A program made the translations under genes and the position numbers. Under the pieces are notes generated by a model. The model was given only the letters and a program-made list of their open reading frames with translations. It did not search any database and was not told where the DNA came from. Shown in pieces: positions 1-64,000 of a stretch of 64,000 nt of DNA. Origin of the DNA: a virus (taxonomy: Duplodnaviria; Heunggongvirae; Uroviricota; Caudoviricetes); the IMG/VR virus record IMGVR_UViG_3300037512_000782, positions 124,732-188,731 of that record, one strand, 5' to 3'. Positions within the stretch are counted from its first letter, which is position 1. The number at the start of each line of letters is the position of its first letter.

Positions 1-134
1 AGGCGGGATTTTATGTTATCCAAGTTTGTCAATTTTTTGATGAAGGCGCAGTATGCCGTGTACGTCGGCATTATCGTCGTCATCGTCCGTAGAATCGTCA
101 TGAAAATCCGCACCGATATGGATAGGACTCACTA

Positions 135-1925
135 ATGCTCGATAAAATCGTAAACAACAACTTTGGCCTCGTATCCGTAGAGGAATTACGAAGGCTCGCT
201 GCCGGAAACAACAATGGAGTATACGGCAAGAAGATTCGACCGAAGAAGGACGACAAGGACTCCATCGACACCTTCAAGGAACTCACCAATACGATTGACG
301 AAATCATCGATGCCATTCCGAACATCACGATTCCGTCCACTATCGTCGGCAAGAGTCGCTACGAGGGCTTCAAGGAAATCGTCAAGCTCTACAAGAAGCA
401 GAACATGTCTAAGGTGTTCCTTCTGTCTTGTACGATGGTGAACTTGATCGCTCGCCATAGCGGTGCCAAGGAAGTGTCCAAGGTCGCTGGCTTCATGCAG
501 AACTGCCTAGCCTTGTATTCTATCGGCGACAACCTCTGCTCGCACATTTCCTTCAACTGGGACTTCGTTGACACGATGTACATTATCGTGAACAACGACC
601 TCGAAGGCGGCGCTCCGTTGAGCATGCAGCAGTATCGCGACCTCAACGCGAAGTACAACAAGCAGAACTACGACTCGTTGTCGCTTACGAACTCCAGCAC
701 GTACGTCCTCGTCAACATGGCCGTCGAGCACAAGGATTCCAAGTGGTTCTCTGCCGAAGACCAGAAGGAACATGTGATCAAGATGCTCCGTACGAACATC
801 AAGGGTGTCGTACGCCACTTCTCGCGTGATGAAGACGGTGGCGAGAGCTATGATCTGAACTACGAGTTCACCGACAACGCCATTATGAACGGCAAGCCGG
901 GTAACGCCATTATCGAAGTGCAGTTCGACAACGTGCTTCTTTACTTGATGCAAAGCGTGACTCCGGTGAACTCCGAAGACGGTGGTGCGGTAAACGCATA
1001 CGAACCAGCTCAAGAAATTCGCTACTTCTGGGTTCCGATGGACGGCGTGGAACTGTCTCGCACTGATGTCGCCGTGCTGAACGCGAATATCAGCAGCTTC
1101 ATGAACATGCTGTTCGTGAACAACATCGACACTGAAAAGTTCATGTTCACTTTCGACGAGAACGGCAACTTGTCCGAACTCGTCCGTCCGAAGGCCATTC
1201 CGGAAAACTTCGTTTCGGCGAAGATTCCGGAAATCATCAACGCCGTCAAGGTTTTGCACGACAAGAAGCTGTCTCGCAGCTATGCGCTTGTCGGTAACGC
1301 TGGTACTGGTAAGACCATCGGCGCACAGCAGATATCCAACGCATTCTTGGATGTCTGCACGTTCAAGATTACGAAGAACGTAATCGAGAACGAGGAAGTG
1401 CTCAAGAGCATGATGCGCTACGTAAGGGCAATCAAGCGCTGCATCATCATTCTCGATGACATGGATCGCAGCGACTTGTCCGAAAAGAATAATTCCGTAT
1501 GCGCTTATCTGAAGTTCTTCGATGACCTAAACCAAGCCGCGAAGAATGACCAGGTGTCCTACGTGTTCATTGCGACCATCAACGATCCGTCCAAGATCAA
1601 CAAGGTCATCATGTGCCGTAGCGGTCGTATTGACCAGATGCTTGAAATTGGCTTCCCCGATGTCGAAGCGCTCAAGTACTTGTTCGAGTACAACGACAAG
1701 TCGCTCAACCCGGACAACTTGACCGACTTCCGCGATCCGTCGTTCGACGAAGCGTTCAAGTATGCCGTAGAATCGCAGATTACCGCAGCGGATATCTACA
1801 ATATCTTCTCGGATATGGCGGTCTACACGGACACTGGGGCCAAGTTTACGCCGGAAAACGTACATGAGGCTATCGAACACATCAAGGATCGAAACGCCAT
1901 GTCGAACAGGAACTATCTTGATTAA
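135..1925 (+). CDS. AAA+ ATPase
   Basis: Walker A GNAGTGKT, Walker B IIILDDMD, ATIN sensor 1, RSGRID arginine finger in the C-terminal half. Confidence 0.85.
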   Translation: MLDKIVNNNFGLVSVEELRRLAAGNNNGVYGKKIRPKKDDKDSIDTFKELTNTIDEIIDAIPNITIPSTIVGKSRYEGFKEIVKLYKKQNMSKVFLLSCTMVNLIARHSGAKEVSKVAGFMQNCLALYSIGDNLCSHISFNWDFVDTMYIIVNNDLEGGAPLSMQQYRDLNAKYNKQNYDSLSLTNSSTYVLVNMAVEHKDSKWFSAEDQKEHVIKMLRTNIKGVVRHFSRDEDGGESYDLNYEFTDNAIMNGKPGNAIIEVQFDNVLLYLMQSVTPVNSEDGGAVNAYEPAQEIRYFWVPMDGVELSRTDVAVLNANISSFMNMLFVNNIDTEKFMFTFDENGNLSELVRPKAIPENFVSAKIPEIINAVKVLHDKKLSRSYALVGNAGTGKTIGAQQISNAFLDVCTFKITKNVIENEEVLKSMMRYVRAIKRCIIILDDMDRSDLSEKNNSVCAYLKFFDDLNQAAKNDQVSYVFIATINDPSKINKVIMCRSGRIDQMLEIGFPDVEALKYLFEYNDKSLNPDNLTDFRDPSFDEAFKYAVESQITAADIYNIFSDMAVYTDTGAKFTPENVHEAIEHIKDRNAMSNRNYLD

Positions 1926-1931
1926 ATAGCA

Positions 1932-2951
1932 TTACCACTGACCCAGCAAATTGCCACAAGGATAGTTTGCTGGGTCGTTTGTAATGTCTTCGACACACTT
2001 GTCGACTTCTGGAGGACGGAACAAAACGTCCTTTTTTAGTTCGTCGATAGTGCTGGAGACATCCAGCGAATAGCCAGACGCTGGCTTCGATGCGTTCGGA
2101 TCGTCCGGATCCGTGGAACTGCCGAGTGTATTGCGGCCAAGTAGCTGGTCGATGAAATGCTCTTGGTTCGGATCGTTGATGACGTCCTCGCTGACTTTCT
2201 TTCCGTCGTCGATAGCGACCTCCAAGAATAGTTTCCAAAAATACTTTCTCCACTTGTACTCGTATTCCGGAACTTCGTCCGTGATGGACGTGATTGAATA
2301 AAGCTTGTTGTCGTACTCGACCTTCAGCAAGTCGCCAGCCTTTGGGAAGATCTGGGCTGCCGTATAGCCGTAGTAGTTGAATTTCTCGTATCCACGCTGC
2401 CACCAGACTGGGTTATGGTCTTTTTCGTCCGTGCTGCAGAGCGGCTTTACGCCATGTTCACGCAAAGAACGATAGTTCCATTCGAGGAACAGCCCCATGT
2501 GCAAAATAACTTCGGTCTTTGCCGTGTACTGGATGCCGAATCGTGCGTACAGCTCGTTCTGCGGAGTAAATGTAATCGTGGCGCGGACATCGAACATGCG
2601 GTCGATATTTCTGCTGTTATCCTCGTGGAACAGCGGGTCTGCCTTGGTATCGTAAGTAGTCGTATAATACTTGAACTGAGTGCCTTGACGCTTGATCTGA
2701 GCAGCTGACATGATGTTGTAGCGCTCGTGGTCGCGGAATGCGTTCTCGTTGCGGTAATAGTGACCCATGCCGAGCCGAGTGTTGTGCTGGAAATCCGGAT
2801 GGTTGATCTGGGACTTTTCAGACCGTTCGACGAAACCTCCGAGACGGTCGTCCCAGAGTGGCTTGGATACTGAAGCCAGTACGCTAAAATTCGGTACGAC
2901 CATGTTGGCCGCACGTACGTTTCCAGAAAGATGTAGCTTCAAGCTTGGCAT
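1932..2951 (-). CDS. Putative neck/head-completion protein (T4 gp14-like)
   Basis: 339 aa; DPLFHED...YARFGIQY...EVILHM pattern recalls gp14; late-promoter motif upstream; structural context. Confidence 0.5.
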   Translation of the reverse strand: MPSLKLHLSGNVRAANMVVPNFSVLASVSKPLWDDRLGGFVERSEKSQINHPDFQHNTRLGMGHYYRNENAFRDHERYNIMSAAQIKRQGTQFKYYTTTYDTKADPLFHEDNSRNIDRMFDVRATITFTPQNELYARFGIQYTAKTEVILHMGLFLEWNYRSLREHGVKPLCSTDEKDHNPVWWQRGYEKFNYYGYTAAQIFPKAGDLLKVEYDNKLYSITSITDEVPEYEYKWRKYFWKLFLEVAIDDGKKVSEDVINDPNQEHFIDQLLGRNTLGSSTDPDDPNASKPASGYSLDVSSTIDELKKDVLFRPPEVDKCVEDITNDPANYPCGNLLGQW

Positions 2952-2968
2952 TCGATACCTCGTCCAGC

Positions 2969-2977
2969 AGTTTATCA
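2969..2977 (-). promoter_or_regulatory. Putative late promoter TGATAAACT
   Basis: Upstream of the gp14-like gene. Confidence 0.6.
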
Positions 2978-2997
2978 GTTGACCTTGCGCCCAGAAC

Positions 2998-3006
2998 TGA
3001 TAAACT
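2998..3006 (+). promoter_or_regulatory. Putative late promoter TGATAAACT
   Basis: Upstream of the gp6-like gene. Confidence 0.6.
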
Positions 3007-3033
3007 GCATACGACTATTTGGAATCGGTATTT

Positions 3034-5634
3034 ATGTCGAATGCACTAGATCAACGCAAATATGCGAAAATATCGTTCGAGGCAGTTCGTGAACACCTCG
3101 TTTCGATCATGAAGGCGAAGGGCGGCAATCTCGCCGATGCCTCTGAAAGTTCCTACGGTCGATTGATGACCGACTTGTTCTCCGGTACGGCAGACTTGAT
3201 GGGCTACTATGCGGAATCTGGCTTCATGAACGCCTTCATGGAACCTTCGTCTACTTCTACGCCTTCCATATACGCGAACGCTCGTATGCTTGGTTATAGC
3301 ATACGCCGTCCGGTTCCGGCAAAGGCTGGCATCGGTATCGCTGCCACCAAGACTGGTAAGTACAACAGCATCCGCGTCCGTATTCCGAAGGGAACCGAGT
3401 TCACCATCGGCGGCCTTACCTTGACCGCAATGGACGACATGGAGTTCTACTACAACAGAAATACCGATCCGTCCAACACTGGCTTGATGACGCTCGTCTC
3501 TGGAAAGGCCGTCGTGGCCGAAGGTCAGTTCAAGACCGAAACGCTGGTCTCTACTGGCAAGCAAAACCAGATTCACGTAGTTAACGACACGACTTTCTCC
3601 GATTACTTTGGTGACAATGACCCCAACTTCGACGATGACGGTAACGTGGCTCACCGTGCGGCTGCATTCACGACGGTTACTTCCGACGCTACCCTTATGG
3701 ACAACGTAGATCCAAGCGTCGTCGTTAATGACAAGCTCTACTGGCGCGTCTCTCGCCGTGGCCTTATCGACCCGGCCAAGGAGAACGTACTTAACGACAT
3801 CGAGAAGTTCGTCGCTGGACAAGACAACTATACCGACAACTACACCGTCGAAATCACTACGGCTAACGACGGCAACGTACAGCTGAAGTTCGGCGACGGC
3901 TTGAACTCCGCGATTCCGTACGGCCTTATCAACGTGACCTATTTCTCCACGCTCGGCGAAGGCGGAAACCTTCTCGACGTGGCTGGTACGGTTCTGGCAA
4001 CCAGCGACTCCAAGATCGTGATTACTCAGGGCGACGGAACCGAAAGCGATATCACCCTCGAAGACTTGAACATCGCGTTGACCACCGATATCCGCAGCGG
4101 TCTCGACATCCAGTCTATCGAATCCATCAAGGCCGACGCTCCGTATATTTTCAACTCTTTGGACAAGCTAGTTAACCGCATGAGCTATAAGATTTTCCTT
4201 CGCCGCTATGCTGACGTGAAGTACGCCACCGCGTTTGGTGAGGACATCTTGAATACGAAGCTGCAGAACGGCAGCATCGACGTTAAGTTCATGAACCAGA
4301 TTCGTTTCAGTGTGCTCAAGAGCTTGTACCGCAAGAAGGACAAGAACTACTATCCGACGACTTCCAACGAGTACTTCCTTGACGGCTGCAAGATTAACGG
4401 TTTGATGTACACTTGGCTGTATGACTATGGCGAATTGTCCAAGCAAGGTCTTGACTCTGGCCACTGGGCTATGGCGGAACGAGTGAACAAGGCAATCGAC
4501 TCCGTATTCGACGGTGTCGTTTGCTACAAGAACTCCGAAGGCTACGTGGATGTCAGTGAGAAGGTAAAGCAAGCCATCCGGAAGGCAGTCATGCCGTCCG
4601 ACATTCCGATGGACTACCAAGTGTATTCCGCGAAGCTGTCTCCGCTTGACTTTGTCGAGACTGGTTCCGAGCTGTACAACGTAATGACATCGCTTAACCA
4701 GCGCGGCATGGTTACTCTTGGCGGCGGATACCACAACTACGTGTATCCGAGCGTCCATGAAATGCAGTGCCATCTCGATATTACCTTGTACCGTGGCAAT
4801 AACTTCACCGACGTCAAGGAACGAGTTCAGAACATAATTTACAAGTACTTGAGCGACAATACCGAGTTTGCTTCTCCTATCTACCGTTCTCGTATCGAGG
4901 CGCTTGTCCATAACTTGACCGAAGTCGAGGGCGTCGACGTGACGTTCGCTCCGGTCGTTAACCAGTACAATGCGCTTGATGTCGCCCAGCTTCCGTGGCT
5001 TGGCAGCGTGACGAGCGAATTTATCGCACCGGGTTCTGTGACCATCGATCCGTTCGACTTTACTTTGCAGTACACCCTCGTCGAGTCCAATGTCAAGACG
5101 ACCACGACTCGTACGTTTACGATGCCGAACCAGTCTACTATCCAGAACTTAATTGCCGACTACTGCTCGACGATGATTTCTAACCATCTTGAGACAGTTA
5201 CCGACCTCGAAATCGACCGTTTTGTTGCCTATATCTGGTCACAGGTTATGCAGCAGATCTATACGCCGATTGCCGACCAGATCGATACCGCAACCGCACA
5301 AGGCGATATCGAGACAGTGCGCAGCCTCCGTGCGCTTATCGACGCCATCAAGGGCTGGGAACTTGGCCCAGACTCGCTGACGTTCAAGGATACAGACACG
5401 ATTACGTCCATGTCCGAGGTGAACGGAAATACTTTGTACGACTACTTGAAGTACGGCTTGAACTACATCAAGCTCATCCGTAACGTGCTTGCCTACTACG
5501 TCACCAAGAGCTTGATCGACGAGAATGGCAACATCACCAACTATACGAACGACAATGAAATTGTCCAGGTTGTCGTCCCGGTTGACGAAATCGACCTTAC
5601 CGTTTCTCTGGACTCTGTCTTGCTCACTGAATAG
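3034..5634 (+). CDS. Baseplate wedge subunit (T4 gp6 / baseplate J-like)
   Basis: N-terminal SFEAVREHL...LMTDLF...YANARMLGYSIRRPVPAKA and internal VQLKFGDGLNSAIP are typical of gp6; ATG at 3034 chosen over TTG at 3019. Confidence 0.8.
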   Translation: MSNALDQRKYAKISFEAVREHLVSIMKAKGGNLADASESSYGRLMTDLFSGTADLMGYYAESGFMNAFMEPSSTSTPSIYANARMLGYSIRRPVPAKAGIGIAATKTGKYNSIRVRIPKGTEFTIGGLTLTAMDDMEFYYNRNTDPSNTGLMTLVSGKAVVAEGQFKTETLVSTGKQNQIHVVNDTTFSDYFGDNDPNFDDDGNVAHRAAAFTTVTSDATLMDNVDPSVVVNDKLYWRVSRRGLIDPAKENVLNDIEKFVAGQDNYTDNYTVEITTANDGNVQLKFGDGLNSAIPYGLINVTYFSTLGEGGNLLDVAGTVLATSDSKIVITQGDGTESDITLEDLNIALTTDIRSGLDIQSIESIKADAPYIFNSLDKLVNRMSYKIFLRRYADVKYATAFGEDILNTKLQNGSIDVKFMNQIRFSVLKSLYRKKDKNYYPTTSNEYFLDGCKINGLMYTWLYDYGELSKQGLDSGHWAMAERVNKAIDSVFDGVVCYKNSEGYVDVSEKVKQAIRKAVMPSDIPMDYQVYSAKLSPLDFVETGSELYNVMTSLNQRGMVTLGGGYHNYVYPSVHEMQCHLDITLYRGNNFTDVKERVQNIIYKYLSDNTEFASPIYRSRIEALVHNLTEVEGVDVTFAPVVNQYNALDVAQLPWLGSVTSEFIAPGSVTIDPFDFTLQYTLVESNVKTTTTRTFTMPNQSTIQNLIADYCSTMISNHLETVTDLEIDRFVAYIWSQVMQQIYTPIADQIDTATAQGDIETVRSLRALIDAIKGWELGPDSLTFKDTDTITSMSEVNGNTLYDYLKYGLNYIKLIRNVLAYYVTKSLIDENGNITNYTNDNEIVQVVVPVDEIDLTVSLDSVLLTE

Positions 5635-5645
5635 GATGGACTAGA

Positions 5646-8600
5646 ATGAATCCGATAGTCTATAACAAGAATGGTCAATACCGCTTCACCGATTTCATCG
5701 GCTACTTGCCGGAGTTCCTTCGTTCGGAACCGGACGTCGTCACTTATCTGCAAGTGATGTCCGACTACATCAACAACGCATACCGCAACGTCGATGTCAC
5801 GGAGGAGTTCGAACTGGTCAAGGTATGTACGAGTACTGACCGTACTGTCGTGCAGACTTGGATGGAACGCCTTTGCGATATGTTCAAGCTGGCATGTGAC
5901 CGTGGAGAATCGGTCATGTACTTGTCAGCGCCTCGCAACAACGTAAAGAGCAATGTCACTATCGGCAGTTCCAATGCCGAGTATCAGAAGACTATCGAGG
6001 TTGACCTTGACGAAATCGTTGACACTTTGGCTGCGGCAAGCTCTCGAATCGGCGGAAAGGATGCGCTGGACGACGGCGATGTGGTGTACGTGAAGTACCG
6101 CAAGCGCAAGCTCGGCGAACTCGTCGCCTACTACTACGTGAAGGACGCGAACATCCTCAAGAAGGATTCGATGGCCGCGTCCCAAGACCCGTTTACTGGT
6201 TCTTACAACGATCCGACGACCGCTATCCAGTTCAAGGTTGACAACGTCGGCCATGTGGTTTGCCGTTACGGCGGAAACCATGGCGACTTGGTCTACTATG
6301 AAGTCTACTTCCCAGTCCACATCACCAACGTAGAGCGTGTGTCCGCCTCTGGTATCGCTACCTATGACGTGAATGCTGACGGCAAGGATGACAGCATCTA
6401 TGTCGACTACTACAATTTGACTGGCGCTACGAAGGCCGATGAAGGAACTTACAATACCTACATCAAGTTTGGTGACCAGAAGGGCTTTGGTTGGACTGGC
6501 GAATATCCTACTGGCATGTTCTATTTCCGTGACAGCAGCTCCGCCAACTTGACTAATCTGGCCAATTCTGGCTCGATGGATCTGAGCGATACGCTGAACG
6601 ACCCGTCCGTAGACCGCTACCACATTACCAAGGTCGAAAAGATCGCTGGCATGTACCGCGTGTATCTCGATGCGTTCCCAGGCATCTATGCGAATGCGAT
6701 ATTCTATGTAATGCTCGGTTCGCAGAACCTTGGCGTGTACCGTATGAACGGAAACATCACATCTGGTGACCGTTTCGATGAAGGAAGATTGTATATTGAC
6801 TTGGTCAATATATCGAATTACGATTACCAGATCGAGGATAGCGACAAGTACAAGGACAAGCTAACGCTTCTGTCGATTCCTCTTGCCGCAAGCAAGTACA
6901 TTCTCGACTTCGACAACAAGATGCCGATGGTCACGTGGAATGAGGAAGTTTCCGACTTGTTTGAACATGTGATGGGACTGAATCCGAATACGAAGCTGAC
7001 TCGTGCAGTAGTGTATGATAACGATATACTGTATACTGGAAAGGCAGCGCGTGTTGCCCCAAGTACAATACAGATCGACACCGATCTGTGGAAACCTGTG
7101 ACACTTGGTTCGCTAGTATGGTCTCGTGATTTTACTGGTTTGGATGGCAAGACGCCGAGCGTTGGAACGATTGAATCGTATGTCCGAGCTAATAACGGAA
7201 AGTACCGCTTGGTGATTTCTGGTGTACAACTACAGCTGTCTACACTGCAAAAAGATATTACCTTGTATAACTGCGATGCTGGTATGCTTCTTGATGTCGA
7301 TTCGATGACGGATACCGACAGTGAGTTTGTCTATTTTAATGCGGTTACGAACGGCAACATACGTCCGTTTAAGATTGGCGAGTACTTCACGGCGATGGTC
7401 AAAGTTAACGGAAGCGACACGGCAAAGGAAGTGCTGTTCCAGATCCAACAAATCGAAGGGTTCCATGGTGGATACCGTCGTATTGCTGCGCTAAAGCCGA
7501 TGGGCGTCGAAGTGACGTTGGATGAACCGACGCCGATTAAGCGCGTGTATGTCGATACCGAAAATGCAGCGTCCGTCTACAAGTTCAACTATATCAAGAT
7601 GCGCGAAGGCTCTAGCGGAGTTATTCTCGGCGCGGTGAAGCAGAAGAGCTACACTGGTGACATCTTTACTCCAGAATACATGCTGGCGCAGACCAATGGC
7701 TCTGCAGACTATAGTCTGTTGAAGATGGTAACTGATGTTAAGCCGTGGAATCCCCAGCAGACCTACAATAGCGGAGAATATGTCTATAAGCCAGACGATG
7801 GCAAGGTCTACTACGTAAACCGTGAAGTGACCGTTAACGAACTTGGTGAAATTTCTGACGAGAACCGAATTACCGTCGATAACACGGCGCATTACTCCGT
7901 GGGCTTCAAGGAAATCACGAATTCCTACATGCCGTATTGCGGCCCGGTCAGTCCGCTGGATTACGAAGAAAAGGTGAACTACCAAGGCAACATGAAGACT
8001 TTGCGCTTGCCGCTGTACGTGAAGAAGGTCAACGATGTCCGTCTGAAGTATGGTTGGCAGCAAAGGCAGTATGTGTACTACAATGACGACATTGGCGTCG
8101 CTCCGATGGATCGTGCTGGCTTTGTCGAATTCTATTCTGACAGTTCACTTGTTGGAAATACTCGCAGTCCGGTGAATGTCAACTTGAGGAAGACTTCTCG
8201 TACGCATGTCCTTCCGAGCAATACGATGTTGTCTGGATGCGGAAGTCCTCTCATCGACATCGATATCGACTCTGTACCGATGGCACAGCGCAACGAGGAT
8301 GGTAAGTGGGTAGTGACTATCCAGTCTAGCGGTCATAACTTGGCTGACGGTGCGCTAATCAACGCAACTGTTTCTGTCGATGACGAAGACAAGAAGGCTG
8401 TATTCGATGCAGAGGATGCACCGATTACTGTCGTGTCTCCGGACGTGTTCCAGTATACGACCGACGAGTTTACTGGTGCTGGCTATGTCATGTCGTTGGG
8501 TACTGTCGAGGACATTACTGTCCAGTACGCTCGTACTTATATCGACTGTGACGGTTATCCGCAAGAAGGCGATATCGCCGTAGTTGGCCCGACTATCATG

Positions 8601-10565
8601 CCGATTAGCGAGGTATCTAACATTGATTTGCGTGATGACGTTTATCCGTATGTTAATGAGTCCGAGATTGCCGTTGGCGGCTCGTTGTATCTTGTTGAAC
8701 AAGGCCAGTGGAAGGCGGTAAGCGCTACAGACATCCTTACTCCGCATGCGATTTACAGCCGCCATAACATGTTCGACGTGAGCGTGACCAATCCGACATT
8801 CGCTCGCAGCGAAGGACATGTAATCAAGTCAATCAAGAAGGGCGATACTGATAGTTATGTCGAAGTGCTGACATCGAAGCGCATACCAGAACTCGATGTG
8901 GAAAATGCGAATGACATCTATGCTGACAAGGGACGAGTGTACATTGAGTATGTAAACCAAGGCGCAATCTGCGGATGGCATACTATCAGACACGTGAATA
9001 ACGGCGGTTCCTTTAGTATCTACGTCGATCCGTCGGCAGCCATCGATGGACTTATCGCGCCTATCACCAATAGGCAGATGACGGTCTATGTTGGCCGTTG
9101 GTACAAGTACACGCTTGATGGCTATGACTGGGACAAGAAGAGCAATCTCGTGTCCTACGTGACATCGAATACCATCATGGAGTACATCGACCCAGATCCA
9201 GAAAATCACGCGCCGCGCCGATACAAGATGAAGTACAAGCACGGATTCAATGTTGGCGACCATGTACTGATCGATACTGATGGAACTAACATCTACAATT
9301 ATGAAAAGTTGAGTCAGATCATGACGGCTGTGGTTACTACGGTCATAGACGACTATACGTTCGAGCTTGACCGTTCCGACATTACCAATGGCAGCGTGTT
9401 CAAGGGTTATGTAATCGAAGAACGAAATCTTCCGCGTCTGCGTGGCGAATACAGCTACAAGCTTGGTGACAAGACCATCCGTTTCACGAATGGCGACGTC
9501 GTGATAACCAAGGATCAAGTATGCTTTGACGAACGCCGCGCATGGAAGGTGTCCGAAAATACCGCATGGGTTCCGATGGCTGCGAAGCGTACTTTCAAGA
9601 TTGACCAGATGTCGGTTGACTTGAAGCGCAATCCGGCGTTTGATGCTGGGGAAGACTTGGATGAAGAAGCCGAGTACAAGTATATCACATACACCGATGC
9701 TGACGTGGCGGCTGATGTTGACGCCTACACTGTCGGGTACGCTTGCGCACGAAACTACCACTTCGAGCATCCGCACGTCGACAACCTCGACACTACGCAG
9801 AAGGTCGAACTTGAGTATTCTTCTAAGTACGATTACGCTACGGTCGCTCCGCGTGACGACATGGATCCGTCGTTCAAGGGAGTTCCGGACATGGGCTATC
9901 CGCTGGCCGAACGAATCGAGCGTCTTGCCTATCTCCGTGACCCAGAAGTCATCGACCTCGACCTTATCGGCTATCTGGCCAGGTTCATGGGCTATGACAT
10001 TACGGCGCTTGCTGACGACATCAATGCCAGCAACATCTACCGCAACAGCATGGAACGTGAAGCCGCTATCCGTGCGGCAATCGCGCACTTGCCGCAATAC
10101 TATGCGCTCAGCGGTACGAAGCCGGGTATCAACATGCTCATGGCTACGTTCGGCTTGGTAGGCGACTTGATTACTATGTGGACTAACACCGATGATCCGT
10201 ATGGAAGGCTGATTCGCCAAGATGAAGTCCATGAACAGATGGATATTGACTTGGCTAACGGCAAGACTACGTCCTCGTGGGTTCCGACGCCGCACGTCGT
10301 CCTTGACATCATCGAGAACGAGAACTTCAACAGCGTCCTGATGGGTAACGAGGAACTGACTCGCATGAAGGAGCAGATTCGTCGATGCAAGCCGATTCAA
10401 GTCGTGTTCGACGGAATCCGCATCGTGTTCAACGGTACGATCGATATTCCGCTGAAGCTGGTATCCTCTGGCGGTTCTGTCGAAGATTCTACTTGTATCC
10501 TCGGTCTGGAGCCAGACACGGAGCTGGCTGTAGACCCTTGTATGGAAGAAGATTGCGACTTCTAG
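5646..10565 (+). CDS. Large baseplate wedge protein (T4 gp7 / P2 gpI-like)
   Basis: N-terminal YLPEFLRSE and C-terminal LRDPEVIDLDLIGYLARFMGY...LPQYYALSGTKPGINML; directly follows the gp6-like gene. Confidence 0.65.
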   Translation: MNPIVYNKNGQYRFTDFIGYLPEFLRSEPDVVTYLQVMSDYINNAYRNVDVTEEFELVKVCTSTDRTVVQTWMERLCDMFKLACDRGESVMYLSAPRNNVKSNVTIGSSNAEYQKTIEVDLDEIVDTLAAASSRIGGKDALDDGDVVYVKYRKRKLGELVAYYYVKDANILKKDSMAASQDPFTGSYNDPTTAIQFKVDNVGHVVCRYGGNHGDLVYYEVYFPVHITNVERVSASGIATYDVNADGKDDSIYVDYYNLTGATKADEGTYNTYIKFGDQKGFGWTGEYPTGMFYFRDSSSANLTNLANSGSMDLSDTLNDPSVDRYHITKVEKIAGMYRVYLDAFPGIYANAIFYVMLGSQNLGVYRMNGNITSGDRFDEGRLYIDLVNISNYDYQIEDSDKYKDKLTLLSIPLAASKYILDFDNKMPMVTWNEEVSDLFEHVMGLNPNTKLTRAVVYDNDILYTGKAARVAPSTIQIDTDLWKPVTLGSLVWSRDFTGLDGKTPSVGTIESYVRANNGKYRLVISGVQLQLSTLQKDITLYNCDAGMLLDVDSMTDTDSEFVYFNAVTNGNIRPFKIGEYFTAMVKVNGSDTAKEVLFQIQQIEGFHGGYRRIAALKPMGVEVTLDEPTPIKRVYVDTENAASVYKFNYIKMREGSSGVILGAVKQKSYTGDIFTPEYMLAQTNGSADYSLLKMVTDVKPWNPQQTYNSGEYVYKPDDGKVYYVNREVTVNELGEISDENRITVDNTAHYSVGFKEITNSYMPYCGPVSPLDYEEKVNYQGNMKTLRLPLYVKKVNDVRLKYGWQQRQYVYYNDDIGVAPMDRAGFVEFYSDSSLVGNTRSPVNVNLRKTSRTHVLPSNTMLSGCGSPLIDIDIDSVPMAQRNEDGKWVVTIQSSGHNLADGALINATVSVDDEDKKAVFDAEDAPITVVSPDVFQYTTDEFTGAGYVMSLGTVEDITVQYARTYIDCDGYPQEGDIAVVGPTIMPISEVSNIDLRDDVYPYVNESEIAVGGSLYLVEQGQWKAVSATDILTPHAIYSRHNMFDVSVTNPTFARSEGHVIKSIKKGDTDSYVEVLTSKRIPELDVENANDIYADKGRVYIEYVNQGAICGWHTIRHVNNGGSFSIYVDPSAAIDGLIAPITNRQMTVYVGRWYKYTLDGYDWDKKSNLVSYVTSNTIMEYIDPDPENHAPRRYKMKYKHGFNVGDHVLIDTDGTNIYNYEKLSQIMTAVVTTVIDDYTFELDRSDITNGSVFKGYVIEERNLPRLRGEYSYKLGDKTIRFTNGDVVITKDQVCFDERRAWKVSENTAWVPMAAKRTFKIDQMSVDLKRNPAFDAGEDLDEEAEYKYITYTDADVAADVDAYTVGYACARNYHFEHPHVDNLDTTQKVELEYSSKYDYATVAPRDDMDPSFKGVPDMGYPLAERIERLAYLRDPEVIDLDLIGYLARFMGYDITALADDINASNIYRNSMEREAAIRAAIAHLPQYYALSGTKPGINMLMATFGLVGDLITMWTNTDDPYGRLIRQDEVHEQMDIDLANGKTTSSWVPTPHVVLDIIENENFNSVLMGNEELTRMKEQIRRCKPIQVVFDGIRIVFNGTIDIPLKLVSSGGSVEDSTCILGLEPDTELAVDPCMEEDCDF

Positions 10566-10587
10566 CCGTGCGTTCCGATTCGGAAAC

Positions 10588-10596
10588 TAATAAACT
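10588..10596 (+). promoter_or_regulatory. Putative late promoter variant TAATAAACT
   Basis: Upstream of the fibre gene. Confidence 0.5.
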
Positions 10597-10623
10597 AGTT
10601 TCTGCATAACATTGGAACGCTCG

Positions 10624-13600
10624 ATGAAGACTGTAATTACCAACAATGGCTTGAACATTATGAACCAGACCCGCGCTGACGGGACGGTTCAGTACTGGAT
10701 TGGTTACTTTGGTCTGGCGTATGTGCCCGACGAGAACCGTGTATCCGAAAGCAATGACGCGCCGCTGGATCCTCTCAGCGCCGACATGACCGAGCTTACG
10801 AAGACTGGCGACGTGATTTACAACTTGTTCCAAGGGGCTATGACTCCGGTTGGACTTGACACCGATATCGGTGAGTCTGCCGCATACAATCTGTTCAACG
10901 AGTGCATGTACACCGGAAGCGTCATCAGCAAGTTCCGTTATGTTCTTGACCCAGAGACTGGCGCAAACAAGCTGATCGTTCTCGAATCGGTCAACGAGGA
11001 TGGCCGCCCGGTCGAAGGCGATGACATCCCTTACGGTCTCCAGAAGTATTCTGAGTATTTTGGCGTCGGAGCAAAGGATGAGGAAAATTCCGTTGTGGAG
11101 CAATCCGAACTTCCGATCCCGGCTCCTCTGTATTATCGTGGCGAACCAGTCGCTTGGGACGCTGGCGTCACCTTTAATGACACCGTGTCTTCCGATACTC
11201 GTATCATCAGCAAGTCTCCGAACTGGGATTCTGGCGACAAGTACAGCTGGAACGCAAGCAAGGACTTTACTTACGGCTCTCCAGAAGACAGCTACCATTA
11301 TCTGACATCGTTTGAACAAGCGCAGAGCGTTTCCAACTTCAACCGTTTTCATGCTGGCGCAAACGTGTCTGGTTATGCCGTTGACTATGAACCAGCATGC
11401 CGTAACTTGGCCTTCGCTACCAAGCTGTTCCCGATTTCTCATTACGACGTTATCAGCACGACCGACGACGAGCACGTAGCTAACGTGAAGTACACTGTCG
11501 AAGTCGACCTTGACGAAGTGTTCTCCAAGATCACTCGCCAGTCTACCGCTTATTTTGAAGATGGCCAGAAGCTTGACCCAGTCACTGACAAGGACAAGCT
11601 GGCCAAGTACAAGCTTGGTTTTAAATTTAACCGTATCGGTCTCTATGCCGTTCCGGTAACTCTGCATGCCTACAATTCTAATACCGCTGACAACCAGAGC
11701 AAGAATAAGTACAACATCCAGATGCAGATTGCTGGCAACAGCAAGCCTCGTCTCTTCGCAGTTCGCGACTTGTCTGCTCCGATCGTCTTGAGCGAAGACG
11801 GTATGCACAAGTGCGTATTCAACTTCCAGCTTAACGTTTCCGATACTGGTATCGTAGACGAATCTGGCATTTACTACAATTTGTACGAAAGCGATGCAAT
11901 TACTTGGTACAAGAACCAGCTGATTGCCAACGCTAGCGCAGCTGAAGCTGTGACGACCCTTGGTGTCGAGATTAACTACTTGCGTCAGCAGATTGCCGAC
12001 ATGTCTGGCGAAAATACCGCATGCGGTGTCGGTGACGATGGCGACCGTTATGCCCTCGAAGGACATACGCATAACTATATGAAGAACATCGTGGACTCCA
12101 CGAAGCTCGGTAATGGTGCTGTGCGTGGTATCGACACGATTGCAGAGTCGACTCCGTTGAAGATTTATCAAGTCAATGGGCGTGGCATATACAAGGATGA
12201 ACATGGTGTTCCGCATTTCACCGATGATGATTCCGTAGTTCCGTTGATGATTGACGCTAGCACGTCTATTGTCGGTGATGAATCGATGAATCTTGGTAAG
12301 GACAGTGCTACACTGGGCGCACGTTCGATTAACATGTCGAACTATGGTATTCTGGGCAAGGATACTTACAGCACCCTTTTAATGGGTGGTCGTGGTAAGA
12401 CTACTTGGAGTGATGTTGATGATAGCCACTTGGCGGTCAAGGATGGCCACAATAGCATAATCAATGTCGATCGCGGCGAATTTTCACGCATAGTCGGTAG
12501 TATTTGGGTAGGCGGCGATTCTCCTGTATATGTCGCTGGCGGTGCTCAACATACGCTTGGCATAGGTCACATTGACTTAGCCGATTTTGATGCCGATACG
12601 CTTGGTATTGAACAGAAACTTGGCAATTCGCTATATGGCAATGTCAATAGTTCCGCCTTGATTGGCCGTAATAAGGTGTATTCCACCGCATACCAGTTGA
12701 TTATTGCTGGTGAAGGGGAGTCTGGAAGCATGCAGACGATTGGTCGCTATGACGTATTGTCTGATATGAACGCAGCATACATGACGGCAGAGAACGCATC
12801 GTCTTCGACTCTTGATCAAGACATATTCTCGTCAGTACGCGCACAGACGAATTCTATCGTGAGTGTCGGTGCTAAGAATAAATTTATGCGCAATCTCCAC
12901 CACATGGTCGTCGCTGGCGATGAAAACAACGTATTGTCCGGTTCTATGAATGGCATCTTAATAGGTAGCCGCATCAATAAGGCGGAAACTTACTTTAAGC
13001 CAAAGATCGTGATGTCTGTAGATGAATTTAGTGAACGATACGGCACGACAGAGCCTTATGCAGACGATGACCCAGTCCGTCAATGCACTGGCAATGGCGA
13101 CATCGTTCTTGTCGGTAGCGGTGAACTCAAGTTGCCGGATGGTGAAGGTAATGTTCTGACTCGTAATGTGAAGGGCGTAACTCTGTATCTGAATTATATC
13201 AACGAGAAATGGTCTAAGCCGATGACGGTCGGTACTGCCAGCGAAGGTGACTTGGTGTATCTTGGTAAGACGCCGGAATATTACGCTGACTTGTACACTA
13301 CTGGCGGACATACTAAGAACATGTTGATGCTTGGCGACGATACCAATACTGGTTACGGAAGCCATAGCAGTATCGTAATGGGTGATTATTCTGGTACTCG
13401 CAAGATTACGTTGAAGAATTCGTTCGTTAACTTCATGGGCGATACTACAGCATACGAACATAATGCGACCGAAGGCCCGTGCATGAACTTCGAAAACGTG
13501 TGGTGGATTGGCGCTGCCAATACGAATGGTAATAATAACGGTGATAGTTCCATCGCGTCTAGTACTACTGGCCACGTAGTTGGTGCTCTAGCCGAATCGT

Positions 13601-15630
13601 TCGCAGATTCTGTTGGCTATACGGAATATGCTCGCAATAAGATGACGTATCGAGATGCGTTTGTCTTTAGGGGCGACCATCCGTATGCGTACGCCCATGG
13701 CTACTGGTATGATGCGTTGGATTCTTGGCGTAATTTTGACCGTTGTGACAACACGGAAGACTTTACCTTTGCAACGGATGCCTTCTATCAACCAGTACAT
13801 GCTCCGATGATCTATACTGGTGGTTTGGCGCTTGGTGGCTACGGTACGAACGACTGTAATTTTATGCTGTTGAAGGTCGGTACATCTGAATCTGGCCAGT
13901 TTGATACGCCGATTACTGGAAACGGTGCTTATACTGGTGCAAGTATGATGCGAGCTACAAACAGCATTGGTGATTACGCCGCGATTTTACGTAGTACGAA
14001 TCCGCACGGCCCTTGGGAAAGTGCGACAAAGTCGTACATCTATTCACCGCGTCAGGTGGTTGAAACACTCGAAACGATTCCGGCATCTTATACGCTGACA
14101 ATACCTAGCGATCATGTATTTGATAGTGATTCGCTGGTCATGAGCATGTCTCTCGATAGTACCAAGATGAGTAACCAGGTGGCAACTCTTGATACTACCA
14201 CGAATAAGGTTACGGTGACACCGACTAATATGTCACTTGCATATCCTGGTATCATAGAATTTTATCCAATAGTTGATGACTTCGGTGATGTAGAGTTTGC
14301 CGCTGGCGAAACTACATTGACCTATCAGGTGCCTAGTAAGACGGTTGATACTGGCAATCCTAATTTGCGTATGTGGGATAACAAGTTGACAACGGATTTA
14401 GCCCATACTGCGATGGTTGCTACCGTGGATGGCGTTGACTATCCGTTCACAATAGATAACGTAAATACGACGGACGATACAATCACTGGCCATATCGACA
14501 CTCCGTTCACGAAGTCGGTGACAGTACGTGTTTGGTTCCCTCGTCTATATCGTGCATTTTACGACACGGATGACTACTCCGCTCCAGTACAAATCCAGAT
14601 GCCGACTCAATATGCACCGTACACATTGCGAGGAAATGCCTACTTCGAACCGCAGTATAAAGAAACCATGACGATTACTAGCGTAAGCGGTAATTCGGTG
14701 ACTGGTACTGTTGCTAGTGCGATTGCATATAAAGGCACGATTAAGGTCGAATATAATGGCTATTCAGAGAATGGAAAGAACTTGTACAATGTCCATAACA
14801 CTTACGACATCGACGGCAAGTCATATACGGTTGATCACTTCATGGTGGATTCTCCGTATTCCGGTATGGTGCTTATGGTGCAAGACAAGCAAGAACTGGA
14901 CGGTACGCTTCATGTTGGCCTTGGTCGCGTAAGTGGTCAATCGGTGTATGGTAACAAGAAGTACGTTAGTATCAAGAGCAGTTACGTTGCGACGGCTAAT
15001 GGATACACGTTGACTGTATCGGGTGCTGAGAATGGTACATTGACTATTCCTTGTCTGTATGACAAAGATACGCAGAATCTTAACGAAGATATTGCCGTGC
15101 CAGCGGTTACTTTGGGCGGCTTTAAGCTTGAATCTACTATTCACTTCACTCAACAAGGCAATTCCGGAACGAAGCCAGAAGCTGGTAATACTAACCCGAT
15201 TGTATGTACTCTGAAGTCGACACACTTCTATGTGAATTTGGACTATGGCTATATGGTAAGTATGTACAGCGAAACGTCGGGTACATCTAACGTAAACTTC
15301 GACAAAGCCAACAACTACATTTGTGGTATGGGTGGCGGATCGTTGTGCCCGACGTACTTATACCTTGCCGATAGTACTATCCAAGACATGTATAGTAAGC
15401 TGGCGCATATTAAAGTTAAAAATGACCATTACGACATGTATTATTTCGAGACGACCCTTGTATCGTTGGCCCAGAGCCATTTGTACAAGATACTTCCGAT
15501 CGAATGGCGTAATAAATCTGGTGGTCTGATTACATACGGTGGGTATGGTTCATCTGGTACGGTCTATCCGTTCATGTACGAAGATTTGTACGGTGACGAG
15601 CTTGCCAGAATGGGCATCGTGCTTTCGTAA
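10624..15630 (+). CDS. Tail fibre / baseplate-attached receptor-binding protein
   Basis: N-terminal MKTVITNNGL resembles tail-collar fibre N-termini; very long and Gly/Asn/Thr-rich; follows the wedge genes. Confidence 0.55.
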   Translation: MKTVITNNGLNIMNQTRADGTVQYWIGYFGLAYVPDENRVSESNDAPLDPLSADMTELTKTGDVIYNLFQGAMTPVGLDTDIGESAAYNLFNECMYTGSVISKFRYVLDPETGANKLIVLESVNEDGRPVEGDDIPYGLQKYSEYFGVGAKDEENSVVEQSELPIPAPLYYRGEPVAWDAGVTFNDTVSSDTRIISKSPNWDSGDKYSWNASKDFTYGSPEDSYHYLTSFEQAQSVSNFNRFHAGANVSGYAVDYEPACRNLAFATKLFPISHYDVISTTDDEHVANVKYTVEVDLDEVFSKITRQSTAYFEDGQKLDPVTDKDKLAKYKLGFKFNRIGLYAVPVTLHAYNSNTADNQSKNKYNIQMQIAGNSKPRLFAVRDLSAPIVLSEDGMHKCVFNFQLNVSDTGIVDESGIYYNLYESDAITWYKNQLIANASAAEAVTTLGVEINYLRQQIADMSGENTACGVGDDGDRYALEGHTHNYMKNIVDSTKLGNGAVRGIDTIAESTPLKIYQVNGRGIYKDEHGVPHFTDDDSVVPLMIDASTSIVGDESMNLGKDSATLGARSINMSNYGILGKDTYSTLLMGGRGKTTWSDVDDSHLAVKDGHNSIINVDRGEFSRIVGSIWVGGDSPVYVAGGAQHTLGIGHIDLADFDADTLGIEQKLGNSLYGNVNSSALIGRNKVYSTAYQLIIAGEGESGSMQTIGRYDVLSDMNAAYMTAENASSSTLDQDIFSSVRAQTNSIVSVGAKNKFMRNLHHMVVAGDENNVLSGSMNGILIGSRINKAETYFKPKIVMSVDEFSERYGTTEPYADDDPVRQCTGNGDIVLVGSGELKLPDGEGNVLTRNVKGVTLYLNYINEKWSKPMTVGTASEGDLVYLGKTPEYYADLYTTGGHTKNMLMLGDDTNTGYGSHSSIVMGDYSGTRKITLKNSFVNFMGDTTAYEHNATEGPCMNFENVWWIGAANTNGNNNGDSSIASSTTGHVVGALAESFADSVGYTEYARNKMTYRDAFVFRGDHPYAYAHGYWYDALDSWRNFDRCDNTEDFTFATDAFYQPVHAPMIYTGGLALGGYGTNDCNFMLLKVGTSESGQFDTPITGNGAYTGASMMRATNSIGDYAAILRSTNPHGPWESATKSYIYSPRQVVETLETIPASYTLTIPSDHVFDSDSLVMSMSLDSTKMSNQVATLDTTTNKVTVTPTNMSLAYPGIIEFYPIVDDFGDVEFAAGETTLTYQVPSKTVDTGNPNLRMWDNKLTTDLAHTAMVATVDGVDYPFTIDNVNTTDDTITGHIDTPFTKSVTVRVWFPRLYRAFYDTDDYSAPVQIQMPTQYAPYTLRGNAYFEPQYKETMTITSVSGNSVTGTVASAIAYKGTIKVEYNGYSENGKNLYNVHNTYDIDGKSYTVDHFMVDSPYSGMVLMVQDKQELDGTLHVGLGRVSGQSVYGNKKYVSIKSSYVATANGYTLTVSGAENGTLTIPCLYDKDTQNLNEDIAVPAVTLGGFKLESTIHFTQQGNSGTKPEAGNTNPIVCTLKSTHFYVNLDYGYMVSMYSETSGTSNVNFDKANNYICGMGGGSLCPTYLYLADSTIQDMYSKLAHIKVKNDHYDMYYFETTLVSLAQSHLYKILPIEWRNKSGGLITYGGYGSSGTVYPFMYEDLYGDELARMGIVLS

Positions 15631-15676
15631 GAATGAAGTAATTTAACATTTGAAAATCAATAAAAGGAATCAAACG

Positions 15677-16204
15677 ATGAAAATTTCACGTCGTAAGGTT
15701 ATCGATCTCGGCTTTGTCCTTATTCAAGCCGAAAAACTGTTCAAGGCTCCGATGGTGGGCAAGTTCTGCTATGCCGTCATGAAGAACCGCGAAATGGCCA
15801 AGGAAGAGTACAAGCTCTCTATGGAGGCTAACCCGTATCCGCCGCAGTGGGAAGAATACGAGAACAAGCGTATTGCCATCCTCAACGAAGTCGGCGAATC
15901 CGTGGTGGCAGGCTTCAGCAAGCTTCCTCATCAAGAGCGCGACCGTATCTTGAACTCTCCGGATCCGAACGTCATGCCAGTCGACAAGCGCGAGCTCTTA
16001 ATATCTCGCGTCAACGAACTCCGTGAACAGAACAAGGAACTCTTGGACGAAGTGACTGCCATTGACCAGCGCCGTGAGGAATTCCTTGACGAGGAAGACG
16101 ACTTTGTCATCAAGACCGTCAAGCTCTCCGAAGTCCCAGAAATTATCAACGGAAACGGCATCCAGATCATGGCCGCCCTTGACCCGATGATCGTCGAGGA
16201 CTAA
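15677..16204 (+). CDS. Hypothetical charged helical protein (possible fibre chaperone)
   Basis: AAGGA SD before ATG 15677; phage-like codon usage; directly after the fibre gene. Confidence 0.55.
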   Translation: MKISRRKVIDLGFVLIQAEKLFKAPMVGKFCYAVMKNREMAKEEYKLSMEANPYPPQWEEYENKRIAILNEVGESVVAGFSKLPHQERDRILNSPDPNVMPVDKRELLISRVNELREQNKELLDEVTAIDQRREEFLDEEDDFVIKTVKLSEVPEIINGNGIQIMAALDPMIVED

Positions 16205-17334
16205 TGGCTACACTCAGCGGTTGTCTGGTTGTCCGTAATGGAAAGAAAAGCGTCGTGAGGTGTCTCGACGCTTTACTTCCGCTTGTGAACGAGTATGTAA
16301 TTATCGATACTGGTTCCAAGGACGGTACGCTGGAGCTTATCAAGGGTTGGGCATCAAGACATCCGAACTCTCGCATCGTTCTTGTCAACGTTGGGCGCAA
16401 GTTCCACGATGACGACGGCATATTCGACTTCGGTGCGGCGAAGAACTACGCAATATCGAGGGCGACATGTGATTACGTCATGTGGATCGACGTCAACGAC
16501 GAGATACTGAAGCCTCGCGAGGTTCGCTTGGCCTTTGACAAGATAACCCGCAAGATGCCGCATGCTTGCATCACGATGCTTACCGAAGTCGATCCTTCGT
16601 TCGCGTTCCCTCGCGTCCGTATCGCTCCGAGGACTACGGCCAAGTTCATTGGCTCTATCCATGAGTATATGGTCAACGAGGATCCGCAGAATACCATCGT
16701 GACGACTCGCTTCCGCATCCGCAATGTCAAGACTTGCCGTGACATCGCTCGAAACGTCAAGAGCCTCATGAAGGAATGGCGCAAGGAGCACACGCAGCGT
16801 ATTGCCTTCTACCTCGGCAACTCCGCTCGCGACATGAACGACTTCTTCACCGCGCTGGACTGGTACATCATCACCGTGGACGAGTTCCCTACCTTTACGA
16901 ACGAGGAAAGGGCGAAGGCCATGGAGGCGATTTGCGACATAGCGCTACGAGAGAACTTGCTCGATCTCCTTGACGAGCGCTCGATGATGTTCATTAACGA
17001 GCTCCCAGACCGTCCGGAAGGTTATTACTACCGTGCTAAATACCAGTACGCTAGGAAGAACTATCCGAAGGTGGTCAAGGCGCTTGAACAGGTGATGAAG
17101 CTGAATACGCGAGTCCGTCCGACCCACATGTGGATAAATGCCGAAATCTACGACCGTCACCAGCAGCTGGAAATGTTGAAGGAAGCCCAGTTGAAGGCCG
17201 AGTACAGCAACATGTCACCGATAGCCCCTTGCATAGAGGATGCGTCGGTCGTGATGCCTAACGGTCAGTACGTGGGCCGCATGAACAGTGCGTTCGGCGA
17301 CTTCGGTATTCCGGCATATCAATATACCAACTAG
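16204..17334 (+). CDS. Glycosyltransferase family 2 with TPR-like C-terminus
   Basis: YVIIDTGSKDGT, FDFGAAKNYAISRATCDYVMWID, IHEY motifs; helical repeat C-terminus. Confidence 0.8.
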   Translation: MATLSGCLVVRNGKKSVVRCLDALLPLVNEYVIIDTGSKDGTLELIKGWASRHPNSRIVLVNVGRKFHDDDGIFDFGAAKNYAISRATCDYVMWIDVNDEILKPREVRLAFDKITRKMPHACITMLTEVDPSFAFPRVRIAPRTTAKFIGSIHEYMVNEDPQNTIVTTRFRIRNVKTCRDIARNVKSLMKEWRKEHTQRIAFYLGNSARDMNDFFTALDWYIITVDEFPTFTNEERAKAMEAICDIALRENLLDLLDERSMMFINELPDRPEGYYYRAKYQYARKNYPKVVKALEQVMKLNTRVRPTHMWINAEIYDRHQQLEMLKEAQLKAEYSNMSPIAPCIEDASVVMPNGQYVGRMNSAFGDFGIPAYQYTN

Positions 17335-17342
17335 GCGTATAT

Positions 17343-17672
17343 ATGGCTACTACAAGGGAATTTCTCAACGCCATCATGTTTTCTGGCATGCTGAACTGTC
17401 TCTCAGCAGCTCGTGCTGACAGCTACTTGCGCCAAGCGGCGCGGAATGTGCCGAAGTACGTGTACAAGTTCGTCAAGGTTGTCGGCACTCCACCGACTGC
17501 GGCGCACACGCGCATCGTCGCTACCGAACGGTACGAGCTTGATAAGGTAGGCAAGTACACCGTCCTCCACTGTATCGAAAGCCAGATGAGGGCGACCGCC
17601 AATCTACCTAAATGCAAGGCGGAGCCGATGCTGAAGTATGCGATTGACGAGTACGAGAAAGAGCACAAATAA
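17343..17672 (+). CDS. Hypothetical protein
   Basis: In-operon ORF followed by a terminator. Confidence 0.55.
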   Translation: MATTREFLNAIMFSGMLNCLSAARADSYLRQAARNVPKYVYKFVKVVGTPPTAAHTRIVATERYELDKVGKYTVLHCIESQMRATANLPKCKAEPMLKYAIDEYEKEHK

Positions 17673-17675
17673 TTG

Positions 17676-17700
17676 AAATCCGGCGAACAGCCGGATTTTT
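17676..17700 (+). terminator. Rho-independent terminator
   Basis: AAATCCGGC-GAACA-GCCGGATTT hairpin plus T-run. Confidence 0.75.
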
Positions 17701-17714
17701 CAGTCCCTAAGAAC

Positions 17715-17723
17715 TGATAAACT
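17715..17723 (+). promoter_or_regulatory. Putative late promoter TGATAAACT
   Basis: Directly after a terminator, before the adhesin-like gene. Confidence 0.6.
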
Positions 17724-17747
17724 AGAAGCAAACTGTTTTGGACGCTT

Positions 17748-20700
17748 ATGAATAACCTACACGAATTGACAAAGCAGCTCGACGTGTTGACGTGGAACTC
17801 CAGAAGTGTATTGAATGCGCTGATCCGTTCGGCCATGTCCGCTGGTTCCAGCAAGGGATTTACGGTCACACGCGCTGGCGATCGGCTGGTTCTCGACAAG
17901 GACGATATCTACCGTATCTACCATTTCTACGAAGCGTGGGAAGCCGCCGGGTTCCCTAACGACCCGACTACATTTAACGAACTGCTTGCTGAAGAAAATG
18001 CGTGTTATGGTGACGGCGAACCCGTCACGGAAGCGCTTGTTAAGCATGCCAAGACGGTATGGATGGACTCTACGAATAAGGGCAGCTCTAACGAGGACTG
18101 GCTGGCTCGCATCTACAACGTGGAGAATCCGAAATGGTTTACTAACACTGCGCCTATTCCGCTGAACATCCGTACTCCGATCTATGACGAGAACTTGTCT
18201 ACCAAGACATACGACTCCTACGAGACGTACTTGTTCCCAAGCGGATACTACTCCATCGACACGCTCGGTTATATCGGCGACGGAACGACGCACACGGCTG
18301 GCGGCAAGAACTGGACGTTCGACGTTACGGACGTGTTCCGCGTATCGTCCGACCGCGCTCTGTTCGGCATCCAAGACAATGACAAGATTGCCGTTCGTGA
18401 AAGCTTGTACAATCCGTACAAGTTGAAGTATGCGTTCGAAGGCGGTACGAATTGCTTTGCGTATGACAGGGATACATTCTCCTACGGCTACAACAACCAG
18501 ACCAACGGCGAACGTAGCGCAATCCTTGGCGGCGGAAACAACATTACTTGTGTGCCTGGTTCTGCGATTATTGGCGGAACTAGTAATGCTATCGCTGGCA
18601 ATTATTCCGTAATTGCTGGCGGTGTCGGAAACGATATCGGTAGTACGAGCAACGGCTTTACTGCAAACACCTACAACAATTTAGGTGGCTATAGCTATCG
18701 CTTCTCTCGTAAGATTACTGGAAGTTCGACGGAAACAATGTGTAGTCCGACATATACGCCGGAAGGTTCCAACTGTATTTATACGTTGGCTACGATTGGC
18801 AGTGCTGGCTCTCCGCAGAGCACTGTGCTTGGCCTTAACCAGATTTATATCACGGATGAAACCGTAGAACAGTCTGGTATGGCTACTGACGTAATCAGCT
18901 ATGGCTATGACACTCCGATGACTGGTGTATTCGACTTCAAGGTTAACGACAACGTATACATATATGCAGTGACTGTTGAGAATTCCGAGAATAAGGCTTG
19001 CAAGGTCGTAAGCGCACATGTCACTAATATCGAAAAGCATACTGATAAGGGCATCGTGGCATTTAGCGACTCGGCGAACGCGATCGGTTATGTTATTACG
19101 CTTGACAAGGACTTTACTGTAAATACGTTTACTGATTTGGGTAACAATACCATCCGATACGGATATATCTGTAGGTCAGCTGCCAACGATTATCCGTTGG
19201 TGATCTCGAATGGAATGTACCTACGTAGCTTCTCGTTGGATTCTTCCAACTGCGCTGCACTTGGTTACAACAACATTGCCGCTGGCCGTGCCCAAGTCGT
19301 TGTCGGTGCTTCCAACAGGGAACTTCTCCGTCCGAACTTCATCGTGGGTTCTGGCTCTTCTTACATCGGTGCCGAAGACTACCACCGCAACAACTCGTTT
19401 GTGTCTGGGCCTCATTACACCTACACTCGCGCTACTCACTATATCGTTAGCGGTGTATCGACCTATACGACGGCGTACATCCATGGCGATGACAGTTGGT
19501 CTGAGAATCGTATGTACGATGAAGATTACAATCTCGACAACGTAGAGAAGTACGCAGGTTTCTATGCTTACTGCCAGACCGCGACCAGCGAGGATGAAGG
19601 ATGTGCAGTATTGCGTGTGTATGACCAGAAGAGTACTCTCGCAATCGGCTGGAACGGTCTCGTATTGTATCAGCCGCTCTTGAAAGCCGCTGACAATCAG
19701 TCGCGCACTGTATGGAACGAATTGTACTGCCAAGAAGGTTCGATCGGTATTCATAGCGGTCATAACCTTGACCTTAAATCTGAACAGACCGAAGACAATA
19801 ACTGGATCGACTTCTACAACAACTATGTGCGCTACAGCTCTACGCCGGGTGAAGACCATACGGTTACCGTGTGGGCAAAGGACAAGGCTGGCGTTCACGG
19901 CAAGCACTTGATGCTCCATGCCAGCGAACACTCTGGCTACATCGACATCCAGTCACTGGCGTTGCGTATCCGTTCGAATACTCGTGAAGCATCGACTGCA
20001 CAGCCGACAGATCATAACATCGATCCGTTTACGCAGATGGGTAAGCGCGTTGACCTTATAAAGGATACTGGCCACGTTTATACGGACAAGGTGGGTTCTG
20101 GTCTTTCTATGTCCGATATCGATCTTGGCGACACTATGACCAATGCGTTCTATGGTGCGTTCCATGTGTTCTCCTCTAGCAAGCTGCTGTCTTACGACAG
20201 CTCGACAAGCAAGGGAACTTACGACGTCGCCCAGCTGTTGCTTCCGGGTGATCTTACGCCGAGCTGCACACGCGCTATTCGCGGCACCAAGTATCTGCCA
20301 CACCCGATTGTCATTGCAAACAAGGTTATTGCTACTGACCGTGGAGAAGGCAACAATTCTCGTGAAGCTAACAGTGCATACTTGTACGAAGAGCTTGCAT
20401 ATCGTTCCGATATCAAGGCGGTGACTTCGCAGATTATCGACAACGATGCTTCTCCGGCGTATGGCATCTATGTAGTAAAGAGCCGTCTTGATCCGAATCC
20501 GACAGTGACTGTACCGAGTTCATCTGTCTATGCACATGTGTCCGATTCGTTCTTGACTTCGCTTGAAGCTAATTCGAATAAATATCATACTACGGCCTCC
20601 CCAGTTGCGCCGAATAGTACAACCTCGTATTCCGGTAAGCTGATTAGACCGACGTCTTTTGGCGGTGTAGTCGATAGACAAACTGTCGTTGGCGATATCG

Positions 20701-21491
20701 TCGGAACACCAGAAATATTCTTGGACGGCGTCGCGCTTAATCCTGGGTTTAATATGGTGCGAGTTTCTGATGCTAACAAAACGGTTGGTATATCATATCT
20801 TGCCTTTGCACCACGAACACTTGCATCTGACTCCATCAGTACGATTTATGCGACTAACTTGAGCGCATCGACACCAATACGCTCCTTGTACACATCTAAG
20901 TTCAGCTCTGGTAGTACGACATTGCCAGTGAATGATTTGTGTGATGTGTGGGCAGTATCTGTCGATGGCAATACCGCTACTTGGAAGAAGTTGCTGAAAA
21001 ACTTCTTAGTTACGTACTCTGCTGGCCAGTTGACCGTTGAATTTACGATTTCTGGTTCTGCATTAACATCTGGAAAATTCATGCCATTAAAGTCTGGTGG
21101 CGCTGGAAATGGCGCTGTAGTCGATGACAGTGTAGATCCAGTTGCATTCAGAGGGTCTTCTAGTCAATCACAAGTGTTGACGATTCCGCTCGATGCCACT
21201 ATCGCGCATTCTCTGAACACCTTGATCAATCCAACAACGCAATCGTTTGCACAATTACATGGACGCGCATATTATACTGGTAATCAAAATGTATATGTTA
21301 CTGGTCATTTTGCACAGCAGATACAGGCGTTGCGTTATGATAGAACCCTCGTGGGAAATCTCAATGAGACTCTATATGGCCCATATCTGACAATCAATAT
21401 GGCTGGATGGACGCCGGGTTCTGGCACTTGGGATATTTCTGGTTCTGAATTCTATGTCTGCTTGGAAGGAGCTGTACAATATGCCAACTAA
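17748..21491 (+). CDS. Tail fibre/adhesin-like virion protein
   Basis: SAILGGGNN / SAIIGGTSN / SVIAGGVGN beta-roll repeats (YadA-head-like); late-promoter motif upstream. Confidence 0.55.
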   Translation: MNNLHELTKQLDVLTWNSRSVLNALIRSAMSAGSSKGFTVTRAGDRLVLDKDDIYRIYHFYEAWEAAGFPNDPTTFNELLAEENACYGDGEPVTEALVKHAKTVWMDSTNKGSSNEDWLARIYNVENPKWFTNTAPIPLNIRTPIYDENLSTKTYDSYETYLFPSGYYSIDTLGYIGDGTTHTAGGKNWTFDVTDVFRVSSDRALFGIQDNDKIAVRESLYNPYKLKYAFEGGTNCFAYDRDTFSYGYNNQTNGERSAILGGGNNITCVPGSAIIGGTSNAIAGNYSVIAGGVGNDIGSTSNGFTANTYNNLGGYSYRFSRKITGSSTETMCSPTYTPEGSNCIYTLATIGSAGSPQSTVLGLNQIYITDETVEQSGMATDVISYGYDTPMTGVFDFKVNDNVYIYAVTVENSENKACKVVSAHVTNIEKHTDKGIVAFSDSANAIGYVITLDKDFTVNTFTDLGNNTIRYGYICRSAANDYPLVISNGMYLRSFSLDSSNCAALGYNNIAAGRAQVVVGASNRELLRPNFIVGSGSSYIGAEDYHRNNSFVSGPHYTYTRATHYIVSGVSTYTTAYIHGDDSWSENRMYDEDYNLDNVEKYAGFYAYCQTATSEDEGCAVLRVYDQKSTLAIGWNGLVLYQPLLKAADNQSRTVWNELYCQEGSIGIHSGHNLDLKSEQTEDNNWIDFYNNYVRYSSTPGEDHTVTVWAKDKAGVHGKHLMLHASEHSGYIDIQSLALRIRSNTREASTAQPTDHNIDPFTQMGKRVDLIKDTGHVYTDKVGSGLSMSDIDLGDTMTNAFYGAFHVFSSSKLLSYDSSTSKGTYDVAQLLLPGDLTPSCTRAIRGTKYLPHPIVIANKVIATDRGEGNNSREANSAYLYEELAYRSDIKAVTSQIIDNDASPAYGIYVVKSRLDPNPTVTVPSSSVYAHVSDSFLTSLEANSNKYHTTASPVAPNSTTSYSGKLIRPTSFGGVVDRQTVVGDIVGTPEIFLDGVALNPGFNMVRVSDANKTVGISYLAFAPRTLASDSISTIYATNLSASTPIRSLYTSKFSSGSTTLPVNDLCDVWAVSVDGNTATWKKLLKNFLVTYSAGQLTVEFTISGSALTSGKFMPLKSGGAGNGAVVDDSVDPVAFRGSSSQSQVLTIPLDATIAHSLNTLINPTTQSFAQLHGRAYYTGNQNVYVTGHFAQQIQALRYDRTLVGNLNETLYGPYLTINMAGWTPGSGTWDISGSEFYVCLEGAVQYAN

Positions 21492-23430
21492 TAGAGTTAA
21501 CTTGCTTGACGTCAATCCGCTTGAACGCATTACTGGTGATGTGGCTATATCCCAGTTCAACTACGAGAGCATCATGAATGGTCTCGTACAGTGGGATCAG
21601 AGCCATAACGACAACATCACCATTAGGCTGGCAACTCGTACGGATCCTTACTTCGTCGATTACACCATACCGACAAAGTATTTCTACGACAAGAACTACG
21701 GCACTATCAATTCTGCCGTTCTTCTTGAGCCGAAGGCGTACGCATACAAGAACCGCGTGAAGCTTCCGGTGTCTATTGAAGACCCGGTGACGCTGCGCAT
21801 CAACGCGGTCGATGTCGGCGATACGAAGTGGCGCTTGTATGAAGAAGCTATCGTGTATGATGAATTCGATTACGAAGAGTACAAAGAACACGAAGTACTT
21901 GTAGAGAACGCATGGCTCGTTAAGTCTGCGAATAGTTTCAAACACTCATACGACAAGGCTGGTTTGTATTTCCGTATATACGACATGACCAGCCAGATGT
22001 TTGTTATGTATGAAACGCTTGAAGCGGTTGAAACGGATGAACCGATTGCTAGTGGCGATGCTATAGGTGCCGACACCGATGGCTATATCTATCGAGATAA
22101 TACTCCGATTGCCAAGCGTGTGTGCGTCCATACGATGCGTCAAATGCCGGATTCGAATGCGTTCAAGTTCTATTTCAAATATATGGCAAGTGATACAGCA
22201 CACGGTACGATATATTCGAAAGAGCCGAACCGACAAGCCAATCCCTCGACGGGATTTGACAATCCTTTGAGTGGTTATGCGATGTACTGCTACGCGCACA
22301 ATATCGACGAGACTTATCACGAAGGCGAAATGGTATATTGCCTTGGCGATTTCTATGTCAGTCTGAGCGATACTCCAAGCGTACCGCCAGCAATCATTTC
22401 CGTACCGGATCAGAGTATCGACGATTATGTTGGCTATCATTTGTACCAAGTATACGCGACCGAATGGGCTCGTACCCTTTTGCTTCCGTTTGACAACAAT
22501 TCGATTACTGGTTCTGGTGTCATCCGCATGACGGCCAACACCGACATTTCTGCGTTCGTACTTCGTAACATTGGCAAGAACGAATCTAGCGAAAAGACCA
22601 GTATCTCAGTGATGGGAACGATTGCAATTATTGGAACCGAGACTGACCAGACGACTGGCGTCAACATCGTTTCGACCAGTAATTACGCAAACTGGCCGGA
22701 GTTCACTGCGACCAAGTGGAACGAGGGAGCTTCTTACCAGACAAACGCTAGCTTGTCCGCATTCGACAAGCAAGACTATTCTGCCGTTATGGTGTTCAAG
22801 CACTACGGCGATGACGACAATTACCGCTACAAGAACATCATCAACTACGATGGCCCAGACGTCGACCAAGGTCTTTGCATCTTGCTGCCAGTCACCATCA
22901 GCGATGAGAACAACGTCACCCACGATCCGGCTGACGGCTGCATGCTGGACTTCATGTTCAACATCTGGCCTAACCACAAGTATGACGGTCGCCCAGTGAA
23001 CGACTTGATAATCAACAAGTCGCAGATCTACGTGTACAGCGTTCCGGACTATAGCGAATACAAGCTCAAGGGCTTCAACGTCAATACGGTCGAACCGATC
23101 GCCAAGTTCAGCATGGCTCGATTGGTGAACTTCCACGTGTTCAACGAGAACATCGGTGTGCCGGACAGACCGACTGTATACAAGGCTCGGTTCATCTACT
23201 CGAAGAAGGAAAAGCGCTGGAAGACATACGACTACTACCAGCTGCCAGATCACATCTTCTTGTCGCCGCACGGCTTCGTCGATCCTAGCGACCCGAAGGC
23301 GTACAGCGTACAGACCGCTGGGTTCCCGCTGTTCCAGAATCCGTTCAGCGATTTCGACTTGTCTGCGGTTCATGTCGACTCGACATACCGAAATCAGATA
23401 CAGAATCCGGACATAAGTACCGAAGAATAA
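21481..23430 (+). CDS. Putative virion structural protein
   Basis: 650 aa ORF overlapping the preceding fibre gene; no catalytic motif recognised. Confidence 0.5.
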   Translation: MPTNRVNLLDVNPLERITGDVAISQFNYESIMNGLVQWDQSHNDNITIRLATRTDPYFVDYTIPTKYFYDKNYGTINSAVLLEPKAYAYKNRVKLPVSIEDPVTLRINAVDVGDTKWRLYEEAIVYDEFDYEEYKEHEVLVENAWLVKSANSFKHSYDKAGLYFRIYDMTSQMFVMYETLEAVETDEPIASGDAIGADTDGYIYRDNTPIAKRVCVHTMRQMPDSNAFKFYFKYMASDTAHGTIYSKEPNRQANPSTGFDNPLSGYAMYCYAHNIDETYHEGEMVYCLGDFYVSLSDTPSVPPAIISVPDQSIDDYVGYHLYQVYATEWARTLLLPFDNNSITGSGVIRMTANTDISAFVLRNIGKNESSEKTSISVMGTIAIIGTETDQTTGVNIVSTSNYANWPEFTATKWNEGASYQTNASLSAFDKQDYSAVMVFKHYGDDDNYRYKNIINYDGPDVDQGLCILLPVTISDENNVTHDPADGCMLDFMFNIWPNHKYDGRPVNDLIINKSQIYVYSVPDYSEYKLKGFNVNTVEPIAKFSMARLVNFHVFNENIGVPDRPTVYKARFIYSKKEKRWKTYDYYQLPDHIFLSPHGFVDPSDPKAYSVQTAGFPLFQNPFSDFDLSAVHVDSTYRNQIQNPDISTEE

Positions 23431-23437
23431 TCCTCAG

Positions 23438-23460
23438 AACGGCGCGAAAGCGCCGTTTTC
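23438..23460 (+). terminator. Rho-independent terminator
   Basis: AACGGCGC-GAAA-GCGCCGTT plus T-run. Confidence 0.8.
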
Positions 23461-23471
23461 GTCTATTGAAC

Positions 23472-23480
23472 TGATAAACT
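23472..23480 (+). promoter_or_regulatory. Putative late promoter TGATAAACT
   Basis: Directly after a terminator, before the 1518-aa gene. Confidence 0.6.
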
Positions 23481-23506
23481 GCGTATAGACTTTTGAACTA
23501 TGCGAC

Positions 23507-26500
23507 ATGGACGAACGAGAATTGCCGACAAACAAGATACATGACTATGTGACATGGCCGACGACTACACAGATTTTTGAAGATGGCCGTGGTGGTCTGG
23601 CGTTCCCGGATCAGAATAACAGCAACTGCCGTATCGAAGATGGACATCTGGTGTCTGACGAAGGCAAGCCAGTTTCTGTGACCGTGAAGTCGGATGTATC
23701 GTACAACATACAAGATGACGAGCATGATGTACCGTACGAAACTCCGGTATCTGCAAGTCAGATAGCGTTTACGCCGTCGTACTCGGTCGATATTGTTCCA
23801 GACCAGATCAACTTCCGTGTTGCAAAGTTTACCCACGAGGAAGGCGTCGGCGAACTTACGCTGACCGACGAAATCCCTCAAGACTTTATTCGTGAATCTG
23901 GTGTGCTCAAGGCAAACACGCCGGATACTTTGGAATGTACTACTCTAGTAGCGGCAAGCATTTCGCTAGAACGTACTTACACGGTCGACAAGGTTCTTCC
24001 GTATCATACGGTAGATAATAAAGATATCAAGATCGGTTCGACCTACTTGCCGTTCGACTGGGACAACAACGTAACGTTCGACTACTATGCTGACTTGTAT
24101 ATTGGCAACGGCGACGAAGTGTACGTATATCTGTCCCATCAAGACGATGCGTCGACCAATGGCGTCTACTGCTATACCAAGGGCAACGTCCGCAAGGTGG
24201 CATTTGCGCCTATTGACGACACGGCTGATGCTAACGCGCTTGCCGCATTGACCGATCCTACGGTTAACGATAACGTCGAATGCGATAACCATTATCGTAA
24301 GGCTTACTCTCATCGCGAAGTGTATGACGCTACCCATCAGAAGGTTGGCGAGGTGACTGGTTTTGGCGTAAAGTCTATGGCAATGACTGACTGCGACGGC
24401 GGTCTGGTCGACTGGTTCACGTCCAACGGCGAAGTGAATATCGGTAACGGACATAGCAACGTGTTCGTGACTGGATTCGGTCTGGGCGGAATGTACAATG
24501 CCGCGTCAGCCAACGTCACGAAGCAAGAGAAGGTGCCAAGAGACGACTATAACGAAAACGACCGCAAGACGCTTCATCCGTGGCTTGAATGGGCATACGG
24601 AACCCGTTATGATGCGCAGACTTCTACCAACGTAGCAGCGCTTCCGCGTGACTGGCCGTTTACCTACATGACATCCGATAGGCCGATTTTCAACCGCCTT
24701 ACTGACACGAGCAACATCACGTTCGTAAAGAGCTGTGAAGAAGGCGTCGGTAATCTTGAACGCGACGTGGAAACCGAGGAAATCGACCCGACAACACACG
24801 CGCCGATTACCGAGCATGTGTTTAACAACCGTCACCACATCGTACTTTATCCAGACTACAGAAAGATTACGAACAAGCAGGGCTATCAGAATGGCTCCGT
24901 TGTTGTAAAGCCGTTGTTCCTACATCTTCCGGCCACGTTGGATACGAAGGACGGCGAGACGATCGACATCACGATGTCGATCCAGAACGTCGACCCAGAA
25001 GCGTTCGGTGACGGACAGTCCCCAGAGGCCGCATTGAGTGGCTATTACGCCGCGATGGCGCAGCCGCGTGTCTATGTCATGGGCGGTGTTCAGTATTTCA
25101 GCAACAAGAAGCTGCTGATCGATAACATTGACAAGATTACGGTCGAAGAAGGCGAAGAACCTAAATATACGTTCACGTCGTCCAATACGGCGTACAAGAA
25201 CGATGGCAAGACACCGCTTGACCCAGACACTCATGTCCGTGCGAATATCGTCGCGATGAATGGAAACTCCACTGGTGAACGCCGTACGTTCCCTATGTAT
25301 GGCGTTGTCATATCGAATGACGAAACTGGTTGCGAGATTGAATTTACTGGAGAGTTCCCTTATACAGAATTTGTACCGTATGATCGCAATAGTTCTATGG
25401 GTCGCCGCAAGACGTTCCATATCTGCGGCATGGCCTATCTCGTAAGTGGCGACAATCCGTCGGAGACTCCGATGGGATTGGTGAGCCGTGAGTTCGAATT
25501 GCACCGCAACGAAGGCGACGCAGCCGGAGATGCTGGCGCTGGTTCCGATGGCGACTTGGACGCATACAACAAGTTCTATGCGATTGATTCCGACAACGAG
25601 CACATGGTCAACATGCCGAAGGTGGACAAGCGCTACGTGCTTGCTACGGTCTACCAGACGGCGACCAGTACTTTCCCTTGGGCATTGTCCAACCGTAGGA
25701 AACTTGCGACGATATCGCAGAGCTGGACTGACGAATTCGACCGTGACCGCAACGGACACAAGTCGTTGCTGCATCTTATCTATGATGAGAACCGCAGTCT
25801 ATACGACACCGTGTATCCGTCATTATTAGCCGCTGATGAAAAGCATCGTAGGAAGGCTACCTATGCGACCCGATACTTGATGTCAATGATGAGCACGGCA
25901 TCTTGGGTATCGATTGCATCGTTCATGCGTATCTCGTTAGCGGAACACTTTGATGATTCTCCGATGACAATCGACTATGGAAACCCGGTGCGCGTTGCCA
26001 ATCTTCTTGTCGACATGTTGGCCGATGACTTCAAGACGCTGCGTATGCTTGCTTATAAAGGCAACAAGAAACCGCGTACGAAGATCAGTAGCATATCTAT
26101 CAATGCTGGCACTACATGGCCGGAGCCGAATGACGTGCTGTCGGCTGATATCACGAATCCGATCTCGTCTGAATGGAATGATGTCCCCCAATGGGGCAAG
26201 GACATGGTCAATTCCGCGTGGTGCAGCAAGCTTCGCAACTTGCCGGAATATATCACCAAGCCGGAAATTACTATTGTACCATGTATCTTCTCGGACACTG
26301 ACGAAAACCACTGGTTCTCTTATATCAGTGACGAAAACTATCCGTACCAGTGTGACGATTTGGAACACTCTAGCGCCGCGACGGAAACGTTGCCGTACAC
26401 GCCAGATTCTAAATGTCATAGGTATTCCAGCAACTCTGTTGTTAACTTGCTGAAGGGATTGGTGTACAGCAACTCGGAAGCCCAGCGGAGCATGATGATC

Positions 26501-28063
26501 GATGTTCGTCGTTATGCGGAAACCGTAAGCGCTATACGTATAAATGAAGAAGATTACATGACGTTGTCGAATATCGGTGGTACTTCGACGTACGAATACG
26601 ACACGATGGATGACTATGATCCGTCGCAGACGATACAGGTTCGCACGGAAGCTCCGAGCCATACCGATACGGAATGGATGAACCCGTTCACGAACATCCA
26701 GTCGATTGATACGGTGCCGTATCCAGAAATCACGATGGGCGAGTTGGCGAGCTTACCAGAAAATCAGCGCGTATTTGCGTCTGCTGATGTGGCCCAGATG
26801 TATCGATATGAATACGACGATGCGGACGATGACGTTACATCGGTATCTTCTGTCATGCCGACTGAAACTGCTTTGGCAAAGTGCTTGGAAAGTTATGTCA
26901 CCGCTTATGCCGCGAAGCTTGATTTGCATCAGTATCAAGGCTCTCGTGTATTGCTGAAGGACGGAAAGTTCCAAGAATCTAACGACCCAATCTATGTACG
27001 TACGATTTCTCGCGTCAAGAAGCGCATGGACACTAGTCGAGTCGAGAGTGACATCATCGCGCATTATGTGAACGACTGCTTCGGCAATACGACTGCGGAT
27101 TCTCGTGATCCGAACGTCGACCACGCCGATGTGAATGCCGTGTCTATCGGCATGTCTGCGCCACCGTACGTGACTCCGTCGAACTACAAGAATCAGACCT
27201 ATACTAGGGTGTACATGCAGTTCACCTTCTCTCAGAAGGCTGGCCGCTGGTACACTACGGAATACCGCCAGTATCCGACGAACTACTTGAGTCCGCTTTA
27301 TGGAGCGGATGCCTTGGGCGCAACACTGCCATCATTGTGGACAGCGGCTGGAACGATCACCGTAAAGTACGACACGATTTCGCACAATTTTATCCATAAC
27401 GAAGTCGAAAGGAATATCTGGAGAAACCCGCTGTGCGACGATGCATTCGGTTCGTACCGCAGCAACATGTATCTTCCGTACAGCTTCGTTCCTCCGATGG
27501 ACATTACGCTTGGATGCGTTCCGTACCTCACTACTGGCTGTGTATATGACTATGACCACACGGGTAAAATTCGCCCAGAGTATCAAACCGCTGACGACAG
27601 CGCAGACCTTCGTCCGTTGAGCCGTCTCGAACGTCCGTACTTGCCGATAGAGCAAGGCGGTATCGGTCTGTATCCGCCAGCGAATGTGAACGGCGGTTAC
27701 TCTGCGGCAACCGATGCTGGCATACACGCGAATTTCTGGTCTGTGCGAAAGTTCATCCGTCCAGCCGTCAGTGTGCTGGCTGGAACCGATGTCCCTGGCC
27801 ATGACGAGTATCCAGAATCCGGAACACCAGTGCCATCGAGAAAGGGCGGTGTCATTTCTGACGCTACTCTGTACCGCATGTTCGACTTCCCGACTGCTGG
27901 CGTGATCGATTATAAGCTTCCGAGTACGACCAATCCGGATGACGATATGGCAAAGACTTACTTGCTGTACCATGAAGGCAACGACGATGGAATTATCCGT
28001 GCTAATGCAGACGCTCTAGGCTATGGCGTTAGCGAAAGTGAACAAGATATTGATAGGAACTAG
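23507..28063 (+). CDS. Large putative virion structural protein
   Basis: 1518 aa; late-promoter motif upstream; C-terminal VYMQFTFSQKAGRWYTTEYRQ resembles YKARFIYSKKEKRWKTYDYYQ in the preceding protein. Confidence 0.5.
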   Translation: MDERELPTNKIHDYVTWPTTTQIFEDGRGGLAFPDQNNSNCRIEDGHLVSDEGKPVSVTVKSDVSYNIQDDEHDVPYETPVSASQIAFTPSYSVDIVPDQINFRVAKFTHEEGVGELTLTDEIPQDFIRESGVLKANTPDTLECTTLVAASISLERTYTVDKVLPYHTVDNKDIKIGSTYLPFDWDNNVTFDYYADLYIGNGDEVYVYLSHQDDASTNGVYCYTKGNVRKVAFAPIDDTADANALAALTDPTVNDNVECDNHYRKAYSHREVYDATHQKVGEVTGFGVKSMAMTDCDGGLVDWFTSNGEVNIGNGHSNVFVTGFGLGGMYNAASANVTKQEKVPRDDYNENDRKTLHPWLEWAYGTRYDAQTSTNVAALPRDWPFTYMTSDRPIFNRLTDTSNITFVKSCEEGVGNLERDVETEEIDPTTHAPITEHVFNNRHHIVLYPDYRKITNKQGYQNGSVVVKPLFLHLPATLDTKDGETIDITMSIQNVDPEAFGDGQSPEAALSGYYAAMAQPRVYVMGGVQYFSNKKLLIDNIDKITVEEGEEPKYTFTSSNTAYKNDGKTPLDPDTHVRANIVAMNGNSTGERRTFPMYGVVISNDETGCEIEFTGEFPYTEFVPYDRNSSMGRRKTFHICGMAYLVSGDNPSETPMGLVSREFELHRNEGDAAGDAGAGSDGDLDAYNKFYAIDSDNEHMVNMPKVDKRYVLATVYQTATSTFPWALSNRRKLATISQSWTDEFDRDRNGHKSLLHLIYDENRSLYDTVYPSLLAADEKHRRKATYATRYLMSMMSTASWVSIASFMRISLAEHFDDSPMTIDYGNPVRVANLLVDMLADDFKTLRMLAYKGNKKPRTKISSISINAGTTWPEPNDVLSADITNPISSEWNDVPQWGKDMVNSAWCSKLRNLPEYITKPEITIVPCIFSDTDENHWFSYISDENYPYQCDDLEHSSAATETLPYTPDSKCHRYSSNSVVNLLKGLVYSNSEAQRSMMIDVRRYAETVSAIRINEEDYMTLSNIGGTSTYEYDTMDDYDPSQTIQVRTEAPSHTDTEWMNPFTNIQSIDTVPYPEITMGELASLPENQRVFASADVAQMYRYEYDDADDDVTSVSSVMPTETALAKCLESYVTAYAAKLDLHQYQGSRVLLKDGKFQESNDPIYVRTISRVKKRMDTSRVESDIIAHYVNDCFGNTTADSRDPNVDHADVNAVSIGMSAPPYVTPSNYKNQTYTRVYMQFTFSQKAGRWYTTEYRQYPTNYLSPLYGADALGATLPSLWTAAGTITVKYDTISHNFIHNEVERNIWRNPLCDDAFGSYRSNMYLPYSFVPPMDITLGCVPYLTTGCVYDYDHTGKIRPEYQTADDSADLRPLSRLERPYLPIEQGGIGLYPPANVNGGYSAATDAGIHANFWSVRKFIRPAVSVLAGTDVPGHDEYPESGTPVPSRKGGVISDATLYRMFDFPTAGVIDYKLPSTTNPDDDMAKTYLLYHEGNDDGIIRANADALGYGVSESEQDIDRN

Positions 28064-28071
28064 GAGTTGAT

Positions 28072-29079
28072 ATGGCTCAACCAAACTTGATACCAAAAAG
28101 AATTTCGGCGATGCCTCCGATGACGGACATCACTGCGGAAATGGAAAACAAGGAGGATGCCGCCAAGTGGGCTATGGCGGTTGATTCGCTTTGCCGAAGC
28201 AACGTAGAAGACTGTCCCCCGGATAGTGGTTTATTTTCTGGCGAGGAAGATAAAGGTACTTTATATGTACCTATGAGTCGTTTGGCGCTCCGTGATACAA
28301 ACGGACTGATACCAGCATCTATGCTTCCGATGCATATTGATGATATGATTTTCGGTACACTGACGGTGACAAGCAGTAAGGCGTCGTTTGCGGAAACTCC
28401 TCCAACTGGAGGTACACCGCATGTATATGTATCTCCGCACGATCAGCGTAGCACAGGAGAATTGCCGCCTCCAGAGAACATTATTTACTGTGATACCTCG
28501 ACGGATATCCAATATCGGTTTACTGGCGAAACATCGTCGAGTACAGACATAAATCACTTTGGTTTTACTGAGGTGCCGGGTTCACGTGCGGTAAATCCAG
28601 GATATGGTATTGAAATTACGAAAGCCGCCGACGCTAATCTGACCGTAAATGCAAAGAAGGCGGACTTCTTTACTTCGTACGGTGCATCGACTGCCGAAAC
28701 TGTCAACTCTACGGCAAGTAATATTCCGTTGAATTCTGTGTCGACTGAGAGCTCTACCATCGAAGCGACGATCGCCTCGAATCGTTTGACGAAACTTACA
28801 AATTTGATTGGCGGCGCTCGCTATGCGATGAACTTGCAGCTTGAATGCACACCAGTTGCATTAAGCGCGAACGTCATCGACGTGTCGGTGACTTGCGGTA
28901 CTGTACCAGTAATGAAGCAGCAGATGGATATGTCTGGGCCGACAGGTAAGGCGACAGTGTTGAACTATTTCTGTGAGTTCAAGCATGGCGACAACAGCAC
29001 TGAACTTACTGTCACTATTGCCGCTGAAGAAGCGATAACGGTGAAGACGACAAGGTTCACTGTATTCGAGCTACTGTAG
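28072..29079 (+). CDS. Putative tail-fibre-associated protein
   Basis: LRDTNGLIPASMLPMHIDD resembles the LD.NGKVP.SQLP..VDD motif of phage fibre proteins. Confidence 0.45.
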   Translation: MAQPNLIPKRISAMPPMTDITAEMENKEDAAKWAMAVDSLCRSNVEDCPPDSGLFSGEEDKGTLYVPMSRLALRDTNGLIPASMLPMHIDDMIFGTLTVTSSKASFAETPPTGGTPHVYVSPHDQRSTGELPPPENIIYCDTSTDIQYRFTGETSSSTDINHFGFTEVPGSRAVNPGYGIEITKAADANLTVNAKKADFFTSYGASTAETVNSTASNIPLNSVSTESSTIEATIASNRLTKLTNLIGGARYAMNLQLECTPVALSANVIDVSVTCGTVPVMKQQMDMSGPTGKATVLNYFCEFKHGDNSTELTVTIAAEEAITVKTTRFTVFELL

Positions 29080-29307
29080 CAGAAACTTCACAGCAGCTGC
29101 CAAGAATATGCCGAGTATGCAAATGCTCGGCATTCCTATTACTAGGCTCCAGAACACTCGGCGTATATTCCATTTCTTGTCTTCGTTGTTGTAGAGGCCG
29201 ACATGCCCCATGGCGATATGGAACTCTACGATGGCGAACATGTAGATCAGCTCCAGTATGTTCACATACGGAGTTCCGGTGGAATTTGAATCGATCTCTC
29301 TAATCAT
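29071..29307 (-). CDS. Small membrane protein
   Basis: Two hydrophobic segments; co-oriented and overlapping with the neighbouring minus-strand genes. Confidence 0.5.
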   Translation of the reverse strand: MIREIDSNSTGTPYVNILELIYMFAIVEFHIAMGHVGLYNNEDKKWNIRRVFWSLVIGMPSICILGIFLAAAVKFLLQ

Positions 29308-29969
29308 GTACTAGAAATTACTTCTTCTGTGGGTTCTTCGGAACCTTCTCCGTTCTCTCCCACGACTTCTCCGTCCTCGTCGACTTCGACCTTGTCGATC
29401 CAGAGGATGACCTTTTCTTCGCCGTTCTCCGGAATCTTCATCGAGGAGACTGGCTTGAATCCGATCTCGCCAAGTATCTGCGAAGTTGTCTGGTCGCTCT
29501 CGGTCGTTGCCGCAAACAGCGGAGTGCCCAGCTTGTTGAGCTGTGCGACAAGTTCTTGCTCGACCGGGCTGTGAAGGTATTCGTCGGCGATGGCGATGAA
29601 TTCGAGCTGTACACGACCGTCAAGGTTCTGTGCGCTCTGGAGAGAATACTGGTCAAGCGGAATGTAGCCCAAGTAGGATTCCGAAGTCGGGTCGATGATG
29701 GAGGCGACTGCGACCGGAATGTTCTCGTCGGTGATGTAGACGATTGTCACCGCGTTCATCAGACGGTCAACCGTGTCTGGCGCGGCGGTTTCGGTGCTGT
29801 TGTCGCGAGGCTCGATGTCGAGCTTTCCGTCAACGAGGTCGGCGAGCTGGAACAAGACTTCCTCGGTGATGTCGCTTGGGTTCTTTGCGAACGCCTCGAA
29901 CTGGTCTGGGTTGAGACCGTCGGCAAAATCCTTCTTGAATGTGTCAAGATCGTCTTCGATGAAGTTCAT
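29304..29969 (-). CDS. Acidic hypothetical protein, possible degenerate GNAT fold
   Basis: VQLEFIAIADEYLH...ILGEIGFKPV follows GNAT strand/helix spacing but lacks the R/QxxGxG motif. Confidence 0.4.
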   Translation of the reverse strand: MNFIEDDLDTFKKDFADGLNPDQFEAFAKNPSDITEEVLFQLADLVDGKLDIEPRDNSTETAAPDTVDRLMNAVTIVYITDENIPVAVASIIDPTSESYLGYIPLDQYSLQSAQNLDGRVQLEFIAIADEYLHSPVEQELVAQLNKLGTPLFAATTESDQTTSQILGEIGFKPVSSMKIPENGEEKVILWIDKVEVDEDGEVVGENGEGSEEPTEEVISST

Positions 29970-30844
29970 TAGTTCAGCTCCTTTAGGAATTCTTCGCCCT
30001 CGACCTTGAGCGCGTTGTGGAAGTTCTGGCGGAGTCCACGAGCGAACGCAGTCGCTGCGTCTGCCTGAGCCATTTCTTGCGTATGGCGTTCCGGATCGAG
30101 CGTGTTGTTGTTCACCTTGATGGTTCCGTCCTTGAGCATCTGGTAGATGTCCTTGGCCTCTTGTGTAGCCGGGGCGTTCGCGATGGATATGCCTTCGCTG
30201 GCATCGGACTTCTCGCTGATCGCCTTGGTCTGCTCGGTAATCTTGTTCGTAATTACTTGGACGAGGTTCGGGATGATCTCGTTGCCGTCGTTGGTTTCTG
30301 TAGGGTTGATGCCGTATTCTTGAGCCACGTAGTCGATGGTGGCTTCGTGCGGCGTAAGGTCTACGCTAGGCGTACCAGCGCATCCTACTAGGCTTGGGGC
30401 TACGGCCAGCGCGGCGGTAGCGGCAGCCTTTCCAGCCTTGTGCATCATGTCGCCTACGAGACCTTCCATGAGGGCTTCGTCGTTGAGGGCTTCCGTGCCG
30501 ACCTTCAGCGCGTCGTTCAGACTGGTTTCTACGCCGACCTTGCCGACTACTCGGTACATGTCGTCGGTTCCAGTAGGGCTAGCCTCGATGACGACCGTCT
30601 GACGGTCAGCGAGCGTGAGCTTGACCTTGCCGTTCTCGCAGTCGAACACGTAGCAAGTGTCAGAAACTTGTGTTCCGTTGAACTCGGTTCCGCCGTCGTT
30701 GACGAATTTGGCAGCGCCTTCTTTGGCGAGATCCGGGTCGTTCTTGAGCTCGCATGCGAGGTACAAGCGCTTCAGCGCCTCGATCTTGGAAGCGTTATCC
30801 ATTGACTTCGCCGAGTCAAGCAGTCTGAAAAAATCGTAATTCAT
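29969..30844 (-). CDS. Hypothetical late protein (possible head-internal protein)
   Basis: Late-promoter motif upstream; internal hydrophobic AATAALAVAPSLVGC segment. Confidence 0.55.
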   Translation of the reverse strand: MNYDFFRLLDSAKSMDNASKIEALKRLYLACELKNDPDLAKEGAAKFVNDGGTEFNGTQVSDTCYVFDCENGKVKLTLADRQTVVIEASPTGTDDMYRVVGKVGVETSLNDALKVGTEALNDEALMEGLVGDMMHKAGKAAATAALAVAPSLVGCAGTPSVDLTPHEATIDYVAQEYGINPTETNDGNEIIPNLVQVITNKITEQTKAISEKSDASEGISIANAPATQEAKDIYQMLKDGTIKVNNNTLDPERHTQEMAQADAATAFARGLRQNFHNALKVEGEEFLKELN

Positions 30845-30869
30845 GGCAAAATCCTATCCTTATGTACGC

Positions 30870-30878
30870 AGTTTATCA
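30870..30878 (-). promoter_or_regulatory. Putative late promoter TGATAAACT
   Basis: Upstream of the minus-strand operon 30844-29071. Confidence 0.6.
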
Positions 30879-30883
30879 ACAAG

Positions 30884-30912
30884 TTGCCAAGAAAACTGAT
30901 AAATACTATATT
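30884..30912 (+). promoter_or_regulatory. Sigma70-like promoter
   Basis: TTGCCA-17 nt-TATATT. Confidence 0.7.
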
Positions 30913-30934
30913 AACGACTAAAACGATTTACATT

Positions 30935-31207
30935 ATGGCTAAAAGACAAACATTAGCGGATTTCAGTGACGAAATCGTGTCCGTCCCGGATTTTGCTCCG
31001 GGGCCTTACGGAATGGATTTGGTAATCCGTGGGGACATGGACGACCGTGAATGGCGTCGCTGGAACGCACTTACACAAACAAGCGAAATGAAGAAGATGA
31101 TGGGGGCCCACCGCCGCGAGAACGGCTACAAGGGATTGAGGGCCGCCGTTTTGAAGTATTTACGCGAAAACAACATCAAACTAAAGGATGACATCGAAGA
31201 TGCTTAA
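30935..31207 (+). CDS. Hypothetical protein
   Basis: ATG downstream of the sigma70-like promoter at 30884-30912. Confidence 0.55.
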   Translation: MAKRQTLADFSDEIVSVPDFAPGPYGMDLVIRGDMDDREWRRWNALTQTSEMKKMMGAHRRENGYKGLRAAVLKYLRENNIKLKDDIEDA

Positions 31208-32033
31208 CATCAAATCCGCATTTCAGCTGGTCAGCGACAGCGACCTTGCATATCTGTTCCGTCTCTGCGTAGACTCCAAGTTCGTCGAGACGAACACGCT
31301 TTACCGTTCGGCTGCGTCGAAGACCGACTTCGTCCCAGACATGGACTCCACCGTCATCAACGCATACGCAAGCCATCCGAGTGAACGCTACCGCATTCAA
31401 GTGCTCGGCGGCCTTGTGAACTGGCTTAGCCACTTCGCCTTCATCAAGACACTTTTCGACAACGGAATGCCGCTCGAAAAGGTTCTCAAGCTGGCTGAAT
31501 GGACTCGCTACCACTACTTGACCGTTGAAAAGGAAGACGGCTGGTCTCTCGAAATCACTCGCCAGATGGTGTTCGCCGTCAAGATGGACTTCGCCAAGTA
31601 CAAGATCGATTCAACCGCATTTGCTGAATGCTGGCGTTCCAATACGCTCGACATGGTGCATGCGGTGATCGCACACGAGCTCGGCCACATCTGCCTCGGC
31701 CACTGCGATATGGAAGGCTACGACGACACTCTCATGTCGTCCAACCGCAACATCGAGCGTCAGGCAGACCTCTTCTCGTTCTCCGTTCTCCAGTGCGGTT
31801 CTGGCGTAGCTGCCAAGGCCGTAGGCGCTGCGATGATCCAAGTGAGCTTCGTATGCTTTGGCATGGAATACGAAGGCGACGAAACGCATCCGAGCAGCCA
31901 TGAACGCATCGAGAACGCTATCCAGAGCTTCAAGGGCATTATCTCCGCCAAGGACGTGAACATGATCCGCAAGATGGTCGCCGCCATGGCCAAGGTGAAG
32001 GCCCCGAAGAAGCCGAAGACCAAGAAGAGGTAG
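31200..32033 (+). CDS. Zn metallopeptidase, M48-like
   Basis: VIAHELGHI (HExxH), downstream ERQADLF and THPSSHERI motifs. Confidence 0.75.
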   Translation: MLNIKSAFQLVSDSDLAYLFRLCVDSKFVETNTLYRSAASKTDFVPDMDSTVINAYASHPSERYRIQVLGGLVNWLSHFAFIKTLFDNGMPLEKVLKLAEWTRYHYLTVEKEDGWSLEITRQMVFAVKMDFAKYKIDSTAFAECWRSNTLDMVHAVIAHELGHICLGHCDMEGYDDTLMSSNRNIERQADLFSFSVLQCGSGVAAKAVGAAMIQVSFVCFGMEYEGDETHPSSHERIENAIQSFKGIISAKDVNMIRKMVAAMAKVKAPKKPKTKKR

Positions 32034-32035
32034 TC

Positions 32036-32509
32036 ATGAAGATTATCGTATCAGTAGGAGTCCAGTTCATGATGAAGGATCGTGAAATGGACATGCCGCA
32101 AATGCTTCCGAGGACGACCCATAGCTACGCAATGGATGTCAGCGTGTCGCCGGAGCTGCAGCCGTACATAGAGGAATACTCGAAGTCGGTCAACGACTCC
32201 ACATACGACCCTCAGTACGAAATCAGCAAGGTGCTTCTCGACATCATCACGCCTCGCGTGAAGAAGGCGTATCCTGAGCACTGGCGCAAGGAGAAGAACG
32301 ACGTAGGCGAGACCATCCAGTTCAAGCCATCGAAGGAGACTATACTTGAAACCGCTATCCGAATGGAAGTCGACGACAAGATCGACGAGCTTCTTGACGA
32401 GCGTAAGGACGAAGTGCTGAAGTCCCTCGAACTCAAGATGCCGGAGGATACGGACGAGGTCTATCTGGCCAATACGTTCGTGACCAACCTCGGCTGGAAA
32501 CTCGCGTAA
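32036..32509 (+). CDS. Hypothetical protein
   Basis: In-operon ORF with GAGG SD. Confidence 0.6.
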   Translation: MKIIVSVGVQFMMKDREMDMPQMLPRTTHSYAMDVSVSPELQPYIEEYSKSVNDSTYDPQYEISKVLLDIITPRVKKAYPEHWRKEKNDVGETIQFKPSKETILETAIRMEVDDKIDELLDERKDEVLKSLELKMPEDTDEVYLANTFVTNLGWKLA

Positions 32510-32523
32510 GGTTTTCCGTTAAT

Positions 32524-32560
32524 GAAAGAAAGGCGACCGCAAGGCCGCCTTTCTCTTTTT
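32524..32560. terminator. Bidirectional terminator between convergent genes
   Basis: GAAAGGCG...CGCCTTTC hairpin with A-run and T-run flanks. Confidence 0.7.
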
Positions 32561-32576
32561 ATTTCGTTGACTCGAA

Positions 32577-33212
32577 TTAGACGATACCGAGGTTGTACAC
32601 GGTATTGACCTTCTGTCCGTGCATGTACTTCACCTTCTCGCCCTTCTTGGGATGGATGAAGGCGTTGATGACGGCTGCGCGGATGTGAAGGTGCTTGTGC
32701 TTTCCGTTCTCGGTCTGCGGGTCGACGATTTCACGACCGTAGCAGTCGATGTACGTGGAGAGCACCCTGCCGTTGCGACCGATCACGCGACCGAAGTTGC
32801 TGATCTTGTAGGTCGGATGAGCCTTGACGGCCTTCCACTCTTCGCCGATTTCCTTTCGTAACACCTTGTCGATGAGGGATTCCGGCTTTGCGAGAACCTT
32901 CGACATGCGGCGAAGCTTCTTCGCGTAGTCGGGGCACCCAGGGACGGCATTGTAGTCTTCGGCGAGAAGTTCGATGCCAGTAATGATCTTGTTGGTAAGT
33001 TGAACGAGTTCCATGTTGTCTTTCCTTGTTATGGGTTTAGTTTTCAGTTCGTCCATTCGGTGATGAATTTCTGCTTCGATGTCCAGTCCATGATACTGAC
33101 ATTGTTCTGCTAGTGTATCTACGCCGCTTAGTAGAGCTGGTTCCAGATATGCGCTATCGCTCTTGGCTAATATGGCATGGATAAAATCTTTGATTTTGTC
33201 AACAAGTTCCAT
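32577..33212 (-). CDS. NUMOD4-domain protein with degenerate HNH
   Basis: EEWKAVKAHPTYKISNFGRV is NUMOD4; HNH residues eroded (HIRAAV...VKYMHGQKVNTVYNL). Confidence 0.65.
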   Translation of the reverse strand: MELVDKIKDFIHAILAKSDSAYLEPALLSGVDTLAEQCQYHGLDIEAEIHHRMDELKTKPITRKDNMELVQLTNKIITGIELLAEDYNAVPGCPDYAKKLRRMSKVLAKPESLIDKVLRKEIGEEWKAVKAHPTYKISNFGRVIGRNGRVLSTYIDCYGREIVDPQTENGKHKHLHIRAAVINAFIHPKKGEKVKYMHGQKVNTVYNLGIV

Positions 33213-33280
33213 AAATTTGACATTGTAACGTATTTGATGTAATTTTAGCAATAAACAATTTGAATTGCAAACTGGCCATT

Positions 33281-34123
33281 ATGCACGAATTTTTCAAGAA
33301 AATCGACGTTTTTAGCAATATATCATTTGACGAAGAGTGGCACAGCTATAAGTTGAATGGCAAGAGAACGGTGTCTGTTACAAAAGTGACCGGGGCCGTA
33401 AAGGAACCGTTCGACGCGGTCAAGAAGTCCAAGGAATGTGTCGAGCGAATGCGGCGCGAGGCCGAGGAGGCTGGGCAGCCCATTCCGACAATCACGCCAG
33501 AGGAACTGCAAGACCAATGGGCTCGCACGAACTTAATAGCTCGCGCAAAGGGCTCCGCCGTACACAAGTACATCGAAATGACCATCGCGAACAAGGTGCA
33601 GCGTTATCCGAAGGATATCGTCGATGCGGAGTTCGCAAAGGATCTCGAAAAGAATCCGAAGATGACTTTCGATACCGACCCGGTGCTTCCTTTGTACAAG
33701 AAGATCACGCCGATGGTAGACCAGTTCCTCGCCGACATCCGTGGCAAGATGTATCCGGTTCGTTCCGAACTCGTCATCGGAAGCCCACGCTACAACGTGT
33801 GCGGAATGATCGACCAGATCTTCTACAACAACAAGTCCCAAGCATTTGAAATATGGGACTGGAAGACCAATACGAAATTCGACACTACGTCAAAGTTCCA
33901 TCTTGAGGATCCGTGCAGTCATCTGGAGGCATGCAAGCTAGTCGAGTATTCTCTGCAGCTCCACTGCTACAAGCGTATCTTCGAGGAAGAGACCGGGATC
34001 GAAATCAAGAACTGCTATCTCTGCTGGTTCAGTGAGGCGCAGCCGACGTACAAGGTAATGAAGTGCGTGGACGTGTCCAAGGAAGCGCAGACACTTTTGG
34101 AAAGGGCCGTGGAAAATGCCTAA
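33281..34123 (+). CDS. PD-(D/E)XK exonuclease (Cas4/RecB-like phage nuclease)
   Basis: FDEEWHSY, VSVTKV, KGSAVHKYIE, SELVI, CGMIDQI, IWDWKT, YSLQLHCY motifs. Confidence 0.8.
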   Translation: MHEFFKKIDVFSNISFDEEWHSYKLNGKRTVSVTKVTGAVKEPFDAVKKSKECVERMRREAEEAGQPIPTITPEELQDQWARTNLIARAKGSAVHKYIEMTIANKVQRYPKDIVDAEFAKDLEKNPKMTFDTDPVLPLYKKITPMVDQFLADIRGKMYPVRSELVIGSPRYNVCGMIDQIFYNNKSQAFEIWDWKTNTKFDTTSKFHLEDPCSHLEACKLVEYSLQLHCYKRIFEEETGIEIKNCYLCWFSEAQPTYKVMKCVDVSKEAQTLLERAVENA

Positions 34124-34415
34124 CGAGATCGAAGCTATCATCAAGTCGTTCACTCCGGAACAACAGAAGCTGTATGACAGCATGATGGCCGACGAGAAGA
34201 AACTTCTCGCCGACTGGATCGGCAGCCGCAACATGTACAACGAGGCGATGAAGGTCATCAACGACAAGGAGATCGGGCCTCGCGTAAGGTTGTACTTGAA
34301 GGGCATTTCGTCCTACTGGTCTGGCCGAAAGAAACTCATGGAGACCTTGCTGATTTCCATGGGCAAGGAAGAACTATTGAACAAGTGGATCGCGGATGTC
34401 CAGAAGTCGAAGTGA
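34116..34415 (+). CDS. Hypothetical protein
   Basis: Overlapping in-operon ORF. Confidence 0.55.
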   Translation: MPNEIEAIIKSFTPEQQKLYDSMMADEKKLLADWIGSRNMYNEAMKVINDKEIGPRVRLYLKGISSYWSGRKKLMETLLISMGKEELLNKWIADVQKSK

Positions 34416-34836
34416 ACCGCCGAAACTGTTTGATGCGACTGTATTCATTATCGGAAAGAAGCTTCCTTCTGGAAACATCTATCCGCAGTCGCTTGCGGAC
34501 AAGATAATTCTCGATGTTGCTACTGGCGAGAAGAAGTACACCATCGAGGAAGTGGCCCCGGCTGACCGTGACCGTAACGGAATCAAACCTTACGAGTCGT
34601 GGAAGCAGAGAGCCATGGCGGTGTGCGTCGATGCGCACATGGACGGATGCAAGCTCGTCATGACGTTCCAGATTTACAAGACGAAGTATGGCAAGAACCT
34701 CGATCTCATGCTGCAGAACAATCCTCCGGGAAGCATCGAGTTCTACCCAGTCGGAACTGGAGTCACTGACAAGGACGGAGTCGTGACGCAGTACAATCTC
34801 GCCTATGTCACGATGGATATAAAACCTAGAGGTTAA
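34396..34836 (+). CDS. Prohead-protease (T4 gp21-like) fold protein, apparently inactive
   Basis: SGNIYP...EEVAP...KLVMTFQIYKTKYGKNL...EFYPVGTG aligns by eye with NGRIYP...ELDHP...LMGKAEILDTPMGKIL...GVSSRGMG, but His and Ser are missing. Confidence 0.45.
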   Translation: MSRSRSEPPKLFDATVFIIGKKLPSGNIYPQSLADKIILDVATGEKKYTIEEVAPADRDRNGIKPYESWKQRAMAVCVDAHMDGCKLVMTFQIYKTKYGKNLDLMLQNNPPGSIEFYPVGTGVTDKDGVVTQYNLAYVTMDIKPRG

Positions 34837-34838
34837 CG

Positions 34839-35810
34839 ATGATTCGCGCTATTGTTGCACTTAATGCTGACGGATATGTTATACGGAAGAGCCTTATCGA
34901 TCTTCCGGCAGACCTTATGGAATGTGAGGACATGCAGTGGCTCCTCAGTGATTCTCTTATCATGGCGACGATGGACGTTGTCAAGAAATACTTGCCGGAG
35001 CATATCGCCATGGTGAGCCGCAAGAGCCTTCTCGCTGAACATCCGAAGGCGCTCGCGTCGATGGCAGCAAACATCGAGAACCAAGGCGTAGGCAATATTT
35101 CCGTGCTCGCAAACGAGGCAATCCTCGACGAGATGGACGCCATCGGAATGTCCTATGAACTGGCAGTTATCTATCCAGAAGGAACTCAAGTGCCGACGTC
35201 GCTGATTACTGGAAAGAAGCTGTTTGACTCTCGGCACTTCGACCGATATGACATGGATCGATACCAGCAGTCCGTCACTGAAGCAACCGATACGCAGATT
35301 GCCGACTACATCAACGGCATGGAGACGTATTTCAACATGGTCGACAACATGGACAAGCGAGACCAAGATGCCGTGGACAAGATTGTCAAGGGCGTCAAGA
35401 TGCTTAACCGTGCGCTGCAGAAGGAATCTACCGACAGCAATTTTATGGGCGGGTCTGATGACTCTATCAGCGGTGTCGACGAAATCGACACGGATGACGA
35501 GTTTGAACGTGTGTGGGACGCCATGAAGATGATGGGCGAACAGATGAGCGAGACTACCGACCTTGTCCTTGCCACGCAAGACACTCTGGGCGAAGTAATG
35601 CAGTTTGTCAAGCACAATCCGGTTCCTCGAAGCCTTGTCGATCGCATCAACATGATTAACGGCGAAGTCGACGGCCTTCGGCATCAGTTCGGCGAACACA
35701 TCGCGGAATCGATCGCGGAGAAGAAACCTCGTCGCGATCCGCTTATTTGGGTCATTCTGGGCATTTCGATACTAGCGTTGGTCGGAACACTGATAAACTT
35801 GTGTCTATAG
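34839..35810 (+). CDS. Hypothetical protein with C-terminal transmembrane helix
   Basis: C-terminal LIWVILGISILALVGTLINLCL. Confidence 0.6.
   Translation: MIRAIVALNADGYVIRKSLIDLPADLMECEDMQWLLSDSLIMATMDVVKKYLPEHIAMVSRKSLLAEHPKALASMAANIENQGVGNISVLANEAILDEMDAIGMSYELAVIYPEGTQVPTSLITGKKLFDSRHFDRYDMDRYQQSVTEATDTQIADYINGMETYFNMVDNMDKRDQDAVDKIVKGVKMLNRALQKESTDSNFMGGSDDSISGVDEIDTDDEFERVWDAMKMMGEQMSETTDLVLATQDTLGEVMQFVKHNPVPRSLVDRINMINGEVDGLRHQFGEHIAESIAEKKPRRDPLIWVILGISILALVGTLINLCL
35791..35799 (+). promoter_or_regulatory. Putative late promoter TGATAAACT
   Basis: Upstream of ATG 35828. Confidence 0.55.
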
Positions 35811-35827
35811 ACTCAAGTGGTAGTGAC

Positions 35828-36175
35828 ATGACCGAAAACCAAATGAATTTCTGCAAGGGCGTGGCAAAGCTTTGCGAAGCTGCCGAGTCGCCGGAACTAT
35901 TCAAACCCATCATCAAGCTCTGGGCCCTCTACGAGGATGCGCAGACCGCGCAGACTGACGAGAACGGTCAGCTGGTTCCCGGTAACGTTGGCAACATGTC
36001 CTCTGGCGAAGCCGAGAAGGTTGCCGCCGAAGTCACCAAGTACGCACAAGCGAAGAAGACCGAAGAACAGGCCGCCGAAGAAGCCAAGAACGCCGAAGAC
36101 ACTGTCGCAGTCGAAGTGAACAACGCGACTACCGACGACGAAAACAAAGCAGCCGCTGGCGAAGTCAATGGATAA
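35828..36175 (+). CDS. Hypothetical late protein (possible head-internal protein)
   Basis: Late motif at 35791; Ala/Glu-rich. Confidence 0.55.
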   Translation: MTENQMNFCKGVAKLCEAAESPELFKPIIKLWALYEDAQTAQTDENGQLVPGNVGNMSSGEAEKVAAEVTKYAQAKKTEEQAAEEAKNAEDTVAVEVNNATTDDENKAAAGEVNG

Positions 36176-36722
36176 GTTCGAGACATTCCTTGAGGCAGTC
36201 AAGGACGCCGATCCGGCGTTTGAGCAAGTAGGGCATCTGTATTCCCAGTTGCGCCACGGAGACTTGTACAAGCCTCTTGTAATGCCGAGTTCAGTACGTT
36301 CAGTCACCGTCGATCCGAGAAGCGGACTTTCGAACAAGATAGTCACGCCGGGCATTGACGGTATGGGCGCACCGACAAGCCAGCCCACGAGCAACTGTAC
36401 GTCGAGCAACGGCAGCACGAAGAGCAACACGCTCACCGAGCCTATGCCGAAGACGGACGAGAAGGCGTTGAAGCCGCAGCAGATCAAGACCGAGCCCAGT
36501 CAGCAGATTAAGGACTTGATGAAGAACTCTCCGGCCAATCTCGTCAATCCTATCGAACTCACGAAGACCTATTCCGAACAAGTTCCAGTATGTGGTTACA
36601 GCGTAAAGACTGGATCCACTGGTCTGACCGGAAGCTACCAGCCGGGATGCGACGCTGGATATAGCGCTGGAGGCGGTGGCGGAGGCGGCGGTGCCGCAGC
36701 GTCCGGAGGCGGAAACGGATAA
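36168..36722 (+). CDS. Hypothetical protein with Gly-rich tail
   Basis: Overlaps the previous stop; ends AGGGGGGGAAASGGGNG. Confidence 0.55.
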   Translation: MDKFETFLEAVKDADPAFEQVGHLYSQLRHGDLYKPLVMPSSVRSVTVDPRSGLSNKIVTPGIDGMGAPTSQPTSNCTSSNGSTKSNTLTEPMPKTDEKALKPQQIKTEPSQQIKDLMKNSPANLVNPIELTKTYSEQVPVCGYSVKTGSTGLTGSYQPGCDAGYSAGGGGGGGGAAASGGGNG

Positions 36723-36771
36723 TTTTAAACAAATGCCTAGACAACTAGGCATTTTTTATTATATTTGGCCC

Positions 36772-36972
36772 ATGATTAAAAGAAAATTCAAAGTAAATCG
36801 TAAAGAACCAGCAAAGCGCATCGATCAGATGAATAAGGCCGAACTCACAAAACTCCGCGACTACGCGACTTTCATGTCGAACGCCGCTGGGTATGCGGAC
36901 GACGGCGGCCAGCAAAATTGGTGGATATCCGTCGAGAACGAATGCGACTCGCTTATCAAGAGCCTTCCGTAA
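36772..36972 (+). CDS. Small hypothetical protein
   Basis: ATG after an AT-rich promoter-like region; followed by a terminator at about 36960-36985. Confidence 0.5.
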   Translation: MIKRKFKVNRKEPAKRIDQMNKAELTKLRDYATFMSNAAGYADDGGQQNWWISVENECDSLIKSLP

Positions 36973-36992
36973 GGAAGGCTTTTTTGATGTCT

Positions 36993-37001
36993 TGATAAAC
37001 T
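36993..37001 (+). promoter_or_regulatory. Putative late promoter TGATAAACT
   Basis: After a terminator, upstream of ATG 37030. Confidence 0.6.
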
Positions 37002-37029
37002 ACCATTAAACTACCAAAACGGTTTTATC

Positions 37030-38076
37030 ATGACTAATTTTGAATATCTTGTCAAGGACGTCGGAATGTCCAAGGCCCAGCTAGAAGGCATCATGAAGCT
37101 TGCCGACGTGTGCGGATTCAAGCCGATGTTCGAAGCTGACGAAGTGATGGATTTTGACGATTTCGATATTGGCGAATTTGAAGACCACATTGACGCCGCA
37201 CACGCACAAGCGGAAGAAGACAAACGCCAGCGCTACGATTCTGTAAAAGGCAAGAGCATTGCCCAGATTCTCAGGGAAAATCCAGTCGAAGATGATACCG
37301 GAAGCGCTGGTGATGATGATTTAGGCACTACCGAAGAAGCGAAGAAGAAGCTGCGTAGGATCAACACGAAGAAGCACGAAGATACTGGCGATGACATGAT
37401 TGCTCCAGTTGACTTTGCCGTCAATAACGACAACAACTTCGGCATTGCATACGGTAACGAAGATTATGATGACATGGACTCTCTGCAGACTCGTGAATGG
37501 ACGATGGATGATGTGAATACGTTCGACACGATGAAGAACCAAGAAGAGGTTGACCAAGCCAACCGCGAAATGACCGATCCTACGTCAGTTATGAACGAAG
37601 AACAGAAGCTGGTAGTTCGCATTATCAAGAAGCTCGGTGGCGTTGCGAAGGAAGTTCCGGGTAATCTGAAGGAGCTGATGGTGGACGTTGCTGAAGCCAC
37701 TAGGAATGCTGAAGAAACCACTGATGCCGATGATTCAAACATTACGTATGGTAATGAAGTTGGCGACCAGAATGAGGTTGGTGATACAGACGAAGTAATC
37801 GACCAAGTCGAAGAACTTTGCAAGCGTGTACGCGCATCCGTCGCTTCTATGCCGGAATCTCAGGCGACATCGACGATTAACTCGATCAAGACGATGATTG
37901 CCGAGCTCACAAAGAAATATGTAAGCAATCCGTTCAATCGTACCCTCGAAAACTTCTTGTCGGATATTTCTTTGACTACTGCATCGCCGTCGAGCTATCG
38001 AGGAGGCGTCGCCGCTAGCAAGGATCGCATCAAGCAGATGGCAAATGCGGCATTGAAGCGTGTCAAGGGACTATAA
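37030..38076 (+). CDS. Acidic hypothetical late protein (possible head-internal/scaffold)
   Basis: Late motif at 36993; very Asp/Glu-rich. Confidence 0.6.
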   Translation: MTNFEYLVKDVGMSKAQLEGIMKLADVCGFKPMFEADEVMDFDDFDIGEFEDHIDAAHAQAEEDKRQRYDSVKGKSIAQILRENPVEDDTGSAGDDDLGTTEEAKKKLRRINTKKHEDTGDDMIAPVDFAVNNDNNFGIAYGNEDYDDMDSLQTREWTMDDVNTFDTMKNQEEVDQANREMTDPTSVMNEEQKLVVRIIKKLGGVAKEVPGNLKELMVDVAEATRNAEETTDADDSNITYGNEVGDQNEVGDTDEVIDQVEELCKRVRASVASMPESQATSTINSIKTMIAELTKKYVSNPFNRTLENFLSDISLTTASPSSYRGGVAASKDRIKQMANAALKRVKGL

Positions 38077-38139
38077 ACGAAGAAAAATAGGGTTTTTTGT
38101 AAATTTTTGTTAATATTTGATAAAAATCGCAAAAAACCC

Positions 38140-38168
38140 TTGACGATCGAAAAAATAATTGCTAAACT
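38140..38168 (+). promoter_or_regulatory. Sigma70-like promoter of the tRNA array leader
   Basis: TTGACG-17 nt-TAAACT with an AT-rich UP element. Confidence 0.7.
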
Positions 38169-38191
38169 TGAATGCAAAGAGGTTAAAAACC

Positions 38192-38311
38192 ATGCAAATG
38201 ATGCTACATAACATTAAACTCGTTGAACGCAATAGTCAGTTGGCACCCAAGGCCGACCGCCTCTTTGCAGCATATACGGGTTGCGGTTATGGGCAAAAGT
38301 TGCACCGATGA
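38192..38311 (+). CDS. Putative leader peptide (39 aa) of the tRNA array attenuator
   Basis: AGAGG SD; MQMMLHNIKLVERNSQLAPKADRLFAAYTGCGYGQKLHR*; lies between promoter and terminator. Confidence 0.55.
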   Translation: MQMMLHNIKLVERNSQLAPKADRLFAAYTGCGYGQKLHR

Positions 38312-38340
38312 TTTCCTTTGAAGGTTGATGTTTGATGGGA

Positions 38341-38372
38341 ACCCGGTTGCAACAAAAGCAACTGGGTTTTTT
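38341..38372 (+). terminator. Attenuator-type intrinsic terminator upstream of the first tRNA
   Basis: ACCCGGTTGC-AACAAAA-GCAACTGGGT plus TTTTT. Confidence 0.8.
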
Positions 38373-38390
38373 CATTCACCAATAACATTT

Positions 38391-38464
38391 GGGTCTGTGG
38401 CAGAATGGGATTGCACCTCCCTTGCAAGGAGTGTTCTTACGGGTTCGAATCCCGTCAGTATCCA
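38391..38464 (+). tRNA. tRNA-Ala(UGC)
   Basis: Loop CT-TGC-AA; G3:U70; 1-nt bulge in acceptor stem. Confidence 0.85.
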
Positions 38465-38520
38465 GTAAACATAAGTCCGAGAGACTTATGAGCAGTTTGA
38501 CAGTTCGGATGATTTTGTAT

Positions 38521-38593
38521 GGGGCATTAGCGCAATGGTAGAGCGCTTCCATGGCATGGAAGAGGTTTATCGGTTCGAGTCCGATATGCTCCA
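38521..38593 (+). tRNA. tRNA-Ala(GGC)
   Basis: CTTCC-AT-GGC-AT-GGAAG; G3:U70. Confidence 0.9.
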
Positions 38594-38601
38594 GTAATTA
38601 A

Positions 38602-38673
38602 GGGTCATTAGTTCAATGGTAGAATTCTGGCTCCGCACGTCAGCGATATCGGTTCGAGTCCGATATTGATCCA
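38602..38673 (+). tRNA. tRNA-Ala(CGC)
   Basis: CTGGC-TC-CGC-AC-GTCAG; G3:U70; C33; acceptor bulge. Confidence 0.8.
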
Positions 38674-38706
38674 TTATAAAATGGATAGTCTGCACTATCG
38701 AACCCA

Positions 38707-38715
38707 TGATAAACT
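38707..38715 (+). promoter_or_regulatory. Putative late promoter TGATAAACT
   Basis: Upstream of the HNH gene. Confidence 0.55.
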
Positions 38716-38744
38716 TTGAAATAGCGTAACAATATGTGGTATGT

Positions 38745-39533
38745 ATGTTTGTTAGTGAAAAACGAATCGCGGCGAATCGACGTAATATAGAATTAGGTCG
38801 AGCAAAATCGCACGAAACTTGGCATCGAATTAAGGAACGTAACCAATCATTAGTCGAATGTACGGCGGTATGTGAACATTGTCATAAAGAATTTCACAAA
38901 ATGATTAAGCAAATCGACCTCGATAAAAATCGTTTGCCAAGATTTTGTTCACGAAGCTGTGCGAATTCGAGGGTTAGAACAACGGAGTTGAAACAACATT
39001 TACACGAGACAATGAAGAATCAAAAATATGTGGATGGCGAAAAGTCTCCCATAATACGTTATTGCAAGGGTTGTGGCTGTATTATGCCGCTGGCTGTAAA
39101 AACGCATCGACGATATTGTTCTGACGAATGCCGAATATCGTTTAAAATTCGTGAGAAGAATACTAACGCGAAATGTACTAAGCGGAAATATAAAGAAGCT
39201 TGCCGATTCATGTTTGATGTGTATGATTATCCAAATGAATTTGATTTATTACTCATTCAACAGTATGGTTGGTATAGTGCTACTAATTATGACGACAATC
39301 CGAATGGGGTATCACGCGATCACATGTATAGCGTAAGTGCTGGTTACAAGAACAATATACCAGCAACAATTATTGCGCATCCAGCAAATTGTCGGTTGCT
39401 GTTGCAATCTGATAACTTCAAAAAGTTGGATGATTGCTCAATTACGCTAGATGAATTGTACGATCGAATACGAACATGGGAACTGAAATATGGTAAATAC
39501 CAGCCTAGTACATGGAATGTGAATAAACACTAA
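38745..39533 (+). CDS. Putative HNH-type homing endonuclease with Zn-finger repeats
   Basis: CEHC, FCSRSC, CKGC, YCSDEC; SRDHMYSV...HPANCRLL...DNFKK; AT-rich relative to flanks; inserted in the tRNA array. Confidence 0.7.
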   Translation: MFVSEKRIAANRRNIELGRAKSHETWHRIKERNQSLVECTAVCEHCHKEFHKMIKQIDLDKNRLPRFCSRSCANSRVRTTELKQHLHETMKNQKYVDGEKSPIIRYCKGCGCIMPLAVKTHRRYCSDECRISFKIREKNTNAKCTKRKYKEACRFMFDVYDYPNEFDLLLIQQYGWYSATNYDDNPNGVSRDHMYSVSAGYKNNIPATIIAHPANCRLLLQSDNFKKLDDCSITLDELYDRIRTWELKYGKYQPSTWNVNKH

Positions 39534-39543
39534 ATAATTATAT

Positions 39544-39620
39544 GGTCACTTAGCTCAGCTGGATTTTAGAGCGCCGTGCTACGAACGCGGAGGTCGGGAG
39601 TTCGATCCTCTCAGTGACTA
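39544..39620 (+). tRNA. tRNA-Arg(ACG)
   Basis: CCGTG-CT-ACG-AA-CGCGG. Confidence 0.9.
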
Positions 39621-39629
39621 CTAAAATAT

Positions 39630-39702
39630 GGTCCCGTCGACCAGCGGTTTAAGTCATCGCACTTTCTATGCGATTACCCCGGTTCGAATCCGGGCGGGAC
39701 TA
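39630..39702 (+). tRNA. tRNA-Glu(UUC)
   Basis: TCGCA-CT-TTC-TA-TGCGA; atypical U37. Confidence 0.85.
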
Positions 39703-39711
39703 CTAATTTAT

Positions 39712-39785
39712 CCTCATCTGGCGCAATTGGTTAGCGCTTCGCTCTGATACGGCGGAGGTTCTTGGTTCGAGTCCAAGGGTGAGGA
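39712..39785 (+). tRNA. tRNA-Ile(GAU)
   Basis: TCGCT-CT-GAT-AC-GGCGG. Confidence 0.85.
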
Positions 39786-39792
39786 CTAACTT

Positions 39793-39878
39793 TGATTGAT
39801 CGTGGGTCTCAATGTTCCCGACGGCGATGGAGCAGTCCATGTGGAAGGTTAATCTCCTTCGTGATTCTTGATCAGTCA
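39793..39878 (+). ncRNA. Unassigned four-way-junction RNA
   Basis: Terminal stem TGATTGATC/GATCAGTCA enclosing three hairpins; lies between two tRNAs. Confidence 0.4.
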
Positions 39879-39882
39879 TTAT

Positions 39883-39955
39883 GCCGCTGTAGCTCAGTAG
39901 GTAGAGCGGAAGCCTGAAGAGCTTCGCGTCGGAGGTTCGATTCCTCCCGGCGGCA
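39883..39955 (+). tRNA. tRNA-Phe(GAA)
   Basis: GAAGC-CT-GAA-GA-GCTTC. Confidence 0.95.
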
Positions 39956-39968
39956 CTAATAAATTTAT

Positions 39969-40171
39969 GGGTACTCTGCTGCAGAAATGCCGAGTAGGAG
40001 AAAGTCGACAGAAAGCTCTGGGATAGTGATCTAACCAGTCACGACATTCCTTGAACAAGTATAGAGACCTAACGAAAGCTTAAATGGAGATGCAGATGTG
40101 AGCTGGTAACTCACATGGTCTGGATGTCTAAATCCGACGACCTAGCTCTGGTTCGAATCCAGGAGGGCCCA
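39969..40171 (+). ncRNA. 203-nt RNA with tRNA-like acceptor stem and T-arm
   Basis: GGGTACT/AGGGCCC-A-CTA acceptor, TCTGG-TTCGAAT-CCAGG T-arm, large structured insert. Confidence 0.6.
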
Positions 40172-40175
40172 CTAT

Positions 40176-40248
40176 ACCTCACTGGCTCAATTGGTAGAGC
40201 AAGGCACTCTTAATGCTTGGGTTGAAGGTTCAAGTCCTTCGTGGGGTA
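40176..40248 (+). tRNA. tRNA-Lys(CUU)
   Basis: AGGCA-CT-CTT-AA-TGCTT. Confidence 0.9.
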
Positions 40249-40342
40249 CTAAACGCACTAATCCGTCTGCGATAGAAATGACGGAGAGACCTTCGGCAGT
40301 TAACACGGGAAAGTCCCTTCGGGGTCAAGCTGCCATCTTTAT

Positions 40343-40415
40343 TGCGGTATAGCTCAGTTGGTAGAGCAGCGGAATCATAATCCGTGTGTCGAAGGTTCAA
40401 GTCCTTCTACCGCAA
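40343..40415 (+). tRNA. tRNA-Met(CAU), probably elongator
   Basis: GCGGA-AT-CAT-AA-TCCGT. Confidence 0.85.
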
Positions 40416-40422
40416 CTATTAT

Positions 40423-40496
40423 GGGGCCATCGTCTAGTTGGCTAGGACACCAGCTTGTCACGCTGGAAATCACGGGTTCGAACCCCGTTGGTCCCG
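40423..40496 (+). tRNA. tRNA-Asp(GUC)
   Basis: CCAGC-TT-GTC-AC-GCTGG; G73. Confidence 0.95.
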
Positions 40497-40499
40497 TAT

Positions 40500-40575
40500 A
40501 CTCGATTCGCCTAGCTGGTCGATGGCATCTGCCTTACAAGCAGACACAACCTTGGTTCGAATCCAAGATCGAGTA
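40500..40575 (+). tRNA. tRNA-Val(UAC)
   Basis: TCTGC-CT-TAC-AA-GCAGA. Confidence 0.9.
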
Positions 40576-40579
40576 CTAT

Positions 40580-40651
40580 AGGGATTTAGGACAGTGGCTA
40601 GTCTAGCGCTCTCCAAAAGCGTCTACGGGAGTTCGAATCTCTCAGTCCCTG
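40580..40651 (+). tRNA. tRNA-Trp(CCA)
   Basis: GCGCT-CT-CCA-AA-AGCGT; G73. Confidence 0.9.
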
Positions 40652-40667
40652 CTAACAAATTATTTAT

Positions 40668-40751
40668 GGGTGATCTCCGATGATGGTGAATCGGGGCTGG
40701 CTGTAACCCAGCTGCCTTACGGCTCAGGGCGTTCGAATCGCTCATCACCCA
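40668..40751 (+). tRNA. tRNA-Tyr(GUA)
   Basis: GCTGG-CT-GTA-AC-CCAGC; long variable arm. Confidence 0.9.
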
Positions 40752-40759
40752 CTACTTAT

Positions 40760-40831
40760 TCTATCCTAGCTCAATGGTAGAGCGTTCGGCTGTTAACCGA
40801 ATGGTTCCTGGTTCGAGTCCAGGGGATAGAG
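40760..40831 (+). tRNA. tRNA-Asn(GUU)
   Basis: TTCGG-CT-GTT-AA-CCGAA; G73. Confidence 0.95.
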
Positions 40832-40841
40832 CTAATCATTT

Positions 40842-40914
40842 CAGCGTGTAGCTCAGCTGGTAGAGCGCACCGTTCGGGGCGGTGAGGTCGGTGGATCGTT
40901 CCCACTTACGCTGA
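40842..40914 (+). tRNA. tRNA-Pro(CGG)
   Basis: CACCG-TT-CGG-GG-CGGTG; atypical T-loop. Confidence 0.85.
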
Positions 40915-40919
40915 CTATT

Positions 40920-40992
40920 GCCTATGTAGCTCAGTTGGTAGAGCAACGGTTTAGTAATCCGTAGGTCGGCAGTTCGACCCTGTCCGTAGGCG
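40920..40992 (+). tRNA. tRNA-Thr(AGU)
   Basis: ACGGT-TT-AGT-AA-TCCGT; G1-C72, C2-G71. Confidence 0.8.
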
Positions 40993-40999
40993 CTACTAT

Positions 41000-41072
41000 T
41001 CCGACATAGCTCAGTTGGTAGAGCAGATCATTCGTAATGATCAGGTCGCTCGTTCGAGTCGAGCTGTCGGAG
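41000..41072 (+). tRNA. tRNA-Thr(CGU)
   Basis: GATCA-TT-CGT-AA-TGATC. Confidence 0.9.
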
Positions 41073-41076
41073 CTAT

Positions 41077-41159
41077 GGAAGTGTATCCTAACTGGTAAGG
41101 AACTACCTTGGAAAGGTAGCGTGGGAAACTGCTTGAAGGTTCGAGCCCTTCCACTTCCG
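41077..41159 (+). tRNA. tRNA-Ser(GGA)
   Basis: CTACC-TT-GGA-AA-GGTAG; long variable arm; G73. Confidence 0.9.
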
Positions 41160-41163
41160 CTAT

Positions 41164-41253
41164 GGAAGCGTAGACCTAACTGGTAAGGCCGCTGATTCGA
41201 AATCAGTCGTGTGGAGGATACTTCGCGTGTGGGTTCGAGTCCTACCGCTTCCG
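41164..41253 (+). tRNA. tRNA-Ser(CGA)
   Basis: GCTGA-TT-CGA-AA-TCAGT; long variable arm. Confidence 0.9.
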
Positions 41254-41270
41254 CTAATAAAGTTTGTATG

Positions 41271-41354
41271 GAGAGTTGGCAGAGTCTGGCTTATTGCATC
41301 ACGGTGCTAACGTGACGGTCTTAGGATCCACTGGTTCGAATCCAGTACTCTCTT
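41271..41354 (+). tRNA. tRNA-Ser(GCU)
   Basis: TCACG-GT-GCT-AA-CGTGA; G32. Confidence 0.85.
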
Positions 41355-41362
41355 CTAATCAT

Positions 41363-41436
41363 GGTGCCCGTAGCTCAATTGGTAGAGCCCTGGTATGTGG
41401 AACCAGCTGTTGCAAGTTCAAGCCTTGTCGGACGCC
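41363..41436 (+). tRNA. tRNA-His(GUG)
   Basis: CTGGT-AT-GTG-GA-ACCAG; G-1/C73. Confidence 0.9.
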
Positions 41437-41443
41437 CTATTAT

Positions 41444-41516
41444 TGCCGATTAGCCAAGTTGGTAAGGCAGATGCCTCTGAAGCATCGTATCGTTCGTTCG
41501 AGTCGAGCATCGGCAA
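41444..41516 (+). tRNA. tRNA-Gln(CUG)
   Basis: GATGC-CT-CTG-AA-GCATC. Confidence 0.9.
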
Positions 41517-41530
41517 CTAAAATTTTATAT

Positions 41531-41604
41531 GCGCCCATGGTGTAATTGGCTAACACGACACCTTGCCATGGTGTAGACTGCCGAATCGTGCTCGGCTGGG
41601 CGCT
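41531..41604 (+). tRNA. tRNA-Gly(GCC)
   Basis: ACACC-TT-GCC-AT-GGTGT; U73; atypical T-loop. Confidence 0.85.
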
Positions 41605-41608
41605 CTAT

Positions 41609-41691
41609 CTCGATGTGGGGGAATTGGTAGACCCGCCAGCTTGAGGGGCTGGTTCGTAACAGAGTGCATGGTTCAAGTCCAGCCATCGAGA
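41609..41691 (+). tRNA. tRNA-Leu(GAG)
   Basis: CCAGC-TT-GAG-GG-GCTGG; long variable arm. Confidence 0.9.
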
Positions 41692-41704
41692 CTAATCATC
41701 AATC

Positions 41705-41790
41705 CGGCGATTGCTGGAACTGGAAAGACAATTCGGACTTAAAATCCGAAGCACGTAACGTGCGTATGGGTTCGAGTCCCATATCGCCGA
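41705..41790 (+). tRNA. tRNA-Leu(UAA)
   Basis: TCGGA-CT-TAA-AA-TCCGA; long variable arm. Confidence 0.9.
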
Positions 41791-41863
41791 TAGGAGATAA
41801 CTAACATGAAGAAACTTAAACGATTATAAAGGTCGCAACTGCCTATCAGTTGCAATTCCCTAT

Positions 41864-41936
41864 GCGGGATTGGCGCAGTTGGTAGCGCAATGGACTTTTA
41901 ATCTATGGGTCGTCAGTTCGAACCTGACATCCCGCA
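41864..41936 (+). tRNA. tRNA-Lys(UUU)
   Basis: ATGGA-CT-TTT-AA-TCTAT. Confidence 0.9.
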
Positions 41937-41940
41937 CTAT

Positions 41941-42011
41941 GCACCTATATTGTAGTGGTAACAAGGTGGTCTTCCAAACCGCAATCGCCAGTTCGAATCT
42001 GACTAGGTGCT
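41941..42011 (+). tRNA. tRNA-Gly(UCC)
   Basis: GTGGT-CT-TCC-AA-ACCGC; U73. Confidence 0.9.
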
Positions 42012-42020
42012 CTAACTTAT

Positions 42021-42104
42021 CGGCATGTGGAGTAATTGGTAGCCTCGCCAGAATCAGAATCTGGTGGTCGAAAGATCGTGAGGGTTCGATTCCCTCTTTG
42101 CCGA
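42021..42104 (+). tRNA. tRNA-Leu(CAG)
   Basis: CCAGA-AT-CAG-AA-TCTGG; long variable arm. Confidence 0.85.
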
Positions 42105-42108
42105 CTAT

Positions 42109-42182
42109 CGCCCGGTGACGGAACTGGCATACGTTTCAGATTCAAAACCTGACTTTTGCGGGTTCGACTCCCGCCTGGGCGA
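42109..42182 (+). tRNA. tRNA-Leu(CAA) with short variable loop
   Basis: TCAGA-TT-CAA-AA-CCTGA; Leu-type D-arm; only 5 nt in the variable region. Confidence 0.75.
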
Positions 42183-42208
42183 CTATCTTTTCTAACAAAG
42201 GAACTAAC

Positions 42209-42547
42209 ATGATAACCGTTTCACAGATCAACGAACTTCGCCAGCAGACACAAGTGAGCATGCTTCTCTGCAAGCAAGCTCTTGAGGCTACTGACGGTGA
42301 CATGAACCGAGCCAAGGAATGGCTCCGCAGCAAGGGTAGCGAGGTCGCCGGAGACGGCGGATCGTTCGGATACTCTCTGTTCGAGGACGCTACCGAAAAA
42401 CTACAAGGCGTTACCGAAGGTGGCAAGGGTTTCCAATGGACTGATGGCGTAGTATCTATCGACATCCGTGGTTTCGACGGATCGTCTCCGAGAACTCTGT
42501 GGGGAAGCGACAGACGCATGCTGGTCTGCAGACCAGTCAAGGCGTAA
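42209..42547 (+). CDS. EF-Ts N-terminal (UBA-like) domain protein
   Basis: ITVSQINELRQQTQVSMLLCKQALEATDGDMNRAKEWLRSKG matches the EF-Ts N-terminal consensus; the rest is unrelated; AAGGA SD. Confidence 0.8.
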   Translation: MITVSQINELRQQTQVSMLLCKQALEATDGDMNRAKEWLRSKGSEVAGDGGSFGYSLFEDATEKLQGVTEGGKGFQWTDGVVSIDIRGFDGSSPRTLWGSDRRMLVCRPVKA

Positions 42548-42552
42548 CTTCT

Positions 42553-42625
42553 GCCCACGAAGCTCAACTGGATGAGCTGCGGATTTCTAATCCGCTGGCT
42601 GCGAGTTCGACTCTCGTCGTGGGTA
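42553..42625 (+). tRNA. tRNA-Arg(UCU)
   Basis: GCGGA-TT-TCT-AA-TCCGC. Confidence 0.9.
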
Positions 42626-42629
42626 CTAC

Positions 42630-42657
42630 TTGCAATCAAAACACTATTTGCTATATT
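42630..42657 (+). promoter_or_regulatory. Sigma70-like promoter inside the array
   Basis: TTGCAA-16 nt-TATATT. Confidence 0.6.
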
Positions 42658-42668
42658 TCGTACTGTAT

Positions 42669-42739
42669 TGAGCTATGGTGTAACGGTAGCACACGGGATT
42701 TTGATTCCCATAGTCTAGGTTCAAATCCTGGTAGCTCAA
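42669..42739 (+). tRNA. tRNA-Gln(UUG)
   Basis: CGGGA-TT-TTG-AT-TCCCA. Confidence 0.9.
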
Positions 42740-42743
42740 CTAT

Positions 42744-42823
42744 CCGGTTGTGGTGGAATTGGTAGACACGTCAGACTTAGGATCTGGTGCTTATGCGTGT
42801 GGGTTCGAGTCCCTCTAGCCGGA
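42744..42823 (+). tRNA. tRNA-Leu(UAG)
   Basis: TCAGA-CT-TAG-GA-TCTGG. Confidence 0.9.
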
Positions 42824-42839
42824 CTATTAAGAGGTTTCT

Positions 42840-43277
42840 ATGAGACGTTTGTTCATTATCCGCAAGGACTTGAAGTTATCTGCTGGCAAGCTTGCCGCGA
42901 TGGTTGCGCACTGCGCCGAAGGCTACTGGACGCGCCTTATCGCTAGGAATGCCGACTTCGACGGAGACGAGCATTACACAGTCCGATTCCGTTTGGATAA
43001 AGCGGACATGGAAGAATACATCAAGGGCATCTTCAAGAAGACTATCTGCGAGGCGAAGAACCTCAACCATCTTATGAAGGTCAAGGAAGTTGCCGACGGC
43101 CTTGGTCTTGTACAAGGCGAAGATTACGACTTCATCGACGACGCATGCTTGACGGAGCTGACTCCGGAAGCTGTCGACGAGAAGGGCAATGGTTATTGCC
43201 GAGTCGGCGTGTGGTTCAAGCCGCTATCTGACGAGATCAGCCACACGCTGTCCAAGAAGTATCAACTTTATCATTAA
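42840..43277 (+). CDS. pth2: Peptidyl-tRNA hydrolase, Pth2 family
   Basis: FIIRKDLKLSAGKLAAMVAHCA, KKTICEAKN, FIDDACLTE, GVWFKPL..SKKYQLY. Confidence 0.85.
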   Translation: MRRLFIIRKDLKLSAGKLAAMVAHCAEGYWTRLIARNADFDGDEHYTVRFRLDKADMEEYIKGIFKKTICEAKNLNHLMKVKEVADGLGLVQGEDYDFIDDACLTELTPEAVDEKGNGYCRVGVWFKPLSDEISHTLSKKYQLYH

Positions 43278-43282
43278 ACTAT

Positions 43283-43356
43283 GCTGACGTGCCGAAGTGG
43301 GAACGGGTGAGTCCGCAAAACTTTACATTGAGTGTGTTCGATTCACACCGTCAGCT
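43283..43356 (+). tRNA. tRNA-Cys(GCA)
   Basis: GAGT-CC-GCA-AA-ACTT; U73; C33. Confidence 0.8.
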
Positions 43357-43366
43357 CTAACTACTT

Positions 43367-44080
43367 ATGAAATTTGGATTGATCGGAAAGAACATTGGAT
43401 ACAGCAAGTCCAAGGAACTGTTTGACCAATGGAACCTTGACTACCGAGTTTACGACGTTGACAGTGTCGAACAAGGTCTTGAGCTGGTTATTGACGACAA
43501 GCTCGACGGATTCAATGTGACAAAGCCGTTCAAGAAGGACATCATCAAGTATCTTGACGGATTGATGCCCAATGCAGAACGTATTCAGTCAGTGAACTGC
43601 GTGAAGGTGTTTGCCGATACGTTGATCGGCGAGAACTTCGATTGCGATGCATTTCGTAACTCCTTGTGTCATTACATCAGCAATCACGACGCTTGGGAAT
43701 TCGACTTCCCTCACCGAATGGCGATTCTTGGAAATGGCGGCGTGACGCCGTCGATATTGGCTGCGTTACACGAAGTTGTGGACGGCGTTTCATCCAGTCA
43801 CGAGATTACGGTATTCGCTAGGACTCCGAAGGACGGTGAAACACCTATTGCCGAGTTCGATGCGAAACGGTTCGACTTGATAGTCAATACGGTTCCGTTC
43901 GAGGCTGGCATCGACATCGACTTCAACAACAAGGGCAAGTTCATCTATTATGACTTGAACTATGCCGATCGCCGATTGGTCGAGAAGGCTGAACTTAACA
44001 AGCATTGTTCTTGGTCGCTCGACGGCATGGATATGCTGGAACGGCAAGCTGAAATGGCCAAGAACTGGTGGCTGGCATAA
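43367..44080 (+). CDS. aroE: Shikimate dehydrogenase
   Basis: FGLIGKNIGYSKS, GFNVTKPFK (catalytic Lys), SVNC, GENFD, ILGNGG, IVNTVP, YDLNY, DGMDMLERQA. Confidence 0.85.
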   Translation: MKFGLIGKNIGYSKSKELFDQWNLDYRVYDVDSVEQGLELVIDDKLDGFNVTKPFKKDIIKYLDGLMPNAERIQSVNCVKVFADTLIGENFDCDAFRNSLCHYISNHDAWEFDFPHRMAILGNGGVTPSILAALHEVVDGVSSSHEITVFARTPKDGETPIAEFDAKRFDLIVNTVPFEAGIDIDFNNKGKFIYYDLNYADRRLVEKAELNKHCSWSLDGMDMLERQAEMAKNWWLA

Positions 44081-44109
44081 AAAAAATTACAAAAATTAGC
44101 CGATATGGG

Positions 44110-44138
44110 TTGCCAATGCTGGAGTTTATTGCTATATT
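44110..44138 (+). promoter_or_regulatory. Sigma70-like promoter
   Basis: TTGCCA-17 nt-TATATT; upstream of the second tRNA-Asn and the ncRNA/Y RNA/Ro60 block. Confidence 0.7.
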
Positions 44139-44196
44139 TTCTGGCACGATGATCCGAGAGATTATCGAGAAGGTTGACATATCGGATGATTCTTAT

Positions 44197-44269
44197 TGTT
44201 CCATAGCTCAGTTGGTAGAGCCCGCGACTGTTAATCGTGTTGTCCCTGGTTCGAGTCCAGGTGGAACAG
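44197..44269 (+). tRNA. tRNA-Asn(GUU), second copy
   Basis: CGCGA-CT-GTT-AA-TCGTG; G73. Confidence 0.95.
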
Positions 44270-44630
44270 CTAAAACCCAGACAGTAATTGTTCGTAGGGA
44301 CAACGTTATTGTTACGGCACGATGAAATTCATGCTGGCCGGATCCAACTAAACGGATTCGCTGACCGAAGGTAAAGTTCCGACGGATAGCGGGTGATTTA
44401 CGGTCTGGGTAATTTTAAATTCACACTTGGAAGTAAAAGGTAAAACTTCAACCGCTGCCGACTTCGGGTCGGGTTCCGGAGAGTTGCCAACATCCTAAAT
44501 TGGTAGTGTGGAGAATGGGGTTCGTTCCGTGCGACAGATTATCGAACTCCTACGAGCACAGAACGTCGCGTAAGGTTCTGTGCGAGGCGCTTTACCGTAG
44601 TACGTGACAAAACGGACAAGTTTGATTCGA

Positions 44631-44706
44631 CGCGGGTGGGTGGAACGGAATACCATTCGAGGCTCATAACCTCTGAGATACCGGAGTTCGACTCCCGGAC
44701 CCGCTA
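44631..44706 (+). tRNA. tRNA-Met(CAU), initiator-like
   Basis: C1-U72 mismatch; loop CT-CAT-AA; anticodon stem GAGG/CCTC rather than GGG/CCC. Confidence 0.75.
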
Positions 44707-44775
44707 CTATTTTTGAGTTTAACGACAACATGGACAAGTGCAAACGCTTGGTGCGACATGTTGTCGGTTGTGTTT

Positions 44776-44850
44776 CACGGACGGTGATAGAGCTGAGTTA
44801 CTTCGTATTTTTGGTATACGCCCAACACTTAGTTCGCCCATGCCTCCGTG
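44776..44850 (+). ncRNA. Minimal Y-RNA-like RNA (Y0)
   Basis: Same GGTGATAG-stem-TTACTTCG...stem-GCCCA module as the four RNAs before the Ro60 gene; closing stem CACGGA/TCCGTG. Confidence 0.65.
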
Positions 44851-44860
44851 TAAGTTTGAA

Positions 44861-45014
44861 ATGTCGCGATGGTGCAATCGAGTGGTCTAAAGCTCGACGC
44901 GGCCTACTAAACGCCGAAGTTACTACATACGGCGATGGCATGTGGGAAAGCACACTCTGCATCTTCCCTGGTAGTAAGCAGAGAGATTGCGGTTCGAGTC
45001 CCAGTCACGACATC
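44861..45014 (+). ncRNA. tRNA-derived RNA with expanded D- and anticodon loops
   Basis: Acceptor ATGTCGCGA/TCACGACAT, D-stem GTGC/GCAC, stem CTCTG/CAGAG, TTCGAGT T-loop. Confidence 0.55.
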
Positions 45015-45018
45015 AAAA

Positions 45019-45130
45019 TGCGATGAACGGTGGTTACCTTATGTAAGGTAGGGGCATCTACCTTTGGGACATGTTGCCCATCTGTGGCAACTCCCAGAAT
45101 CCCACGACTTTAGTCGTGGGAGTATGTCAA
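45019..45130 (+). mobile_element. IS200/IS605-family end (omegaRNA-like remnant), non-autonomous
   Basis: GAATCCCACGACTTTAGTCGTGGGAGTATGTCAA at 45097-45130; no tnpA/tnpB in the window. Confidence 0.7.
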
Positions 45131-45845
45131 GTAGCAACGCCTAGTAGTTGGAACTCCGTAGCGCATAGCGGACGTTAAAATAAAGAGTGCGCAGCCTTTT
45201 GTTAGGAACTAAAAATCGTGCTGAGGCGGCTGTACGACAGAGCCGGGTGAATCATGATCATCTATGCACGATACCGAGGGGATAGAGAGATTAGGGATCC
45301 GTCAACCGAGTACGTATAGGCCGGATACGCTCGAAACAGGTCAAAGCAATTTACTGTCGTACGTTTTTGTAACTCACTGAACCAGGTTTTCGAGGGAACG
45401 TTTAACCGCTGGGCACCTAGACCAGCTAGGTGAGTGCCACCGCCGATGGTGTATACGTATCACCGAAGGTTTGTCTGGTTGCTAAAGAAACGTCCCGCCC
45501 ATTATGGAGTCGCTGCCCAAGCAGCGTGGGGCGCGTAAGCGCCGTCTGGTGTGAATGACGTTAAAGACACACTATTCCCCTAGAGGGCAATCGACAATGG
45601 GTCTGGTCGTAAAAGAGCTGCCTCGTACGCCTCCTGCAGTTTCGTTAAGGGAGGCACACCTTTAAAAGCTGGCGTTTCTAGGGCGCATCGTAGCTCCCCG
45701 CATTGGTAGCGGCGACATCGGAGTAAAATCCGTGAGCTGACGTGCAAACTGTGCGTCCCATCAACGAGCGGCCTAATCGTAGGTGTAGGATAAGTTCTCG
45801 GATCTTAGGGAGATCTAAAACCGAGGCCAAGTTTTTATGAGTTTT

Positions 45846-45956
45846 GGATACCAGTGACAGTATACGGTTACTTCGGATAATGATGTGGTTCGACTCCATA
45901 GGGCGAAAGCCCATGCCGCGTGGGCGGCAGCACCCGTATGCGACAATTCTGTATCC
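45846..45956 (+). ncRNA. Y RNA (YrlA-like) Y1
   Basis: GGATAC/GTATCC closing stem; CAGTGACAG-TATACGG-TTACTTCG; T-loop TTCGACT; two further hairpins. Confidence 0.7.
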
Positions 45957-45966
45957 TAAAAAGTTT

Positions 45967-46113
45967 GACGGACAGTGATAGAATAGAGTTTCATCGTACG
46001 CATAAACGAAGAACGTTGGTTCGAATCCAGCCGTCGGTATAAGTTCAAAATTACTCCGACGTCGTCTAGTGGTCTAGGATCTTAAAAAGCTTTGTTCGGC
46101 TAATTCTTCCGTC
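45967..46113 (+). ncRNA. Y RNA (YrlA-like) Y2
   Basis: GACGGA/TCCGTC closing stem; permuted order T-arm, acceptor stem, D-arm. Confidence 0.8.
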
Positions 46114-46140
46114 TTTTTTGATTTTTGAAATGTACTTAAA

Positions 46141-46286
46141 TAATATCTAGCGGTGACAGATTAGAGTTTCATCGACTGTTAATCGAGAGGTTGTTGGTTC
46201 GAGTCCAATCGTGCTAGCTAGTCTGGCATGTAGCTCAATCGGTAGAGCGCTAAAAAAAGCTTTAGTCGCCTATTCCCTAGATATTA
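46141..46286 (+). ncRNA. Y RNA (YrlA-like) Y3
   Basis: TAATATCTAG/CTAGATATTA closing stem; Asn-like anticodon hairpin, T-arm, acceptor, D-arm in permuted order. Confidence 0.8.
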
Positions 46287-46310
46287 TTCAAGTATATTTA
46301 TGTGAAGTTT

Positions 46311-46460
46311 GAACCAGCAGTGATAGGATAGGGATACTTCGCAATAGGTGCCGTGGGTCGTCGGTTCAAATCCGGCTTCGCCGCCTAGCTTTTTATGCGG
46401 CGGATAGCTCAGTCTGGTAGAGCAACGATCAAATCTCTCTGTTCGCCCATTCTCTGGTTC
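46311..46460 (+). ncRNA. Y RNA (YrlA-like) Y4
   Basis: GAACCAG/CTGGTTC closing stem; GTCGG-TTCAAAT-CCGGC T-arm, then acceptor stem, then GCTC..GAGC D-arm. Confidence 0.8.
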
Positions 46461-46659
46461 TTTTTATTTTCTGGTTGGCCATATAGACTAGTGAACAATA
46501 TGGTGAAACCAGCACACCTAACACTGACGACAACGTGACCTTCAGGGATTTGATCACCCAATGATGTGGTCGCCAACCAGTTAATTTAGCGGGGTACGAA
46601 AGTTACCGTGAAAACGTTAGGTAAAGTGTTTAACTACAACTAAAAACAAGGAAGACAAC

Positions 46660-48081
46660 ATGTCAAAGTTAAATCCGTCCACGAAGGGCAATTCAATGGA
46701 CACTACTGTCCGTTTGGCTGGCGGGACCGGTGCTTATGCTGCGAAGTCGTCCAACATCGACACGCTTCGCCGTCTCGTACTCGCCAACTTACTCTGGGAA
46801 GACATTGCTTACGCCGATGGCGAATCAGTGTCCGAAGAAATCTCCAGCCTCATACCGAAGTGTGATGCTGTGGAAGTCGCAAAGCTTGCGGTAGAATGCC
46901 GTGAGAAGCAGAAGTTGCGTCATACGCCGTTGTTCATCGCAGCGGAAATGACGAAGTACGCAACGCATAAGGTTTACGTGAAGGATATCCTTCCGAGGAT
47001 CATCACTCGCGCCGACATGCTCTGTGACTTCCTTGCGATTTATTGGAAGGACAAGAAGCACCCGCTGGCAAATTGCGTGAAGCGTGGTCTTGCTGATGCG
47101 TTCCACAACTTCGACGAATACCAGTTCGCCAAGTATGACCGTGACGCAGTGATCAAGCTCCGCGACGTGCTCCGCATGGTGCATCCGACTCCGCGTAACG
47201 AAGACGAAGCCGCATTGTTCAAGCGCATCAAGGAACGTACCTTGAAGACGCCGGATACTTGGGAAGTCGCGATTTCCGCTGTGTCCGCAGACAAGAAGGC
47301 TGACGAATGGACTCGACTCATCCAAGAAAAGCGTCTCGGTGGTCTTGCGTTCTTGCGCAACATGGCTAACTTTGTGAACAACAAGGTGAAGCGCAGTGTT
47401 GTTGAGGAAGGTTTGAAGAACCTCAAGGGAAGCATGCTCTTGCCGCTTGACTATATCAAGGCTGCGAAGATGGCCTCTGGCTATACTCGCGAAATCGAAG
47501 ACGCGATGATCTCGTCCTACAAGCACTTGCCGAAGCTGCCGGGTAAGACCTTGTTCATCTTGGACAGGTCTGGTTCCATGGGCCGTGCGATCTCCAGCAA
47601 GAGCAATTTCACTCGTCTTGACGTTGCTTGCGCGATGGCTATGTTGGCCTCGAACGTGTGTGAAGACTTCAGCTTGGTCGTAACCGCTGGTGACGACTGG
47701 AAGAAGGTCGCTGCATCGGTCGCTGTCGACTGTCCGCCGCGTGGTTTCTCCATGACCCAAGTGGTCGACCGTTGCAATGTCGGCGGTGGTGGTATCTTCA
47801 CTCGCCAGGTGCTTGAATGGTCTCGCAACCACTTCAAGACCGACGAGTTCGACCGTATCATCGTGTTCTCGGACTCTCAGGACTGCGATCTGCCGTCTAG
47901 GCAGACTCCGAAGCCGTTCGGTAAGTACAACTACATCTGCGACGTAAGCGCAGAGAAGCACGGCATCAACTACCGTGGAGTTTGGACTGCCGAAATCTCC
48001 GGTTGGTCGGAACACTTCTTGACCTATATCGCAGCTTACGAAGGACTTGAAAACAAGTTCGAGAGCGAGTCGATGAACTAA
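46660..48081 (+). CDS. rsr: Ro60-related TROVE-domain RNA-binding protein (Rsr)
   Basis: LRRLVLANLLWED, LRHTP, FDEYQFAKY, KLRDVLRMVHP, TWEVAIS, AFLRNM and vWA MIDAS LDRSGSM...FSDSQ. Confidence 0.9.
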   Translation: MSKLNPSTKGNSMDTTVRLAGGTGAYAAKSSNIDTLRRLVLANLLWEDIAYADGESVSEEISSLIPKCDAVEVAKLAVECREKQKLRHTPLFIAAEMTKYATHKVYVKDILPRIITRADMLCDFLAIYWKDKKHPLANCVKRGLADAFHNFDEYQFAKYDRDAVIKLRDVLRMVHPTPRNEDEAALFKRIKERTLKTPDTWEVAISAVSADKKADEWTRLIQEKRLGGLAFLRNMANFVNNKVKRSVVEEGLKNLKGSMLLPLDYIKAAKMASGYTREIEDAMISSYKHLPKLPGKTLFILDRSGSMGRAISSKSNFTRLDVACAMAMLASNVCEDFSLVVTAGDDWKKVAASVAVDCPPRGFSMTQVVDRCNVGGGGIFTRQVLEWSRNHFKTDEFDRIIVFSDSQDCDLPSRQTPKPFGKYNYICDVSAEKHGINYRGVWTAEISGWSEHFLTYIAAYEGLENKFESESMN

Positions 48082-48220
48082 GGTTGTGTAGGGGGCCGTT
48101 TCGTTGTGCGTACGGCCTTAAACGAGGGAACAACGGCGGGGCCTAGTGATGCTAGCTAGTGGGATACCCAACGCCCAGATGAACACCCTACTTCTTTTAA
48201 CCATCAAACAAGGAACCATC

Positions 48221-48481
48221 ATGTCCAATAAATCAACAGATACTCTCAAGCAGACCGATAAGATGACTCAGCGGTCGATGATCTTGAAGGCTCTAAAGGC
48301 TGGCCGTACGCTTACATGGCTCGACGCCGTGAACGACTTCGGCTGTTCTAAGCTCTCCACTCGCATCGGCGAAATGGTGAAGGCTGGCATGGTCAAAGTG
48401 AAGCGTGGTTGGATGACCACCAACACTGGCAAGACCGTCCGCACTTACAAGATCGATCGTTCTCGCAAGAAGGACTCCTAG
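48221..48481 (+). CDS. Winged helix-turn-helix protein
   Basis: TQRSMILKALKAGRTLTWLDAVNDFGCSKLSTRIGEM is typical of phage wHTH proteins; AAGGA SD. Confidence 0.7.
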   Translation: MSNKSTDTLKQTDKMTQRSMILKALKAGRTLTWLDAVNDFGCSKLSTRIGEMVKAGMVKVKRGWMTTNTGKTVRTYKIDRSRKKDS

Positions 48482-48490
48482 AGGTTGCCG

Positions 48491-48895
48491 ATGCCTAAAG
48501 TCATAGCAGTAGACTTCGACTCTACAATCGCGTTCGACGCATGGCCACGGATAACCGATAAAACCACGGTGAACTCGACGGTCGTCAACTGGATAAAAAA
48601 GCGCCAGAAGATGGGCGACAAGATTATCCTCTGGACATGCCGCGAGAACTACGGTGGCGTAAAGTTTCCGGATTACGAGTATAGGAATGACGCATTGCTG
48701 TTCTGCACACGTAATCAGATATTCTTCCATAATGTCAACGCGAGTGACGGAGAAGTCGGTTTCGAGGAAGGCAAGTATGGTCGCAAGATCATGGCTGACG
48801 CCTACATCGACGACCGTTCGGCTCCGTTTGGCCGAAGCCAGTTCTGGTGGAAGGTCTATCTGTGGCTTATGGACAGAAAGCTTGCAAAGATGTAG
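48491..48895 (+). CDS. HAD-superfamily phosphatase
   Basis: IAVDFDSTI (motif I), LWTCR (II), K..ADAYIDDR (III/IV). Confidence 0.8.
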   Translation: MPKVIAVDFDSTIAFDAWPRITDKTTVNSTVVNWIKKRQKMGDKIILWTCRENYGGVKFPDYEYRNDALLFCTRNQIFFHNVNASDGEVGFEEGKYGRKIMADAYIDDRSAPFGRSQFWWKVYLWLMDRKLAKM

Positions 48896-49054
48896 TGTTT
48901 GGGTATCCAGAAAACTACGCGCTTCTACCTCAGCGTAGCCAGTATGGTCGTCCGGGAAGAAAGCTCCTCAAGATACCGGATGTAAAGACAAAATCTCTTC
49001 TGGGATGTCTATAAATGCCGTTTTTGGTTTGGGCGGCGAACCAGTGAGGGTATT

Positions 49055-49128
49055 CGGAGTGTAGCTCAGCCTGGTAGAGCATTGGATTTGGGTTCCAAGG
49101 GTCGCGTGTTCGAATCACGCTACTCCGA
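49055..49128 (+). tRNA. tRNA-Pro(UGG)
   Basis: TTGGA-TT-TGG-GT-TCCAA; C1-G72, A73. Confidence 0.95.
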
Positions 49129-49320
49129 CTAATAACTGCAGCGGTTCATCAAAGCATTGTGAGTGAACTCCACCGTTTCCATTCGTGAGAATGACCTGTC
49201 GTGTAACATAAAATGATGCTTGCGGAGTGAACACTAGAGAGCATGTGTACTGGAGCTGCTGCTACTGCAAATTCCGGAATGAGCAGAAAGGAAACTCCGC
49301 ACCAATTTTGTGAGGTGTCT

Positions 49321-49554
49321 ATGGTCGAAATCGAAGAATTGTCGCATGAAGAACTTCAGCGCATAGTTTCAGAAGCTGGCGCTGAAGCCGTCAAGAAGGC
49401 ATTCGCGGCTGGCGTACCAGTTTGCGGTTCCGAAGGCGACAAGATTTTCAAGTACTATCCAAATGGAACCAAAAAGGTCATCGGAAAGATCGAACATCCG
49501 ACGGTGCCTATAGACATCCATCAGCTTGTGGGTTCGCAGCTGCCAGTGAAATAA
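49321..49554 (+). CDS. Small hypothetical protein
   Basis: GAGG SD before ATG 49321. Confidence 0.6.
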   Translation: MVEIEELSHEELQRIVSEAGAEAVKKAFAAGVPVCGSEGDKIFKYYPNGTKKVIGKIEHPTVPIDIHQLVGSQLPVK

Positions 49555-49790
49555 CTGGGTATATACAGTACGGAACCGACACCGTATCCATGACTGCGGT
49601 TAACGTCATGGTCTGCACGAAAGCCACGCAATCGGTGGCGACTAATGCACCGTTACCGTGCTGACGGGTTATGGCACGGCATGTCGTTACGGAGCAGCGG
49701 CGTAGTGTCCAGTGGACGCTCCGGCAGTGATTGGAAAGCGCTGTGGCGAGTGAAGAATTTGCCGAACTGGAAGTGATTACCCAGAGTTAT
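49551..49790 (+). ncRNA. Unassigned structured RNA, about 240 nt
   Basis: Closing stem ATAACTGGGTA/TACCCAGAGTTAT; at least five internal hairpins. Confidence 0.5.
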
Positions 49791-50050
49791 TCCCGCCGAG
49801 AGGGCTTGCGCAAATCTCGGCGAACAAGTTTGAAAAGCGTCGATCGTAAGCGGAAGAAGATCCGTTAGACTCGGAGCAGCGTATAGGTTTCCGCAACGTG
49901 ATAGTTCTGCGACAGAATATCCGCCTGTATCGACGTAGATGACTAACCGATTTCGTTCGGGAATGTTGGATGCATGGTTGATGATGTTCGGTAAGCCATG
50001 CGACCGTAAAGCAATAACCGACTGCTATACGTCGGACGCCGATTCCTTTT

Positions 50051-50125
50051 GGACGTTGAGCTCGGCGGTACGCGAGCGGGTGACTCATAACCATCTGGCC
50101 CTGGGTTCGAATCCCAGAACGTCCA
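50051..50125 (+). tRNA. tRNA-Ile2(CAU) (lysidine type; Met not excluded)
   Basis: GGTGA-CT-CAT-AA-CCATC; GACTCATAA context as in Ile2. Confidence 0.7.
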
Positions 50126-50140
50126 GTATCAAAAGTTTAA

Positions 50141-50326
50141 ACCGAGCTGAATGCATCCCATGATGTTTGATGTGGGAGACTGCTAGGCGAGTGGGTGTGC
50201 TGGTGGCCACTGGACATACCCTTTTCCGAGAGCAAGATATAACAAGTCGACCAATGAAACTTGCCATTCGTCGTACAAGCATACTCATTAGTGTTGAGTG
50301 TGTGACGGAGCAGCGATCAGCTCGGT
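50141..50326 (+). ncRNA. Unassigned structured RNA, about 186 nt
   Basis: Perfect 10-bp closing stem ACCGAGCTGA/TCAGCTCGGT; internal hairpins. Confidence 0.45.
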
Positions 50327-50349
50327 CGTTTTTTATTATGAGGTAGAAC

Positions 50350-51234
50350 ATGTCATCGAGAAAGCAAACCCAAGAAGAGATCAAGGCTCTTGAGTCCAAG
50401 ATAAAGAAATTGAAGTCGCAGATGAAAGAGTACGACGACGCCGACCTCGACGAATTTGCTAAATCGTTGAATGGCGCATTGATGTTCTGCGAAGACGAAT
50501 ACTTCATCAATGTCCGTGTGACAAGAGACGGTGACATGGTCAAATTCAAATCCGACTGGCTTGTCATTAACCGTCCTTTCAGCTTGCCACAAGTGGCCAA
50601 GCGCAATCCGTATGGCTGCGCCAACGGAACCTACACTGATGCGAAAGAAGTCTTGGATATGGTTAAAAAGGGCGAGATGCGAGTCATCAGCGACCCGAAA
50701 GAAATCAAGGAAGTTATCGACAAGAGCATCTATGGCTATGACCTTGCAGACAATGCTATCCGCATGGCCATGTTGTGCCAAAAGCCGTCGATTGGCGGAA
50801 AGCTTACCCAAGTGACTCCGCAGAACGCGGCAGAAAAATTGCTTGGCCTCACCGGGACGCTGTACCATAAAAAAGATAAGTGGAACGATCTGTATCTGTT
50901 CTTCCGTGTACTCGACGTCGGCGACGGCAGTGTATTTATCAAGCCGTATTATCTTGAATTCAACCGCAGGGACAAGGATTCCAGCGACTTGCCGGAAGCG
51001 AGTGTCGGTGCGGTGCTCAATGTTTCTGTCAGTCCGATTGACAAGCGGATCAATGGCTTGGACAAGAAGTTGAAATCCGCCGTCAAGTGGGTCAATACAT
51101 TGATCGATGATTTTGTCCCAGAGAATTGGGATGAGCTTACCGAACGAATGACCGACATACGAAAGCACGAAATCAACGATAGGCTCTATGCGACGAACGG
51201 ACTTATCAAGCTGATTACCCAAAAGAGGAAATAA
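50350..51234 (+). CDS. Hypothetical protein
   Basis: GAGG SD; 294 aa; phage-like codon usage. Confidence 0.7.
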   Translation: MSSRKQTQEEIKALESKIKKLKSQMKEYDDADLDEFAKSLNGALMFCEDEYFINVRVTRDGDMVKFKSDWLVINRPFSLPQVAKRNPYGCANGTYTDAKEVLDMVKKGEMRVISDPKEIKEVIDKSIYGYDLADNAIRMAMLCQKPSIGGKLTQVTPQNAAEKLLGLTGTLYHKKDKWNDLYLFFRVLDVGDGSVFIKPYYLEFNRRDKDSSDLPEASVGAVLNVSVSPIDKRINGLDKKLKSAVKWVNTLIDDFVPENWDELTERMTDIRKHEINDRLYATNGLIKLITQKRK

Positions 51235-51236
51235 CC

Positions 51237-51827
51237 ATGTTTACTGTACGACCGACCGTATTCGAGACGAACTCCAGTTCGGAACATTGCTTGACCGTCG
51301 AAGACGGCATGCGCGATATCGAGGAATTTCCGATACCGGATGATACTGGCAAGGTTCACATTCCACTGATCGGAAACGCCGACGACTTGACTGAAACGAA
51401 GGACTTCGTGTCCTTGGTTCAGTACATTGTCCTTGCGTCGCTCAAGGGTAATGGATACGAGAACTTGTTCCGTATGAGTGAGGAAGACCTTAACAAGCTT
51501 CATTACTTGATTACGACGGCGTACAAGATGGCTGGTATTCTGGGTGTTGACGAGATTTCGTTCGAGCCGCCTAACAAGAACTATCTCGGCGTCGAACTGG
51601 GAAAAAATACCCTCGCTCTGTGGGGCGGCTGCTATACGGATCTGTCTACTATGGAATGGGGCATAGATGATGTGATTAGCCGACTTGCTTGGGCTGTGAG
51701 GGACAGTAACGTCGCTCTCAGACTGGCCACGCCGTACTTGGCAAATTATATGGGCGAAAGCAAGAAGATCAACTACGCTGCGGCAGCGCTCGCCATGCGC
51801 ACACACGGCCACTTTCAAGACTGTTAG
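51237..51827 (+). CDS. FETNSSS-motif hypothetical protein 1
   Basis: TVRPTVFETNSSSEH. Confidence 0.7.
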   Translation: MFTVRPTVFETNSSSEHCLTVEDGMRDIEEFPIPDDTGKVHIPLIGNADDLTETKDFVSLVQYIVLASLKGNGYENLFRMSEEDLNKLHYLITTAYKMAGILGVDEISFEPPNKNYLGVELGKNTLALWGGCYTDLSTMEWGIDDVISRLAWAVRDSNVALRLATPYLANYMGESKKINYAAAALAMRTHGHFQDC

Positions 51828-51902
51828 CGTCCGTAGCTCAATGGACTAGAGCGTCGCTCTCCGAAGGCGAAGGTTTTGCCAGTTCGACCCTGGCCGGACG
51901 CA
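51827..51902 (+). tRNA. tRNA-Arg(CCG)
   Basis: TCGCT-CT-CCG-AA-GGCGA. Confidence 0.9.
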
Positions 51903-51905
51903 TTT

Positions 51906-51978
51906 GTCCACGTCGTCAAGCTGGAATGGCCTCGCTCTCCTAAAGCGATGTTCGCTGGTTCGACTCCAGCCGTGGATA
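51906..51978 (+). tRNA. tRNA-Arg(CCU)
   Basis: TCGCT-CT-CCT-AA-AGCGA. Confidence 0.85.
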
Positions 51979-52007
51979 CTACAAACAAACCAAAAGGACA
52001 CAAACCA

Positions 52008-52619
52008 ATGATTACCGTAAGAAACCAAGTTTTTGAAACAAATTCAAGTAGCTGCCATTCGGTCACGCTGGGTACTGAACTCAGACCGATCGAAGAATTC
52101 CCGCTGCCTGACAAGGATGGCGTCATCCAGATCGAACTGCCGATTGCCAAGGAATGGTATGACGGATTCAAGACATTCAATGACTTCTTGATCCTCGCGC
52201 TCATGTATATCAACGACGGCGAAAAGCTGACTGGTTGGAACTGGTCGCCGAGCGGCGACGACCAAGTCGACTTGCTTCGCTGGATCAACATCGTCTACTC
52301 TATGCGCGGTCTTCCGCACGTCAACAGTATCAAGTTGAGCTGGACTGGCTTTGTCGAATTCAAGGAAGACGGTTCTGGAAGTAGCTTCGGCGAAAACGAC
52401 CAGACATGCTATGCGATCAGCTCGTTGCAGAGTGGTTATGGTCTTGAAGAATTCTTGCTTTCGATGGGGCAAGAAATCGGCCCAGACACCAATCTGCCTG
52501 GTCTCGAAAAGATCATGGAACCCATCAAGGAAGAAGATTACAAGGCGAACGTGGCGATGTACAACGCGGCTGTCTCGGTCGTGTACAATTCCACTAGCAA
52601 CATCTGGAGTGATAGCTAA
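52008..52619 (+). CDS. FETNSSS-motif hypothetical protein 2
   Basis: MITVRNQVFETNSSSCH; AAGGA SD. Confidence 0.7.
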   Translation: MITVRNQVFETNSSSCHSVTLGTELRPIEEFPLPDKDGVIQIELPIAKEWYDGFKTFNDFLILALMYINDGEKLTGWNWSPSGDDQVDLLRWINIVYSMRGLPHVNSIKLSWTGFVEFKEDGSGSSFGENDQTCYAISSLQSGYGLEEFLLSMGQEIGPDTNLPGLEKIMEPIKEEDYKANVAMYNAAVSVVYNSTSNIWSDS

Positions 52620-53089
52620 TGCGTACTATACGAATGAACGTATTCGAAACCAATTCGAGCTCGTGCCACGTCATGACCGTCATGAACGAGGAACAGCTCG
52701 CACAGTTCGACAAGAAGTGGAACGAACGGCGTAATGTCTATCCGTGCCGCCGTCTCCGTCGAGCCGATTCCGACAGCAACGAAGCTGGTCTGTACGAAAT
52801 CATCGACGACGACACCTTCTTTGCCGAAATGTATCCGAAGTTCGAACAAGTTGCAAAGACCATCGACAAGGATACTGCACGGAAGATTATGGACATGCTG
52901 TTCATGGAAAAGCCTCATGAAGACATCTTGAAGGAATTTCCGACGGTCAACCCGGAAGAACTTCAGATGTACGACTGGACTTACGTTTGCGGCAGCAGTG
53001 AAACCGTGAACTTCTGCGAATCGTATGTCGAAGGCCAAATTTCTGCTGGCAACGGAAAGTTTGCCGTACTCATTTCGATGGCTTGCTAA
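52619..53089 (+). CDS. FETNSSS-motif hypothetical protein 3
   Basis: MRTIRMNVFETNSSSCH. Confidence 0.7.
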   Translation: MRTIRMNVFETNSSSCHVMTVMNEEQLAQFDKKWNERRNVYPCRRLRRADSDSNEAGLYEIIDDDTFFAEMYPKFEQVAKTIDKDTARKIMDMLFMEKPHEDILKEFPTVNPEELQMYDWTYVCGSSETVNFCESYVEGQISAGNGKFAVLISMAC

Positions 53090-53111
53090 ATAAACTCATT
53101 TTTGCTATATT
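53083..53111 (+). promoter_or_regulatory. Sigma70-like promoter
   Basis: TTGCTA-17 nt-TATATT. Confidence 0.65.
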
Positions 53112-53137
53112 TAGCAAGCACTCAAATCGGAGTTACT

Positions 53138-53971
53138 ATGAAATACTTGTTACTATGTGGAGTCCATGGCGACGAACAGAATGCCGTTCTCTCCACTATC
53201 AAGACGTTCAACAGCATCAAGCAAGAGAATCATGGTTCAATCCAGATCGACTGCTTGGTTGTGAATACGCCAGCGTTACGTGCATGTCAGCGTGAAGTTC
53301 CTGAGAAGCCAAATGCTACGATGGACATGAACCGCATGTACGGAACCGAACAAGATTTCAAGCCTGATGAAGCAGTTTCGACTATCAAGCAGAAGATTAT
53401 GGAAAGCGATGTCGTCATCGATATCCACAACTCTTATGCTTGCGCCAACAGCATCTTGATTTCCAACAGCGACTACGCGGAAGACTATGTGAAGTTTGCC
53501 ACCGAAATGGACATCTGCTACATCGTCACCGAGTCCGCTACGAATACCGCCAAGAAGTTTGCGATTGAGGCTGGCAAGGTCGGCATCACCGTTGAACTCG
53601 GCGGTATGGGTTACGGCCCGGAATTCAAGACTGTCATCGACAAGGATATGCAGTTCATTCACCGACTGATCATGTCTCTCGAAGTGTACGCCCAGCGTGG
53701 CGGAAAGTTCGAGAAGAAGGCTCCGCTGGTTCAGAACTGTATCGTCCGTTCGATCTATGCCCACACTGAGGGCATCATGGACTACACGAAGGAACTCGGT
53801 GATACGTTCCGTGCCGGAGAAGTGATCGGCTGTATCTATTCTCCGTCTGGCGTCATCGTCGAGAAGGTCGTGGCTCCGTTCGACGGATGGGTTGCCGATG
53901 CTATGCCCAAGCTTTGGGCAGAACCTGGCGACGTGATCTGCGACTTGCAGCCACGCGCTGGACGCATCTGA
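53138..53971 (+). CDS. M14-family succinylglutamate desuccinylase/aspartoacylase-like hydrolase
   Basis: GVHGDE, DMNR, VIDIH, TVELGG; C-terminal biotinyl-like APFDG domain. Confidence 0.8.
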   Translation: MKYLLLCGVHGDEQNAVLSTIKTFNSIKQENHGSIQIDCLVVNTPALRACQREVPEKPNATMDMNRMYGTEQDFKPDEAVSTIKQKIMESDVVIDIHNSYACANSILISNSDYAEDYVKFATEMDICYIVTESATNTAKKFAIEAGKVGITVELGGMGYGPEFKTVIDKDMQFIHRLIMSLEVYAQRGGKFEKKAPLVQNCIVRSIYAHTEGIMDYTKELGDTFRAGEVIGCIYSPSGVIVEKVVAPFDGWVADAMPKLWAEPGDVICDLQPRAGRI

Positions 53972-53977
53972 TAAACT
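53969..53977 (+). promoter_or_regulatory. Putative late promoter TGATAAACT
   Basis: Upstream of ATG 53996. Confidence 0.55.
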
Positions 53978-53995
53978 GCATCAAGAGGATTTACA

Positions 53996-54331
53996 ATGGA
54001 ACTCGCCGCGTTTGCAATCTGGAAGTTTCGCAACATTGAAGGTTTCCTTCAAGGGATGCATTCGTCCGATGTCGACGTGACGAGGTATGTCGAACCCATC
54101 ACGAAGCTTGTAAGCTGGATCCGTTATGACATCAAGGCAGAAACTGCCGTGATCGAACGGACTACCAAGAAAAGCTCGATCTGGTCTATGAATGGCGGCG
54201 ACGCAGTCACGGAGAGAGTCGAGTGCAAGTTCAGTGAACTCGTCGGGAAGCTCAAGGAATTGGGGATGTATGTCGAACGTGCCGAGCATGATAGGCATCG
54301 CCTCGCTGGGCCTCAGAAGGAGGATGCGTGA
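53996..54331 (+). CDS. Hypothetical late protein
   Basis: GAGG SD; late motif at 53969. Confidence 0.6.
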   Translation: MELAAFAIWKFRNIEGFLQGMHSSDVDVTRYVEPITKLVSWIRYDIKAETAVIERTTKKSSIWSMNGGDAVTERVECKFSELVGKLKELGMYVERAEHDRHRLAGPQKEDA

Positions 54332-54832
54332 TGGGTAGCGAAGTTTAGCTCCTAGTGGGCAAACGGAAACAATCGTGGGGGCTCGCAACGGCGAAAGCCG
54401 ACGAGGACAAGGGATCAAGCCGATTTCCTAACCCTGAAAAGGGCTGAATGGTGCCTCTGCTCGAAAGAGCTCTGAGTATCGGATCTGTATGCTGAGATAG
54501 CGCATATTACGGCTCCTGGCGGTGAGGCCACGACACTGCGCTCGGCAGTGAAACTATACGGACAGATGGATACTGTCCAGAATGGAAGGCGAGAGCTGGA
54601 CACCGAGCAAGATATTTTGTCTGTACATGGGTTGGACTCCGTGTGTGGACTAACGGAACTGGCGACCGGGTCAATGCCAGACCGCTTGAGATGGGCTTTT
54701 CGAGGTTGAGCGTCAGGGATGGCGCATACGTATTAGCCCAGAGTGACGACGCAGCATGCGGATTACGAGCCGAAGCCGATTTTGTCCACGGCATGCGTCA
54801 TGCGAGAATCAGCGGATTAGCTACCCGCATGC
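54326..54832 (+). ncRNA. Large structured RNA, about 500 nt
   Basis: Closing stem GCGTG-AT-GGGTAGC / GCTACCC-G-CATGC; several GAAA-tetraloop hairpins; no credible ORF. Confidence 0.6.
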
Positions 54833-54843
54833 CTCGCAATTAC

Positions 54844-54916
54844 GCCGGATTAGCTCAGTTGGTAGAGCAGACGCCTTGTAAGCGTCAGGTCAAGTGTCCG
54901 AGTCACTTATCCGGCT
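54844..54916 (+). tRNA. tRNA-Thr(UGU)
   Basis: GACGC-CT-TGT-AA-GCGTC; T-loop TCCGAGT. Confidence 0.9.
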
Positions 54917-55279
54917 TATCGCGGTTAGCGCCATACCGCAAAATTGGTGCGAATCATAGCTGGCCTGGGGGCGGATCTGACTAATCTGCCGGACAAGTAG
55001 GTAGTGTGGGCTTAACAGTGCATTACTGAAAAACAAGTTCGCCTATGGGGGACTGCCGAGCTTAGTCGAGCGAGGCATATATCATGGGGAAAACGGTTGG
55101 CGAGTGACCGGAGGAGCCATTGCGGTGGCGAGTCTGGACGGACTGCGAGAGGCGAGTTCCCTTTGATGTCGGTACTGCTAGGGAGCGAGCTCGATTACAC
55201 TGGTACAGCCATTTGGTGATGTGGGCCGAGGCACGGATCCTTGTGGTAAAGAAAAGATAAATTCCTCCTCGGCATTTAT

Positions 55280-55352
55280 GGCTCCTTCGTCTAGTGGCCC
55301 AGGACCCCAGATTCTCAATCTGGTAACAGCGATTCGAATTCGCTAGGAGCTA
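55280..55352 (+). tRNA. tRNA-Glu(CUC)
   Basis: CCAGA-TT-CTC-AA-TCTGG. Confidence 0.9.
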
Positions 55353-55377
55353 TTACACAAATCGAAAAGGTTGAATC

Positions 55378-55560
55378 ATGAAAGAGAAGAGAGAGTTTGT
55401 CGAAGAGACATTGGAGCAGAAGCAAGCTCGCTGGGAGAAGCAGAGCAAGTCTGCGAAGTCGTTTGCGAAGCAGTGCGGCGTTAACTTGAAGAAGATTGCC
55501 AAGGAGCGCGACCGTATCGCTGCAGAGAAGCGTAACCGCGTTCGTACAAAGTTCTTTTAG
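55378..55560 (+). CDS. Small basic hypothetical protein
   Basis: AAGG SD; 60 aa; lies between two tRNAs. Confidence 0.55.
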   Translation: MKEKREFVEETLEQKQARWEKQSKSAKSFAKQCGVNLKKIAKERDRIAAEKRNRVRTKFF

Positions 55561-55566
55561 AACAAA

Positions 55567-55649
55567 GGAAGACTATCCTAATTGGTAAGGAATCTGACTT
55601 GAAATCAGACGCGGGAAACTGCTTGGGGGTTCGAGTCCCTCGTCTTCCG
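55567..55649 (+). tRNA. tRNA-Ser(UGA)
   Basis: TCTGA-CT-TGA-AA-TCAGA; long variable arm; G73. Confidence 0.9.
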
Positions 55650-55700
55650 TAAAGAATCATCCGATAGTCAATCACCATTTCTTAATTGTCGTAATCATAT

Positions 55701-55732
55701 AAGAAGCCACCGAGAAATCGGTGGCTTTCTTT
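55701..55732 (+). terminator. Terminator at the end of the tRNA island
   Basis: AGCCACCGA-GAAA-TCGGTGGCT plus T-rich tail. Confidence 0.75.
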
Positions 55733-55733
55733 G

Positions 55734-55762
55734 TTGACACCGGAAATGATATTTACTATATT
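55734..55762 (+). promoter_or_regulatory. Sigma70-like promoter
   Basis: TTGACA-17 nt-TATATT. Confidence 0.7.
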
Positions 55763-55849
55763 GTAATTAACATCCTCACGGATGTTTCCGTCGAAAGACC
55801 CACGTTATTATTTGTCAGGATGGCCACCGAGAGATCGGTGGTCATTCTG

Positions 55850-55878
55850 TTTACATCCAAACTGTATTTTGCTATATT
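55850..55878 (+). promoter_or_regulatory. Sigma70-like promoter
   Basis: TTTACA-17 nt-TATATT. Confidence 0.6.
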
Positions 55879-55902
55879 TGTCTCAACAACAAAGGAATAC
55901 CT

Positions 55903-57387
55903 ATGCAGCATACAGAAGGTACTTACATTCTCCCATACATCGACGGCGACAACAAATTTACTCCAGTGGTAAATATGAGGTCGTCCATCTTCCTTGCTGG
56001 CCCTTGCCCTCGTGAAAACTACGGTGAAGACTGGCGTTTCGAGGCGGCTACAATTCTCCGTCGTCTCGGCTTCAAGGGAAACATCATTTCTCCGACAAAC
56101 GATCACTACATGGAAATGCGCAAGAACTACGGTCTTGAAATGCTCAGTCAGCAGACCGAATGGGAACGCCGCATGATGCATACTTGCTCTGCGCTTGTGT
56201 TCTGGGTTCCGCGTTCCGAGAAGTGGCCAGCCTATACGACCAACGTAGAATACGGCGAATGGTACAAGAAGGAAGGCGTGTTCTTCGGTTATCCGGAAGG
56301 CGCTATCAAGAACGAATATCTTGAACTGAAGCTTCAAGAACAAAATAAGACGGCATACCATACGCTTGAGGACATTCTCAAGGCCGCCATGGAACACATC
56401 TACCGTCCAGCCGACAGCTATTTCACTGCAGACACCCACTTCGGACAAGAGCGCACTCTGCAGCTTTCTCGCCGTCCGTTCGTCGACGTCGAGGAAATGG
56501 ACTTGACGATGGTCTCCAACTGGAACAAGCGCGTCCCAGAATCTGGAATCGTGTATCACGCTGGCGACTTGATCGACCCGGCGCAAATCGACAAGTTGCC
56601 GACGGTACTCAGCAACCTTAACTTTGCCGAACTGCACTGGGTTCTCGGTAATTATGACCGCAAGATCAAGGAACAGATTCTTGACGCAATTAGTAGCGTT
56701 CGTCTGGAATACCGCCAGATATATGTGTATGACGTTGACAATCCGTGCTATGTCAACCTCAAGAAGGAAGACGGCAAGGAAGTTAAGTTCCGTGTCATTC
56801 ACGAGCCAGCCGACTTCGAATATCACGACGACACCGACGTCACGTATCTGTTCGGCCACATCCACGGTCGTTCCTTCGCTAAGCGCAACGGTTTCGACAT
56901 CGCTTGCGACTACAGCAACTATACGCCGCTTTCCAGCGAACAGGTGCTCTGGTTCAAGAATGCCATGCAGTACTGGGACAAGAACGTGTACTGCGACCGC
57001 GTGAACCGTGTTGCCGACACTGTCGAATACACGCTTGAGGCTACCGATCGTTCGTATCACTGGCCGAAGCAAGCTATCAGCAGCTTCATGCGTCTGCCGG
57101 AAGAACAGCGCCTTGTCACGTTCGGCAAGCAAGAGACGACCTATCCGACTGTGGAGATTGACTTGGCAACCGCCGTCGGCACTGTAAAGGAAATCACGCC
57201 GGACAACAAGATGGTAATCAAAATCAATAAGGATTATCCGCAAGGCCGCGTGATCGCCAAGATGCTTGAGGATAAGCTCCCAGTCAAGTATTACCTTGCT
57301 GGGGCCGCAGAAGGTTCCATGATTATCGAGCGGGATATCAAAGATCCTAGCGCGACGATCACCGAAGCTCAGCTCAAGTGCGAATAA
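55903..57387 (+). CDS. Nucleoside 2-deoxyribosyltransferase-like domain fused to a calcineurin-like metallophosphoesterase
   Basis: IFLAGP..WR..QTEWE..VFWVPR..TTNVEYG (NDT-like); ADTHFG, HAGDL, VLGNYD, LFGHIH (MPE). Confidence 0.8.
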   Translation: MQHTEGTYILPYIDGDNKFTPVVNMRSSIFLAGPCPRENYGEDWRFEAATILRRLGFKGNIISPTNDHYMEMRKNYGLEMLSQQTEWERRMMHTCSALVFWVPRSEKWPAYTTNVEYGEWYKKEGVFFGYPEGAIKNEYLELKLQEQNKTAYHTLEDILKAAMEHIYRPADSYFTADTHFGQERTLQLSRRPFVDVEEMDLTMVSNWNKRVPESGIVYHAGDLIDPAQIDKLPTVLSNLNFAELHWVLGNYDRKIKEQILDAISSVRLEYRQIYVYDVDNPCYVNLKKEDGKEVKFRVIHEPADFEYHDDTDVTYLFGHIHGRSFAKRNGFDIACDYSNYTPLSSEQVLWFKNAMQYWDKNVYCDRVNRVADTVEYTLEATDRSYHWPKQAISSFMRLPEEQRLVTFGKQETTYPTVEIDLATAVGTVKEITPDNKMVIKINKDYPQGRVIAKMLEDKLPVKYYLAGAAEGSMIIERDIKDPSATITEAQLKCE

Positions 57388-57398
57388 CCTAGTACGGC

Positions 57399-57427
57399 TT
57401 GCCACTGCAAGCCGTTTTTGCTATATT
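57399..57427 (+). promoter_or_regulatory. Sigma70-like promoter
   Basis: TTGCCA-17 nt-TATATT. Confidence 0.7.
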
Positions 57428-57434
57428 GACCGTT

Positions 57435-58004
57435 ATGAGTTATTCTATAGACGTATTTGTCGAGAAGAAGCCCAAGGGAGCCGCTACATGGCAACTAGTG
57501 GGCTCCAGTGCGCTGATGGAATGTTGTCAGCACCTTATCATCAACGATGACGACTTTGACCATAGCGATATCGACGGCGACGATTTCTATGATATGGACG
57601 AGCCAGTGTCCGACGGTCTACAGAAGTGCTTCGAGAACGGCATCGACGGATACATCGTTCGCGAATGTTCTCTTGATGAATACGAGGCGCGTTGCAAGAA
57701 GCATGTAGACGCCTTCGAGGATTCTCTGCGCGTAGGATTTAAGGCGCTCGGAATTGCTTGCGACATGAACGACTACGGCGACGTGCTTGATTTGCATAGG
57801 GAATCCAACAAGAAGTACACCGCCGACGGAAATATCCGAAAGGGATATAACCAGTTGACTTTCCCGGTCGATAAGAATTTGTTCGTTGAATTGAACTTCA
57901 AGACGGCTCGATACAAGAAGGCCCTTATGTGGCTTGGCTTGATGTACCATATCGTCGAGGAACAAGACACCGAATATCGTCTGGTGTTCGTGAGGATTTA
58001 CTAA
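57435..58004 (+). CDS. Hypothetical protein
   Basis: ATG just after the promoter; stop overlaps the next start. Confidence 0.6.
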   Translation: MSYSIDVFVEKKPKGAATWQLVGSSALMECCQHLIINDDDFDHSDIDGDDFYDMDEPVSDGLQKCFENGIDGYIVRECSLDEYEARCKKHVDAFEDSLRVGFKALGIACDMNDYGDVLDLHRESNKKYTADGNIRKGYNQLTFPVDKNLFVELNFKTARYKKALMWLGLMYHIVEEQDTEYRLVFVRIY

Positions 58005-59221
58005 TGAAAGTTTTGAGCTTGTTTGACGGCATCGCATGTGGCCGTGAAGCCCTTCGTCGCCTTGGTATCGATGTGGAGCGCTATGTCGCCTACGAGATAG
58101 AGCAGAGCGCGATTAACATCGCATTGAATAATTTCCCGGACATAGAAGAACGCGGCGACGTGTTCAAGGCCGACTTCAAGGAGTTCAAGGGATTCGATTT
58201 ACTAATCGGTGGAAGCCCTTGTACTAACTGGAGCATAGCCAAGGCTGGGCATGGCCGCGAGACTACAAATTCTGGTATAGGTTGGGAACTGTTCTCGCAG
58301 TACATCCGCGCTTGGAAGGAATCTGGTGTTCCGTACTATCTGTACGAAAACAATGCGTCCATGTCCAAGGAAATCCGCAACGCTATCTCGGAAGCGTTTG
58401 GGCACGAACCACTTGAAATCAATTCGGCGTTGGTCTCCGCGCAGACGAGAAAGCGCTTGTACTGGACGAACATCCCTGGGGCTTGTGTACCAGAAGACCA
58501 AGGGATAAAGCTGTCCAGCATCATCGAGCACGGCGTCGTAGACCGCGAGAAGTCGTTGTGCTTGGCTCGCCGCTACGCTGGCTTCCAAGGATCGCAGTCG
58601 TACCTCTGCAGACGCTATTTCGGCAAGTCCATGGGGCAAGCCGTGTTCGAGGGCAATCCGGCCAATCTGAAGGCGCTGTATCTGCAGAACGACCGTTTCA
58701 CCGATGAAGAAGGTGAGGCGACTGGCTGCATAATCCGCCCGATGACCGTGACCGAGTGCGAACGCTTGCAGACCTTGCCGGACGGTTACACCGATGGCGC
58801 TGAATGTACTCGTGTACAGCGCATCGAGGCGATCGGAAACGGCTGGACGGTCAATGTCATCGTCCATTTGATGAAGTCGCTGGAGTCGTTTAATTACGGT
58901 TTGGGCCCAGTTCCGATCGAGGCTGGATTCATCTACACGCCGTCTCGTCTGGACACGGTTGGCAGTTTGACTGAAGACGATCTCAAGGAGCTTTCCGATA
59001 CGTGCGAGGTGTGCGGAAAGCCCATCAAACACATCAAGAACGCGGTCGTGGACGTGAATGAGCGTCTGCACCCAATTTGCATTGACTGTGAACTGGATTT
59101 AAGGGCTGGCATACGCCTCCGCGACATGATGGCCGCCGCCAATGTAAACACGGTAGACGCGCTCATCAGATGGCTTGAAACAAACAGACACCTCGTAGAC
59201 AAACCGGAGTTCATGCGATGA
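58004..59221 (+). CDS. C5-cytosine DNA methyltransferase with C-terminal Zn-finger extension
   Basis: VLSLFDG, GGSPC catalytic motif, YENN, QTRKRLYW, TECERLQTLP, AIGNGW; C-terminal CEVC...CIDC. Confidence 0.9.
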   Translation: MKVLSLFDGIACGREALRRLGIDVERYVAYEIEQSAINIALNNFPDIEERGDVFKADFKEFKGFDLLIGGSPCTNWSIAKAGHGRETTNSGIGWELFSQYIRAWKESGVPYYLYENNASMSKEIRNAISEAFGHEPLEINSALVSAQTRKRLYWTNIPGACVPEDQGIKLSSIIEHGVVDREKSLCLARRYAGFQGSQSYLCRRYFGKSMGQAVFEGNPANLKALYLQNDRFTDEEGEATGCIIRPMTVTECERLQTLPDGYTDGAECTRVQRIEAIGNGWTVNVIVHLMKSLESFNYGLGPVPIEAGFIYTPSRLDTVGSLTEDDLKELSDTCEVCGKPIKHIKNAVVDVNERLHPICIDCELDLRAGIRLRDMMAAANVNTVDALIRWLETNRHLVDKPEFMR

Positions 59222-60225
59222 TCGACGAAATGCTAGACAAGGACGACGCTTACAGTCCGATACGATTCTCTCGTAACTATTTCGACGAGCCGACTAAAGT
59301 TCAGCCTTACTGGATCAGCAAGGTATTTGTGAAGAACATGTTCGGCATTGGTCGAAAGGAAGGCACTGCCGAAATCGACTTTCTCGGAAAGCCAGCGCTC
59401 ACCGCACCCAACGGATATGGAAAGACGCTTCTGTTCAAGCTGATTAACGCTGTAATGGAAGTGGCCAACGGACGGTATCCAGACACGTTGGTCAAGCTGT
59501 CGAAGACGATAGTCTCGACCGAATGGAGCTCCCACACGAACTATCATCATCTGTTCGACGAAGTTGCCGTGGAGACCGTTGGCGGACATGTCTACCGCAT
59601 TGTCACCGAGGACTATTCCACCGCGTCATACGTCTTCGAAAAAGATGGTGAACCGTATGCAATCCGTGATGGGAAGTTCGACGCGATTGTTCCGCCGCAG
59701 CGTTCAGAGACGGCTGGTTGCTATCTGTTGCCTACTGGCAGACTTGCAGCGCCCGATGCGTACATTTACGACATGCTGTGCAACTGCGGAGGAAAGGTGA
59801 ATTACACTTTCCTCAACAAGTGGTACAACTTGATGATCCAAGGTGTCGACGTCGACGATCCGACGGTGGATCCGAAACGTGTCATGAATCGCTATGTGGA
59901 TATCCCTTATGACGAGAACAAGACCTATGCGGCCAACTGCAAGGAGATCGTCGCATGGATGTCCAAGCGCCAGTTGAGCCATGGCGAGATGGAACTGATG
60001 ATGCAGCTTATGGCGATGACCAGCGGCAACAAGGTCGTGCTGATCGACGCCGCCGAAATTGGTCTTCATCCGTCCACTCAAGTAGACTACATGCGCTTGC
60101 TGTCCGCGATGTACCAGAAGGGCGTACAAGTGCTGTTCACGACCCATTCGCCGTCGATGTTCGACTTGAACTTCTCTTATTCGAACGACTTGTTCGAGAT
60201 ATTCGGCGACGACTCCGACGACTAG
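59218..60225 (+). CDS. ABC-type (AAA_15/AAA_21-like) ATPase with degenerate Walker B
   Basis: APNGYGKT, LSHGE signature, VLIDAAEIGLHP, TTHSP. Confidence 0.75.
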   Translation: MIDEMLDKDDAYSPIRFSRNYFDEPTKVQPYWISKVFVKNMFGIGRKEGTAEIDFLGKPALTAPNGYGKTLLFKLINAVMEVANGRYPDTLVKLSKTIVSTEWSSHTNYHHLFDEVAVETVGGHVYRIVTEDYSTASYVFEKDGEPYAIRDGKFDAIVPPQRSETAGCYLLPTGRLAAPDAYIYDMLCNCGGKVNYTFLNKWYNLMIQGVDVDDPTVDPKRVMNRYVDIPYDENKTYAANCKEIVAWMSKRQLSHGEMELMMQLMAMTSGNKVVLIDAAEIGLHPSTQVDYMRLLSAMYQKGVQVLFTTHSPSMFDLNFSYSNDLFEIFGDDSDD

Positions 60226-60278
60226 TTTTGGTATTACACGAGCTGACGGTGGCGCAAGGCAAAAGCTTTGCGCCATTG

Positions 60279-60287
60279 TTATAAACT
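60279..60287 (+). promoter_or_regulatory. Putative late promoter variant TTATAAACT
   Basis: Upstream of ATG 60320. Confidence 0.5.
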
Positions 60288-60319
60288 ATGAATGAATTTT
60301 TCATAGCACAGGTACCAAA

Positions 60320-61186
60320 ATGCTAGAACCAAAACAAATGTTTGTCACGGCCATGGATCGTCTGGCCGAAATCTACGCTAACGAACCCGCAAAGCTCGAA
60401 GCGATGAACCTCACCAAGGAAATTGCCCTCGAATCGTTCGGCGACGTCGGCGGTCTCTCCGGTAACATTGGTACTGAAACGGTCAGCTCGAAGCGCAGCC
60501 GTCCTCAGACTTACAGCAATGCACCGGGACTTTCCTCTATGCAGTCTCCGAAGCCGAATGCTCGTTCGCTTGCTGGCGCAATGACGCTTATCCGTAAGTG
60601 GGCTAAGAGCGATCCGGTCGGCTGCCAGAAGTGGGTCAACGACACACTCCTCAAGGACATCGAGAATACCGCCAGCACCAAGTTCGGAAACCTCAGCGAC
60701 GACTGGAAGAAGGCGTTCGATGACGAAGTCAGCGGTGCTGCCGACAAGCAGCGCGAAAAGCTTGCTGCTGACCTTGCCGCCAAGAAGGAGAAGGACGACC
60801 GCAAGGCTGGCGAGAAGTTCGCAAAGGATCAAGAAAAGGCTTTTTGGGACAAACAGAAGGCAATGCAAAAGGCTGACAAGCACCAAGCTCACGTAGACGC
60901 CCTCAACAAGATGGACGCTGAAGACGCCGAGTATGAAAAGAAACGTGCCGACATCCAGAAGAACGGCGGCGATCCGGAAATGTACGGCGACACCAAGAAG
61001 CGCGGTATGTTCAACAAGCTCGGTCGCGGATTGAAGCGCATGTGGCACTCTCTGCACGAAGCTGCCGAACAAGCAATCAAGGATGGCGACATGGCCAAGC
61101 TGGAGTCGATCAAGGCCCAGATGCTCGAAATGAAGTCGCTCTTCGAGGCTGCTGGCGTTGACTTCGACGCTGTGATTATCGGCTAA
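60320..61186 (+). CDS. Lys/Ala/Asp-rich coiled-coil late protein (possible head-internal)
   Basis: Late-like motif TTATAAACT upstream; low complexity. Confidence 0.6.
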   Translation: MLEPKQMFVTAMDRLAEIYANEPAKLEAMNLTKEIALESFGDVGGLSGNIGTETVSSKRSRPQTYSNAPGLSSMQSPKPNARSLAGAMTLIRKWAKSDPVGCQKWVNDTLLKDIENTASTKFGNLSDDWKKAFDDEVSGAADKQREKLAADLAAKKEKDDRKAGEKFAKDQEKAFWDKQKAMQKADKHQAHVDALNKMDAEDAEYEKKRADIQKNGGDPEMYGDTKKRGMFNKLGRGLKRMWHSLHEAAEQAIKDGDMAKLESIKAQMLEMKSLFEAAGVDFDAVIIG

Positions 61187-61337
61187 TTCTAGTCGAAAAC
61201 CGCAATTTGACGATTCCGAGGACGCTCGGAATCGTTTTTGTTTACTATTTTTTACACGAAAATGTAACAAAAACTATTGACAAAAATGAAAATAAGAGTT
61301 AATTTAATACCAGAACCAAACAACAAGAGGTAGATTT

Positions 61338-62006
61338 ATGTTCAAGAATATCTTCAAGCGCTGCTGGATTGCCGAAGAAGTCGTCCGTTACTTGGAATCG
61401 TTGCCGCGTTTCTTCCGCGTGTCCTATACAGTCGACGTCGGCGGACGCAGTGTCAAGTTCCCTATCCGAGACGAAGACGGAAACCTTTATGAATTTAACC
61501 GCCATGACCGCAGAGTGACTGGCATCGTGGTGAATTATCAAGACAACGACTATGGCTGCGAAACGTACTATGTCGATGACATTGTCGACGCCAAGTGCAT
61601 TCCGTACATGAAGGAAAAGTTCGACAAGCTGTTCGAACGTTTCCCGGTGTCAAAGGCGAAGATCAAGGCCAAGCACTTGTATGATATGCAGTGCAAGCTC
61701 CGCAAGGAAATCGAACGTGTCACGAAGGTTGTCGGCGCATACGACGGCAAGGACATTGTCTATAATCTGGGCGCACTTGATGACGCGCACCGTAACAGCA
61801 TCCTCGATACCGTGCGCCGTTTAGGTAGTGACTGCGTGTCGACTACATTGCTGATCACGGTATCTGGTTCTACCGACGAGGAAATCGGCGCTACTTTGAA
61901 TGAACTCGCGATGGTCGATGCTGCCGAAATGGAAAAGTTTGTCCAAGCGGCTGGCGGCGACGACGAGAACGACGGCGACATCGAGTGCATTTTCCCTGAA
62001 AATTAA
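61338..62006 (+). CDS. Hypothetical protein
   Basis: GAGG SD after a TTGACA promoter at 61277. Confidence 0.65.
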   Translation: MFKNIFKRCWIAEEVVRYLESLPRFFRVSYTVDVGGRSVKFPIRDEDGNLYEFNRHDRRVTGIVVNYQDNDYGCETYYVDDIVDAKCIPYMKEKFDKLFERFPVSKAKIKAKHLYDMQCKLRKEIERVTKVVGAYDGKDIVYNLGALDDAHRNSILDTVRRLGSDCVSTTLLITVSGSTDEEIGATLNELAMVDAAEMEKFVQAAGGDDENDGDIECIFPEN

Positions 62007-62009
62007 TAG

Positions 62010-62038
62010 TTGCCAACGTCATGGGATTTTCCTATATT
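62010..62038 (+). promoter_or_regulatory. Sigma70-like promoter
   Basis: TTGCCA-17 nt-TATATT. Confidence 0.7.
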
Positions 62039-62069
62039 TCTATTACATACGAAATACAAGGAAAAATCC

Positions 62070-62342
62070 ATGAAAACTTTGAGCAACTTGGACTACATCA
62101 ACCTCTTGGAGAAAATTCGCCAACGCGCATTTGACGCTTCGGCAACCTCGTTAATAGATTACATCGACGGTCAGATCGATGCCATCCGAATGATGGGCGA
62201 TACGCCGATCAATGGAATTCCCGGCCTGGACAATACCATTCCGCGCAACTTGGTGAACGAAGGTTCCACTGTGGCTACACTTACTCCAGCAGCTACGCCG
62301 ACACCAGCACCGACGCCTCGCTTCCGTGGCGCTGACATGTAG
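62070..62342 (+). CDS. Hypothetical protein
   Basis: AAGGA SD before ATG 62070. Confidence 0.6.
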   Translation: MKTLSNLDYINLLEKIRQRAFDASATSLIDYIDGQIDAIRMMGDTPINGIPGLDNTIPRNLVNEGSTVATLTPAATPTPAPTPRFRGADM

Positions 62343-62351
62343 GAGGTCGGT

Positions 62352-62516
62352 ATGCCGGAGAATACTGTTCTCAAGCTCGTTACACCGACGAATGTTGACT
62401 GGCAGTCGTGGCTTGACCACCTTGAGCTGCCGCATGGCGCTACGCTGAGCGATAGCGAGGCAGTAGTCGGGGCTATCAAGGCCGCCTTGAAAAAGCAAGG
62501 TCATAATATCTTATAG
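62352..62516 (+). CDS. Small hypothetical protein (54 aa, below the ORF-track cutoff)
   Basis: AGGAGG SD; MPENTVLKLVTPTNVDWQSWLDHLELP...; followed by a terminator hairpin at 62535-62566. Confidence 0.65.
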   Translation: MPENTVLKLVTPTNVDWQSWLDHLELPHGATLSDSEAVVGAIKAALKKQGHNIL

Positions 62517-62590
62517 AAATTGTTGTCTGGTTCACCGGATGCGCTTGGCGGCGCATCCGGCTTTTCGTGTTTTTTGCTAAAGGAGAAAAT

Positions 62591-63151
62591 ATGGCGTTAC
62601 ACGATGACTTTTTTGGGCTGTCGCTCTTCGACATGCGAAAGTGCATTGCGGAGAAGGCAAAATGCAAGACGCAAGATGCAATACCAGCCGCGCACCGATT
62701 ACGAAAGAAGGTCGGTGCGCTGAAGGGTAAGACAAAAGAAGACAAGCTTGATACATTACTAAAAGCTACTGGTCTTACCAAGAACGCATCGGCCTACGAC
62801 CTACTTAACGGATGTCTCGATATGTGGTGGACTGAACTGAAGTCCGCCATCGAGCCGTATGACCGCGCCGCACACGAGACGCATCCTCGTGCGCTTCCTA
62901 TCCGCCGTAAGTACAAGAAGGCCGCAGAATACTGGTCTAAGTACAAGTTCTCCAAGAGATCCGAGTTCGACGCCGTGCTGCAGAAGTACAAGTGCAAGGA
63001 CGTGGAGTTCCCATACCTCACCGTCGTCGGAACCTTGTTCGAAGTGCAGCTAGCCAACAACAGCATCAGCGAATGGCCGTTGAAGTCCAACGTGTTCGAC
63101 ATCAACGACGAGGATCCCATCGAGGAACTTGGCGACGACATGGACGCATAA
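62591..63151 (+). CDS. Hypothetical protein
   Basis: AGGAG SD before ATG 62591. Confidence 0.65.
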   Translation: MALHDDFFGLSLFDMRKCIAEKAKCKTQDAIPAAHRLRKKVGALKGKTKEDKLDTLLKATGLTKNASAYDLLNGCLDMWWTELKSAIEPYDRAAHETHPRALPIRRKYKKAAEYWSKYKFSKRSEFDAVLQKYKCKDVEFPYLTVVGTLFEVQLANNSISEWPLKSNVFDINDEDPIEELGDDMDA

Positions 63152-63169
63152 TAGAGTAATTTCTGCATC

Positions 63170-63352
63170 ATGATTATTTACATACCACCACAAGCAAGCG
63201 AAAACGTATCCGAGTTCCTTTCGGACTTCGAAAATACGCTGATCGAACTCGACGTTCCGGTGTGGAAGGTCGCGCTTGGGGGCTTCTGCATTGTAGCTCT
63301 CTTTGTGGGAACGTTCATCGGTATGTTTCACCTCATGATGTGGTTATTATGA
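63170..63352 (+). CDS. Small membrane protein
   Basis: Hydrophobic C-terminal half. Confidence 0.5.
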   Translation: MIIYIPPQASENVSEFLSDFENTLIELDVPVWKVALGGFCIVALFVGTFIGMFHLMMWLL

Positions 63353-64000
63353 AGATTTGCGGTATAGACCCTTCCATGAAATCCAGCGGACAAGTCGTCA
63401 TGACCCTTGACGACGATACGCTCGATGTTGTCGATATTCAGTTCTACGGTTATACGCACACGAAGATGTACGCTATCGACGAGGGAAATGTACATATAAC
63501 ATATCTGGGCAGTTATGAATCTTGTCTGAACCGCTGTATTCCGGATCGCCAAGAACAGACGTATGGCATTATTAAAAGCCGTCTTGACGGCGTGTCGTTC
63601 GTGGGCATGGAAGACTATGCTACGTCGAAGGCGAAGAAGGAAAGCGGAAGCATCTTGCAGATCGCCGAGTTCTGTGGCGGCATACGCTACATGATGTATA
63701 CGATGGGAATCGGCATCATCAACTTCGGCATCGGCCAGATCAAACGATTCGCCACTGGCAACGGTGACGCTGGCAAGCCAGACATGTGCTTGTCCTTCTT
63801 GCATGAGTATCCGCATCTGTATCCGTCCGACATCTTCGCCAAGCTGAAGGAGTTCGATTCTCCGCACAACGACTTGTGCGATGCTTTCTGGATGTGCGAG
63901 ATATTGCGCAGCTGCATGAAGCTGGAAAAGTTTGGGCCCCAGTCTCTTGACGAAACCAAGTACGCTTTCTTGACGACTACGGTGACGAAGGGCGCTCTGT
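63349..64000 (+). CDS. RuvC-like Holliday junction resolvase (runs off the window end)
   Basis: MKICGIDPS, VGMEDY, IAEFCG, QIKRFATGNGDAGKPDM, DLCDAFW; absent from the ORF track because no stop lies in the window. Confidence 0.8.
   Translation, partial: MKICGIDPSMKSSGQVVMTLDDDTLDVVDIQFYGYTHTKMYAIDEGNVHITYLGSYESCLNRCIPDRQEQTYGIIKSRLDGVSFVGMEDYATSKAKKESGSILQIAEFCGGIRYMMYTMGIGIINFGIGQIKRFATGNGDAGKPDMCLSFLHEYPHLYPSDIFAKLKEFDSPHNDLCDAFWMCEILRSCMKLEKFGPQSLDETKYAFLTTTVTKGAL

What the first reader, a model, noticed from the sequence alone, without database searches (positions are those of the whole stretch)
46171..46250. Y3 and Y4 look like frozen junctions of a tandem tRNA array: a route for Y RNA birth
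Seen in Y3: TCGA-CTGTTAA-TCGA (same loop as both tRNA-Asn genes), variable loop, T-arm, acceptor 3' strand CGTGCTA, discriminator G (as in Asn), trailer CTA, short spacer, then 5' strand TGGCATG and a complete D-arm. Y4 likewise has acceptor-C-CTA-GCTTTTTAT-G then a 5' half, matching the CTA...TAT spacers of the real array. Caveat: three bases of the Y3 anticodon stem belong to the conserved Y motif. Inference: the 3' part of one tRNA, the spacer and the 5' part of the next were captured into the Ro-binding stem, giving circular permutation without splicing. Y3 and Y2 would display intact anticodon-like loops as bait.
Basis: partly seen in the sequence, partly recalled or inferred. Interest (0 to 1): 0.75.

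Follow-up and report, generated by a model that had tools for sequence, protein, structure and literature searches.

The report
Phage Y RNAs keep anticodon loops
These two small phage RNAs are tRNA-mimicking partners of the RNA-surveillance protein Ro60 from a known family; the proposed origin from back-to-back tRNAs is already in print, but comparing about 160 relatives shows that the hairpin published as a "variable arm" is really an anticodon loop, which makes the family's unknown function testable.

Summary
The anatomy is real. Y3 and Y4 are YrlA-type Y RNAs upstream of the Ro60 gene of a 348-kb phage found in cattle gut. Origin from a tRNA dimer is already published (Wang 2018, citing Sim and Wolin 2018). 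Y3 is not a frozen local junction. Its G73-CTA occurs only in this genome, and its Asn-type arm is the family's commonest, closer to other viruses' Y RNAs (32/39) than to this phage's tRNAs (22/39). Y4 fits partly. Both halves are tRNA-Pro(UGG)-like, closest to this clade's own Pro gene, and C73-CTA...TAT-G(-1) is kept in 11 of 12 variants, so it looks like a maintained processing site. New: in 160 viral and bacterial relatives the published "variable arm" is a split anticodon arm. Pairs 31-39, 28-42 and 27-43 covary, the loop keeps U33, and U36-A37 or G36-G37 are coupled. The Ro60 stem branches from inside the anticodon stem. tRNA-ordered versions exist, which this scan noted before on other DNA; one tandem pair reads as YrlA across its junction, a simpler birth route. 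A bait or sensor role is plausible but untested.

The parts
46145..46282 (+). Y3: YrlA-type Y RNA gene; permuted tRNA domain with an intact GUU anticodon loop and a closed acceptor hairpin
46151..46174 (+). Y3 5' strand of the putative Ro60-binding stem, ending in the junction motif whose last C and G are tRNA positions 29 and 30
   Evidence: Ro binding inferred from Chen 2014
46175..46192 (+). Y3 tRNA positions 31-48: anticodon loop 46176-46182, 3' stem strand 39-43, variable loop 44-48
46193..46209 (+). Y3 T arm
46210..46230 (+). Y3 acceptor hairpin: 7 bp plus a G-C 8th pair around a variable loop; CTA here is not conserved
46231..46251 (+). Y3 D arm and positions 26-28; 27 and 28 pair with 43 and 42
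46311..46460 (+). Y4: YrlA-type Y RNA gene with a tRNA-Pro(UGG)-like body and a degenerate anticodon loop (46343-46349)
46377..46404 (+). Y4 acceptor: 7 bp with compensatory changes, C73 (46384) opposite G-1 (46397), CTA trailer and TAT leader kept in 11 of 12 variants; predicted processing site
45966..46113 (+). Y2: Y RNA with a Glu-like D arm, 8-nt CAU-type loop, 1-72 mismatch, A73 and a long variable acceptor loop
45846..45956 (+). Y1: Y RNA with a T arm and two hairpins, no anticodon loop
44770..44845 (+). Y0: minimal Y RNA, Ro module with a small hairpin only (ends approximate)
46660..48081 (+). Ro60/Rsr (TROVE) gene, 473 aa, presumed protein partner
   Evidence: Pfam PF05731, E 5e-11
49055..49128 (+). 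The phage's own tRNA-Pro(UGG), the tRNA type closest to the Y4 body

Best explanation
Y3 and Y4 are YrlA-type partners of the phage Ro60. Shown by sequence comparison: each domain is a circularly permuted tRNA with all four arms, in which the Ro60-binding stem branches out of the 5' strand of the anticodon stem (between positions 28 and 29 in Y3, 29 and 30 in Y4). Y3 carries the family's standard Asn-type loop and a closed acceptor hairpin. Y4 has a Pro-type body, a degenerate loop and conserved array-type ends. Inferred: Y4 is opened at the acceptor by RNase P and 3' trimming plus CCA addition, as M. smegmatis YrlA is. Inferred origin: a tRNA-ordered Y gene (a tRNA with the Ro hairpin inside its anticodon stem) was duplicated in tandem and lost its outer halves; the direction is not established. 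Inferred function, weakest step: the Ro60 particles present different tRNA faces during infection, and the anticodon loop acts as a nuclease-sensitive decoy or damage sensor for a tRNA-repair system that includes the phage RtcB and CCA-adding enzyme. Confidence is about 0.9 for the structure, 0.65 for Y4 processing, 0.55 for the permutation route and 0.4 for decoy or sensor.
For: Register: 75 of 112 viral and 85 of 143 bacterial hits have exactly 18 nt (31-48) between the junction motif and the T arm. After thinning relatives to 76 sequences: 31-39 paired in 74, 28-42 in 73, 27-43 in 75; shuffle maxima 48, 53, 55. U33 in 70 of 76; 36-37 is UA in 47 or GG in 19, both types in the same stem contexts, as in real tRNAs. 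Ro60 is in the same locus for 84 of 112 and 102 of 143. Phage ET08 YrlA, aligned in Chen 2014, has the same register. Y4 ends are kept in 11 of 12 variants while the middle of the spacer changes. 47 tRNA-ordered hits have at least 6 of 7 acceptor pairs, 18 with G-1:C73 and most with CTA, CAA or CCA trailers; L152 is a tandem pair whose junction reads as YrlA. The genome encodes a CCA-adding-type polymerase and RtcB. M. smegmatis YrlA is cut by RNase P and gains CA.
Against: No binding, modification, cleavage or processing data exist for these RNAs. Positions 34-35 drift even among close relatives (GUU, GAU, UGU, one 8-nt loop), which fits a modification or structural constraint as well as a decoy. 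One relative (L016) has lost the Y4 ends. The Y4 tree is weak (74 columns), and its sister is another virus's Y RNA, not a tRNA.
Confidence: 0.55

Rival explanations
1. Frozen junction: Y3 and Y4 are recent captures of a tRNA-spacer-tRNA junction from this phage's own array into a Ro-binding stem.
For: Y4 has CTA...TAT like the array. Un-permuted Y4 scores 54-57 of 74 on average against the clade's Pro(UGG) genes and 42-44 against other Pro(UGG) genes; one variant matches a clade Pro gene at 53 of 56 core positions; its T stem occurs in 4 clade Pro genes and 0 of 56 other Pro genes. In several other viruses the Y trailer follows the local tRNA trailer style.
Against: Y3 fails: 17/18 anticodon-arm identity with other viruses' Y RNAs versus 14/18 with own tRNA-Asn, 32/39 versus 22/39 overall; best phage match is the Ro60-adjacent element of Caulobacter phage CcrColossus, 80%. 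A junction of two different tRNAs would not give paired acceptor and 27-43 strands. Y4's anticodon-stem junction belongs to a Y lineage shared with distant viruses, not to the Pro gene. Y4 differs from Pro at the two end positions (C73, G-1), which match tRNA-ordered Y RNAs.
Confidence: 0.15
2. Structural mimic without a decoy role: the loop is kept because tRNA-modifying enzymes (t6A at U36-A37-A38, m1G at G36-G37) or a tRNA-binding effector such as the ribosome recognise it, and it helps tether Ro60 to that partner.
For: Constraint falls on 32, 33 and 36-38, while 34-35 take many states. YrlA RNAs are known substrates of TruB and DusA.
Against: Nothing tested. Relatives also carry short Y RNAs that display only an anticodon hairpin with Tyr- or Cys-type loops and no elbow, which suits a loop-specific ligand or nuclease.
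Confidence: 0.35
3. Working permuted tRNA: after processing, Y3 acts as a two-piece tRNA-Asn in translation.
For: This genome's Y3 has U1-A72, G73 and GUU, like real tRNA-Asn.
Against: Relatives change the anticodon, base 73 and the acceptor loop independently, and several close it with a tetraloop. GUU-type Y RNAs elsewhere have any base at 73 and often 2-4 nt loops, whereas 77 of 80 real Asn tRNAs have G73. The phage already has two tRNA-Asn genes.
Confidence: 0.05
4. Y4 is processed and charged with histidine through its G-1:C73 end, giving Ro60 an aminoacylated handle.
For: C73 and G-1 are kept in 11 of 12 variants; the clade's tRNA-His genes have the same end; C-G is the commonest closing pair in long-loop viral Y RNAs (12 of 42) and in tRNA-ordered forms (18 of 47). 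That G-1:C73 is the main HisRS determinant is from my own knowledge.
Against: An 8th base pair of any kind is common in the family, so the pair may only extend the stem or be a relic of a His-type ancestor.
Confidence: 0.2

Closest known systems
YrlA Y RNAs (Rfam RF02553; Chen et al. 2014, PMC4201824; structure in Wang et al. 2018, 10.1101/312249)
   Same: Beside a Ro60 gene on the same strand, long terminal stem, T arm before acceptor before D arm, conserved D stem, several copies; a 'V' stem-loop upstream of the T arm.
   Different: Below Rfam's gathering score; the 5' Ro motif is a variant. The papers read the V stem-loop as a class II long variable arm and say YrlA lacks the anticodon loop; covariation here shows an anticodon arm in canonical register.
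Mycobacterium smegmatis YrlA (Chen et al. 2014)
   Same: 7-bp acceptor predicted to be opened by RNase P and given CCA; a direct precedent for Y4.
   Different: Y4 has a G-1:C73 pair, a phage-style CTA trailer and a phage-encoded CCA-adding-type enzyme; processing is not shown here.
Dimeric pre-tRNA origin model (Sim and Wolin 2018, as cited in Wang 2018)
   Same: T arm from an upstream copy and D arm from a downstream copy.
   Different: There the acceptor stem comes from the spacer and the Ro stem from leftover tRNA arms. Here the acceptor strands are tRNA acceptor strands of one type, the spacer is the loop, and tRNA-ordered Y genes supply the Ro stem.
Circularly permuted tRNA genes of algae and archaea (as described in Wang 2018)
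   Same: 3' half before 5' half, with a closed acceptor loop in the precursor.
   Different: Those are spliced into working tRNAs. Here an extra Ro stem stays in the anticodon stem, and anticodon and acceptor identity are uncoupled.
Thermus phage phiLo Ro60 with Yrl1 and Yrl2 (PMC12135203)
   Same: Phage Ro60 with Y-like RNAs directly upstream; binding shown there.
   Different: In the passages I read those RNAs are hairpins, with no tRNA-like domain or anticodon mentioned.

Membership tests
YrlA Y RNA | Within 4 kb of a Ro60 gene, same strand | tested here: met
   Y3 and Y4 lie 380 and 200 bases upstream of the TROVE gene
YrlA Y RNA | T arm, then acceptor hairpin, then D arm, inside a long terminal stem | tested here: met
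YrlA Y RNA | Conserved D-stem and T-loop sequences | tested here: met
   Y3 and Y4 match the Rfam D arm and T loop; Y2 has a Glu-like D arm instead
YrlA Y RNA | 5' GNCGAAN(0-1)G Ro-binding motif | tested here: inconclusive
   A conserved variant (GTG, optional A, one base, AG) sits at that place in all five Y genes and in relatives; not an exact match
YrlA Y RNA | Rfam RF02553 gathering score of 69 bits | tested here: not met
   36.5 and 37.7 bits; the model has no positions for the anticodon hairpin, so this is filed as a variant
YrlA Y RNA | Bound by Ro60/Rsr in vivo | not testable with these tools
   no binding data
Functional permuted tRNA-Asn | Anticodon and acceptor identity (GUU with G73) conserved together | tested here: not met
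Functional permuted tRNA-Asn | Acceptor can be opened to a CCA end | tested here: not met
   Y3 relatives close it with a tetraloop or a short stem
Tandem pair of real tRNA genes (known false positive for YrlA) | Complete tRNA on each side of the junction | tested here: not met
   ARAGORN calls no tRNA at 45800-46500; the Rfam tRNA match is only 21 bits

The most novel reading that the evidence does not exclude
A large share of YrlA-type Y RNAs in phages and bacteria are four-armed tRNA mimics whose anticodon loop is a substrate for anticodon nucleases. Its cleavage titrates the nuclease or switches Ro60 into tRNA repair. The family flips between tRNA-ordered and YrlA-ordered forms by tandem duplication, and Y4 is a permuted product that is processed back to tRNA-like, possibly His-charged, ends.
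Probability: 0.3. Interest if true: 0.8.

Novelty: new variant of a known kind. Interest (0 to 1): 0.55.

Why it matters
What the tRNA-like domain of bacterial Y RNAs is for has been open since 2014, and the published picture has no anticodon loop. A conserved loop with tRNA rules at 32, 33 and 36-38 names concrete partners to test (anticodon nucleases, the t6A and m1G enzymes, the ribosome) and links phage Ro60 to tRNA-targeting defence. The coexistence of tRNA-ordered and permuted forms gives a simpler, checkable route for Y RNA origin than capture of a random junction.

Tried and rejected
Rfam at gathering threshold found no Y RNA. A pattern for the exact Y4 ends found nothing in viral contigs; close relatives came from metagenome contigs instead. 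The loose pattern gave only 13 hits with a Ro60 gene or Ro-type motif nearby and was not used for statistics. The closest viral-contig Ro60 locus (L001) and crAss001 (L002) showed no Y RNA of this type in the stretches read. RNA runs: contigs of four cattle-gut metatranscriptomes from two studies cover the cluster and run through the Y3 and Y4 acceptor loops; no CCA end is among the listed loose ends; contigs cannot show ends or prove transcription, so this is inconclusive. Minimum-energy folding misfolds Y3 and is weak for Y3 and Y4 (z -1.6, -1.5), so structure rests on covariation. The Asn-to-Pro(CGG) junction of the array (about 40830-40850) was considered as the Y3 source and rejected: its two acceptor strands cannot pair, and Y3 is closer to foreign Y RNAs. 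Profile scoring of 5' halves by tRNA type was not discriminating. Sim and Wolin 2018, Sim et al. 2020 and Burroughs and Aravind 2016 could not be opened, so the claim that the anticodon reading is not in print is limited to the papers I could read. The tRNA reference set came from loci fetched for other reasons and may hold a few mis-called Y RNAs. The host was not identified.

Full report
Setting. The window lies in a 348-kb virus record held by cattle-gut runs. It has 42 tRNA genes, none with CCA; at least 31 have CTA after base 73 and 27 have TAT before base 1. The genome encodes a CCA-adding-type polymerase and RtcB. A TROVE/Ro60 gene at 46660-48081 is preceded by four Y-like elements, with a fifth short one about 1 kb upstream; all share one 5' motif and junction motif. 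Rfam YrlA matches Y3 and Y4 with E about 1e-5, below its gathering score.

Observation. Y3 has the Asn loop, variable loop, T arm, 7-bp acceptor, G, CTA and D arm, but no TAT leader. Y4 has C, CTA, a T-rich middle, TAT and G.

What is known. [quoted passage not shown] Wang 2018 states the dimeric-tRNA origin model, says YrlA lacks the anticodon loop, and reads the V region as a class II long variable loop. The headline route is therefore in print.

Test of Y3. I collected about 25 loci with Ro60 of 76-98% identity. The loop closing the Y3 acceptor takes seven forms; CTA occurs only in this genome. Near relatives have CTT or CTG, a GNRA tetraloop, another 7-nt loop or a shortened stem, and G73 usually faces a C as an 8th pair. 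On the Ro60 tree only 'CT' is shared by three related lineages, so a decayed trailer is possible but not shown. The anticodon varies (GUU, GAU, UGU, one 8-nt loop). At positions not fixed by my search pattern, Y3 matches Y RNAs of unrelated viruses better than this phage's tRNAs: 17/18 versus 14/18 over positions 31-48, and 32/39 versus 22/39 overall. Its best match among 50,697 phage records is the unannotated element before the Ro60 gene of CcrColossus. GUU is the commonest triplet in the family (16 of 75, 17 of 85), with no fixed base 73.

Test of Y4. C73, CTA, TAT and G-1 are kept in 11 of 12 variants, while the spacer middle changes in length and sequence and the stem shows compensatory changes. 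That is the pattern of a selected processing signal (inference). Un-permuted, Y4 is tRNA-Pro(UGG)-like in both halves; among 899 tRNAs its best matches are Pro(UGG), and the clade's own genes score higher than others (mean 54-57 versus 42-44 of 74; best core 53 of 56). Its T stem occurs in 4 clade Pro genes and none of 56 other Pro genes. However, its anticodon-stem junction is shared with Y RNAs of distant viruses, its loop has lost U33, and it differs from Pro at 73 and -1. So Y4 has exchanged sequence with, or descends from, one resident tRNA type; it is not a junction of two neighbours.

The structural result. Of the non-redundant hits, 84 of 112 and 102 of 143 have a Ro60 match in the locus. 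In 75 and 85 of them the segment before the T arm is exactly 18 nt and reads as tRNA positions 31-48. Pair 31-39 covaries through all four Watson-Crick types, G30-C40 is nearly fixed, and 27 and 28 are supplied by the strand after the D arm. After thinning to 76 sequences the counts are 74, 73 and 75 paired against shuffle maxima of 48, 53 and 55, and the alternative partner on the 5' strand pairs in only 63. Where 41 is not G, the downstream strand also supplies 29 (21 of 22), as in Y4. The loop has a pyrimidine at 32 (68 of 76), U33 (70), a purine at 37 (73) and A38 (69), with U36-A37 or G36-G37 in 66; both types occur in the same stem contexts. The ET08 YrlA of Chen's alignment has the same register with a different 30-40 pair. 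The published V arm is thus an anticodon hairpin in this subtype, and the Ro stem branches from the middle of the anticodon stem. Limits: the pattern selects the subtype, the shuffles do not fully model relatedness, and S. Typhimurium YrlA lacks the hairpin.

Origin. Earlier notes of this scan described tRNA-ordered Y RNAs on other DNA. I tested this: 47 viral hits have acceptor 5' strand, D arm, positions 26-28, a closed Ro hairpin, anticodon loop, T arm and a matching acceptor 3' strand; trailers are mostly CTA, CAA or CCA and 18 have G-1:C73, including phages whose Ro60 is about 60% identical to this one. These are the ends found inside the Y4 loop. In L152 two such genes lie a few bases apart and their junction reads as a YrlA. 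Tandem duplication of a tRNA-ordered Y gene explains paired halves, a real spacer and the two Ro strands in one step (inference; direction not established).

Mechanism. Shown: architecture and constraint. Inferred: Ro60 binding, Y4 processing, and a role in tRNA-damage conflict. The five RNAs offer different faces: intact loop with closed acceptor (Y3), openable acceptor with degenerate loop (Y4), and in relatives loop-only forms. I put decoy or sensor at about 0.4, recognition by modifying enzymes or another tRNA-binding partner at about 0.35, and decoding at about 0.05. RNA contigs could not decide processing.

Verdict. Observation partly confirmed; interpretation partly supported; new variant of a known kind; interest 0.55, carried by the anticodon-arm reading and the permutation intermediate rather than by the stated route.

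Noticed in passing
L011:3561-3645, L020:148-230, L026:540-628, L027:9372-9455: Relatives carry short Y RNAs that display only an anticodon hairpin with a Tyr (GUA) or Cys (GCA) loop; the stems differ from this phage's own Tyr and Cys tRNAs.
   Followed up: partly
window 45966-46113: Y2 keeps a 1-72 mismatch, A73 and a CAU-type 8-nt loop in most relatives, a loosely initiator-like set, while its D arm is Glu-like and its acceptor loop varies from 3 to about 38 nt.
   Followed up: partly
L011:3800-4170, L014:3540-3900, L016:6313-6675, L027:9610-9980 (approximate): Several relatives have a tmRNA-like gene between the Y cluster and Ro60; ARAGORN found no tmRNA in this genome.
   Followed up: no
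window 46470-46600: A structured-looking, non-coding stretch between Y4 and Ro60 is kept in some relatives (L020, L035) and replaced in others.
   Followed up: no
window 44861-45014: tRNA-like element with enlarged loops, conserved in L003 and L023.
   Followed up: no
window 45038-45130: Three RNA-run contigs skip these 93 bases, which suggests a small insertion particular to this strain.
   Followed up: no
L445, L420, L435: Roughly 100-kb phages with Ro60 about 60% identical carry tRNA-ordered Y RNAs; L445 has a His (GUG) loop together with G-1:C73, a hint that this end comes from tRNA-His.
   Followed up: partly
window 42209-44080: EF-Ts N-terminal-like gene, Pth2 and shikimate dehydrogenase-like gene sit inside the tRNA array.
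   Followed up: no
L016:6790-6925: A Y4-type RNA that has lost the CTA and TAT ends and has a new closed acceptor; a natural control for processing tests.
   Followed up: partly

Follow-up and report, generated by a model that had tools for sequence, protein, structure and literature searches.

In the stretch of DNA analysed in this work (64,000 nucleotides, hereafter the window), the gap between a short phage gene, ORF111, and the gene of tRNA-Thr(UGU) in all likelihood encodes a real structured RNA, which is referred to below as the element. Most likely it represents a new RNA family, new in the sense of being set apart from the families of Rfam 15, and of a kind that is already known, the large structured phage RNAs located beside tRNAs. 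We hold with moderate confidence the fuller reading of the element as an accessory structured non-coding RNA (ncRNA) of about 500 nt that would be co-transcribed with its neighbours, released by RNase P and active in trans. A preliminary description of the sequence had proposed an ncRNA of this size on the + strand by the phage tRNAs, and the proposal was borne out: the element is uncatalogued in Rfam, shows compensatory changes and is conserved above its neighbours.

Setting, predicted fold and compensatory changes

The window spans positions 124732-188731 in the record of an uncultivated virus of 348 kb (a cattle-gut phage, possibly with Prevotella as its host). ARAGORN revealed 42 tRNA genes in it, all on the + strand, and the element fills an ORF-free gap between ORF111 and one of them. 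The features of the locus are provided in Table 1. The ORF111 stop codon and the overlapping mini-ORF are the part of the left junction that is conserved in this phage and in the element-less relatives described below; the mini-ORF reads ATG GGT AGC GAA GTT TAG in the window and M-G-x-E-V-stop in the relatives, with synonymous changes. A second structured RNA, of 360 nt, is located between tRNA-Thr and tRNA-Glu and adjoins the region of the element. The same phage also carries Ro60 with Y RNAs.

Table 1. Features of the ORF111 to tRNA-Thr region (positions in the window)
Feature	Position	Strand	Remarks
ORF111, upstream gene	53996-54331	+	111 codons; 24 homologues; no Pfam family
ORF111 stop codon	54329-54331	+
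Mini-ORF	54331-54348	+	5 codons; overlaps the ORF111 stop codon
Whole candidate RNA	54343-54843	+	About 500 nt; starts with the first conserved hairpin and stops at the last base ahead of tRNA-Thr
H1, 5' hairpin	54343-54364	+	GUUU-A-GCUC / GGGC-AAAC, loop CUAGU; overlaps the last two mini-ORF codons
First GAAA hairpin with outer stem	54382-54405	+	CUCG-CAA-CGGC-GAAA-GCCG-A-CGAG
GAAA hairpin	54432-54443	+	CCCU-GAAA-AGGG
GAAA hairpin	54459-54470	+	GCUC-GAAA-GAGC; invariant across copies
Optional peripheral hairpin	54488-54510	+	23 nt cleanly deleted in L033, rest of element intact
Hairpin with GGACAG/CUGUCC stem	54554-54585	+	Stem 54560-54565/54573-54578; in consensus fold
Small hairpin	54588-54597	+	GGC-GAGA-GCU; loop mostly GAGA or GAAA, GAUA in L046
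Hypervariable central domain	54601-54736	+	Two allelic forms, 73-80% identical
H17, long hairpin	54619-54650	+	Conserved loop UUGGAC (54632-54637)
CUGGCG/UGCCAG helix	54654-54680	+	Strands 54659-54664/54675-54680
Hairpin	54710-54725	+	GCGUCA-GGGA-UGGCGC
3'-domain arm 1	54748-54799	+	GACGCA/UGCGUC, UGC/GCA, GGAU/GUCC, CG.GC/GCCG; kept in mini form L044
3'-domain arm 2	54801-54838	+	UGCGAG/CUCGCA enclosing CAGCGG/CCGC.AUG
tRNA-Thr(UGU)	54844-54916	+	ARAGORN and Rfam; directly 3' of every element copy

Throughout the 348-kb genome, the + strand contained 73 GNRA hairpins with stems of 4 bp, as against 40-53 in shuffled sequences, and the only 500-nt bin with at least three of them was that of the element, where all three are GAAA hairpins lying within 82 nt. 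The folding z-score of 54326-54832 with respect to dinucleotide shuffles was −2.4, which is modest, while that of 54343-54843 was −1.7 on the + strand vs. −0.8 on the − strand. The folding energy was −179 kcal/mol on the + strand and −156 kcal/mol on the − strand, thus better by 23 kcal/mol on the former. Together with the G-U intermediates described below, the folding energy places the RNA on the + strand. The hairpins and stems quoted in the preliminary description were all present, including the three GAAA hairpins (54389-54400, 54432-54443 and 54459-54470); the GGACAG/CTGTCC, CTGGC(G)/(T)GCCAG and GACGC..ATGC/GCAT.GCGTC (54748-54759/54791-54799) stems recurred in the comparative consensus fold, and the GNRA loops were maintained across the copies of the element.

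With respect to the 5' domain, the inner stem of H1 is GCUC/GGGC in most copies and the hairpin GUCC-GAAAU-GGAC is found in lineages L045 and L047; the changes comprise C-G to U-A and U-G to C-G, and in three strains U-A to U-G. Pair 54391:54398 of the first GAAA hairpin is G-C in the window, G-U in most copies and A-U in nine copies. The hairpin at 54432-54443 becomes CCAU-GUAA-AUGG in L046, that is, a C-G to A-U change with a loop that is still GNRA. As the hairpin at 54459-54470 does not vary, covariation speaks neither for nor against it. In L047, the hairpin at 54554-54585, which has a variable position in its loop (54566), shows an A-U to G-U change, and the stem at 54588-54597 a G-U to G-C change.

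The central domain is present in a second form in L035 and L045, where it is flanked by near-identical 5' and 3' domains. Within it, the H17 stems of the window, of L035/L045 and of L044 are unrelated in sequence, and all three keep a hairpin of 12-14 bp with a (U/A)UGGAC loop. In L035 and L045, A-U replaces G-U at pair 54664:54675 and G-C at pair 54655:54667; the helix to which these pairs belong possibly has a 3-bp pseudoknot partner (CGG/CCG). The same two lineages have GCACGG...CCGUGC in place of the hairpin at 54710-54725, a difference that alters both members of three pairs and one member of a fourth. In the 3' domain, pairs 54770:54775 and 54803:54836 were each seen as C-G, U-G and U-A, and pair 54813:54827 has changed from C-G to U-A in L044. 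The loop of arm 2 (54816-54824) is an invariant stretch of 9 nt, AUUAGCUAC, that contains the palindrome UAGCUA and is absent from the mini form.

The RNAalifold consensus of 15 near-identical copies contained five pairs changed on both sides vs. 0.4 in column shuffles, all five falling in the diverged tract of L035. When 18 distinct copies, including L045-L047, were used with a RIBOSUM-scored consensus, the number of doubly changed pairs was eight; the shuffles gave 1.7 ± 1.2 (0 of 500 reached eight) and the slid controls 0-3. When the mini form was included in the analysis of the 3' domain, there were three doubly changed pairs compared with 0.7 in the shuffles, a value equalled by 5 of 500 of them. 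An all-against-all covariation screen was swamped by the linked changes of the L035/L045 tract, and it served solely to filter for pairs whose neighbours were complementary. Altogether, compensatory changes maintain at least eight helices. It must be noted that most copies are more than 95% identical and, therefore, that the covariation comes from few lineages (L035/L045, L046, L047, and L044), with perhaps a dozen independent events. Given that many long-range helices never vary, the global fold is a predicted one, and some hairpins have alternative long-range partners that are compatible with the data.

The ends of the element had been previously described as pairing with each other over 12 bp. 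In the window, 54326-54339 does pair with 54820-54832 over 12-13 bp, but this is only slightly unusual: a pairing as good with either arm was found in about 4% of random genomic windows, and one as good with the 5' flank in 32% of the shuffled elements. The 5' arm consists of the ORF111 stop codon and the start of the mini-ORF and is conserved in L007, L008, and L016, which carry no element, while among the element-bearing lineages L045 and L047 lack it and L046 has a weakened form of it, with the 3' arm invariant in all three. In addition, the 3' arm sits in the local hairpin of arm 2, nested in the outer stem of that arm, and both of these stems covary. From these comparisons, we do not think that an end-to-end closing stem is part of the conserved RNA. 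Without it, the conserved RNA extends from about 54343 to 54838, followed by 5 nt and then by tRNA-Thr, whose start, as had been described, is 11 nt past 54832.

Copies, sister phages and cassette exchange

About 30 copies of the element were collected from ruminant metagenomes, several of its helices showing compensatory changes among them, plus one mini form of about 200 nt (L044). ORF111 served as the probe for gathering syntenic loci, and the members of its 90%-identity cluster provided 26 element-bearing contigs, all from ruminant metagenomes. Scanning metagenomes with a conserved 22-mer brought in L042, L043, L045, L046, and L047 together with the mini form, and a scan of a genome collection yielded one genuine copy, located on a contig of 4 kb that had been placed in the bin of a ruminal Prevotella metagenome-assembled genome (MAG); a match in Falsiroseomonas from the latter scan was due to chance and was rejected by the RNA model. 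The metagenome scan with a motif specific to L035 gave 0 matches, the IMG/VR pattern scans with three element motifs gave no copy beyond the source record, and probing IMG/VR for the locus through its AstE-like neighbour gave nothing. By BLAST, no second copy was found in its own genome or in the 355-kb relative G001. Likewise, the window, G000, G001 and the 215-nt filler that L002 has at this site (see below) contained no paralogue detectable with the covariance model R1, built on the 3' domain.

In the element-less phages L007, L008, L016 and L010/L011, whose ORF111 is 60-79% identical, tRNA-Thr starts 0-24 nt after ORF111. Compared with these sister lineages, about 489 nt (roughly 54349-54837) are therefore present here and absent from them, which identifies the element as an accessory, exchangeable cassette. 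In L002, which comes from a 355-kb record and has an ORF111 54% identical, the same site is occupied by an unrelated filler of 215 nt that has no Rfam match. L045 and L047 are without ORF111 and most of the mini-ORF, and their element begins about 20 nt past the AstE-like gene. There were three alleles of tRNA-Thr and three to four of tRNA-Glu, which mostly differ in the anticodon and T stems. Since tRNA alleles have also been swapped between strains, the region is a hot spot of cassette exchange. Among the loci compared, the family was found only in a single clade of ruminant-gut jumbo phages, and sister phages can dispense with it.

Among near-identical strains, the element diverges by 2.5% vs. 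3.2% for ORF111. In more distant lineages, the flanking genes of L046 (AstE-like and ORF111) are 81% identical, and its 5', central and 3' domains are 97, 95, and 93% identical, respectively; in L045, the flanking AstE-like gene is 70% identical, and the three domains are 98, 73, and 96% identical, respectively. In L007, with an ORF111 81% identical, the 5', central and 3' domains are all absent. The identity of the element above that of its flanks may be due to a constraint stronger than that on the protein genes, to recent recombinational spread, or to both.

The main rival, which we regard as unlikely, is a cis-acting leader of tRNA-Thr, that is, a part of the precursor that would tune the folding, RNase P processing, stability or dosage of this tRNA. 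It agrees with the position of every full copy and of the mini form, directly 5' of tRNA-Thr(UGU), and with the part that the mini form keeps as its core, the 3' domain next to the tRNA. Besides, 10 nt of the last hairpin, CGGATTAGCT (54813-54822), repeat the 5' end of the tRNA (54846-54855) and could compete for the 3' strand of the acceptor stem; however, this repeat is lost in L044. Furthermore, the tRNA-Thr locus of the sister phages has a leader of only 0-24 nt, the tRNA-Thr behind the element comes in at least three alleles with an identity of only about 74%, and the tRNA leaders known need far less than 500 nt with GNRA-rich domains.

It is quite improbable that the element is a functionless filler, namely recent foreign or rearranged DNA at the recombination hot spot of a tRNA island whose hairpins have no role. 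Such an origin would fit the swapping of tRNA alleles at the locus and the variable length of the site that separates the mini-ORF from tRNA-Thr, which in related phages amounts to 0, about 200 or about 490 nt and in L002 is taken up by an unrelated 215 nt, and the high identity of the element could reflect its recency. Nevertheless, filler would not be expected to preserve helices through compensatory changes, nor GNRA loops through substitutions, and the 5' domain varies less than the neighbouring protein genes even where the flanks are 70-81% identical. The clean loss of a single hairpin in L033 and the modular mini form L044 likewise suit a modular RNA rather than decaying DNA.

Known RNA families and coding potential

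The search of the whole window against Rfam 15 at the gathering score matched no RNA family besides tRNA, and that of 54200-55300 at E-values up to 10 added one match, to a snoRNA at chance level. There was no match to the covariance models of ROOL (RF03087) or GOLLD (RF01998), either at the gathering score or at E up to 10 in 54200-55300. Neither the covariance models nor ARAGORN revealed bacterial RNase P RNA, group I/II introns, tmRNA or HEARO/omega RNA, and no retron RNA or small ribozyme was matched in Rfam at E up to 10. Therefore, the element could not be detected as a member of ROOL or GOLLD, nor as an RNase P RNA, an intron, a tmRNA, a HEARO RNA or a small ribozyme. In the preliminary description, RNase P and group I/II features had not been recognised. 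As to its choice between a ROOL-like RNA and a new class, the element is indeed uncatalogued, but it is not a ROOL or GOLLD member, and the breadth implied by a class does not fit a family found in one phage clade. In DNA similarity searches against GenBank phages, only the tRNA was matched. About 10,000 viral structured RNAs have been predicted from IMG/VR (Fremin et al., 2023; PMC10690425).

Two motif readings were considered and rejected. A canonical 11-nt GAAA receptor at CCUAAC...AAUGG has an overlong and non-canonical 3' strand, and a reading of GAAAGUCGAC with ACAGAAC as similar to P4 of RNase P was left without a complementary strand and without a model match.

It is very improbable that the element is, or once was, the RNA component of a mobile or enzyme-associated system, be it an intron, a retron msr-msd, the guide RNA of IscB/TnpB or a ribozyme. 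The presence/absence polymorphism, the sharp boundaries and the spread over diverged phage backbones are what such a system could produce, but the Rfam searches described above gave no intron, HEARO, retron, RNase P or small-ribozyme match at E up to 10. Moreover, the junctions have neither a target-site duplication nor a terminal inverted repeat, no nuclease, reverse transcriptase or maturase ORF is located inside or beside the element, and the element interrupts no gene.

That the stretch encodes a small protein is scarcely credible, because, although gene callers give ORFs of 106 or 138 aa on some contigs (53 aa here) and a 211-aa frame opens under code 4, these ORFs run into and cross the tRNA-Thr gene, the frames differ between 97%-identical copies as a result of 1- and 2-nt indels, TGA acts as a stop codon here, and the four ORFs inside the element gave zero matches in Pfam. 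The ORFs of the gap are short and spurious-looking in the standard code and with TAG or TGA recoding, the indels that separate the copies are of 1, 2, 3, and 23 nt, and no reading frame is conserved among them. Alternative genetic codes (TAG = Q and code 4) were also rejected, as the long frames they open cross the tRNA; that TGA is a stop codon follows from the TGA stop of ORF111, which is TAG or TAA in the relatives.

Possible workings and significance

Neither a sigma-70-like promoter nor an intrinsic terminator was found flanking the element. Weak promoter-like sites are located at 53083 and 53968, and a predicted terminator at 55703-55728, after tRNA-Ser, is followed by two strong predicted promoters. 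We propose that the structured RNA would most likely be co-transcribed in the order ORF111, RNA, tRNA-Thr, 360-nt spacer RNA, tRNA-Glu, ORF60 and tRNA-Ser, with the transcript ending at 55703-55728, and that the RNase P cut at 54843/54844, the 5' end of tRNA-Thr, would free it with a tail of 5 nt past its last helix. The RNA has three parts: a nearly invariant 5' domain with many GNRA-capped hairpins, a central domain that evolves fast while compensatory changes preserve its helices, and a conserved, two-armed 3' domain, which is the core that the mini form of about 200 nt keeps. Once released, the RNA may act in trans much as ROOL and GOLLD would, folded into a compact particle. As a best guess, its role would be in the translation and tRNA warfare island of the phage.

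Release by the machinery of tRNA processing has a precedent in bacteriophage T4, whose tRNA cluster includes species 1 and 2 (RNA C and D), stable non-tRNA RNAs of about 120-140 nt that lie inside the phage tRNA operon, are set free by this machinery and are of unknown function. The mechanism is the same as that proposed for the element, although the T4 RNAs are shorter and unrelated to it in sequence.

ROOL (Rumen-Originating, Ornate, Large; RF03087) is a large RNA of phages and prophages, often by tRNA islands (PMC12286853; PMC5737381), that forms a homo-octameric RNA-only nanocage (PMC12286853). The element resembles it in its rumen origin, its similar size, its richness in GNRA loops and the lack of a known protein partner or function, and also in being phage-borne and abutting a tRNA-Thr in a window with 42 tRNAs. 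In contrast, it matches no ROOL model; the pseudoknotted architecture and the octameric cage of ROOL were not evident in the element; and ROOL is widespread, while the family of the element occurs in one jumbo-phage clade. Both ROOL and GOLLD are large phage RNAs found near tRNA islands that assemble into RNA-only cages, GOLLD (RF01998) often exceeding 800 nt, with a universally conserved 3' half and a less conserved remainder (PMC12286853). The element is likewise a phage RNA by tRNAs, and the conserved 3' region of GOLLD is paralleled by the 3' core of its mini form. It differs from GOLLD in length (about 500 nt vs. more than 800 nt), in giving no covariance-model match and in its conserved 3' core of about 100 nt, which is unrelated in sequence; in addition, the 5' domain is the most conserved in sequence among full-length copies of the element. 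Taking together the size, the GNRA-rich conserved domain, the absence of a partner gene and the site in a tRNA island, the element would work most like ROOL and GOLLD.

As a long shot, the element could represent a new family of large self-assembling phage RNA, released from the tRNA operon, in which the UAGCUA loop and the GNRA loops would drive homo-oligomerisation into an RNA-only particle, similar to the cages of ROOL and GOLLD, directed against host defences that target tRNA or translation. The mini form is devoid of the AUUAGCUAC loop, which makes self-association a speculative lead.

The general importance of the finding is limited by the narrow distribution of the family and by its dispensability. 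Its full form, the form that has lost one hairpin, the two alleles of the central domain and the 200-nt mini form constitute a natural series for relating structure to function. If the proposed reading is true, the element would be another independent family of large RNAs in the genomic niche of ROOL and GOLLD, and it would strengthen the idea that the tRNA islands of giant phages house a toolkit of large folded RNAs.

A conserved spacer between two tRNA genes

The gap between tRNA-Thr(UGU) and tRNA-Glu(CUC) holds a 360-nt spacer with long invariant blocks and a conservation of 80-85%, even in related phages that do not carry the 500-nt element (contigs L007 and L010). RNAalifold, applied to eight sequences, gave 94 pairs, and compensatory double changes were found in 14 of them. 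The Rfam search returned no match for the spacer. Judging from these sequence comparisons, it is a candidate structured RNA with better support than that of the 500-nt element. It is missing in contigs L008, L016 and L044, where tRNA-Thr directly adjoins tRNA-Glu. In one copy, an insertion separates tRNA-Thr from the spacer RNA (L043).

Features of the tRNA-Thr/tRNA-Glu region and of related phage contigs (contig number before the colon)
Feature	Location	Strand	Remarks
Five-codon mini-ORF	54331-54348	+	ATG GGT AGC GAA GTT TAG; overlaps ORF111 stop codon (TGATG)
10-nt repeat, first copy	54813-54822		in last hairpin of element
tRNA-Thr(UGU)	54844-54916		three to four alleles across strains
10-nt repeat, second copy	54846-54855		tRNA-Thr 5' acceptor and start of D-arm
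Structured-RNA candidate, 360 nt	54917-55278	+	between tRNA-Thr and tRNA-Glu
tRNA-Glu(CUC)	55279-55353		three to four alleles across strains
Strong intrinsic terminator and two promoters	55703-55878	+	after tRNA-Ser
Mini form of element, ~200 nt	L044:2503-2705		95 bits against model R1
Unrelated ORF-free filler, 215 nt	L002:4292-4507		mini-ORF to tRNA-Thr interval, site of element
CUA-anticodon tRNA	L010:876-948		ARAGORN label 'Pyl'
Insertion, ~800 nt	L043:463-1270		one copy

Other occupants of the element site

The mini form recognized by R1, the covariance model built on the 3' domain of the element, retains the two-armed 3' domain and a hairpin (CGCCGG-AUGGAC-UCGGCG) resembling H17, the long hairpin of the central domain, which suggests that the 3' domain is the core of this RNA family. 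In the relative L002, which comes from a 355-kb record, the filler found at the same site contains GNRA-type hairpins and matched neither Rfam nor model R1.

The element and tRNA-Thr share an exact 10-nt direct repeat, CGGATTAGCT, for which about 0.005 occurrences are expected by chance and which is not retained in the mini form. It could be a leftover of recombination within a tRNA gene or a mimic competing for the 3' strand of the acceptor.

Flanking genes and signals

The mini-ORF, with the reading M-G-x-E-V-stop, is kept with synonymous changes in L007, L008, L016, L002 and L046, its stop codon being either TAA or TAG, and may be a translationally coupled minigene. Its island presumably includes a peptidyl-tRNA hydrolase gene, ascribed to it in the first sequence reading. 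Past tRNA-Ser, the terminator consists of an 11-bp stem and a T run, and downstream of it two near-consensus sigma-70-type promoters (TTGACA-17-TATATT and TTTACA-17-TATATT) precede an NDT-like/metallophosphoesterase gene. With respect to the host, a 4-kb contig containing the element and flanking phage genes (L052, JBGVBD010000204.1) was binned in a ruminal Prevotella MAG, a weak hint that these bacteria are infected by the phage.

Divergence of the phage tRNAs

The tRNA with anticodon CUA in a related phage is possibly an amber suppressor; none of the 42 tRNAs of the window has this anticodon. The alleles of tRNA-Thr and tRNA-Glu are 16-26% divergent, with most of the differences located in the anticodon stem and the T stem, while the flanks of the same strains differ by only 2-4%. 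Such divergent alleles between near-identical flanks suggest cassette swapping or diversifying selection on the phage tRNAs, as would be the case, for example, in the escape from host anticodon nucleases.
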